NCBI GenBank assembly: GCA_050010515.1
Contig: JBEKKX010000026.1
Span: 1-33,630, forward strand
Direction of reading: 5' to 3'
Source of the DNA: Candidatus Bathyarchaeia archaeon
GTDB lineage: Archaea; Thermoproteota; Bathyarchaeia; Bathyarchaeales; Bathycorpusculaceae
Length of the DNA: 33,630 bases
The notes beneath the pieces were generated by a model. It made no database searches, was not told where the DNA came from, and was given only the letters and a program-made list of their open reading frames with translations. Shown here in pieces: positions 1-33,630 of the stretch; positions within the stretch are counted from its first letter, which is position 1, and each line of letters starts with the position of its first letter. A program made the translations under genes and the position numbers.

Positions 1-74
1 TAGATTTGAAAAAGGCGGATACTGCAAAGAAAATAGGAGAAACTGTAGCGCTCAAAATTGCCTTCAAATCATAA
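1..74 (+). CDS. 3' end of an upstream gene (partial, ...DLKKADTAKKIGETVALKIAFKS*)
   Basis: Open frame from position 3 to TAA at 72-74, followed by AT-rich intergenic DNA; product not identifiable. Confidence 0.35.
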   Translation, partial: DLKKADTAKKIGETVALKIAFKS

Positions 75-346
75 AAAGCAAATAAATACCATTTAAAACC
101 ATTTTTGCAACAAGCTGGCGCGTGCTCTGAGAAGTTGATGAATTGATTATATAACCAACAAACGGCTCTTTTAATAAACACTTAAAGATTCCTTTTATGA
201 TTGACTGTATATGCTATACTCAGAGGTTACAAGCTTTTACTTATTCTTTGATTGTCAGATTTTGCGCTTACGTAGTTCTATTCTTCTTGAGCACAACTAT
301 TTTAAGACCAGAAGAGATACTTAAAAAGTGGAAATGAGGCCATCGA

Positions 347-1486
347 TTGGCAGCCGCATTAATCAGTAATGAAACAGCAAGCACGAAGGAAAGGTTACTC
401 TACATGGACAATCTGAGGCTGCTGGTAATCGTATTGGTAGTCTCAGTTCACTTGGCGGTGACAGTCAGCAACATCGGCAGCTGGTACTACGTTTACAACA
501 CGCATCTGGACACATTATCCACCGTTTGGTTCGCATGGTACCAATCATTTACACAAGGATACTTCTTAGGCCTCTTATTCATGATATCAGGCTATTTCGT
601 TGCAAGCAGCTACGATCGGAAAGGCTTCGGCGGATTCGTCGGAGACAGATTCAAACGCCTAATCATCCCCACGCTAATCTTCATGATAGCAATAGACCCC
701 TTCATTGGATACATAGAACTCGGCAACAAACTAACCAGCTTTAACCTAATCAGCTTTCTCTCAGCCACTGGACCAATGTGGTTCGCCGCGGCGCTCTTCG
801 GCTTTTGCCTAATTTACGGGTTGGTGCGTCTGATGTCCCGCAGGTCCGCATTCGCTTCCGATAGCAAACGTCTCGAGCTGACATTGGGCGTGGTAGTTAG
901 CCTTATTTTGATTATTGCCGTCTTTGCCTTCTTGATTAGGATTGTTCAACCGATCGGGACAAGCATCCTGAACTTTCAGCTCTGCTATTTCTCCTCATAC
1001 ATCGTCCTTTTTATTGTGGGCGTAATAGCTTACAGAAACAATTGGTTAGCCAAGATCAACTATCGGGCTGGAAAAAGATGGGTAATCGGAGCCTTCGGTT
1101 TGGGTTTCCTCGTTTGGTTTGTGCTGGTGGCAGTTGCTACTGCAACCGGAACCACGACTGCCCTGTTGGGAGGGCTGACCTGGCAGAGCGCGGCTTTTTC
1201 ATTATGGGAATCCGCTGTGGCGGTTCTTATGAGCTTAGGATTGATCGCAGTCTTTAGGGAAAAATTCAACCGCCAATCCAAGTTAGTCAAAACACTTTCA
1301 GATAACTCGTTCGCCGTCTACATGTTTCACCCAATGATCATCATCCCAGTCACAATATTGTTCGCTCCGCTTGTGTTGTACCCAGTCGCAAAATGGCTCC
1401 TGCTCTGCGTCATCTGCATTCCATTATGCTTTGCAGCAACGTACTTTGTCTTCCGCAGAATACCATTGTTGAAAAATGTTTTATGA
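347..1486 (+). CDS. Acyltransferase-3 family (OpgC/OafA-like) integral membrane acyltransferase
   Basis: R-x-x-Y-M-D-N-L-R...H motif, F-M-I-S-G-Y-F, RFKRLIIP, GPMWF, SFAVYMFH; about 10 hydrophobic helices; GAGG before the TTG start. Confidence 0.88.
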   Translation: MAAALISNETASTKERLLYMDNLRLLVIVLVVSVHLAVTVSNIGSWYYVYNTHLDTLSTVWFAWYQSFTQGYFLGLLFMISGYFVASSYDRKGFGGFVGDRFKRLIIPTLIFMIAIDPFIGYIELGNKLTSFNLISFLSATGPMWFAAALFGFCLIYGLVRLMSRRSAFASDSKRLELTLGVVVSLILIIAVFAFLIRIVQPIGTSILNFQLCYFSSYIVLFIVGVIAYRNNWLAKINYRAGKRWVIGAFGLGFLVWFVLVAVATATGTTTALLGGLTWQSAAFSLWESAVAVLMSLGLIAVFREKFNRQSKLVKTLSDNSFAVYMFHPMIIIPVTILFAPLVLYPVAKWLLLCVICIPLCFAATYFVFRRIPLLKNVL

Positions 1487-1544
1487 CCTTCAGAATTGGT
1501 GAAGGATGCGCTTAATACTTTAAGCGCATCCCAGCGGGCCCGCT
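1487..1544. repeat. Cluster of inverted repeats just after the acyltransferase stop (possible terminator or protein-binding site)
   Basis: CCTTCA/TGAAGG (1487-1505); perfect 12-bp IR GGATGCGCTTAA-TACT-TTAAGCGCATCC (1504-1531); palindrome AGCGGGCCCGCT (1533-1544). Confidence 0.8.
1528..1543 (+). repeat. tRNA 3'-end-like remnant (tRNA-Arg-type acceptor), att-like scar
   Basis: ATCCCAGCGGGCCCGC reads as T-loop end + T-stem 3' strand + acceptor strand CGGGCCC-G; near-copy at 3611-3632. Confidence 0.55.
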
Positions 1545-1679
1545 TTAATAATCGTCAATTTATCTTCCCAATTCAAATATCCCACGATAGTAAAGAGTTT
1601 TCAATGTTCTTATAATGCCGATCATCATATTTTGTACTGAAATCCTGCATCCTTTCCAGTTCATGAGGTGACATAAATA

Positions 1680-1877
1680 ATGCAATCGCTAAACCAGAAA
1701 AAGGAAATCCTCACCTTTTACTCGCAACCAAGCACCATGACGCTCCCAGGCAAGTACACACAAACAATAAAGAAGTTACCCAATGATATTGCCGAGCTTA
1801 CACGCATTGTACAGGGTCTGGTCCTACACGAATATGTCGCGCCTCCTTTATCCAAAAGTTGTGGTGATAGCCTTTAG
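1680..1877 (+). pseudogene. N-terminal stump of a transglutaminase-like protein, truncated at ~1846
   Basis: Strong RBS GAGGTGA (1665-1671). FYSQPSTMTLPGKY...LPNDIAELTRIVQGLVLHE resembles, from memory, the N-terminus of bacterial transglutaminase-like proteins; the frame then runs into unrelated DNA and stops, with no catalytic core. Confidence 0.55.
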
Positions 1878-1901
1878 CTGTTATTTTATGGGCTTTCTCG
1901 C

Positions 1902-1942
1902 GTGGAATTTAAACGTGGGTGTAAATCTAACATCCCGCGCCA
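1902..1942 (+). repeat. 41-bp perfect direct repeat, copy 1 (degenerate tRNA-Leu-like 3' end ending in CCA)
   Basis: GTGGAATTTAAACGTGGGTGTAAATCTAACATCCCGCGCCA is identical to 3172-3212. Confidence 0.95.
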
Positions 1943-2023
1943 AACTCCTTTTGCCAATTAGAACCCAATTATTGTTTATTTGCGTAAATAAAGCTTAAAA
2001 AGGCTAAGAAATATTTGCGGAGA

Positions 2024-2227
2024 CTACTGAGCGGCAAAGCTCGTTGTGTCCACAAAATAATAGATGCCAACGGCTATGAGACCAACGCCGATGAAGGTAA
2101 GCAGGTAATTTATTGAGGACACTGCGATCAAACTCAAATCAGCTAAGGAGAAGACCCCGTCTTTTGGATTAAACCCAATGATTCGGGCTTTTGAAGTTAC
2201 CGAACTTGGATTCTTTGAACCCTCCAA
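2024..2227 (-). CDS. Small membrane protein or gene fragment
   Basis: 67-aa ORF 3 nt downstream of the GIN gene with a C-terminal hydrophobic helix; no family recognised. Confidence 0.35.
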   Translation of the reverse strand: MEGSKNPSSVTSKARIIGFNPKDGVFSLADLSLIAVSSINYLLTFIGVGLIAVGIYYFVDTTSFAAQ

Positions 2228-2230
2228 AAA

Positions 2231-2980
2231 TTATTTTTTGGTTACTGTGGAGGCACCTGAAGTGCTGATGTTTCCAAGTGTAGGTTGTCCGCTATATTGT
2301 AAGCTTGAAGCACCACTAACATTGGCGTCAAGCCTTCCGCTGAGATTAATAGTCGCGTGGCTTGCCCCGCTAATCTGCATATCTGCGTCGTTTATCGAAA
2401 GACCGCTTATGTTTAGCGTGCTAGCGCCTGAAACAGTTGCCATAAGATCATCTGCTTGACCATTGGCGGTTAATGTAGAAGCGCCCGATAAGTCCACAGT
2501 GATGTTTGTGGCTTGAAAATTGTTCATTTGTAGTGAACTTGCCCCAGCAACATTTGCGTTGAATGGATCCTCGTTGCTGAAATCTGTTGCTATAGCGTGT
2601 GAGGCTCCTGATACCGAAATTGCGCCAAGCTTCGGCATTGTTATTTCGGCTTTCGCAAAGAAAACGCCAACATTAAAGCCAGGTTTTACACCAATTGTCA
2701 GGGTGTTTCCACTCTGAGAAACAACTATCTGATCAAGCGTTCTAGCATTGGCCGTAATAGTTATGCTGTAAGTGTTTGATTGTTTTATGTTGGCAGTTAG
2801 AGCTGAGCTTATGTTGACTTGTGTAAATTGTGAATTTGAATATGTTCTTGTCTCTTGGTTGCCGATAAAATACCAATATGAAAACGCGGCAATTGATATT
2901 ACCACAGCGACAACGACTAAGACTACTATGGCAACCACTAGAAGAGTGCTAAGGGCTTTTCTATCTCTTAGAGACTGCAT
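2231..2980 (-). CDS. GIN-domain (DUF2807, beta-helix adhesin-like) surface protein with an archaeal class III-like signal peptide
   Basis: Repeating (V/L/I)SGAS-x-L/A beta-helix motifs; N-terminus MQSLRDRKA|LSTLLVVAIVV...; alternative TTG start at 3001. Confidence 0.8.
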   Translation of the reverse strand: MQSLRDRKALSTLLVVAIVVLVVVAVVISIAAFSYWYFIGNQETRTYSNSQFTQVNISSALTANIKQSNTYSITITANARTLDQIVVSQSGNTLTIGVKPGFNVGVFFAKAEITMPKLGAISVSGASHAIATDFSNEDPFNANVAGASSLQMNNFQATNITVDLSGASTLTANGQADDLMATVSGASTLNISGLSINDADMQISGASHATINLSGRLDANVSGASSLQYSGQPTLGNISTSGASTVTKK

Positions 2981-3171
2981 ATTCCCCAATTGTTGGTTCA
3001 ATCTATTTAAAACTAACTAATATGTGACGTACAAAACCTCCTCAGGGCAACAATAAATTGCAATGCAGAAAAAACTATTTATTAGTAAGCCTCTCTTTGG
3101 CTTTGCAGTTTCAGCATTGACGGTTGCTCATGGGTTAACTTTGCTAATGCTCTTTTTCAAAGGTTTTTCCT

Positions 3172-3212
3172 GTGGAATTTAAACGTGGGTGTAAATCTAA
3201 CATCCCGCGCCA
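3172..3212 (+). repeat. 41-bp perfect direct repeat, copy 2
   Basis: Identical to 1902-1942; copies are 1270 bp apart. Confidence 0.95.
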
Positions 3213-3450
3213 TTTCCAAATTCAGCTCAATATTTCTGTTAATTTTAGAAACGGAGCCTAAATTATTCTCCGAAAAAATGCGTTACCCCAAAACAATATA
3301 GGGTTTGAAGCCACGCCAACTCTAATCTGACTACAGGGGATGAGCCCGGAGAGTTTTGTCGATGAAAATATTAAAACTCGAGTCTCCCTCAAAAGAAAGA
3401 AAATTGATTTACAAACTTAAAGCTTAAGCGATACAAATAGCGGGATAACT

Positions 3451-3502
3451 ATGAAGTATAGGCAACTGGAGAAAGCGGGCTTAAGGTTTCTGCACGGTTT
3501 AG
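3451..3502 (+). pseudogene. 5' stump of an aldo/keto reductase gene
   Basis: ATG AAG TAT AGG CAA CTG GAG AAA GCG GGC TTA (A)AG GTT TCT GCA..GGT TTA reads MKYRQLEKAGL/KVSA-GL, the typical AKR start MKYRxLGxxGLKVSxxGLG with small indels; ends where repeat 3506-3558 begins. Confidence 0.6.
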
Positions 3503-3505
3503 TGC

Positions 3506-3558
3506 GCCCATCTCCTGTACACTTAGGGCTTGATGTTTAGAGTTCGGTTCCAAAACGG
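3506..3558 (+). repeat. Second repeat family, copy A (imperfect ~55-bp direct repeat)
   Basis: GCCCATCTCCTGTACA...ATGTTTAGAGTTCGGTTCC-AAAACGG aligns with 3763-3818. Confidence 0.75.
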
Positions 3559-3610
3559 ATTTGAATATTAAAAGTCGGCTTGTTAGGTCTAGGAGAGAGT
3601 GAGTTTTCGT

Positions 3611-3632
3611 TTCGAGTCCCAGCGGGCTCGCA
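3611..3632 (+). repeat. tRNA 3'-end-like remnant (tRNA-Arg-type)
   Basis: TTCGAGT CCCAG CGGGCTC G CA reads as a complete T-loop + T-stem 3' strand + acceptor strand; shares TCCCAGCGGGC with 1529-1539. Confidence 0.65.
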
Positions 3633-3762
3633 TAAAAAAGTTACAAGCAATGCTTGATGCTCAATTTTATAAGCCAGTTGCGCTACTGGAGGGTCGGTAA
3701 TATGTATGCAAACCACTTCTTTGAACCCAAAACGGGGAAGGGAATCGTACTTCAACTCAAAA

Positions 3763-3818
3763 GCCCATCCCCAGTACAAAAACTGACATGAATGTATAGA
3801 GTTCGGTTCCCCAAACGG
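3763..3818 (+). repeat. Second repeat family, copy B
   Basis: GCCCATCCCCAGTACA...ATGTATAGAGTTCGGTTCCCCAAACGG. Confidence 0.75.
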
Positions 3819-3953
3819 CGTGGGCGAGACAAGCGAGGTCTAATTAGTTTTGTTGCGTGAGCCAGTTTTGGTTCAAGTTCAGCTCGATCTCATCGTTCAG
3901 AGAGGTTAAAATCTTTAAGCAGGTTCCCTGCATAGTGGTCGTTTGGAAGCAAT

Positions 3954-4862
3954 ATGGACAAGACGGACATGAATTTAATTATGCTTTTGTCAGCTAATTC
4001 CAGAGTGTCCTACGCAGAACTGGCTGAAAAACTCAACCTATCCGTAAACGCTATCCACAAAAGAATCCAACTGCTCATCGAGACAGGAGTAATTCGCAAG
4101 TTCACGGCGAAAGTCAGCCTGCTTAGTGCGAACGCAATGGTGGTTTTTATTTCTGGTATTTCTCAACTAGGCTCTTTTCAAGATTTTCCCGCTAAACTGG
4201 AGGCGCATGGCTCAATTTACTGGCTCGCAGAGGGCAGCGGGAAATTCCTCCAAATAGGTGCTTACTTAAAAAACTTAAGCGAGCTCGTTGGCCTCGTCGA
4301 ATTCTTGAAGAAAGAAGTTGGACTTTCTGAACCAACAATCGGAATAATGGCATCTATCCCCTTTCAAGTTACGGCAAATCCTAAGTCGACTGATCTGACT
4401 CTTTGCGACCTAGACTACAAAATCATACTGTCTCTGAGGGATGATTCGCGCAAAGCTGTTTCAGAAGTGGCAACTGAAGTGGGCGTGTCGGCGAAAACGG
4501 TTCATCGCAGGCTCATGCGTATGACGAAAAATAGCCTGATAGAACTTGGCTTAGAATGGTACCCCGACAAGTCAAACGATACCATAACTCTCCTTGACCT
4601 TCATCTGAAACCCGAAGCCGACATGGGCATCGTGCCCTACCAGATTCTTCGGAAATACGCTCCCAACACGCTGTTTTACTGGTGCTTCGTCAACATCCCA
4701 AACGTCGTAACTTTCACAGTCTGGACCAACAGCATGAATGAACTTCAGAGCCTGCGGGAAAACCTCGAGAAGGAACCAAACGTGGTGTCCATAGTGCCCA
4801 ACATATTGTACACGGGTTACATCTTCAATACGTGGCGAGACCAACTAGTCGAAAATCATTAG
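3954..4862 (+). CDS. Tandem (double HTH) Lrp/AsnC-family transcriptional regulator
   Basis: Two AsnC-type HTH modules: MDKTD...NSRVSYAELAEKLNLSVNAIHKRI and DLDYKI...DSRKAVSEVATEVGVSAKTVHRRL. Confidence 0.88.
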   Translation: MDKTDMNLIMLLSANSRVSYAELAEKLNLSVNAIHKRIQLLIETGVIRKFTAKVSLLSANAMVVFISGISQLGSFQDFPAKLEAHGSIYWLAEGSGKFLQIGAYLKNLSELVGLVEFLKKEVGLSEPTIGIMASIPFQVTANPKSTDLTLCDLDYKIILSLRDDSRKAVSEVATEVGVSAKTVHRRLMRMTKNSLIELGLEWYPDKSNDTITLLDLHLKPEADMGIVPYQILRKYAPNTLFYWCFVNIPNVVTFTVWTNSMNELQSLRENLEKEPNVVSIVPNILYTGYIFNTWRDQLVENH

Positions 4863-4907
4863 TTCCACTTCTTCAACCGTCCGTGTGACAAAAGGGTCTT
4901 CCGCAGC

Positions 4908-4926
4908 TTTTTTTGTTCTCTTTTTT
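4908..4926 (+). terminator. Oligo-T archaeal terminator candidate
   Basis: T-rich tract (two T runs separated by GTTCTC) ~45 nt after the Lrp stop. Confidence 0.4.
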
Positions 4927-5003
4927 GCATGCAACAGTTGACATGAAACTAAATTCTCCAAAACCAACCTACGTTCATAAATCAAAATGGGAAGTAATCA
5001 AAC

Positions 5004-5750
5004 ATGAACGAATCATCAATAGCAATCGAGCATCTTAGCAAGAAATACCAAGACGTAACCGCATTAGACGACCTTACCCTACAAGTTGGAAAAGGCGAAC
5101 TCTTTGGACTATTGGGACCGAACGGAGCAGGCAAAACCACCACCATAAACATTCTCTGCGGACTCATGAAACCCACTACTGGTACAGCCACTGTTTGCGG
5201 CCACGATGTCTTAAGGGAATCCGCTAAGATCAGAGACCTAATTGGCGTCTGCACTCAAGAAACCGCAATTTACACCTACCTGACTGGGGCAGAAAACGTG
5301 GATCTCTTCGGCAACCTATATGCAATGGATAAAGCCGAGCTTAACGCAAGACGAAGAATGCTCCTCACAAAGATGGGTCTCGCTGAGGACGCAAAGAGAA
5401 GAGCTGGCAAATACAGCGGCGGCATGAAACGACGATTAAGTTTAATACTCGCCCTAATTAGCGACCCCCAAATAGCCTTTCTTGATGAGCCTACAGTTGC
5501 CCTGGATCCTCAGTCCCGCCACGTGGTCTGGGATTTTCTAAAAGAGCTGAAAAGAGAAGAGAAAACCATCATCTTGACAACGCATTACATGGAAGAAGCA
5601 GAAGAACTCTGTGATAGAGTGGGAATAATTGATCATGGAAAACTCATCGCTCTGGGTACTCCCAAAGAACTGATTGCCAAAAATCAAGTGAACAATCTGG
5701 AAGAGTTATTTCTCAAACTAACTGGAAGAACCATGAGGGAGGAAGCGTAA
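5004..5750 (+). CDS. ABC-2 type exporter ATP-binding subunit (DrrA-like)
   Basis: Walker A GPNGAGKT, signature YSGGM, Walker B FLDEP, H-loop TTHYMEEA. Confidence 0.95.
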   Translation: MNESSIAIEHLSKKYQDVTALDDLTLQVGKGELFGLLGPNGAGKTTTINILCGLMKPTTGTATVCGHDVLRESAKIRDLIGVCTQETAIYTYLTGAENVDLFGNLYAMDKAELNARRRMLLTKMGLAEDAKRRAGKYSGGMKRRLSLILALISDPQIAFLDEPTVALDPQSRHVVWDFLKELKREEKTIILTTHYMEEAEELCDRVGIIDHGKLIALGTPKELIAKNQVNNLEELFLKLTGRTMREEA

Positions 5751-6908
5751 ATGAAACTGCAAAGAATAGCCGCTCTCACCAAGAAAGAACTAAAGAAAAC
5801 AATCCGTGAACCTGCAGTGCTCTTCATGATTTTTCTGTTTCCAATTGTCTTCGTCTTCGCTTTTGGAGCTTCTTTCGGCGGAGTCGGCAGTAGTCAAACA
5901 GTTACCTACCATATTGGCGTAGTCAATATGGATACTGGAAGCTCAGTGAATGCTTCGCAAACATTTCTTGCCGCATTGACCGATACGAAAATAGTAAACG
6001 TCCACGTCTATGTTGACAATCAAACGGCGCAAAATGACCTCTCACAAGGCAACGTGCAAGCAGTGATGATAATTCCCTCGGACTTTAGCCAAAGCTTGGC
6101 TTCATACCAGGTAGCACCTAACAACCCAGTCCAATGGACAAACGCGACTGTTTCACTGTACTTAGATAAAGGTTCTTTAGTTGCCACCCAAGCCATACCT
6201 CCAATCATACAGCAAACCCTAACAGCCATAGCTGGCCAGGGTCAGCAAACTTCTAGCCCATTCCAACTGCAAACCGCATCATTAGTAGAAGTGAAGACTA
6301 CCTCTGCGCTGGATTTCATTGCTCCAGGAATGTTCACGTTTGCATCGATATTTCTCATAATGATGGTTGCCCAATCATTCACTCAGGACAAAGAAAACGG
6401 CATGATGAAACGCATCCGCATAACGCCAACAACACCGACAGAGTTCATGTCCAGCCAAGTAATTTCCTACATGGGCATAGCGTTAATCCAAGCTGCTTTA
6501 GTATTTACAATGACGTATGCTTTAGGCTTCAGACCAAGCATTGGTATATCCACTTACGTATTCGCTTTCATGCTGGTACTGATATTCTCAGTGTCAAACG
6601 TAGGGTTCGGCTTGATCACGGCGACCATCTCAAAATCCGCGGGTGCGGCAACAGGCTTAAGTTTTCTTTTCGTGATGCCTCAACTGTTCCTTGGCACATT
6701 CGTCGGAGCATCACTTTCTTCAGGCGCTCAAGTTGCAGGAAAATTCGTACCCAGCTACTATGTTACCAATGCTTTGACTTCACTGTTCCTTAGGGGTGCT
6801 GCTATCACCAGCCCGGCGATACTGCTTGACTTTGGTGTAGTGTCTGTTTCGTGCTTGGCTATATTAGCTGTGGGCGTAGCGCTTTACGCGAAATACTACA
6901 AAGTCTAA
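5751..6908 (+). CDS. ABC-2 type exporter permease with extracytoplasmic domain
   Basis: Abuts the ATPase; KKELK...REP N-terminus, 1+5 TM layout, DKENGMMKRIRITP motif. Confidence 0.92.
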   Translation: MKLQRIAALTKKELKKTIREPAVLFMIFLFPIVFVFAFGASFGGVGSSQTVTYHIGVVNMDTGSSVNASQTFLAALTDTKIVNVHVYVDNQTAQNDLSQGNVQAVMIIPSDFSQSLASYQVAPNNPVQWTNATVSLYLDKGSLVATQAIPPIIQQTLTAIAGQGQQTSSPFQLQTASLVEVKTTSALDFIAPGMFTFASIFLIMMVAQSFTQDKENGMMKRIRITPTTPTEFMSSQVISYMGIALIQAALVFTMTYALGFRPSIGISTYVFAFMLVLIFSVSNVGFGLITATISKSAGAATGLSFLFVMPQLFLGTFVGASLSSGAQVAGKFVPSYYVTNALTSLFLRGAAITSPAILLDFGVVSVSCLAILAVGVALYAKYYKV

Positions 6909-6932
6909 GTCACTCTATCTGGTGAACAAAAA

Positions 6933-7316
6933 ATGAATCAGACCAAACCAGTAGACACGAAGGCGCTGATGGAAGAGGCAAAAACATCTAGAGACAAAGA
7001 AGCCTACAAACTGCTGGAAAAGACTCCATCGTATCGGATCGGCGTCGGTGTTAGGATCGAACCGCCGAATCCGCCTTCTTTTTTCATTGAGGTAATTGTT
7101 AAGCTTTCCACGGAAAACAGCGAAGTAAATCTGGCACGCCTAGAAAAAACCTTACGTTTGCTAAAAGCGCTGCAAACAAGAGGCTACTCCTTGACTTATC
7201 AAGACGACACCAGCATCTCTTGCGAAACAACAACATCAATCAATGAAATATCTCAAGAATATACTACAGCAAAGTCGTTAATGAATTCTCGGAACATTGG
7301 CTTCATTGGTTCTTAA
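6933..7316 (+). CDS. Hypothetical protein (127 aa)
   Basis: GGTGA RBS, co-oriented 24 nt after the permease. Confidence 0.65.
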   Translation: MNQTKPVDTKALMEEAKTSRDKEAYKLLEKTPSYRIGVGVRIEPPNPPSFFIEVIVKLSTENSEVNLARLEKTLRLLKALQTRGYSLTYQDDTSISCETTTSINEISQEYTTAKSLMNSRNIGFIGS

Positions 7317-7664
7317 GCAGTTGAAAGTGGAGTGGCAAGGCCAGAAACAGAAGTACCATTCAAATGTTCTGCAAAAGTTCAAAAGCATGATGATCTCAAC
7401 GTACCTCGTAGGTGCATTGTTTTTAGTTTCTGCCGCTCCGAATTTTTTGGGTTCCTACGCTGATCGGTAATGTGAGGTTCATTTTCTGGTATTCATCTTT
7501 CTTGATCGGTTTGGTTTCACGCAGTATTATCCGTCGGAAAAACACTAAGTCATAAAAAAGGATAAGTGACCGGCAATTAAAAGAGTTTGAAAGGGTTCCG
7601 CCAGACTTTGGGTTCGGGGCCAGCGGTTCCACGTTTAAATTTTTACTGGTAAAAAGGTGCTGGG

Positions 7665-7682
7665 ATCCCCCGCCCAACACCA
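7665..7682 (+). repeat. Possible tRNA 3'-end-like remnant
   Basis: ATCCCCCGCCCAACACCA has tRNA 3' geometry (AT-5-7-N-CCA); also part of the IR GGTGCTGGG/CCCAACACC. Confidence 0.4.
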
Positions 7683-7786
7683 GTTGAATATTTTCAATAA
7701 CACGGTGAAAATGCTATCTGACCCTTTGAGGCGCGGATTAATTCTTTTCTTTTAGTAACGGTTTTGAACCCAAATGGGTTTAGGGA

Positions 7787-7801
7787 CGGGCAGCCCCACC
7801 A
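7787..7801 (+). repeat. tRNA 3'-end-like remnant (tRNA-Pro-type)
   Basis: CGGG CAGCCCC A CCA followed by an AT-rich tract. Confidence 0.45.
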
Positions 7802-8147
7802 AGTTTATTTTGTTCTTAGATAATTCGAAGTTATTTACTGAATAGCCTGCTGAGAATTGAGTCATTAAGTGTTTTAAGTGGTTTTCAAACGTATTTGAAA
7901 GATTAAACCCTAAATCTTCGATTTTTCGACTAATTCTTTGTCAAGATAAAGCTCAACATTGCCCTTAGTTGTCATTGCATTCGCATCCGAGGGCAGGCAA
8001 GGGGAAGAACTGTGTTATATGTTTGGTCATTGTTTTTCCTACGAAAACACAATATGCTGCTTAACTTTGTGTATTTTTGTTGTACACATCTACAAGTTGG
8101 ATTAGAAGTTCAGAACGTTTATTATTGATTCTTTCCTCAAAAATCAT

Positions 8148-8285
8148 ATGCGGCAAATTCAGATCAAAAAAACAGAATTAAATTTCAAGCATTTGTTGTT
8201 CAGTGCTGGCTGTTCCGAAAAAGCTGCAAATGAACTCTGGAAATGGTATGACCCTTCTAAAAAGAAGGGCGTGGCAAGTTTCTAA
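8148..8285 (+). CDS. Small hypothetical protein, 45 aa (MRQIQIKKTELNFKHLLFSAGCSEKAANELWKWYDPSKKKGVASF)
   Basis: Below the ORF-track cutoff; TATA-like TTTATTAT ~30 nt upstream (leaderless spacing), T-rich tail after the stop. Confidence 0.55.
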   Translation: MRQIQIKKTELNFKHLLFSAGCSEKAANELWKWYDPSKKKGVASF

Positions 8286-8402
8286 TTTTATAATTTCTAA
8301 ACTAAATCAAAAATAAAAAATTACGCTGTATTCTTCTAAAATTTTATCTTTTTAGAAATATAATTTAGAAAGCACCCCTTTCGATTTTCTTCCGGCGCGC
8401 TT

Positions 8403-8594
8403 CTACTTCTCTTTTAATTTGGGAATTATCTTAGTTGCCCATTCAATTTTAGTGGAGTAGATTTCACGCAATTTTGGAGAAGTATTGGGTTCTTTAGCCT
8501 TTGCATCCATACGACGTTTGGATCGATTAGCAGCGCTATTTCGTTTGGGTTGTCCCTTCCTTTTCGTTTTATAATTTTCAGGGTTCATATTCAA
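8403..8594 (-). CDS. Small basic hypothetical protein
   Basis: 63-aa Lys/Arg-rich ORF filling an otherwise empty gap. Confidence 0.5.
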   Translation of the reverse strand: MNMNPENYKTKRKGQPKRNSAANRSKRRMDAKAKEPNTSPKLREIYSTKIEWATKIIPKLKEK

Positions 8595-8701
8595 TCTCTG
8601 CTAGTTCAAAGCTTGATACCTAACATATAGGAGTTTGCCCTCTTTTTTTGATTTAGGTGTTTGTCGCCATTAAGAAAAAATTGGTTCTTCTTGGAACCGC
8701 G

Positions 8702-9082
8702 TCAGGTCTGCGTGTTGAATAGGGGACTGGAGATTATCATGTCTGCTGTTGCTCTGTTACAGGCAGTTGGAATATTGTACAGTACTGCCATTCTAAGAAG
8801 AGCTTTAACATCAACATCATGAGGCTGAGACTCCAAAGGATCCCAAAAGAATATCAGAATATCAAGGTTCTTATTCGCAATCAAAGCTCCAAGCTCCATA
8901 TCTCCACCATAAGGTCCGCTCTTTAGCAGATTTATCGGCAATCCTGTTTTTTCAATTATCTGCTCACCGGTGCTTCCTGTTGCGTACAGGTAAAATTGAG
9001 ATAATGTTCCTTTGTTGAAATCACACCACTCAACAATATCCTTTTTCTTGTTATCATGTGCTACAAGAGCAATAGTTTTCAT
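8702..9082 (-). CDS. mgsA: Methylglyoxal synthase
   Basis: IALVAHD-x-KK, ATGSTG, SGPYGGD, FFWDPL...PHDVDVKAL, P-x-A-x-N-x-ATAD; alternative start 9097. Confidence 0.95.
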   Translation of the reverse strand: MKTIALVAHDNKKKDIVEWCDFNKGTLSQFYLYATGSTGEQIIEKTGLPINLLKSGPYGGDMELGALIANKNLDILIFFWDPLESQPHDVDVKALLRMAVLYNIPTACNRATADMIISSPLFNTQT

Positions 9083-9420
9083 ACGATTCCCTTCCATTTT
9101 GTATTAAGCCTTAAGGGCACATCAAATAAAAACATACCAGTGGGATTGGTCACGTTTTGTTGAAGTCATGTTATATTTGTAAAGGAAAAAAGAAAACTTA
9201 GCAACATGAGCAAGCCATTTCTAACCGACACCCAGCCACGCCAAAGGCTTATAAAAATAGAAACTGTATGAAGAAATGCCTTTTTTTGGGGTGCCTAGCC
9301 TATATAGTCAACAGTGCATTAGTACATAATTGTCGGATTATTCAAGAAAGAGTAAAACCTGCGCCCAAGAACATACTTTTTCAAGATAATTTCTGGCAAA
9401 CAACATCAGAAGGAGAAAAT

Positions 9421-10044
9421 TTGAACCGAAAAAAGACAACGATAATGGAGTACCTCGCTTTTCTTTCCGTAAAACAAGGTATCTACCTTTCAGAACTTTA
9501 CCAAGCCATGGTTGTAGCCAGAGAAAAAGGAAAAACCACCTGTCAAAATCTACTAGTTGAATACCGTTGCAGCCTAAAAAACGAGGCCATCTTTCTAATT
9601 ACCAAAGACACCAAAGTAATAGTGCAGTTTCGAGTTGCAGAAGAACTTCTCCGAAGAAAAGACATCTGCTTTGAAAACTGGATGGACACCGACAAAATAC
9701 GCCGACAAATGAACAGACAAAATACGTCGCCTAAACTGTCCACTCTGGTTCAGGACCTGCGGTATGGAATGAAAAAAGTTAACATAGAAGCTAAAGTTCT
9801 CGAGACGCCAACGCCCTCAACAGTCCAAACACGATACGGAAACAGTGCCAAAGTGACCAATGCTTGGATAGCGGACGAGACAGGAAAAATCAAGCTTTGC
9901 CTCTGGAATGAACAGGTAGACTTTGTTACTGTGGGCGACACCGTTCAGATTAAGAACGCTTCAGTTTCCACGTTTAAAGGTGAAAGGCAACTGCGGCTCG
10001 GAAAAACCGGAACAGTCAGCGTACTGCAAAACCGAGTCGATTGA
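9421..10044 (+). CDS. Single OB-fold ssDNA-binding (SSB/RPA-like) protein with an uncharacterised N-terminal domain
   Basis: C-terminal VNIEAKVL...IADETGKIKLCLWNEQ...VGDTVQIKNA...FKGERQL is the archaeal SSB/RPA OB fold; GGAG RBS favours TTG at 9421 over ATG at 9268. Confidence 0.85.
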   Translation: MNRKKTTIMEYLAFLSVKQGIYLSELYQAMVVAREKGKTTCQNLLVEYRCSLKNEAIFLITKDTKVIVQFRVAEELLRRKDICFENWMDTDKIRRQMNRQNTSPKLSTLVQDLRYGMKKVNIEAKVLETPTPSTVQTRYGNSAKVTNAWIADETGKIKLCLWNEQVDFVTVGDTVQIKNASVSTFKGERQLRLGKTGTVSVLQNRVD

Positions 10045-10199
10045 TAAAACAAGACCCAAGCTGTCGCGAAAAACAGAATCTACACTTAAGCTACCGATTT
10101 TGGACTATAAGCATTCATTTGCTGACTTTGCCCTTATTCGGTTAATCTTTATTTTCACCAATGTTGCTGTTCAGCTTGCGGTTAGAAACCCAGTTTTCT

Positions 10200-11000
10200 T
10201 TAAATGACTACTCTTGGGTAGAGTTTAGCTCCGATTAGCACCAAAGCTATCATGACTACGAAGAGCACAAGCAAGTCCAAGCCAACGCCGTAGGTGCTTG
10301 TTCCACCTGTGATCATAAGTCCGCGCAAGGCATCTACTGCATACGTGAGGGGATTAACTTGCGCAACAATTTGCAGCCAACGAGGCATCATTGATAGGGG
10401 GTAAATGGCGTTGCTTGCAAAGAACAAAGGCATGGTCAATACTTGACCTACACCCATGAAGCGTTCACGCGTCTTCACCAGAGAAGCTATAATGAGTGAA
10501 AACGTTGAAAACAAAGCCGAAGCCAATATTGCAACGACCACCACCAATGTTAGGTTTATGGGATTCCAGTTTATGCCTACGCCAATCAACACAGCCAGTA
10601 CATAGATGATTACGACTTGAGAAAGCGCCCGGACCCCTGCTGACAATGCTTTACCGAGAACCAACGCTTGCCGAGGAGTAGGACTAACCAGAAACTTGTG
10701 AAGAATGCCTAGGTCTCGTTCCCAGATAATAGCGATACCGTAGAAGATAGCTATAAAGAGCACGCTTTGAGCCAGAATTCCAGGCGTTATGAAGGATAGG
10801 TAAGATAGATTGCCAGTGGATATGATATGCAACCGTGTGAAGACTTCCCCGAAGATCAGCAACCAGAGCGCGGGTTGTACAGCACGGGTAATCAGCTCAG
10901 TTGGGTCATGGCGAAGTTTCCGTACCTCCATTTCGGCTATGCTCAACGTCTTATTGAAGAAGGAAACAACCGAATTGACCGCATTTTTCACCTTATCCAT
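10200..11000 (-). CDS. ABC-2 type exporter permease (DrrB-like)
   Basis: WERDLGIL...LVSP, PLFFASNAIYP, NPLTYAVDALR. Confidence 0.93.
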   Translation of the reverse strand: MDKVKNAVNSVVSFFNKTLSIAEMEVRKLRHDPTELITRAVQPALWLLIFGEVFTRLHIISTGNLSYLSFITPGILAQSVLFIAIFYGIAIIWERDLGILHKFLVSPTPRQALVLGKALSAGVRALSQVVIIYVLAVLIGVGINWNPINLTLVVVVAILASALFSTFSLIIASLVKTRERFMGVGQVLTMPLFFASNAIYPLSMMPRWLQIVAQVNPLTYAVDALRGLMITGGTSTYGVGLDLLVLFVVMIALVLIGAKLYPRVVI

Positions 11001-11007
11001 GATCGTT

Positions 11008-11805
11008 TTAGCCGAGCCTCCTCGCTGTGCGCCTTGTCATGGTCGTTTCCCTATAGCTCTCCCCCTTGTCGAGTTCTCCCCCAGTGTAGTATACGAACAC
11101 GTCATCGAGCGTAACGTTCTCCTTGTTTAGAGACGCCTTCAAATCGGTTGGTGTACCAATAACAGCTAATTTTCCTAAATGCATGATCGCCACCCTGAAG
11201 CATAGGTTGTCTGCTTCTTCCATGTAGTGCGTGGTAAGAAAGATGGTAGTGCCGTAGTCAGCTCGCAATTTTTGGATATGATCCCAGACCGCTTTGCGCC
11301 CTACCGGATCAAGACCAAGGGTGGGTTCATCCAAAAACAGAACCTTAGGACGGTGCAGCATGGATAGAGCTATTTCTAAGCGTCTGATCATGCCGCCCGA
11401 ATAGTTTTTCACAAGCTTGTCGCAGGCGTCGGTTAGCTCCATGAACTCCAGTGACTCGTCAATTCGTGTGGCGCGTTCACTTTTGGGGATATCATAAAGT
11501 TTGGCGAAGATCATCAGATTCTCGCGGCCTGTAAGGGTGCCGTCAGCGGAGAGGAGTTGAGGCACGTAGCCAATCAGTCTTCTTACGTTGCTTGCGTTAT
11601 GCACAACGTCGAAGCCTCCAACACTTGCGCTTCCAGCAGTCGGAGGTAACAAGGTGGTTAACATTTTGATGGCGGTTGATTTGCCTGCACCGTTGGGACC
11701 GAGAAGACCGAAGATTTCGCCTTCATCCACCGATATGGTCAGGTCATCAACCGCCGTTAGCTGCCCGAAACGGCGAGTGAGGTGTTCTGTTGTGAGGATA
11801 GGCAT
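11008..11805 (-). CDS. ABC-2 type exporter ATP-binding subunit (DrrA-like)
   Basis: GPNGAGKS, YSGGM, FLDEP, TTHYMEEA. Confidence 0.95.
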   Translation of the reverse strand: MPILTTEHLTRRFGQLTAVDDLTISVDEGEIFGLLGPNGAGKSTAIKMLTTLLPPTAGSASVGGFDVVHNASNVRRLIGYVPQLLSADGTLTGRENLMIFAKLYDIPKSERATRIDESLEFMELTDACDKLVKNYSGGMIRRLEIALSMLHRPKVLFLDEPTLGLDPVGRKAVWDHIQKLRADYGTTIFLTTHYMEEADNLCFRVAIMHLGKLAVIGTPTDLKASLNKENVTLDDVFVYYTGGELDKGESYRETTMTRRTARRLG

Positions 11806-11809
11806 AATG

Positions 11810-12271
11810 TTACTTCACGACTGCTTGTGTTTGTGTGCCGCTTATGAAGACAAAGCGCATAGCTTTCATGGCTTTGACAATGACTTCCCTGTCCTCAGCA
11901 CTGAGGCTGGCTATTTTGTCTGCCAGATAAGTCAAGGTACCTCGACGTGAAGTCTCCAAAATCGTTAATCCATGATTCGTAACGCCTAATTTTACACGTC
12001 GCCTGTCAACTGGATTATCTTCTCTTGTTAACATGCCGCGGGCGATAAGGCCATCCACAAGCCTAGATGTTGAGGGCAGGGTCAGTCCCATATGATTTGC
12101 CACTGCTGAGAGCGAAGCGCCTTTATTGCGGTCCACAAAGGCTAAGGTTCGGAACTGAGGAACGGTTAAATCAGGTGACCTACGACTGCGCATCTCAGAT
12201 CGGATGCCCTTCATGATGACTGGAACTACATCAAGCAACTCACGGGCTGCCTCGTCTGAAGCAACTGTCAT
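11810..12271 (-). CDS. MarR-family transcriptional regulator
   Basis: LTVPQF, HTH, DRR wing motif; first gene of the exporter operon. Confidence 0.93.
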   Translation of the reverse strand: MTVASDEAARELLDVVPVIMKGIRSEMRSRRSPDLTVPQFRTLAFVDRNKGASLSAVANHMGLTLPSTSRLVDGLIARGMLTREDNPVDRRRVKLGVTNHGLTILETSRRGTLTYLADKIASLSAEDREVIVKAMKAMRFVFISGTQTQAVVK

Positions 12272-12387
12272 ATTAATTACCTTTTCTAATGATTAGAAAA
12301 GCTAACTATTTAGTCTCGCTTAAATATGTTCCCCAAACATTCCGAAAAAATTTTTGCCAAACCCAAATCTTTCAATCAATTTCACAG

Positions 12388-12645
12388 TCACTGTTTATCT
12401 TGTGAAATTGCGTTTGGCTGTTTAATCCACACTTTGACTCTGCTTTGCACTCTTATTCTTGCCTCTGTTTGCATCAGTTTGATTTGTGCTTGGATAAATC
12501 TGTCGTCATTACAGTTGAACTCTTTTCTCAGGGCGTCTTCCAGCTTTGGCAATGAAATATGTTCAATAGAGCCAACTTGGTTCCAGAAGTGGTTTTGTAT
12601 TTTTTCTCTTTTCTTAAACGCTTCCTTCTCTGAATGAGCGGTCAT
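12388..12645 (-). CDS. Hypothetical protein (85 aa, possibly winged-helix-like)
   Basis: ATG-started, protein-like composition, co-oriented with neighbours. Confidence 0.6.
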   Translation of the reverse strand: MTAHSEKEAFKKREKIQNHFWNQVGSIEHISLPKLEDALRKEFNCNDDRFIQAQIKLMQTEARIRVQSRVKVWIKQPNAISQDKQ

Positions 12646-12712
12646 TATAATCGTTGGAAACGCTTTAGAAACCGAATGATATCAACTTTGCGGGCTCCAA
12701 AAAATTCCAAAT

Positions 12713-12832
12713 TTAACTTTCTCTTGCGCAAAACGGCAACTCATTCTTTGCCATATGATGCTTAACACATTCTTCACAGTTACTGTGGCGTGGGCAATCT
12801 TTTTTGGGGCAAGGACAATTAGGAGCAGACAT
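12713..12832 (-). CDS. 39-aa Cys/His-rich metal-binding microprotein (DUF6485-like)
   Basis: MSAPNCPCPKKDCPRHSNCEECVKHHMAKNELPFCARES; C-x-C-x4-C-x2-H-x2-C-x2-C-x2-HH...PFC pattern; TTATAT box ~25 nt upstream. Confidence 0.75.
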   Translation of the reverse strand: MSAPNCPCPKKDCPRHSNCEECVKHHMAKNELPFCARES

Positions 12833-13042
12833 TAATGTAGAGAATCTCAAACATTCCATATAATTATTGCTAACGTTAAAAGAAGAACAAAATCCAGTAT
12901 TTGCTGAACGTTCAAACAGACATCACACAGGATATAGAACCCACGTATCATAGCTTGGAAACATTAAAAAGCAGTGATGCCATGAATTTTGTCTATTCTG
13001 TCAATATACCTTCCACTCGGTTAGCAGAACAGAAGGCTTGCC

Positions 13043-15598
13043 ATGAAATCCGAAGAGCCAAAAAACCCGTCTGAACAAGAAACTCCATTTTCAGAATATG
13101 CCAAGACTGGGCTATCTTCAGAAGAAGTGGCGAAAAAGCTTCAACAGTATGGTCTTAATGAAATTCCTGAAAAGAAAGTTAGTCCATACCGCAAGTTTTT
13201 GGGTTATTTCTGGGGGCCCATCCCTTGGATGATAGAAATTGCTGCAGTATTGTCTATAATCATACAACACTACGAGGATTTTGTGCTAATTTTCACGCTG
13301 CTAATTGTGAACGCAGTAGTGGGATTCTGGCAGGAACGGAAAGCAGACAATGCTATAGAATTGTTGAAGAAGCGACTTGCACCAAAAGCCCGAGTGCTAA
13401 GAGACGGGACATGGCATGAGATACCTTCAAAGGAACTCGTCCCTGGAGACATCGTTCGTGTCCGCTTAGGTGACATTGTTCCAGCTGACGTTAAACTTAT
13501 GAAAGGCACCTACTTGCTCGCCGATGAATCCGCGTTAACCGGAGAATCCCTGCCCGTGGAAAAGCACGTTTCTGACGTTGCTTATGCAGGAGCCATCATT
13601 AGGCAAGGTGAAATGGATGCTTATGTCGTTGCAACAGGAATAAGCAGCTTCTTTGGCAAAACCGCCAAACTGGTGGCAGAAGCTAGAACCGTCAGCCACT
13701 TCCAAAAAGCCGTCATAAAAATAGGAAACTATCTGATCATCCTCGCGGCAGTAATGGTTTCGGCCGTGTTTATCGCAGAGCTCTTTCGACATGCCAATCC
13801 ATTAGCTATTCTTCAGTTTGTGCTGGTTTTGGTTGTAGCTTCGATACCTGTAGCTTTGCCTGCAGTTTTGACAGTCACTATGGCTGTTGGGGCAATCGCC
13901 CTCGCCAAAAAAGAAGCTATCGTGAGCAAGCTGGTTTCAATTGAAGAAATGGCTGGAGTTGATGTGTTATGCTCGGACAAGACTGGCACGATCACAAAGA
14001 ATGAACTTACTGTTGCAGAAGCGCAAGCCTTAGGCAAATTCGAAATTGACGATGCTCTCGTGTATGGAACATTGGCTTCTAGGGAAGAAAATCATGATCC
14101 CATCGATGATGCTGTCATCGCTAAAGCCAGATCGGTCAGTGCAGTTGCCAATGTTCTCGGTCGATACAACGTTGTTGATTTTAAGCCGTTTGACCCTGTG
14201 TGGAAGAGGACAGAAGCCACAGTGGAAAGCCGCGATGGCGATCGCTTCAAAGTGTCCAAGGGTGCACCTCAAGTCGTTTTGTCTCTTGTTTCCAACAAGA
14301 CAGAAATCGAAAACAAAGTTAGCGAGATTATAAGCACTTTTGCAAGCAAAGGGCATCGAGCGTTAGGCGTAATTAAGGGAGATGAAGAGGGCAACTGGCA
14401 ATATGTTGGGCTTCTTGCAATTTACGACCCGCCCCGCGAAGACTCTGCTGAGACAATAAAAACAGCTCAGAAGATGGGCTTAAACGTCAAGATGGTAACT
14501 GGCGACCATATTGCTATAGCTAAGCAGATTGCTCAAGAAGTTAATCTGGGCACAAACATAATCCCTGCTTCTTCTTTCATAGACAAGCCAGACAGCGAAG
14601 CGAAAGACATTATTGAAAACGCAGATGGTTTTGCCCAAGTTTTTCCCGAGCACAAATACCGCATTGTTGAGTTGCTTCAAGAAAAAGGTCACATTGTCGG
14701 CATGACAGGCGATGGAGTAAACGATGCTCCTGCATTAAAGAAAGCGGATGCAGGGGTTGCCGTTGATGGAGCAACTGACGCGGCTAAATCCGCAGCGGAT
14801 GTGGTGCTAACGAAGCCGGGACTTTCTGTCATCATCGACGCGATAAGAGAGAGCCGCAAGATTTTCGAACGAATGACCAATTACGCCGTCTACCGCATCG
14901 CCGAGACTACTCGAGTGTTAATTTTCATTGGTCTTGCAATTCTTGCCTTCAACTTCTATCCGGTAACGGCTGTTATGATAGTCATTCTTGCATTGCTTAA
15001 TGACATACCCATCATGACTATTGCATACGATAATGTGAGGGTACAAGAAAAACCCGTTCGCTGGAACATGCATGGCGTATTGATCGTGGCTTCTCTGCTT
15101 GGCACAACAGGTGTCATTTCAAGCTTCTTGCTCTTAATAATTGGCTTAAACGTATTCCACTTAAGCTTAAGCACGCTGCAGACGCTAATTTTCCTTAAAA
15201 TGGCTGTTGCAGGGCACCTGACTATTTATTTGGCACGCACTGGAGTGCGCCACTTCTGGAAACGTCCACTTCCAGCCAGTGTTCTTTTTGTAGCCACAGA
15301 GGGGACTCAAGTTGTTGGCACGTTGTTCGCTGTCTACGGCGTATTTATGCATCCTATCGGGTGGGGATTAGCTGCTTTCGTCTGGGGCTACGCGTTGTTC
15401 AGTTTCCTGATAACCGACCAGCTAAAGGTTCACTTCTTTAGATTCATGGGGCCCGAAGAAGCTTTGTCTAACGGACGACAACCTTACGTTGCTTCATCCA
15501 CATTTCCTCATATTATCTCATCCTTTTTCAAAAATTTAAAAAAGCCTTCCAATGCTAAAAATGAAGACAGCTTAAAAGAAAAGGTATACCTCGTATAG
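13043..15598 (+). CDS. P-type H+-exporting ATPase (P3A, plasma-membrane proton pump type)
   Basis: FWGPIPWMIE, TGES, IPVALP, CSDKTGT, KGAP, DPPR, TGDGVNDAP, ALLND (proton-acceptor Asp in M6). Confidence 0.96.
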   Translation: MKSEEPKNPSEQETPFSEYAKTGLSSEEVAKKLQQYGLNEIPEKKVSPYRKFLGYFWGPIPWMIEIAAVLSIIIQHYEDFVLIFTLLIVNAVVGFWQERKADNAIELLKKRLAPKARVLRDGTWHEIPSKELVPGDIVRVRLGDIVPADVKLMKGTYLLADESALTGESLPVEKHVSDVAYAGAIIRQGEMDAYVVATGISSFFGKTAKLVAEARTVSHFQKAVIKIGNYLIILAAVMVSAVFIAELFRHANPLAILQFVLVLVVASIPVALPAVLTVTMAVGAIALAKKEAIVSKLVSIEEMAGVDVLCSDKTGTITKNELTVAEAQALGKFEIDDALVYGTLASREENHDPIDDAVIAKARSVSAVANVLGRYNVVDFKPFDPVWKRTEATVESRDGDRFKVSKGAPQVVLSLVSNKTEIENKVSEIISTFASKGHRALGVIKGDEEGNWQYVGLLAIYDPPREDSAETIKTAQKMGLNVKMVTGDHIAIAKQIAQEVNLGTNIIPASSFIDKPDSEAKDIIENADGFAQVFPEHKYRIVELLQEKGHIVGMTGDGVNDAPALKKADAGVAVDGATDAAKSAADVVLTKPGLSVIIDAIRESRKIFERMTNYAVYRIAETTRVLIFIGLAILAFNFYPVTAVMIVILALLNDIPIMTIAYDNVRVQEKPVRWNMHGVLIVASLLGTTGVISSFLLLIIGLNVFHLSLSTLQTLIFLKMAVAGHLTIYLARTGVRHFWKRPLPASVLFVATEGTQVVGTLFAVYGVFMHPIGWGLAAFVWGYALFSFLITDQLKVHFFRFMGPEEALSNGRQPYVASSTFPHIISSFFKNLKKPSNAKNEDSLKEKVYLV

Positions 15599-15810
15599 GA
15601 TTTCTTGAACGAAAGAATGAGCAAGAATAGCCATTGTTTGCAGTATATTTGTCAGTTGCGAGGTTGGTTTGTTAGCAGCCTCCTCTCAGTCGCGCTTTGC
15701 TTGCGGTATTCAGTTTTATGGAAATGAAAAAGAAATATAGTCTAATCAGTACTGACATGAACTATAGAAGCGAGTGAAGGTTTGCTTTGAATTTTATTGC
15801 TTAAGGTGTT

Positions 15811-15984
15811 TCAAGGGCGGCCTGTCTTTTTTAAGATTTTATTGAGTCGCTTCTTTGGAGGTTTAGGTTTCTTATTTCTTGTCTCTTCGACCAAAACATA
15901 TTCCCACATCTTCATTGTTTTCGCTTCTTTTAAGGTTGATGTCAGTCCATTTAATGACTTACGATTACGCGCGCGCAGCGACAT
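15811..15984 (-). CDS. Possible small basic protein, 57 aa (MSLRARNRKSLNGLTSTLKEAKTMKMWEYVLVEETRNKKPKPPKKRLNKILKKTGRP)
   Basis: ATG-to-TGA ORF below the track cutoff, divergent from mscS; more protein-like than the overlapping + strand ORF. Confidence 0.4.
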   Translation of the reverse strand: MSLRARNRKSLNGLTSTLKEAKTMKMWEYVLVEETRNKKPKPPKKRLNKILKKTGRP

Positions 15985-16043
15985 ATCTTTTATTGAGAAA
16001 ACTATAGAAATATGCTTGCAAATTATGGGTAGGAAGGACTAAC

Positions 16044-16862
16044 ATGGCTAACGTTATTCACTCATTAAAAAGACTCACTGTTTTCTTAATATTCATAGTA
16101 ATCTTAAGCATAGGCACGCTCATCGTTTTCCACCTGTTCATTGCTGAACCCATAAGCTTATCCAAACTAATTGAACAAGCCGTAAACATAATCATCATTT
16201 TAGGTTTCTGGTTAGCGGCAATAATACTTATACGACGTTCTAAACCGCTTATGACTCAGCGAATAGGAAACCAAGCCGCAACAATGCTACAGTACGCACT
16301 GCTTGCAATAGCAATACTAATAATGACCTTCGGAATCCTAAACATTCTAGAAGTTTCTGCAACAGAACTTCTAACCGGTGCAGGAATAATCTCAATTACC
16401 GCCGGTCTTGTCATATCCACATTTGTCGGCAGCCTCTTGTCAGGCTTCTTAGTTTTCACTACTTACCAGTTTAAAGTAGGCGACGACGTCATGGTTAACA
16501 GTATCCCTGGAAAAGTCACAGAAATGACTGCGCTCGTTATGAGAATACAGACTGATGTGGGACAAGTTAGCATTCCAAACAGTGCAATTGCTTCAGGCGG
16601 AATAATCATAACTGCCGTTCGCAAATATGAAGAACCATTAAAGGGAGGCAGGCTACACTACGCTGTAGGTGACCGAGTCATCACCTCATACATGAATGAA
16701 CAGGGCGTAGTCAAAGAAGTAACACCACTACAGACGGTTATCCATTTGGATTCTGGAAAAGAAATAACCTTCCTAAACAACAGCGTCCTATCAGGCGCAG
16801 TATCCATAGCAAAAATAACCCAAGCACCAAACCAAACAGAAAGAAAAACAGCGCAGTCTTAA
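16044..16862 (+). CDS. MscS-family mechanosensitive channel with a duplicated beta domain
   Basis: TM helices then FKVGDDV...GKVTEM...IPNS; second copy YAVGDRV...GVVKEV...FLNN. Confidence 0.85.
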   Translation: MANVIHSLKRLTVFLIFIVILSIGTLIVFHLFIAEPISLSKLIEQAVNIIIILGFWLAAIILIRRSKPLMTQRIGNQAATMLQYALLAIAILIMTFGILNILEVSATELLTGAGIISITAGLVISTFVGSLLSGFLVFTTYQFKVGDDVMVNSIPGKVTEMTALVMRIQTDVGQVSIPNSAIASGGIIITAVRKYEEPLKGGRLHYAVGDRVITSYMNEQGVVKEVTPLQTVIHLDSGKEITFLNNSVLSGAVSIAKITQAPNQTERKTAQS

Positions 16863-16904
16863 TTAGCAAGCTCAAGACACCACTTTCAAAACTGGTAATC
16901 AACG

Positions 16905-17333
16905 ATGGTCATTGCTCCACTATCAAGCACAATTGTCGCTGTAGCCTTAATTCCAGTGGCTTTTCTGTTTTGCCACGCCTTCCTCAGCGGCAGACGAAAA
17001 AACCGTTTCCACTCCGTCTCAGGTGCCGCTGCAATTACATGGGATCTGACAGTATCTATCGGCTACATGATGTACAGAACTTTTGGGGGAGCAGTAAATG
17101 GAGAGACCCTTCAGATGTCTCCACTTATAAACGCATACTTTATGATAGTTCACGTGCCCATTGCAGTTATTGTCATGTCTTTGGAACTTGTAGTTCTCGC
17201 TATCGGTTTATTACAGCTGCATAAAAAAGCGCCGAACAAGTGGCATGGAAAACTAGCTAAGATTCTTTTTGTCATCTGGTGGTTTGCCTTCCTCTCTGGA
17301 GAAATATTCTACATAATAATGTACGTTGTATAA
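16905..17333 (+). CDS. DUF420-like four-helix membrane protein
   Basis: Four TMs with spaced His residues (RFH, IVH, KWHGKLA) and a terminal SG-x-x-x-Y. Confidence 0.6.
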   Translation: MVIAPLSSTIVAVALIPVAFLFCHAFLSGRRKNRFHSVSGAAAITWDLTVSIGYMMYRTFGGAVNGETLQMSPLINAYFMIVHVPIAVIVMSLELVVLAIGLLQLHKKAPNKWHGKLAKILFVIWWFAFLSGEIFYIIMYVV

Positions 17334-17462
17334 GAATAAGGTAAATTGCTTGCCGCTTATACCGCCATCATTCAACCCTTGAACCTTCACTTGCTTCCAG
17401 TAACGGCTAAATACTGCAAAGCCTAATTCCGTTGATGATTAAGCGTGGGGAAGAACACAAAA

Positions 17463-18800
17463 ATGGAAAACTTCTCAGAATTAGTCCTAAACCTAATCGA
17501 AGCAAGCCGCAAACATGAACAATACCGAGACAAAGAATGCATAAACATGATTGCAAGCGAGGGACTAAAATCTCCAGCAGTCAACCAAATGCTCAACCTC
17601 TCTCATGACCTCGCATGCAGATATGCTGAAGGCGAAAACGACCTTCAAGGACACGTTAAAAAACGGTACTATCAAGGACAAAAATACATGTCCCAAATCG
17701 AAGACTACGTAACGGACATAATGAAAAGCCTATTCAAAGCTGACTGGGCAGACATACGGCTTGTTTCAGGCACCCACGCGAACCTAGCGACATTCAAAGG
17801 CTTATCATTAGCTTCAAAAAACAACAAAATGGTCGTCACCCCGCTGAGCTGCGGCGCACACATCTCACACGATTACACGGGCTTAGCTGGCAATGTGTTA
17901 GGTTTAGAAAACATAAATCACGTTTACGACGTAGATGAATTCAATATTGACCCAGACAAGTCAGCCTACGTCATACGAGCCGCCAAACCAGGCATAGTCA
18001 CCTTCGGCGGCAGCCTCTTCCTGTTTCCACATCCAATTCAAGAGTTAAGAGCTGTCTGCGAAGAAGTAGGTGCATACGTAGCCTACGACGCGTCTCATGT
18101 TCTGGGTTTAATTGCAGGCGGTGAATTCCAAGATCCCCTGCGAGAGGGCGCAGACTTCATAACATCTTCAACTCACAAAACTTTTCCAGGTCCACAGGGT
18201 GGCGTCATCATGGGAAGCCCAACAAGTCCAGCGCTAGAGAAGGCGGTGGAAAAAATCCAATTCGCCATTTTCCCACTAAGCGCTTCAAGCACCCACCTGG
18301 GCAGGTTACCAGCGCTTGGCATAGCCGCCTTGGAGATGAAGCTTTTCGGCGCTGAACTAGCAAGACAAACAGTAAAGAACGCGCAGACAGCTGGACAATA
18401 CCTGTATGAGAACGACATCAAAGTTCTAGCAGAGAAAAAAGGCTTCACTAAATCTCACCAAATCGCGGTTGATATTCGCAGCTTCGGCGGCGGCAAAAAG
18501 ATAGCCCAAGACCTCGAAGACGCAAATATAATCCTCAACAAGAACCTCTTGCCCTACGATGACCAAAGCAGCAAAGAAGACCCTTCAGGATTAAGAATCG
18601 GCTTCCAAGACTTAACTAGACGAGGCTTCAGGGAAGGCGACATTAAACACTTATGCGACCTCATGCTTGACGTGATAAAGGGCAAACGTAAACCAGCTCA
18701 TGTTAAGGAAGACGTGTTATCGTTAAAGAAAGAATTTAACCAAGTGAAATACGGCTTCCAAAACGTAGAAGAAGCATTAACCTACCTCAGAAAGGCTTAG
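17463..18800 (+). CDS. glyA: Serine hydroxymethyltransferase (archaeal type)
   Basis: MIASE, RYAEG, RYYQG, AHISH, YDASH, STHKTFPGPQGG (PLP lysine), SGLRIG. Confidence 0.96.
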   Translation: MENFSELVLNLIEASRKHEQYRDKECINMIASEGLKSPAVNQMLNLSHDLACRYAEGENDLQGHVKKRYYQGQKYMSQIEDYVTDIMKSLFKADWADIRLVSGTHANLATFKGLSLASKNNKMVVTPLSCGAHISHDYTGLAGNVLGLENINHVYDVDEFNIDPDKSAYVIRAAKPGIVTFGGSLFLFPHPIQELRAVCEEVGAYVAYDASHVLGLIAGGEFQDPLREGADFITSSTHKTFPGPQGGVIMGSPTSPALEKAVEKIQFAIFPLSASSTHLGRLPALGIAALEMKLFGAELARQTVKNAQTAGQYLYENDIKVLAEKKGFTKSHQIAVDIRSFGGGKKIAQDLEDANIILNKNLLPYDDQSSKEDPSGLRIGFQDLTRRGFREGDIKHLCDLMLDVIKGKRKPAHVKEDVLSLKKEFNQVKYGFQNVEEALTYLRKA

Positions 18801-18914
18801 ATGACCTTCACTGTTTCCTCAAAAAACATCACATGGGCAAGAATCTTCTAAAAGCGAAAATTAAGCCTAAATATTAATAAGCTAACATTCTCCTCTTGAA
18901 AGCTGAAAATTACC

Positions 18915-19199
18915 ATGGTAGACCTTTTCTTAATCTACGTTGCCATAACAGCAGTAGTCTTTGTAGCATTTTTCGTGTTGCTTCCAAGGTATGGACCACA
19001 CACCATATCAAGGTTAACATGCCCGAAATGCAAGAAAAAATTTAACTACCATTGGGTTCCAGGAGCCAGCTTCATTTCCCTGTATCGTGGGAACACACGG
19101 CGCCTGCATTGCCCTTACTGCCATGCAGTATCAACCTTTAACATAGCATCCACCAGAATCAGCAAACAACAAGCCGCCGCCTTAAAAAACAAAGCTTAA
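18915..19199 (+). CDS. Membrane-anchored zinc-ribbon protein
   Basis: N-terminal TM helix, CPKC...CPYC. Confidence 0.75.
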   Translation: MVDLFLIYVAITAVVFVAFFVLLPRYGPHTISRLTCPKCKKKFNYHWVPGASFISLYRGNTRRLHCPYCHAVSTFNIASTRISKQQAAALKNKA

Positions 19200-19309
19200 G
19201 CATGCCAAAGGGAAGGCAAAATCTTCAGTTTTTCAGAACATTTAATATTCTTGGTTGCCAATCAACTTAAATCTCCAACCTTGATAACCACTAAAAGGAG
19301 TCGGCTAAA

Positions 19310-20494
19310 ATGAAAGTATTGTTAAACGATGGCTTAGAAAAAGAAGGATTAAAACTCTTCCAAGACGCTGGCATAGAAACAGACACGCAAAAAAGAGACT
19401 TAAACAAGCTAATTGCCGAGGTAGGGCAGTTTGACGCGTTAATTGTGCGAAGCACCACAAAAGTAACCAGGGAAGCTATCGAAGCAGGCGCCAAAGGAAA
19501 ACTCAAAATCATTGGAAGAGCAGGAGTAGGCTACGATAACATAGATGTTGAAGCCGCCTCAGAAAATGGCATAGTTATAAAATCTGCCCCCTATGGTAGC
19601 ACCAATGCAGTGGCAGAGTTAACCATCGGTTTAATGCTAAGCATCTCAAGAAATACTCCTCAAGCTCACTATTCACTTAAAAATGGCGTTTGGAAAAAAA
19701 GGAAGCTCAAAGGAACTGAGTTGTCCCACAAAACGTTGGGTATTTTGGGCTGCGGAAGAATCGGGCAAAGACTGGCAGAAATTGCGCGCCGCGGCTTTGA
19801 CATGGAAGTAATCGGTTATGACATAAAGCCATGCCTTGAATCAGGCATAAAGTTCACAACAAAACAAAAGGTCCTAGCAAAAGCCGATTATGTTAGCATT
19901 CACACAGGCGGAAAAGAAATGGTTGTCGGTGAAAAAGAACTCGCCTTAATGAAGCCAACTGCTTATCTGATTAATACTTCAAGAGGCAGCAACATTGACG
20001 AACAAGCACTGTACAAAGCACTAAAAGAAGGAAAAATCGCTGGCGCCGCATTAGACGTTTACGCTGATGAACCTAAAAGTGAAGGCGCTGAATTCAAGAG
20101 CAAACTCAAAGAGTTAGATAACGTGGTTTCCAGCAGTCACCTTGGCGCATCAACAATCGAAGCCCAAAGAGAAACATCAACTGAAATAGCACGTCTAATT
20201 TCAGGTTATCTTTTAGGCGGAGACTTTGCCAACGCAGTAAACGCAGGTGAAAGCATAGAGCTAGAAGAAATACCGGTTTACACCTTGTTTATTCACCACC
20301 GCGATGTGCCAGGAGTTTTCGCTAATATTGACAAAGTCTTAGCTGATAACGAAATAAACATTAGAGCAAACTACTCAAGGCAAATCGGAAACAACGGCTA
20401 TGCCATATCGGTGTATGTGATCCACAAAAAAGTTAGCTCAGAAATAATAAAGAAGCTCAAAGCGGTCCCGAACGTTTGCAACGTAAAAGTTTAA
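19310..20494 (+). CDS. serA: D-3-phosphoglycerate dehydrogenase with C-terminal ACT domain
   Basis: RAGVGYDNID, GCGRIG, INTSRG, AALDV, HLGAST, ACT H-x-DVPGV. Confidence 0.9.
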   Translation: MKVLLNDGLEKEGLKLFQDAGIETDTQKRDLNKLIAEVGQFDALIVRSTTKVTREAIEAGAKGKLKIIGRAGVGYDNIDVEAASENGIVIKSAPYGSTNAVAELTIGLMLSISRNTPQAHYSLKNGVWKKRKLKGTELSHKTLGILGCGRIGQRLAEIARRGFDMEVIGYDIKPCLESGIKFTTKQKVLAKADYVSIHTGGKEMVVGEKELALMKPTAYLINTSRGSNIDEQALYKALKEGKIAGAALDVYADEPKSEGAEFKSKLKELDNVVSSSHLGASTIEAQRETSTEIARLISGYLLGGDFANAVNAGESIELEEIPVYTLFIHHRDVPGVFANIDKVLADNEINIRANYSRQIGNNGYAISVYVIHKKVSSEIIKKLKAVPNVCNVKV

Positions 20495-20551
20495 GCCTAA
20501 AACGCCTGTTTCAAGCAGGCATATAAACCAGTTTTCTTTTTTAAAGTAGCC

Positions 20552-21232
20552 ATGCGACTTGGAGTTCTGTTTTCAGGCGGCAAAGACTCAACACTTGCTC
20601 TTCACTTAGCTGCGGAGAAAGAAGAAGTCGTATGCCTCATCACCATAATTTCAAAAAATAAGGAGAGCTTCATGTATCATACTCCAAACATTGAGATTTC
20701 GGCGCTTCAAGCAGAAGCCTTAGGATTGCCTCAAATAACAAAAACAACTCAGGGCGAAAAAGAAAAAGAACTCTCAGAATTGGAAGATGCAATCGCTGAG
20801 GCAGCCAGAAAATATCAGATTGAGGGTGTGGTAACGGGCGCAGTGGAGTCAGTCTACCAAACTGAACGCGTCCAGCGTATATGCAATCATCTTGGATTGT
20901 GGTGCTTTAACCCATTGTGGAAGCATGACCAGAAAGCCCTCTTAGAAGAGCTTCTTGAAAAAAGGTTTAAAGTGATTATTACAGGAGTTTTCGCTTATCC
21001 CCTTGACGAAAAATGGCTTGGAAAACAAATCGACAACAAGCTAATAGATAAGCTAGTTGACTTACAGCAAAAGTATGGCTTAAGCCCAGCCGGAGAAGGC
21101 GGCGAAATTGAAACAACAGTTTTAGATGCACCTCTATTCAAAAAGAAAATCGAAGTCCTTGATTATAGTGTTGAATTTAAGGGAAATTCTGGAGTATTCA
21201 TAATTAAGCAGGCTCGGCTGGTCTCTAAATGA
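20552..21232 (+). CDS. dph6: Diphthine--ammonia ligase (Dph6, PP-loop ATPase)
   Basis: FSGGKDS, GAVESVYQ, PLWK, GEGGEIET. Confidence 0.9.
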   Translation: MRLGVLFSGGKDSTLALHLAAEKEEVVCLITIISKNKESFMYHTPNIEISALQAEALGLPQITKTTQGEKEKELSELEDAIAEAARKYQIEGVVTGAVESVYQTERVQRICNHLGLWCFNPLWKHDQKALLEELLEKRFKVIITGVFAYPLDEKWLGKQIDNKLIDKLVDLQQKYGLSPAGEGGEIETTVLDAPLFKKKIEVLDYSVEFKGNSGVFIIKQARLVSK

Positions 21233-21780
21233 TTTTGATTATTGACATGAATTGGAAGAAGGATTCATTGGGCTTTTACGAGTTTGTATTACCTATAGTC
21301 ACAATTGCTAAAACACAAGACGAATGCATCGTAAAACATTTCCTTGAAGTAACTAACCAAGACCTAAGTCAATGTGACAGTGTTATTCTTTCGGGCACAG
21401 CACTCAAGGATACAGCAACTTTAAGCCAGCCAGAAAAGTTCATATGGCTCAAAGAAACAGAAAAGCCAGTTTTAGGCATCTGCGCAGGCATGGAAACTAT
21501 AGGCGTGGTTTTCGGTATGCGGTTGATTCGATGTTTGGAGATAGGTATGACACAGATAAATATGCTAAAAGAAAACCCGCTTTTCTGTGGAGACTTCAAG
21601 GCTTACTCACTTCATAGCTGCTGCAATGAGCCTTCAGGAGATTTTGAGGTTTGGGCAAAATCCACAAAATGCGTCCAAATCATTAAGCATAAAATCAAGC
21701 CAATCTATGGTGTGCTTTTTCATCCTGAAGTGAGGAATCCTGAATTAATCAAACGTTTCATTCTTTTGAATAAAAGTTAG
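21229..21780 (+). CDS. Class I glutamine amidotransferase (stand-alone, GuaA-A-like)
   Basis: ILSG, GICAG nucleophile elbow, FHPE; ATGA overlap with dph6. Confidence 0.88.
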   Translation: MILIIDMNWKKDSLGFYEFVLPIVTIAKTQDECIVKHFLEVTNQDLSQCDSVILSGTALKDTATLSQPEKFIWLKETEKPVLGICAGMETIGVVFGMRLIRCLEIGMTQINMLKENPLFCGDFKAYSLHSCCNEPSGDFEVWAKSTKCVQIIKHKIKPIYGVLFHPEVRNPELIKRFILLNKS

Positions 21781-21885
21781 TGCCTGATTAGATACCGCTG
21801 GAAAAGTAGGCAACAGAAACTTAATTACTAAGCAAACCAAATTTAAAGTATATTAGTTTTGTAGGTTAAATGAAGTGATCTTAAC

Positions 21886-24303
21886 ATGATAAACAAGTTG
21901 CCAATAGAAAAGCTCAGAAAAGAATGTGACTCTAATTTTATGCAATGCGAATCAACCAAGAATCTTGCTCCTTTAAGCGAAATTATAGGCCAAGAAAGAG
22001 CCGTTCGAGCGTTAAAATTTGGGCTCGGCATAAAAGACCACGGTTTCAACATGTATGTTGCAGGTTACCCTGGAACAGGCAGAAAAACCGCGGTTAAAAA
22101 CTTCGTAGAAGCGCAAGCTAAAGTTCAGCCAGTTCCACCTGACTGGTGTTATGTCAATAATTTTGCTAACCCATATGAGCCAAAAGCGATTCAGTTGCCA
22201 GCTGGAAAAGGAAAAGAATTCCGCGATGATATGAAAAATTTTATCGAAAATGTTGTGCGGAATTCGCTTCCTAAAACTTTTGAAAGTGAAGATTACGCTA
22301 CAAGAAGAGAAGCCACAATTCAAGGGTTAGAAAACCAAAGAAAACAGTTAATTGACGAATTAAACCAGAAGGCTCAGCGGGAAGGCTTTGTAATTCAAAG
22401 TACACCTATTGGCCTGCTACTTATTCCAGTGTTAGATGGCAAACCGCTTAGCGAAGAAGAAATGTTGGCGTTGCCTCAGAAGACGAAGGATAAGCTTCAG
22501 GAAAAAAGGGAAAAATTAGAAACAGAGTTCAGAAACACAATGAGGCAATTAATCGATATGGAAAGGAAAATACATGAAGCACTCACGAAGCTGAACAGGG
22601 AAGTGGCCCTTTATGCCATCGGTAACCAGATTGAAAGCCTCATGGAGAAGTACAAGGGCACACCAGAGGTCATAACCTACTTGAAAGAGGTAGAAAATGA
22701 TATTCTTGAAAACCTGCAACAGTTTGTGAAGAGAGGCGAAACCCAACAGCAACTTCCATTCCCAATGCCTTGGATGAAAGAGGACCTATACAAGAAATAT
22801 GAGGTAAATGTAGTTATTGATAACTCAGGTACTAAAGGTGCACCTGTAATCGTGGAAACCAACCCCACTTACCACAACCTCTTGGGCAGAACAGAAAAAG
22901 AAGCGCAGTTTGGCGTTTTAACCACTGACTTCTCTATGATTCGGGCAGGAGCCATACACAAAGCTAATGGTGGATACTTGATTATTCCAGTTGAAGAGCT
23001 GCTGAGAGACCCGTTCTCCTATGACGGTTTAAAACGAGATCTTAGAGACGGAAACATAGCTATAGAAGAACCTGAAGAGCGTTATGGCTATCTCAGTGTT
23101 AAAACACTTAAACCCCAGCCTATTCCTTTAACAGCCAAAGTAATCTTAATCGGTGACCCCAACATTTACCAATTATTATTCCAGTTGGACAATGATTTTA
23201 GAGAGCTTTTCAAGATTAAAGCCGAATTTGACAGTGTAATGGATAGAACTGACGATAAAGCAAGGCAGTATGCCGCTTTGATATGCACACTCTGTGAAAA
23301 AGAAAACCTCAAACACCTCGACGGCACAGGAGTAGCCAAAATAGTCGAATACAGTTCAAGGATTGCAGACGACCAATACAAGTTATCAACGCAATTCTCT
23401 CTTATTGCTGACATAATTCGCGAAGCAAACTATTATGCTTCACAAGAAAACGCCGAGTTCATAAACGGAAACCATGTCAAAAAAACTATAGAAGAAAAAG
23501 TTTACCGCTCAAAACTCATCCAAGAAAAAATTCAGGAAATGATAACTCGCGGGTTCTACTTAATAGACACCGTTGAAGAAAGGGTTGGGCAAGTAAATGG
23601 CTTATCCGTTATGGGACTAGGCGACTTTGCCTTCGGCACCCCCTCGCGGGTAACGGCAAGCATTGGCTTAGGCAGAGAAGGAGTAATCGACATTGAAAGA
23701 GAAGCTAAAATGGGCGGCCCCATACATACAAAAGGTGTCTTAATTCTCAGCGGCTACCTAAATGGCAAATACGCCAGGGACAAACTGTTGAGTCTTTCAG
23801 CAAGACTTGTTTTTGAGCAGAGTTATGGAGGGGTCGAAGGTGATAGCGCTTCAAGCACCGAATTATACTCGATTTTATCAGCGCTTTCTGGACTGCCGAT
23901 AAAGCAGAACATAGCAGTAACCGGTTCAGTTAACCAGAAAGGTGAAGTCCAAGCCATAGGCGGAGTAAACGAGAAAATCGAAGGCTTCTTTGAAGTCTGC
24001 AAACTTAAGGGTTTCACTGGACAACAAGGAGTGATGATACCGGAAAGCAACGTGCAAAACCTGATGCTTAAAGAAGAAGTTGTTGAAGCAGTGAAAGACG
24101 GCAAATTCAGCATCTACTCAGTCAAAACAATTGATGAAGGCATAGAGGTTCTTACTGGAGCAAAAGCTGGGCAAAGAAGTACGGATGGAACTTTCGAGGA
24201 AGGAACAGTGAATTACCTTGTAGACAAGCAACTTAAAGACATGGCTGATAAACTCAAGGAGTATCCACCTTTCCAAGTGCAAGAGAAAAAAGTTGAAAGT
24301 TAA
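21886..24303 (+). CDS. Lon-like protease, soluble LonC type (degenerate AAA module + Lon protease domain)
   Basis: IIGQERA, degenerate Walker A GYPGTGRKT, coiled-coil insert, HKANGGYL, GDSAS (Ser) and EKIEGFF (Lys) dyad; no TM segments. Confidence 0.9.
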   Translation: MINKLPIEKLRKECDSNFMQCESTKNLAPLSEIIGQERAVRALKFGLGIKDHGFNMYVAGYPGTGRKTAVKNFVEAQAKVQPVPPDWCYVNNFANPYEPKAIQLPAGKGKEFRDDMKNFIENVVRNSLPKTFESEDYATRREATIQGLENQRKQLIDELNQKAQREGFVIQSTPIGLLLIPVLDGKPLSEEEMLALPQKTKDKLQEKREKLETEFRNTMRQLIDMERKIHEALTKLNREVALYAIGNQIESLMEKYKGTPEVITYLKEVENDILENLQQFVKRGETQQQLPFPMPWMKEDLYKKYEVNVVIDNSGTKGAPVIVETNPTYHNLLGRTEKEAQFGVLTTDFSMIRAGAIHKANGGYLIIPVEELLRDPFSYDGLKRDLRDGNIAIEEPEERYGYLSVKTLKPQPIPLTAKVILIGDPNIYQLLFQLDNDFRELFKIKAEFDSVMDRTDDKARQYAALICTLCEKENLKHLDGTGVAKIVEYSSRIADDQYKLSTQFSLIADIIREANYYASQENAEFINGNHVKKTIEEKVYRSKLIQEKIQEMITRGFYLIDTVEERVGQVNGLSVMGLGDFAFGTPSRVTASIGLGREGVIDIEREAKMGGPIHTKGVLILSGYLNGKYARDKLLSLSARLVFEQSYGGVEGDSASSTELYSILSALSGLPIKQNIAVTGSVNQKGEVQAIGGVNEKIEGFFEVCKLKGFTGQQGVMIPESNVQNLMLKEEVVEAVKDGKFSIYSVKTIDEGIEVLTGAKAGQRSTDGTFEEGTVNYLVDKQLKDMADKLKEYPPFQVQEKKVES

Positions 24304-24536
24304 ACCTAAGACACTGAAAGAAGTTTTACCTCTTCCTTTTTCCCTGCGCCTACAATTAGCATGCAAAGGCTTGTTTACAAGCTGGCTGATTTGGGTATAG
24401 TCTAATTTTTGATAAAGAAATTCATAAACAAAAATGACCCACCGAGGGCTCAAAGGTAATTAGTGATTTTGCATCTTTATTCTAAGTTATCAAAGCTTAT
24501 TTTGCCAGCCCGCTGAAAGGGAGGCAGGGTTCAAAG

Positions 24537-24761
24537 TTGGTAGCTTCAAAGCGCAAACATAAACGCAGTAACTCCATAATAACCATGCTTCTTCCAGCAA
24601 TGCTCTTCATATTCCTCATGGGATGGTGCATGTACTGCATCGGCAACCAAAAAAGACCAGATAAGATACAGCGTAAACCAATCAAAAAAGACAACGTGAG
24701 AGACAACGTAACCATTATGCCCATAATTTACGAAGAAACACAAGAAATAATAAATGAATAA
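24537..24761 (+). CDS. Small single-TM hypothetical protein
   Basis: Basic N-terminus, one hydrophobic helix, GGAGG upstream. Confidence 0.6.
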   Translation: MVASKRKHKRSNSIITMLLPAMLFIFLMGWCMYCIGNQKRPDKIQRKPIKKDNVRDNVTIMPIIYEETQEIINE

Positions 24762-24905
24762 CGCAAAAAGCAACCGCTTCTTTTAATCATTCGCAACTCT
24801 ACAATTTGTATTTTTTAGAAGCTCGCACGCTTGTTGTTGCAATTACACAATCACAATTCCATTTATACTGCGCAAAGACTTCTTAATTTGCGAGAAAATA
24901 GCCAT

Positions 24906-25036
24906 CCAAGAGGTACACCCATGCTTGGCGGGTCAGCTGTTAAACAAGGCGCGGGTTGCCGTACCCTGACAATTCAGGCCCTCTTTTTGATTCGCGTCTC
25001 GGGTTAACAAGGGCGATCCGCCAAGCCTACTTTTGG
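24906..25036 (+). ncRNA. Putative structured RNA (long rod hairpin), family unknown
   Basis: Nested helices 24906-15/25028-36, 24923-34/25015-26, 24938-43/25004-09, 24947-57/24989-99, 24965-69/24974-78, with about six G-U pairs on the + strand; T-tract at 25064-25068. Confidence 0.6.
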
Positions 25037-25136
25037 TTACTGCTTGCATGGAATCTAGCCGCCTTTTTGTATTAAATTTATTAAGGGATAGAGGCATTGC
25101 TATTTTTCGTGAGCCAAATTGAGCTATAAAGCAAAC

Positions 25137-25472
25137 ATGCATCCTACGGTTAGCAAAGCAGAAATTGAAGTATTCAAAGCCCTAAGCATGGCTGGGTTAA
25201 CCAGCGGCATGGTAACACAGAAAACAATTATTCTCAAATCAACCGTTCCTGACTTTTGCTGGATGAACAAGCGTAAAATCGTTTACTTAGATGGCACACC
25301 AGTACATTCTAGTGATAAACAGCAAGAGCACGATAACCAAATCGATGATCTTTTGAAAGCTCAAGGCTGGAATGTACTCAGAATTCCCTATCAACCGCCC
25401 TTAACAGAGAAAGGAATGCAAGAAATTGTGGCAACAATAAAGCGTTTCTTAAACGTGGATGAGGAAACATAG
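25137..25472 (+). CDS. Vsr/DUF559-like PD-(D/E)xK endonuclease
   Basis: S-x-AE helix, VPDF, V-x-LDG-x-x-x-H, D-x3-D-x2-L-x3-GW-x-VLR; alternative TTG start 25119. Confidence 0.8.
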   Translation: MHPTVSKAEIEVFKALSMAGLTSGMVTQKTIILKSTVPDFCWMNKRKIVYLDGTPVHSSDKQQEHDNQIDDLLKAQGWNVLRIPYQPPLTEKGMQEIVATIKRFLNVDEET

Positions 25473-25507
25473 GTTTCAAATAAATTGATTTACTTGACAT
25501 GAGCTTT

Positions 25508-25873
25508 TTAACATTCGTTTAACATTTTCTTGATTTGAGGTTTAATTCTTGGTAAGAGTGAAGTAGCGTTTTTCCATATGATTTCTGGGTCTCTGCTGAA
25601 ATACTCATGCGACAGAAAATGGCGTAAACTTGCAATATCCTCCCAAGGAATATAATATTGATAAAATTTTGATTTTATCTCTGGAATTTTTGATAAAACG
25701 TTCATGGCTTCGCCGATGTTGCGCAAGTTAGTATCAACCGCGTCTATAGTTTTTCGATCATGAATGAATTGATCAAGCGTCATTCCTTTTGTGTATTCTT
25801 CGATTATCTGGATGTGCAAAACGATTTCTTGGAGATAAAGCTTGTAATCTGATGGACCGCGTGCTTTCTTCAT
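25508..25873 (-). CDS. hepT: HepT-like (DUF86, HEPN) RNase toxin
   Basis: DAV...IGEA, IPW, R-x4-H-x-Y (RHFLSHEY), IIW. Confidence 0.9.
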   Translation of the reverse strand: MKKARGPSDYKLYLQEIVLHIQIIEEYTKGMTLDQFIHDRKTIDAVDTNLRNIGEAMNVLSKIPEIKSKFYQYYIPWEDIASLRHFLSHEYFSRDPEIIWKNATSLLPRIKPQIKKMLNEC

Positions 25874-26178
25874 ACTGGTATAGCTTCTTTTAGAACTCTG
25901 TCTTTTATGATTGGGTTTATGTATTTTTTTGAAACTAGGTCGACTTTTACGCCGAGTTTTCTTCTGAGAAATCTTTTGATGTTGTTGACGCCTACGATGT
26001 CAGGTGTTTCTGAGTATGTAACCAGAAGGTCAATGTCGCTTTGAAGTGTTTGCCCACATCTGGCGTATGAGCCAAAAATTTCTATTGTTTCCACTTTATA
26101 CTTTTCTTTGAGAACAGGTTTGAGTTCTTGCAGTTGCCGTTTTGTTTCCTCAAGCGTCATCAAAGCATTGTTCACCAC
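25870..26178 (-). CDS. mntA: MntA-like minimal nucleotidyltransferase antitoxin
   Basis: FGSYAR...SDID (GS-x10-DxD), KVDLV; ATGA overlap with hepT. Confidence 0.9.
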   Translation of the reverse strand: MVNNALMTLEETKRQLQELKPVLKEKYKVETIEIFGSYARCGQTLQSDIDLLVTYSETPDIVGVNNIKRFLRRKLGVKVDLVSKKYINPIIKDRVLKEAIPV

Positions 26179-26287
26179 TGTACATCAGATTAACTGTGGC
26201 AATGTATAAGTGTTTTACTAACGATTCGTTTTTGTTTCTTAATACATGAAAAGATATTTATCTGTAAGAGATAACCATTTTCCGAAT

Positions 26288-26396
26288 GCTCCGGTAGTAT
26301 AGTCCGGTCAAACCTTACTAAGACTTCTTATTAAGGGACTAAGTATAGCGGCCTCTCGAGTCGCGGACCCGGGTCCAAATCCCGGCCGGAGCACCA
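26288..26396 (+). tRNA. tRNA-Glu(CTC) with a 31-nt intron at position 21/22 (26312-26342)
   Basis: Acceptor GCTCCGG/CCGGAGC, D stem GTAT/GTAT after splicing, anticodon arm GCGGC-CTCTCGA-GTCGC, T arm CCGGG-TCCAAAT-CCCGG, encoded ACCA; BHB-like GGTC-AAA / GACT-AAG. Confidence 0.93.
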
Positions 26397-26406
26397 TTTT
26401 ACTGTT

Positions 26407-26505
26407 TCAGCGTGAAGTTTTTTTTACTGAATCTATTGCTATAAACAAGCTTGGTCTTTTTAGAAAATCTGTCAGTTCGTTTGTGTGGTAGACAGCCTCT
26501 TCTAT
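26407..26505 (-). pseudogene. Remnant of a PIN-domain (VapC) toxin gene
   Basis: ATA GAA GAG GCT GTC TAC CAC ACA AAC GAA CTG ACA GAT TTT CTA reads (M>I)EEAVY(D>H)TNELTDFL, a PIN-type start overlapping the antitoxin end; ends after 32 codons. Confidence 0.65.
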
Positions 26506-26750
26506 TCCAGCTTCCTGCCTTCTTCGCAATATTTGATAGCTTTTTCCAAGTCAATACTTGAGGTGTCAACGCCAGAATCTTTCAGCTTCTTGGCCAGTTT
26601 TTTCATTGGAACTGCTCCACCTTCAACTATTTCTAATCGGTAGACATAGCTTGCTATTGCTTTGCGGACGACTTCGCTCCACTTGACTTCCGAATGCCGC
26701 TTCATCTTATCGTATAATTCTTGAGGAATTGATATTGTTATGTCTACCAT
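26502..26750 (-). CDS. Ribbon-helix-helix (VapB/CopG-like) antitoxin, probably shortened by a TGG>TAG change
   Basis: ITISIPQELYDKMKRHSEVKWSEVVRKAI RHH pattern; frame continues KRLSTTQTN* past the TAG. Confidence 0.8.
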   Translation of the reverse strand: MVDITISIPQELYDKMKRHSEVKWSEVVRKAIASYVYRLEIVEGGAVPMKKLAKKLKDSGVDTSSIDLEKAIKYCEEGRKLE

Positions 26751-26810
26751 GTGCATAATTATTTGATTGCTCCATAATTAAATTATCCGATGGCTTTTCG
26801 AAAAAGAAAA

Positions 26811-27923
26811 TTATTTGTATGCGAGTGTTGAACACAATTCTTCTACTGTGCGGTTTAGCGTTAGTTCTGCCATGTTTTTGCTGTAGTCCATTATGCGTCT
26901 TGAACTGTCAAAAATTAAGCGCAACACTGAAGCCATGTTTGGGTCTAGCTTTTTGCTTGACATTAACATGATTAGCTCATTCTCGAGCGGAGTTAGGGAT
27001 TCGCGTTTTGAAATTAGTTTCTCTGCATCTTTGTATTCTCTTTTGAACAATGCTTTTATGGCGTCTTCGTATAGCTGGTGTGCTTGCGAGCTGAAATTGA
27101 CCAGTTGGTTGTATATTTCTTCGTCTATAGGGTCTTTTATGAAAAGTGTTTCATCATCGATTAATTTTTGCAGTGAACCCAAATTGTTTATGATATTCAT
27201 GGCATTTTCGCCAATGTTTTCAATGTCGTTTGCTGCTATGCGGTATAAGAGAAACTCTTTGGGTGTTCTAAAGCCGAGTTCTCGGTATAGGTTTCGTTCT
27301 ATGCCGTATTTTAGTTGGCGAACGATGTATAGTCCCAAGCGGTTTACGTCATTGTGAGAGTTGATTACGTTGTCAAATAAAGTGGTGCTTCTGTCTTTTA
27401 GGGTCGAGATGGCGTCTCTGTTTGCGGAGAGTGCTACGATAGCCATTCTTCTAACAGCTTTTTCAATGGGGAATTCTGACTGTTTTATTAGGATTTGCAG
27501 GGTAATTTCGTCTGATGTTTCATCGATTATTTCTGAACCAAGAAAGTTGTCTCTAGCCAGATTTTTTATTTCATTTTTGTATTTTACTGCGTCTTGAGTG
27601 TTTTTGAAGTGGACTCTTATTATGTCAGCGCCTATGGCATATAACGCGCGGATCATGCGCAGCGTGGATTGTGTAGGCTCTTTCGGGTCAACGTTAATGA
27701 AGTATTCTTTGAGTTTGGATGCGTTGTCTCTGCCTTCTTTTTCTTTGATTTTTCTTGGAACAAGCGTTAGTGTGGAGTCTGGTTGGATGTTGAATGCTAT
27801 TTCGCTGCCTCGTTTTAACTCTAGGTCTTGGACCCATGCTTTCGGTAGGGATATTATGTATGATCCTCTTCCTGTGCATTGGACTTTTCTATAGCCTAGG
27901 TCTTTTTCTGCCAAAAAGCTCAC
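26811..27923 (-). CDS. AbrB/MazE-domain + PhoU-domain regulator (archaeal phosphate-uptake-regulator family)
   Basis: RKVQ-x-TG-x-GSYIISLPK-x-W N-terminal AbrB fold; PhoU-like repeats (DIENIGENA, RRIMDYS-x-N-x-AE). Confidence 0.88.
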   Translation of the reverse strand: MSFLAEKDLGYRKVQCTGRGSYIISLPKAWVQDLELKRGSEIAFNIQPDSTLTLVPRKIKEKEGRDNASKLKEYFINVDPKEPTQSTLRMIRALYAIGADIIRVHFKNTQDAVKYKNEIKNLARDNFLGSEIIDETSDEITLQILIKQSEFPIEKAVRRMAIVALSANRDAISTLKDRSTTLFDNVINSHNDVNRLGLYIVRQLKYGIERNLYRELGFRTPKEFLLYRIAANDIENIGENAMNIINNLGSLQKLIDDETLFIKDPIDEEIYNQLVNFSSQAHQLYEDAIKALFKREYKDAEKLISKRESLTPLENELIMLMSSKKLDPNMASVLRLIFDSSRRIMDYSKNMAELTLNRTVEELCSTLAYK

Positions 27924-27950
27924 CTGATATATGTTTCATTTAGATAACAT

Positions 27951-27962
27951 AGTTCATGAACT
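27951..27962. promoter_or_regulatory. Perfect 12-bp palindrome in the divergent promoter region
   Basis: AGTTCATGAACT between the regulator start and TATA-like boxes (~27966-27973 on -, ~27989-27995 on +). Confidence 0.4.
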
Positions 27963-28189
27963 TGCATATAAATGATTATCAACAAAGTTATATAGAATAC
28001 ATGCTATTTCATTGGGCTAACACTAATAAAAAAAGGGTAAAAATGCCACTAAACACCTGCAAAGTAATAATGAGAAGTGCTAAACAATCAACCACAAGCA
28101 ATGGCGTCTCATGCACAAGCGACATTGAACTATACATTCTCATGCTCACTTGCCCACGCTAAACAAGAAATTTGATGAGGTTTAACTGT

Positions 28190-28633
28190 ATGAAAAAAAT
28201 AATCGCAAAGCAAGAAGTATGCATGGGCTGCGGACTATGCGAAGTTTACTGCATAGTCCAACATTCAAAATCAAAAGACATAATCAAAGCCTACAACAGC
28301 GAGCACCCCAAACCAATAAGCAGAGTAAGACTAGAAGTAAACAAGCCTGTCTCCTTCGCCATTCAATGCCGACACTGCGAAGACGCACCATGCGTAACCG
28401 CTTGCTTATCAGGCGCAATGCAAAAAGATGAAAAAACAGGTTTAGTGACCTATAACCAAGAGAAATGCATTGGCTGCTGGACCTGCATAATGGTTTGCCC
28501 ATACGGCGCCATAATAATGGATCAGCAAGGCAAAGTAGTTGCCAAATGTGATTTATGCCAAGACATCGAAGAGCCAGCATGCGTTGCTAACTGCCCCAAC
28601 CAAGCGTTGGTATTTAAAGAGGTGAAACCCTAA
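28190..28633 (+). CDS. 4Fe-4S multicluster electron-transfer subunit (CooF/DmsB-like)
   Basis: Sixteen Cys in CxxCxxCxxxC-type motifs; GAGG RBS before ATG 28190. Confidence 0.92.
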   Translation: MKKIIAKQEVCMGCGLCEVYCIVQHSKSKDIIKAYNSEHPKPISRVRLEVNKPVSFAIQCRHCEDAPCVTACLSGAMQKDEKTGLVTYNQEKCIGCWTCIMVCPYGAIIMDQQGKVVAKCDLCQDIEEPACVANCPNQALVFKEVKP

Positions 28634-29914
28634 ATGGCAAAGTACCTGATTGTTGGCGGTTCAGCAGCAGGCATAGGCGCAGTTGAAGCCATCCGAGAAG
28701 TAGACCAGACAGGAAGCATAACCATAATTTCTGAAGAGCCTTGCCCCCAGTACAGTCGTCCAATGATTAGCGATTTTGTCAGCGGCAAAGCAGATTTCCA
28801 TAAGATGAAGTGCCGAACCGACGACTTCTGGAAAGAAAACAACGTAGAAGCACTCACAGGCAAAAAAGCAACAGACCTAAACCTTACCGAGAAAACTGTC
28901 CAGCTGGAGAGCGGCGAAAAAGTTGCTTATGAAAAGTTGCTGCTTGCAACAGGCGGCAAACCCTTTGTTCCAAAGATGGAAGGCTCAGATAAGGATGGCG
29001 TATTCACCTTCACCACTATTAAGGATGCTCAACAGCTTACAGCCAAAATTGATAGCATAAACGCTAAGGCGGCGGTAGTTATAGGCGCAGGACTAATCGG
29101 CATAAGCGTAACTGAAGCGCTCATGAAGCGTGGCTTAAAAGTTACAATGGTTGAATTGCAAGAGAAAATTCTCAGCTTGCTTTTGGATGCGAAAGCATCT
29201 GACCTTGTGGAAGGCGTCGTTAAGAAAGCAGGCGTAGACATCGTAACTGGTCAGTCTGTACAGAAAATCTTGGGCAAACCAGGTAACGAAGGGGTAGTCG
29301 ATGGAGTAATCTTAACTAAGGGTAACCAAGTGCCCTGTGACCTTGTCATCGTAGCTATCGGTGTTGTTCCACGCACTGAACTGGTAACAGGAACAGCGGT
29401 GAAAACCAACAGGGGAATAGTAGTGGATAATATGATGCAGACAAATGTACCTGACGTTTACGCTAGCGGCGATGTGGCTGAAGCGTACGATTTCATCATG
29501 GACCAGAACCGCCTATTGCCCCTTTGGCCCCTCGCAGTCTTGGAAGGCCAAATTGCAGGGTATAACATGGCAGGCAAGATAACTACGTACATGGGCGGCA
29601 CAAACATGAGCAGCCTAAAGTACTTTGATATTCCCATCGTTTCCATAGGCTTAGCTAATCCTAAGGAAGACCCGTCGCTGGAAGTGCTCGTTCAAAATGA
29701 TGCTGAGCGCAATGTCTACAAGAAACTTGTCCTTAAAAACAACGTTATCGTAGGCTTGACGTTTGTAAACTGCATTGAACGTGCAGGCGTCTTCTTCTAT
29801 CTTATGAAGAATACGATAAACGTGAAAAAATTCAAGCAAAAACTCCTCTCAGACGACTTTGGCTTAGCAACACTGCCGGTTGGTTTGCAGAGAAAAATGT
29901 GTGTGGTGCAATAA
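28634..29914 (+). CDS. FAD-dependent NAD(P)H oxidoreductase (NirB N-terminal / rubredoxin-reductase-like)
   Basis: GGSAAG, YSRP, LLLATG, GAGLIG, YASGDVA. Confidence 0.92.
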   Translation: MAKYLIVGGSAAGIGAVEAIREVDQTGSITIISEEPCPQYSRPMISDFVSGKADFHKMKCRTDDFWKENNVEALTGKKATDLNLTEKTVQLESGEKVAYEKLLLATGGKPFVPKMEGSDKDGVFTFTTIKDAQQLTAKIDSINAKAAVVIGAGLIGISVTEALMKRGLKVTMVELQEKILSLLLDAKASDLVEGVVKKAGVDIVTGQSVQKILGKPGNEGVVDGVILTKGNQVPCDLVIVAIGVVPRTELVTGTAVKTNRGIVVDNMMQTNVPDVYASGDVAEAYDFIMDQNRLLPLWPLAVLEGQIAGYNMAGKITTYMGGTNMSSLKYFDIPIVSIGLANPKEDPSLEVLVQNDAERNVYKKLVLKNNVIVGLTFVNCIERAGVFFYLMKNTINVKKFKQKLLSDDFGLATLPVGLQRKMCVVQ

Positions 29915-29915
29915 A

Positions 29916-31076
29916 ATGAACCGTCAAGATAGAAAAATAATCAGTCCCTTCGGAGATGACAAGGATATCTCGGGCTGCGCCCTTTTCGGCATGATGAACA
30001 CAGAGGGCAAACGGTTTAGCTCAAAAGATCCAGTCCGTGCTGTAACGAACATGCATGACCGCGGTAACGGTTTAGGCGGCGGCTTCGCAGTTTACGGCAT
30101 ATACCCAGAGTTCAAAGACTACTACGCTTTCCACGTAATGTACCTAAGCAAAGACGCAAAAGAAAGAACCGACCACATACTCGCTTCTAGATTTGACATA
30201 ATCTACGACGAAGAAATGCAGACAAGACCCGCCAATGTCCATGACCCACCGTTAGTTTGGCGGTACTTTGTTCAACCTAAAAAACATCGACCTGAAGGCC
30301 AAACAGAAGAAGATTACGTGATAGAAGCCATCATGCACATTAACACTGAAACGGGAAAGGCATTTGTCTTCTCAAGCGGCAAAAACATGGGCGTATTCAA
30401 AGGCGTAGGCTTCCCAGAAGACGTCGCAGACTTCTTCTGCTTAGAAGACTACCAAGGATACCTTTGGACATGCCACAGCAGATTCCCCACAAACACTCCA
30501 GGCTGGTGGGGCGGAGCACACCCCTTCAACATTCTAGACTGGACAGTAGTGCATAACGGTGAACTCTCATCCTACGGCATTAACCGCCGCTACTTGGAAA
30601 TGTATGGTTACAAGTGCACCATGCAAACAGACACTGAAGTGTTGGCATACACGGTTGACTTGCTCATACGAAGACAGCACCTACCAATTGAGCTGGTTTC
30701 ACAAATCCTCGCTGCACCTTTATGGAGTGAAATAGACAGCATGGAACCCAAACAAGCGTTGCTTCTAAGAACGCTACGGCAAACTTACGGCAGCTTACTG
30801 ATGAATGGGCCATTCAGCATAATCGTTGCTCACCACGGCGAAATGATAGGTTTAACCGACAGAATAAAACTACGACCATTAGTAGCAGGCTCAAACGGCG
30901 ACTACCTATACTTATCGTCAGAGGAGTCAGCCATGCGTTTGGTTTCGCCAAATCTGGACAAGTTCTGGTGCCCAAGAGGCGGAGAACCAGTGATTTGCAG
31001 ACTAAAAAACAGCAACCCCAAAACCGCTGAAGTTTTAGCTGGAGGGAAAGTTAATGAAAACTTACGTGATTCCTGA
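29916..31076 (+). CDS. gltB1: Glutamate synthase glutamine amidotransferase (class II) subunit
   Basis: Propeptide then catalytic Cys21 (SG|CALFG), DRG, HSRFPTNT, AHPF, HNGE, TDTE, DRIKLRP. Confidence 0.9.
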   Translation: MNRQDRKIISPFGDDKDISGCALFGMMNTEGKRFSSKDPVRAVTNMHDRGNGLGGGFAVYGIYPEFKDYYAFHVMYLSKDAKERTDHILASRFDIIYDEEMQTRPANVHDPPLVWRYFVQPKKHRPEGQTEEDYVIEAIMHINTETGKAFVFSSGKNMGVFKGVGFPEDVADFFCLEDYQGYLWTCHSRFPTNTPGWWGGAHPFNILDWTVVHNGELSSYGINRRYLEMYGYKCTMQTDTEVLAYTVDLLIRRQHLPIELVSQILAAPLWSEIDSMEPKQALLLRTLRQTYGSLLMNGPFSIIVAHHGEMIGLTDRIKLRPLVAGSNGDYLYLSSEESAMRLVSPNLDKFWCPRGGEPVICRLKNSNPKTAEVLAGGKVNENLRDS

Positions 31077-32565
31077 ATATTTAGTTGAACGTGACCAAAA
31101 CCGCTGCATACGCTGCAAAGTATGCGTTAACCAATGCACATACGACACGCACTACTATGACGAAGAAACCGACAAGGTTTGCAGTAAGGAAGAGAACTGT
31201 GTTAACTGCCAACGCTGCGTAACCTTCTGCCCAACCCACGCTATCACCGTAAGAAAGAACCCGACCGCTAACCGAGACAACGCCAACTGGACAGTTGAAG
31301 CAATCCGAGACGTGCAAAAGGAAGCTGAAAGCGGCGCAGTAATCTTAACAGGCATGGGCTGTGACAAACCATACTACACTTACTGGGACCGACTGCTCCT
31401 AAACGCTAGCCAAGTGACCAACCCTTCAATCGACCCGCTACGTGAACCCATGGAGATCAGAACTTATCTGGGCGAAAAACCGGACAAGCTAGAACTGGAA
31501 ATGGAAAACGGCGAAACAGTACTAAAGACCCAGCTTACTCCGCAACTTTGCCTTGACGTTCCAGTAATGTTCTCAGCAATGTCCTACGGCGCCGTAAGCT
31601 TAAACGTACATGAATCCTTAGCCAGAGCAGCCACCGAATGCGGAACATACTTCAACACTGGCGAAGGCGGCTTAGACAAAAGCTTATACAAGTACGGCGC
31701 TCACGCCATTGTCCAAGTTGCATCCGGACGGTTCGGTGTGCATCCCAAATACCTAGATGTGGGTGCGGCTGTAGAAATCAAAATAGGTCAAGGAGCAAAA
31801 CCTGGTATAGGCGGACACTTGCCAGGCGAAAAAGTAACTAAAGATGTAGCCAAAACACGCATGATACCGATAGGCACAGACGCGCTTTCGCCTTATCCGC
31901 AACATGACATCTACTCAATTGAGGACCTTCGGCAGTTAATTTACGCGCTTAAAGAAGCCACAAACTACAGTAAGCCTATCTCAGTGAAAATCGCAGCTGT
32001 TCACAACGCAGCTGCAATCGCCAGCGGTATGGTGCGGGCTGGAGCAGACATAATAGCTCTCGACGGTGTCAGAGGCGCAACTGGCGCAGCGCCCAAAGTC
32101 ATCAGAGACAACGTAGGCATACCCATCGAGTTAGCCATTGCACAAGTAGACCAGCGGCTCAGAGAAGAAGGCATCAGAAATAAGGCTTCTGTCGTCGCGG
32201 CTGGCGGCATTAGAAGCAGCGCTGATGTGGTTAAGGCTATAGCGTTAGGAGCGGATGCCGTGTACATTGCAACTGCCGCTTTGATAGCTATGGGCTGCAC
32301 TGTTTGTCAACGTTGCTACACTGGCAAATGCCCATGGGGTATTGCGACATGCGACCCGTGGATTAGCAAACGCATCAACCCTGACATTGCTGCTAAGCGA
32401 TTAGTCAACTTGCTTCAAAGCTGGAGTTTAGAGATTAAAGATATGATGGGCGGCATGGGTATAAACGCCATAGAAAGCTTGCGAGGCAACCGACTTGCAC
32501 TTAGAGGTGTCGGCTTAACGAGGACTGAGTTAAATATTCTAGGCGTAAAAATGGCAGGACAGTAA
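31054..32565 (+). CDS. gltB2: Glutamate synthase FMN-binding subunit with N-terminal 2[4Fe-4S] ferredoxin
   Basis: AMSYGA, NTGEGG, QVASGRFGV, EIKIGQGAKPGIGGHLPGEKV, HDIYSIEDL, CTVCQRCYTGKCPWG. Confidence 0.96.
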   Translation: MKTYVIPEYLVERDQNRCIRCKVCVNQCTYDTHYYDEETDKVCSKEENCVNCQRCVTFCPTHAITVRKNPTANRDNANWTVEAIRDVQKEAESGAVILTGMGCDKPYYTYWDRLLLNASQVTNPSIDPLREPMEIRTYLGEKPDKLELEMENGETVLKTQLTPQLCLDVPVMFSAMSYGAVSLNVHESLARAATECGTYFNTGEGGLDKSLYKYGAHAIVQVASGRFGVHPKYLDVGAAVEIKIGQGAKPGIGGHLPGEKVTKDVAKTRMIPIGTDALSPYPQHDIYSIEDLRQLIYALKEATNYSKPISVKIAAVHNAAAIASGMVRAGADIIALDGVRGATGAAPKVIRDNVGIPIELAIAQVDQRLREEGIRNKASVVAAGGIRSSADVVKAIALGADAVYIATAALIAMGCTVCQRCYTGKCPWGIATCDPWISKRINPDIAAKRLVNLLQSWSLEIKDMMGGMGINAIESLRGNRLALRGVGLTRTELNILGVKMAGQ

Positions 32566-32569
32566 ATGT

Positions 32570-33370
32570 ATGATTGAACAAAAAACGATTGTGGAAATCG
32601 ACGCGAAATTTCTTCCGCGAATAATAAAAGAAGGCAATGTGCTGAAGATCGATGCAGAGGGACTGCACTATAAAGAATTAAACTGCTTGCTGAGACAGGC
32701 AATCTGCGGTGACGCTGAAAGAATAGAAGTGCACAATGTCTGCGGGCAACGATACATTGGCACTGACCTGGACACAAACATCCAAATTGACGTTTACGGA
32801 ACGCCGGGAAACGACCTTGGCGCCTTCATGAATGGACCCAAATTGGTGATACATGGCAACGCACAGGACGGCTGTGGCAACACAATGAATGAAGGACAAA
32901 TAATCATAAATGGCCACGCTGGAGACGTAACTGGGCACTCGATGCGGGGTGGAAAAATCTTCGTCCGAGACTATGTTGGCTACAGAGTTGGCATCCACAT
33001 GAAAGAGTACCAACGCTATTTCCCCCAAATAGTCATAGGACAAACGGCAGGCGACTTTCTGGCTGAGTACATGGCAGGCGGAATAATCCTCATCTTAGGC
33101 TTGAACCTGAAAGAAGGCGAACGCTGCAGAGCAAGGTTTGTTGGCACGGGAATGCATGGCGGCGTAATCTACGAGCGAGGCGAAATTCTTGAACCCGTCA
33201 ATGGAACCAAAATAATGGCGGTTGGCAAGAGAGATACCCAAACAATTGAAGGCTTAGTCAAGCAATACGCCAGCCACTTCGGCACTGACCCCAAAGAAAT
33301 CATGAGCGCTAAATTCAAGAAAATACTGCCCGTATCAAAAAGACCGTATGAGAAGCTTTATTCTCATTAA
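32570..33370 (+). CDS. gltB3: Glutamate synthase GXGXG beta-helix subunit
   Basis: GQRYIG, GNDLGAFM, EYMAGG, GTGMHGG. Confidence 0.92.
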   Translation: MIEQKTIVEIDAKFLPRIIKEGNVLKIDAEGLHYKELNCLLRQAICGDAERIEVHNVCGQRYIGTDLDTNIQIDVYGTPGNDLGAFMNGPKLVIHGNAQDGCGNTMNEGQIIINGHAGDVTGHSMRGGKIFVRDYVGYRVGIHMKEYQRYFPQIVIGQTAGDFLAEYMAGGIILILGLNLKEGERCRARFVGTGMHGGVIYERGEILEPVNGTKIMAVGKRDTQTIEGLVKQYASHFGTDPKEIMSAKFKKILPVSKRPYEKLYSH

Positions 33371-33509
33371 TTTTTCACATTTTTGTTAAAAACAATGATG
33401 TAGTTTTTCACTTGTTTTTGAGCTGGAAGCATTTATGAAAGGACGGCTACCGGAGATCATTTCCCGTATTTTTCTAGTCATAACGTTTGTTTGTCAAGAA
33501 ATCTTGACT

Positions 33510-33630
33510 TGTTCTATCTAGAAATAGCCTTACACTTTCTCTTTGAGGTATATTTCCGCTGGAGTTAAATAGTCTATTCCTTCATGAGGCCTTACGTAAT
33601 TGTAGTAGCGTATGAAGCTCCAATGCTCCT
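33510..33630 (-). mobile_element. 3' end of an IS481-like insertion sequence (partial)
   Basis: Minus-strand 33628-33530 encodes EHWSFIRYYNYVRPHEGIDYLTPAEIYLKEKV* (YN-x2-RPH-x6-TP integrase-core tail); candidate terminal IR TGTTCTATCTAGAAATAGCCTTACA (33510-33534) contains the stop codon. Confidence 0.8.

Follow-up and report, generated by a model that had tools for sequence, protein, structure and literature searches.

The window (33,630 nt, the whole stretch of DNA that was analysed) holds a stand-alone gene on the + strand for a structured non-coding RNA of ~150 nt with its own archaeal TATA box. Three related Bathyarchaeia genera have a small family of paralogues of this RNA, among which it is the most strongly conserved, and its gene appears to be independent of the Vsr-fold nuclease gene that follows it. 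An earlier note on this DNA had drawn attention to a rod-shaped hairpin upstream of the nuclease and had suggested a novel + strand RNA; this suggestion is borne out by a TATA box belonging to the RNA, by covariation with many G-U pairs, and by the absence of an Rfam family and of a kept ORF.

Results

A covariance model of the RNA (R1) scored 169.6 bits at 24887-25042, and a second model (R2) scored 163.8 bits on the + strand versus 17.7 bits on the - strand. Conservation in a 29-genome alignment sets in at 24888-24890 and fades past GGTTAC at 25044, and we infer a transcript start at G24890. The TATA box lies ~25 nt 5' of the first conserved RNA base; a rule for TATA-to-start spacing is established for archaeal promoters. 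GC content is 0.54-0.55 at 24900-25049 versus 0.33-0.34 upstream and 0.38-0.41 downstream, which agrees with the GC-rich element in AT-rich surroundings described earlier. We dropped a reading of the region as a small ORF, as no reading frame is kept: stops occur in every frame, there is no 3-nt periodicity, and the lengths of the homologues range from 152 to 165 nt. The coordinates of the RNA gene, its parts, and its neighbor are given in Table 1.

U-tracts occur in the region at 24984-24988, 25031-25034, and 25064-25068, the last being the T-tract that the earlier note had placed at 25064. Oligo-T terminates archaeal transcription. The run at 25064 is in direct contact with the TATA region that belongs to the nuclease gene, and it therefore need not be the RNA's terminator.

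Table 1. Positions, within the window, of the RNA gene, its parts, and the adjoining gene.
Feature	Sequence or motif	Position	Strand	Basis or remark
Promoter-upstream element	TTGTTGTTG-N10-CAATCACA	24831-24856	+	Kept in 29-genome alignment; directly 5' of TATA box
TATA box of RNA gene	CATTTATACT (TTTATA at 24862-24867)	24860-24869	+	Near-invariant among 29 genomes
Non-coding RNA		~24890 to ~25034-25045, possibly 25068	+	Covariance-model match and conservation limits
Invariant 5' segment, ~24 nt	AAUAGCCAUCCAAGAGGUACACCCA	24898-24922	+	At least 97% identity in nearly every column; 75 distinct genus sequences
P1, 5' strand	GCUUGGCGGGUC	24923-24934	+	Pairs with 25015-25026
P2 and P3, 5' strands	GCUGUUA... 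(P2); AGGCGCGGGUU (P3)	24936-24957	+	Pair with 24989-25014; helices 2-5
Asymmetric internal loop	GCCGTAC / CCCTCTTTTT	24958-24964 and 24979-24988	+	Minimum-free-energy folds
Apical hairpin P4	CCTGA-CAAT-TCAGG	24965-24978	+	Minimum-free-energy folds
U-tract	UUUUUGAU	24984-24991	+	UU.UG.U at least 97% conserved
P1, 3' strand	GAUCCGCCAAGC	25015-25026	+	Covariation and paralogue comparison
3' segment	CCUACUUUUGGUUAC	25027-25045	+	Conserved; predicted pairing with 5' segment closes rod
T5 run		25064-25068	+	Conserved together with adjoining DUF559-gene TATA region
TATA box of DUF559 gene	AATTTATTAAG	25073-25083	+	Seen in most of 27 aligned DUF559 loci
DUF559 / Vsr-fold gene		25119-25472	+	117 aa from TTG 25119; 111 aa from ATG 25137

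In the predicted fold, the two ends of the RNA pair with each other. Inward from them come P1-P3, then the U-rich asymmetric loop, and at the tip the small hairpin P4. The core contains 36 bp over 24923-25026, six of which are G-U pairs (counted by reading the predicted fold), and inclusion of two outer helices brings the rod to ~48 bp over 24899-25039. The hairpin of the earlier note is therefore real, its apical stem and asymmetric bubble both being present in minimum-free-energy folds, and the roughly six G-U pairs from which the + strand had been deduced were recovered, with both fold and covariance score exceeding those of the - strand; the extent given there was ~43 bp over 131 nt.

As a single sequence, the RNA folds better than chance only modestly (z -2.67 on the + strand, with 1 of 200 shuffles equally good; z -2.18 for 24890-25045; z -1.10 on the - strand), and folding as DNA is weak (z -1.58). 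The comparative evidence is decisive. Among 75 distinct homologues, 91.9% of cells are paired and compensatory double changes are found in 26 of 36 pairs; the observed values were reached by none of 500 shuffles, and slid controls paired in at most 48.6%. Many of the cells are G-U pairs, which are mismatches on the opposite strand (one pair is G-U in 65 of the 75 sequences). Helix 1 (P1) is 96.2% paired with double changes in 9 of 15 pairs, and P3 is 95.3% paired with double changes in 7 of 8. The GUUAA/UUAAC pairing of P2 is replaced by GGUGGUC/GGCCAUC in L020, and the apical hairpin exists in two forms within the genus, one closing pair being C-G in 32, U-A in 32, and U-G in 9 of the 75 sequences.

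The ends of the rod behave differently from its middle. Among the 75 distinct orthologues the helices drift, whereas the 5' segment does not vary; the sister genera keep part of it (AGCCAUC...), and the paralogues have another sequence in its place. Its predicted pairing with the 3' segment involves 12 pairs (24899-24904/25034-25039 and 24910-24915/25028-25033) that are standard in 65-75 of the 75 sequences, except for one pair at 34 of 75. This closing helix has no double changes, both of its sides hardly varying, and alternative registers fold almost equally well. We also asked, by eye, whether the 5' segment forms a pseudoknot with the U-rich loop; the loop varies and the segment never does, so nothing spoke for it.

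Paralogues of the RNA scoring 24-51 bits were found elsewhere in the genome. They share with it a handle consisting of P1, the core of which (UUGGCGGRUC / GAYCCGCCAA) persists even in these copies, a GUUAAC helix, an internal U5 tract, and a 3' CUACUUUU, and they differ from it in the 5' segment and bear CU-rich apical loops. Both the paralogues and the orthologues of the sister genera have long loops rich in pyrimidines and a run of U at the 3' side, and one of these genera (g26) carries tandem RNA copies. Most family members in the three genera are preceded by a composite TTGT...CA(G/A)TCACA plus TATA-like box; this promoter element has 18 sites in the source genome, mostly ahead of ORFs of 45-130 aa or of no ORF.

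Within the genus, the covariance model detected the RNA as a syntenic single copy in 100 of 120 genomes; among the 73 genomes of high quality, 65 have it. It was also present in the sister genera g26 (3 of 6 genomes) and g82 (3 of 4), and the model detected it in none of 115 genomes from 11 other families.

The earlier note had recognized no hallmarks of tRNA, 5S, SRP, RNase P, or H/ACA RNA in the hairpin, and we could place it in no known family either: Rfam 15, with models of these as well as of 6S, Y RNA, C/D, ribozymes, and HEARO, gave no match at gathering scores in the whole window, a permissive Rfam scan of 24700-25250 gave three chance-level matches (E 0.72-9.5), all outside the rod, and ARAGORN found no tRNA. 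The genome's copies of SRP RNA (C56:7660-7974, 153.6 bits) and RNase P RNA (C32:24001-24302, 177 bits) are elsewhere. In archaeal H/ACA RNAs the hairpin leads straight into an ANA (ACA) box, and its upper stem contains a K-turn or K-loop; read by eye, the present RNA has CCUACUUUU after P1 and lacks an ANA where one would be expected, tandem G-A pairs are missing from its upper stem, and K-turn and C/D hallmarks were likewise not seen. Y RNA was set aside after a search for its partner: PF05731 (TROVE/Ro) had no match in the source genome, which is 98.5% complete, and controls for the search were positive in Deinococcus and Bacteroides. Two conserved stretches, CUAUUUUUGAU (internal loop) and CUACUUUUGG (3' end), resemble only in part the Sm-site consensus AAUUUUUGG, as it is given in PMC5587771, which also describes binding of poly(U) by archaeal SmAPs.

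The ORF downstream of the RNA belongs to Pfam DUF559 (PF04480; E 6.9e-8, 32.8 bits versus a cut-off of 20.6). The best Foldseek match of its AlphaFold model (pLDDT 79.8) was E. coli Vsr (1cw0_A; probability 1.00, TMq 0.71), followed by 3r3p (I-Bth0305I) and 3hrl (NGO0050), in line with the Vsr/DUF559-like protein recognized earlier from the letters. Compared with Vsr endonuclease and DUF559 proteins, the protein here is short, with only 111-117 aa. A search of the sequences of solved structures with the DUF559 profile gave nothing below E 0.5, and NCBIfam has no family for DUF559. The shorter length, given in the earlier note, holds from the ATG; translation probably begins at the upstream TTG, since the codons from there on (TTG-AGC-TAY-AAR) are conserved in different genera and the changes in them are synonymous. 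The protein is 62-100% identical across 29 genomes of the genus; in the family as a whole, 34 of 151 genomes, from 11 of 70 genera, have an orthologue. A box reading A(A/G)TTATTAAGG stands ~60 nt ahead of the ATG in most of the 27 aligned DUF559 loci, including those of genera lacking the RNA. As the earlier note had stated, there is no DNA methyltransferase nearby (none among the 30 window ORFs of at least 90 aa). Classical vsr-dcm has an adjacent C5-cytosine methyltransferase, whereas the gene here has none and is a conserved single-gene unit with its own promoter.

Antisense targets of the 5' segment were sought by BLAST, which returned only chance-level matches of 11-12 nt, and by a G-U-aware seed scan of the source genome, which gave no signal (best non-self duplex -38.1 kcal/mol, compared with best values of -32.1 to -37.5 kcal/mol for six shuffled segments). 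Against the CU-rich loops of six paralogues, 110-182 of 200 shuffles paired equally well or better than the 5' segment itself. The predicted pairing of the 5' and 3' segments would make the 5' segment less available as a seed. The 16S rRNA is represented in this assembly by its last ~380 nt only.

Contigs of one wetland metatranscriptome included two of low depth from relatives, one of 151 nt (~24885-25036) and the other of 262 nt that includes promoter letters. These constitute weak evidence of expression, since DNA carry-over or read-through is possible.

Discussion

Bathyarchaeia are abundant and uncultured, and to our knowledge almost nothing is known about their RNA biology; a full-text literature search returned nothing relevant on non-coding or structured RNAs of Bathyarchaeota or Bathyarchaeia. 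The RNA described here is a well-supported new family: its promoter is clear, its structure covaries, a segment of 24 nt is strikingly invariant, and its paralogues have the handle and a promoter element in common. It offers a concrete entry point to post-transcriptional or RNP-based regulation in these organisms. Its covariance model can annotate more than 100 genomes.

As to function, the reading that we favor, and to which we give somewhat better than even chances, is that this is an independent gene of a handle-sharing family whose product is bound by a protein and acts in trans by means of a specific 5' segment, with no functional pairing to the nuclease. The handle and the U-tracts would bind the protein, most obviously one of the Sm-like archaeal proteins, and each RNA would owe its specificity to a 5' segment of its own. 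In this way it would work in trans, either as a regulatory RNA or as the RNA of an RNP. The closest parallels are the Hfq-dependent sRNA families and the archaeal Lsm/SmAP-associated sRNAs, with which the family shares small size, individual promoters with a common upstream element, the existence of more than one paralogue, in part as tandem copies, a run of U close to the 3' end, and the combination of a constant, structured, U-rich module with a member-specific segment that is invariant among orthologues. Qrr1-5 and OmrA/B, which are bacterial Hfq-dependent paralogous sRNAs, likewise combine a common protein-binding module with distinct seeds. The resemblance does not extend to sequence or to Rfam membership, however; the host is an uncultured archaeon, and the specific segment is at the 5' end, where it is predicted to be partly paired with the 3' end.

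The chief alternative is that the RNA is a 6S- or Y-RNA-like rod that sequesters some protein that is abundant, for instance RNA polymerase or one that binds RNA, with the 5' segment serving as a protein contact. We think this unlikely, though several features speak for it. The predicted pairing of the ends would close the rod, no antisense target stands out, and P1 is conserved across paralogues in sequence as well as in pairing, which suggests a sequence-specific protein contact. The pyrimidine-rich loops and 3' U run of the paralogues and sister-genus orthologues are reminiscent of Y RNA architecture, as is a closed basal stem of conserved sequence. However, Y RNAs and bacterial Y-like RNAs are associated with Ro/Rsr, and the nearly complete genome contains no TROVE/Ro gene, nor does the RNA have a tRNA-like domain or a match to Rfam 6S or Y RNA models. 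Bacterial 6S RNA, which binds RNA polymerase holoenzyme and templates a product RNA, resembles the predicted fold in rod length, paired ends, internal bubble, and apical stem, and in a middle in which structure is more conserved than sequence; it differs in its large central bubble, the bubble here being much smaller (7 and 10 nt), the 5' segment and the P1 sequence are invariant, and the archaeal transcription machinery is another one. We know of no 6S RNA in archaea, and none of the tests made here lent support to the 6S-like rod that the earlier note had mentioned. Finally, 5' segments that are specific to each paralogue suit a role in specificity better than a common decoy role.

A bolder version of the trans-acting reading, which we regard as improbable, is that handle and 5' segments mark programmable guide-like RNAs for a protein effector in Bathyarchaeia, co-regulated via TTGTTG...CAGTCACA with genes for very small proteins. 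If true, these RNAs would belong to a new kind of archaeal regulatory system, RNA-guided or RNP-based, and not to the ordinary antisense sRNAs.

The earlier note had also tied the hairpin to the nuclease, as its RNA partner, guide, or antitoxin or, in the form of ssDNA with G:T pairs in the hairpin, as something that it processes. Such a link is tempting: the RNA is directly upstream of DUF559 in all 29 loci of the genus, in 64 of 71 further DUF559 loci, and in 2 of 2 g82 genomes, and DUF559 is present in all three RNA-bearing genera. Because adjacency is held in two genera, there is room for some local link. The co-occurrence of the two genes in a single clade, however, is what shared ancestry alone would lead one to expect, and the distribution has largely refuted the partnership. 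In the sister genus g26 the RNA and DUF559 are on different contigs in 3 of 3 genomes; the RNA is beside DUF559 in none of 22 loci of other lineages (search filters off), and five further genomes, one from each of five other genera with DUF559, do not have it anywhere. Whether or not the RNA is present, DUF559 carries a TATA box and leader of its own in all genera examined, and the RNA paralogues are not beside nucleases. The tandem direct repeats that precede the toxin gene in type III toxin-antitoxin systems are absent from 24700-25500 (Tandem Repeats Finder, 0 rows), and the weak DNA fold argues against an ssDNA-hairpin substrate. We thus consider the RNA very unlikely to be a guide, antitoxin, or processed substrate of DUF559; its position reads as inherited gene order of two separate genes, and a tempting but wrong link between hairpin and Vsr-like nuclease is removed.

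Equally hard to credit is a cis-acting leader or attenuator, in which transcription from upstream would enter DUF559 and the rod and U-tracts would control read-through. The two genes are on the same strand, separated by ~75-90 nt in an order kept in two genera, and the three U-tracts could serve as archaeal termination signals. Against this, the promoter and leader of DUF559 also exist in genera without the RNA, the g26 orthologues and the paralogues precede no DUF559-type gene, and the shorter metatranscriptome contig ends at ~25036, although this last point is weak evidence.

The least credible reading is that the element works as DNA, be it as a cruciform or a site of replication or recombination, or that it is what remains of a small mobile inverted repeat. 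The inverted repeat is long, if imperfect, and the presence of a few related copies in each genome would fit a repeat family; yet the element folds poorly as DNA, its pairing is kept via G-U intermediates on one strand only, with a strand asymmetry in score to match, it has a conserved TATA box at the right distance, and it is a syntenic single copy in the genomes of the genus rather than a scattered one.

Structure and conservation of the RNA gene

The element lies in a stretch whose GC content of 0.54-0.55 stands out against 0.33-0.41 in the surroundings, as the earlier note had remarked. Its predicted fold contains an apical stem, CCUGA-CAAU-UCAGG, with an asymmetric bubble (GCCGUAC / CCCUCUUUUU) beneath it and three more helices beneath the bubble, in agreement with the fold that had been read from the sequence by eye; two outer helices tie the 5' flank of the rod to its 3' flank. 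The single-sequence fold is modestly better than that of shuffled sequences: z was -2.67 for the + strand RNA (1 of 200 shuffles equally good), -2.18 for 24890-25045, -1.10 for the - strand RNA, and -1.58 for the + strand DNA.

A covariance model (R1) was built from 29 sequences and the 36-pair core hairpin of the window's fold, and 100 of 109 loci were searched with it (left out: L030, a weak match in another family, and L102-L110). This yielded 93 matches: all 29 genus loci and 64 of the 71 loci that had been fetched via the neighboring protein, with the match in every case directly upstream of that protein's gene. After identical rows were collapsed, the 75 distinct sequences, aligned to R1 and thus in a way that favors structure, had standard pairs in 91.9% of cells and changes on both sides in 26 of 36 pairs, and an independent, earlier analysis with MAFFT and RNAalifold had found double changes in 11 of 25 pairs. 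No column shuffle (0 of 500) reached any of the five measures used, and sliding the partner by 1-3 columns lowered pairing to 16-49%, so the covariation that the earlier note had proposed looking for is present. Whole helices are exchanged in places (e.g., GUUAA/UUAAC for GGUGGUC/GGCCAUC). Because G-U is the majority state at many rod pairs and the covariance-model score is 163.8 bits on the + strand vs 17.7 on the - strand, the element works as an RNA transcribed from the + strand.

The anatomy of the gene emerges from a 29-genome alignment, in which a near-invariant CACAATTCCATTTATAC containing TTTATA is followed by ∼20 variable bases and a sharp onset of conservation at TTGCGAG. On the basis of this onset we place the RNA start at G24890; its distance of 25 nt from the TATA center is the usual spacing in archaea. 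A 24-nt segment, AAUAGCCAUCCAAGAGGUACACCCA, follows with at least 97% identity in nearly every column of the 75 distinct sequences; beyond it come the rod, variable in sequence yet always foldable, and a conserved CCUACUUUUGGUUAC. The conserved 5' and 3' segments can form 12 pairs, standard in 65-75 of the 75 sequences with one exception (34 of 75). Since both sides hardly vary and alternative registers fold nearly as well, a closed rod is likely, with a register that is not fixed. No reading frame is kept among the homologues, whose lengths (152-165 nt) follow no 3-nt pattern and which have stops in all frames.

Positions of the features discussed (plain coordinates refer to the window; C, contigs of the same genome; L, a locus of a relative)
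Feature	Position	Strand	Remark
LonB-type protease gene	21886-24303		Upstream flank of the GC-rich stretch
Small ORF	24537-24761		Between the protease gene and the GC-rich stretch
Composite promoter site	24831-24856		
TATA box	24862-24867		
RNA gene	24890 to ∼25034-25045	+	Inferred start G24890
Apical stem	24965-24978		Predicted RNA fold
DUF559 ORF, 111-117 aa	25119/25137-25472		Downstream flank of the GC-rich stretch
TTG-AGC-TAY-AAR	25119-25139		Before the DUF559 ATG
HepT-like/MNT pair	25508-26178	-	Toxin-antitoxin pair
tRNA-Glu(CUC) gene	26288-26396	+	Intron of ∼30-35 nt
84-aa ORF	26505-26756	-	Weak VapB match
370-aa protein	26814-27923	-	AbrB/MazE-type and PhoU domains
RNA paralogue	C9:7916-8028	-	Covariance model, 24.2 bits
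More divergent RNA paralogue	∼C12:50386-50620	+	Found by eye, downstream of the shared promoter element
178-aa ORF	L124:2-535	-	Adjoins RNA copies

No Rfam family matched anywhere in the window at gathering scores, and a permissive scan gave only three chance-level matches, all outside the rod. ARAGORN found no tRNA, and SRP RNA and RNase P RNA, both present elsewhere in the genome, were excluded, consistent with the earlier impression that none of these classes fits. By eye, the element has no ACA box or K-turn, as H/ACA-type and K-turn RNAs would; Tandem Repeats Finder gave no tandem repeats. A full-text literature search on non-coding or structured RNAs of Bathyarchaeota/Bathyarchaeia found nothing. 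The earlier suggestion of a novel ncRNA is supported: the family is new, belongs to a kind of RNA already known (small structured RNAs of archaea), and has an unusual architecture of paralogues.

Distribution and paralogues

BLASTN found one copy of the element in its genome and, with E up to 1 allowed, a match in 32 of 36 same-genus genomes, the best 28 of these with 72-95% identity; the gene order (Lon, then the element, then the small ORF) is conserved. Searches with the covariance models ran with stricter filters when more than 40 genomes were covered, so that weak copies may be missed in the following counts: R1, over 151 genomes of the order, matched 9 of 12 in the own genus, 3 of 6 in the sister genus g26, and 0 of 115 in 11 other families; R2, which is R1 with g26 sequences added, matched 3 of 5, 2 of 4, and 3 of 4 (the last in a second sister genus, g82) over 151 genomes of the family, and elsewhere only at E above 0.01; within the genus, R2 matched 100 of 120 genomes at E up to 1e-5 and 65 of 73 high-quality genomes. 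A matching genus genome usually has one R2 match above 100 bits; 17 additional weaker ones (38-51 bits) occur among the matches listed.

The weaker matches are paralogues. Besides the two in the genome itself, others occur in three further genomes (G013, G017, and G003), and g26 has tandem or nearby copies. In an alignment of 22 of 31 matches (the remainder being reverse-strand echoes), all members share the basal helix P1 (UUGGCGGRUC / GAYCCGCCAA), the GUUAAC helix, a U5 tract directly before the 3' strand of helix P3, and a 3' CUACUUUU; the 5' segment differs from paralogue to paralogue, and a long CU-rich loop forms the apex of the paralogues as well as of the orthologues in g26 and g82. 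The C9 and C12 copies accordingly have the basal and GUUAAC helices, CCUGAA with a U-run, a 3' CUUUU, the long CU-rich loop, and a 5' segment unlike that of the window's RNA. In one sister-genus locus (L124), the ORF adjoining the RNA copies resembles, by eye, RNA polymerase subunit Rpo5/H at its C-terminus and has an extra N-terminal part; THEP1-like NTPase and Trm1-like ORFs lie nearby.

A promoter element directly before the TATA box, TTGTTG-N-CA(G/A)TCACA, is likewise common to most of the family. A looser composite (TTGT...CA(G/A)TCACA plus a TATA-like box) occurs at 18 sites in the genome, the window's and 17 others, most of them followed by an ORF of 45-130 aa or by none, and a single regulator may bind it. 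At least two of the small ORFs behind such sites resemble, by eye, small Cys/His zinc-finger proteins.

Proposed mode of action

The handle (P1, the GUUAAC helix, the U5 tract, and the U-rich 3' end) is constant across paralogues, including the sequence of a helix, and the 5' segment is paralogue-specific, yet invariant among orthologues. Such a pattern is that of RNAs with a common protein-binding scaffold and a specificity part, which the handle with its U-tracts and the 5' segment, respectively, would provide. Archaeal SmAPs are described as binding poly(U), with AAUUUUUGG given as the Sm site (PMC5587771); the two conserved U-tracts resemble that site partly. Taken together, the constant handle, the specific 5' segment, and the U-tracts lead us to favor an RNA that acts in trans and is bound by protein, as a regulator or in an RNP. 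Several findings tell against this proposal or do not bear it out: no target for the 5' segment stood out in the genome, the segment matched none of the paralogue loops, and pairing with the 3' end may partly sequester it. Evidence of expression is confined to two low-depth contigs from relatives in one metatranscriptome. The main rival to a trans-acting RNA is a rod of the decoy type that would work in the manner of 6S or Y RNA; no Ro/TROVE gene was found in the genome.

Relation to the DUF559 gene

The earlier note had also proposed that the RNA is a partner of the nuclease encoded downstream. This ORF matches DUF559 in Pfam, and its AlphaFold model (pLDDT 79.8) most closely resembles E. coli Vsr, the catalytic domain of I-Bth0305I, and a DUF559 protein of Neisseria (E-values 0.005-0.05, probability 0.97-1.00, TMq 0.58-0.71). 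None of 30 window ORFs of at least 90 aa encodes a DNA methyltransferase, as had been noticed. RNA and DUF559 gene are neighbors in the own genus and in 2 of 2 g82 genomes. Several findings speak against a functional link. In 3 of 3 g26 genomes the two lie on different contigs, and the DUF559 loci there have no RNA model match nearby. Within the family, orthologues of the nuclease (E about 1e-53) were identified in 34 of 151 genomes, which represent 11 of 70 genera. With filters off, the RNA was beside DUF559 at 0 of 22 further loci (four own-genus loci with known RNA and five loci tested separately left out; sole match 11.2 bits, E 0.5). Of five genomes, each from a different additional genus with DUF559, none had a family member (sole match 30 nt, E 0.76).

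Most of 27 aligned DUF559 loci carry a box of their own, A(A/G)TTATTAAGG, ∼60 nt ahead of the ATG, and a TTGAGCTACAAA stretch with synonymous variation. The unlinking in g26, the wider spread, and this box argue that the nuclease is an independent, more widespread unit than the RNA, and the best interpretation of their side-by-side position is a gene order passed on by descent. Neither the partnership nor a single-stranded DNA hairpin processed by the nuclease is supported. Different genera keep TTG-AGC-TAY-AAR before the ATG, and the changes within it look synonymous; the gene therefore probably starts at TTG (117 aa), with a very short or absent leader.

Other features of the window and genome

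The tRNA-Glu(CUC) gene, which encodes its CCA and is interrupted by the intron in the D-arm region, is missed by ARAGORN and Rfam as it stands; after trial excisions, ARAGORN recognized tRNA-Glu(ctc) in 202 of 450 cases. The block is 93-97% identical in relatives. In several of these (e.g., L003, L004, and L012) the HepT/MNT pair is absent and the end of the DUF559 gene runs almost straight into the tRNA block, so members of the genus differ here by an insertion or a deletion. The VapB-antitoxin match of the 84-aa ORF reaches 25.2 bits against a cut-off of 60. A 23S motif was not found in the assembly; a search with GGATCACCTCCT located only the 3' end of a 16S rRNA gene, in the last ∼380 nt of contig C19.
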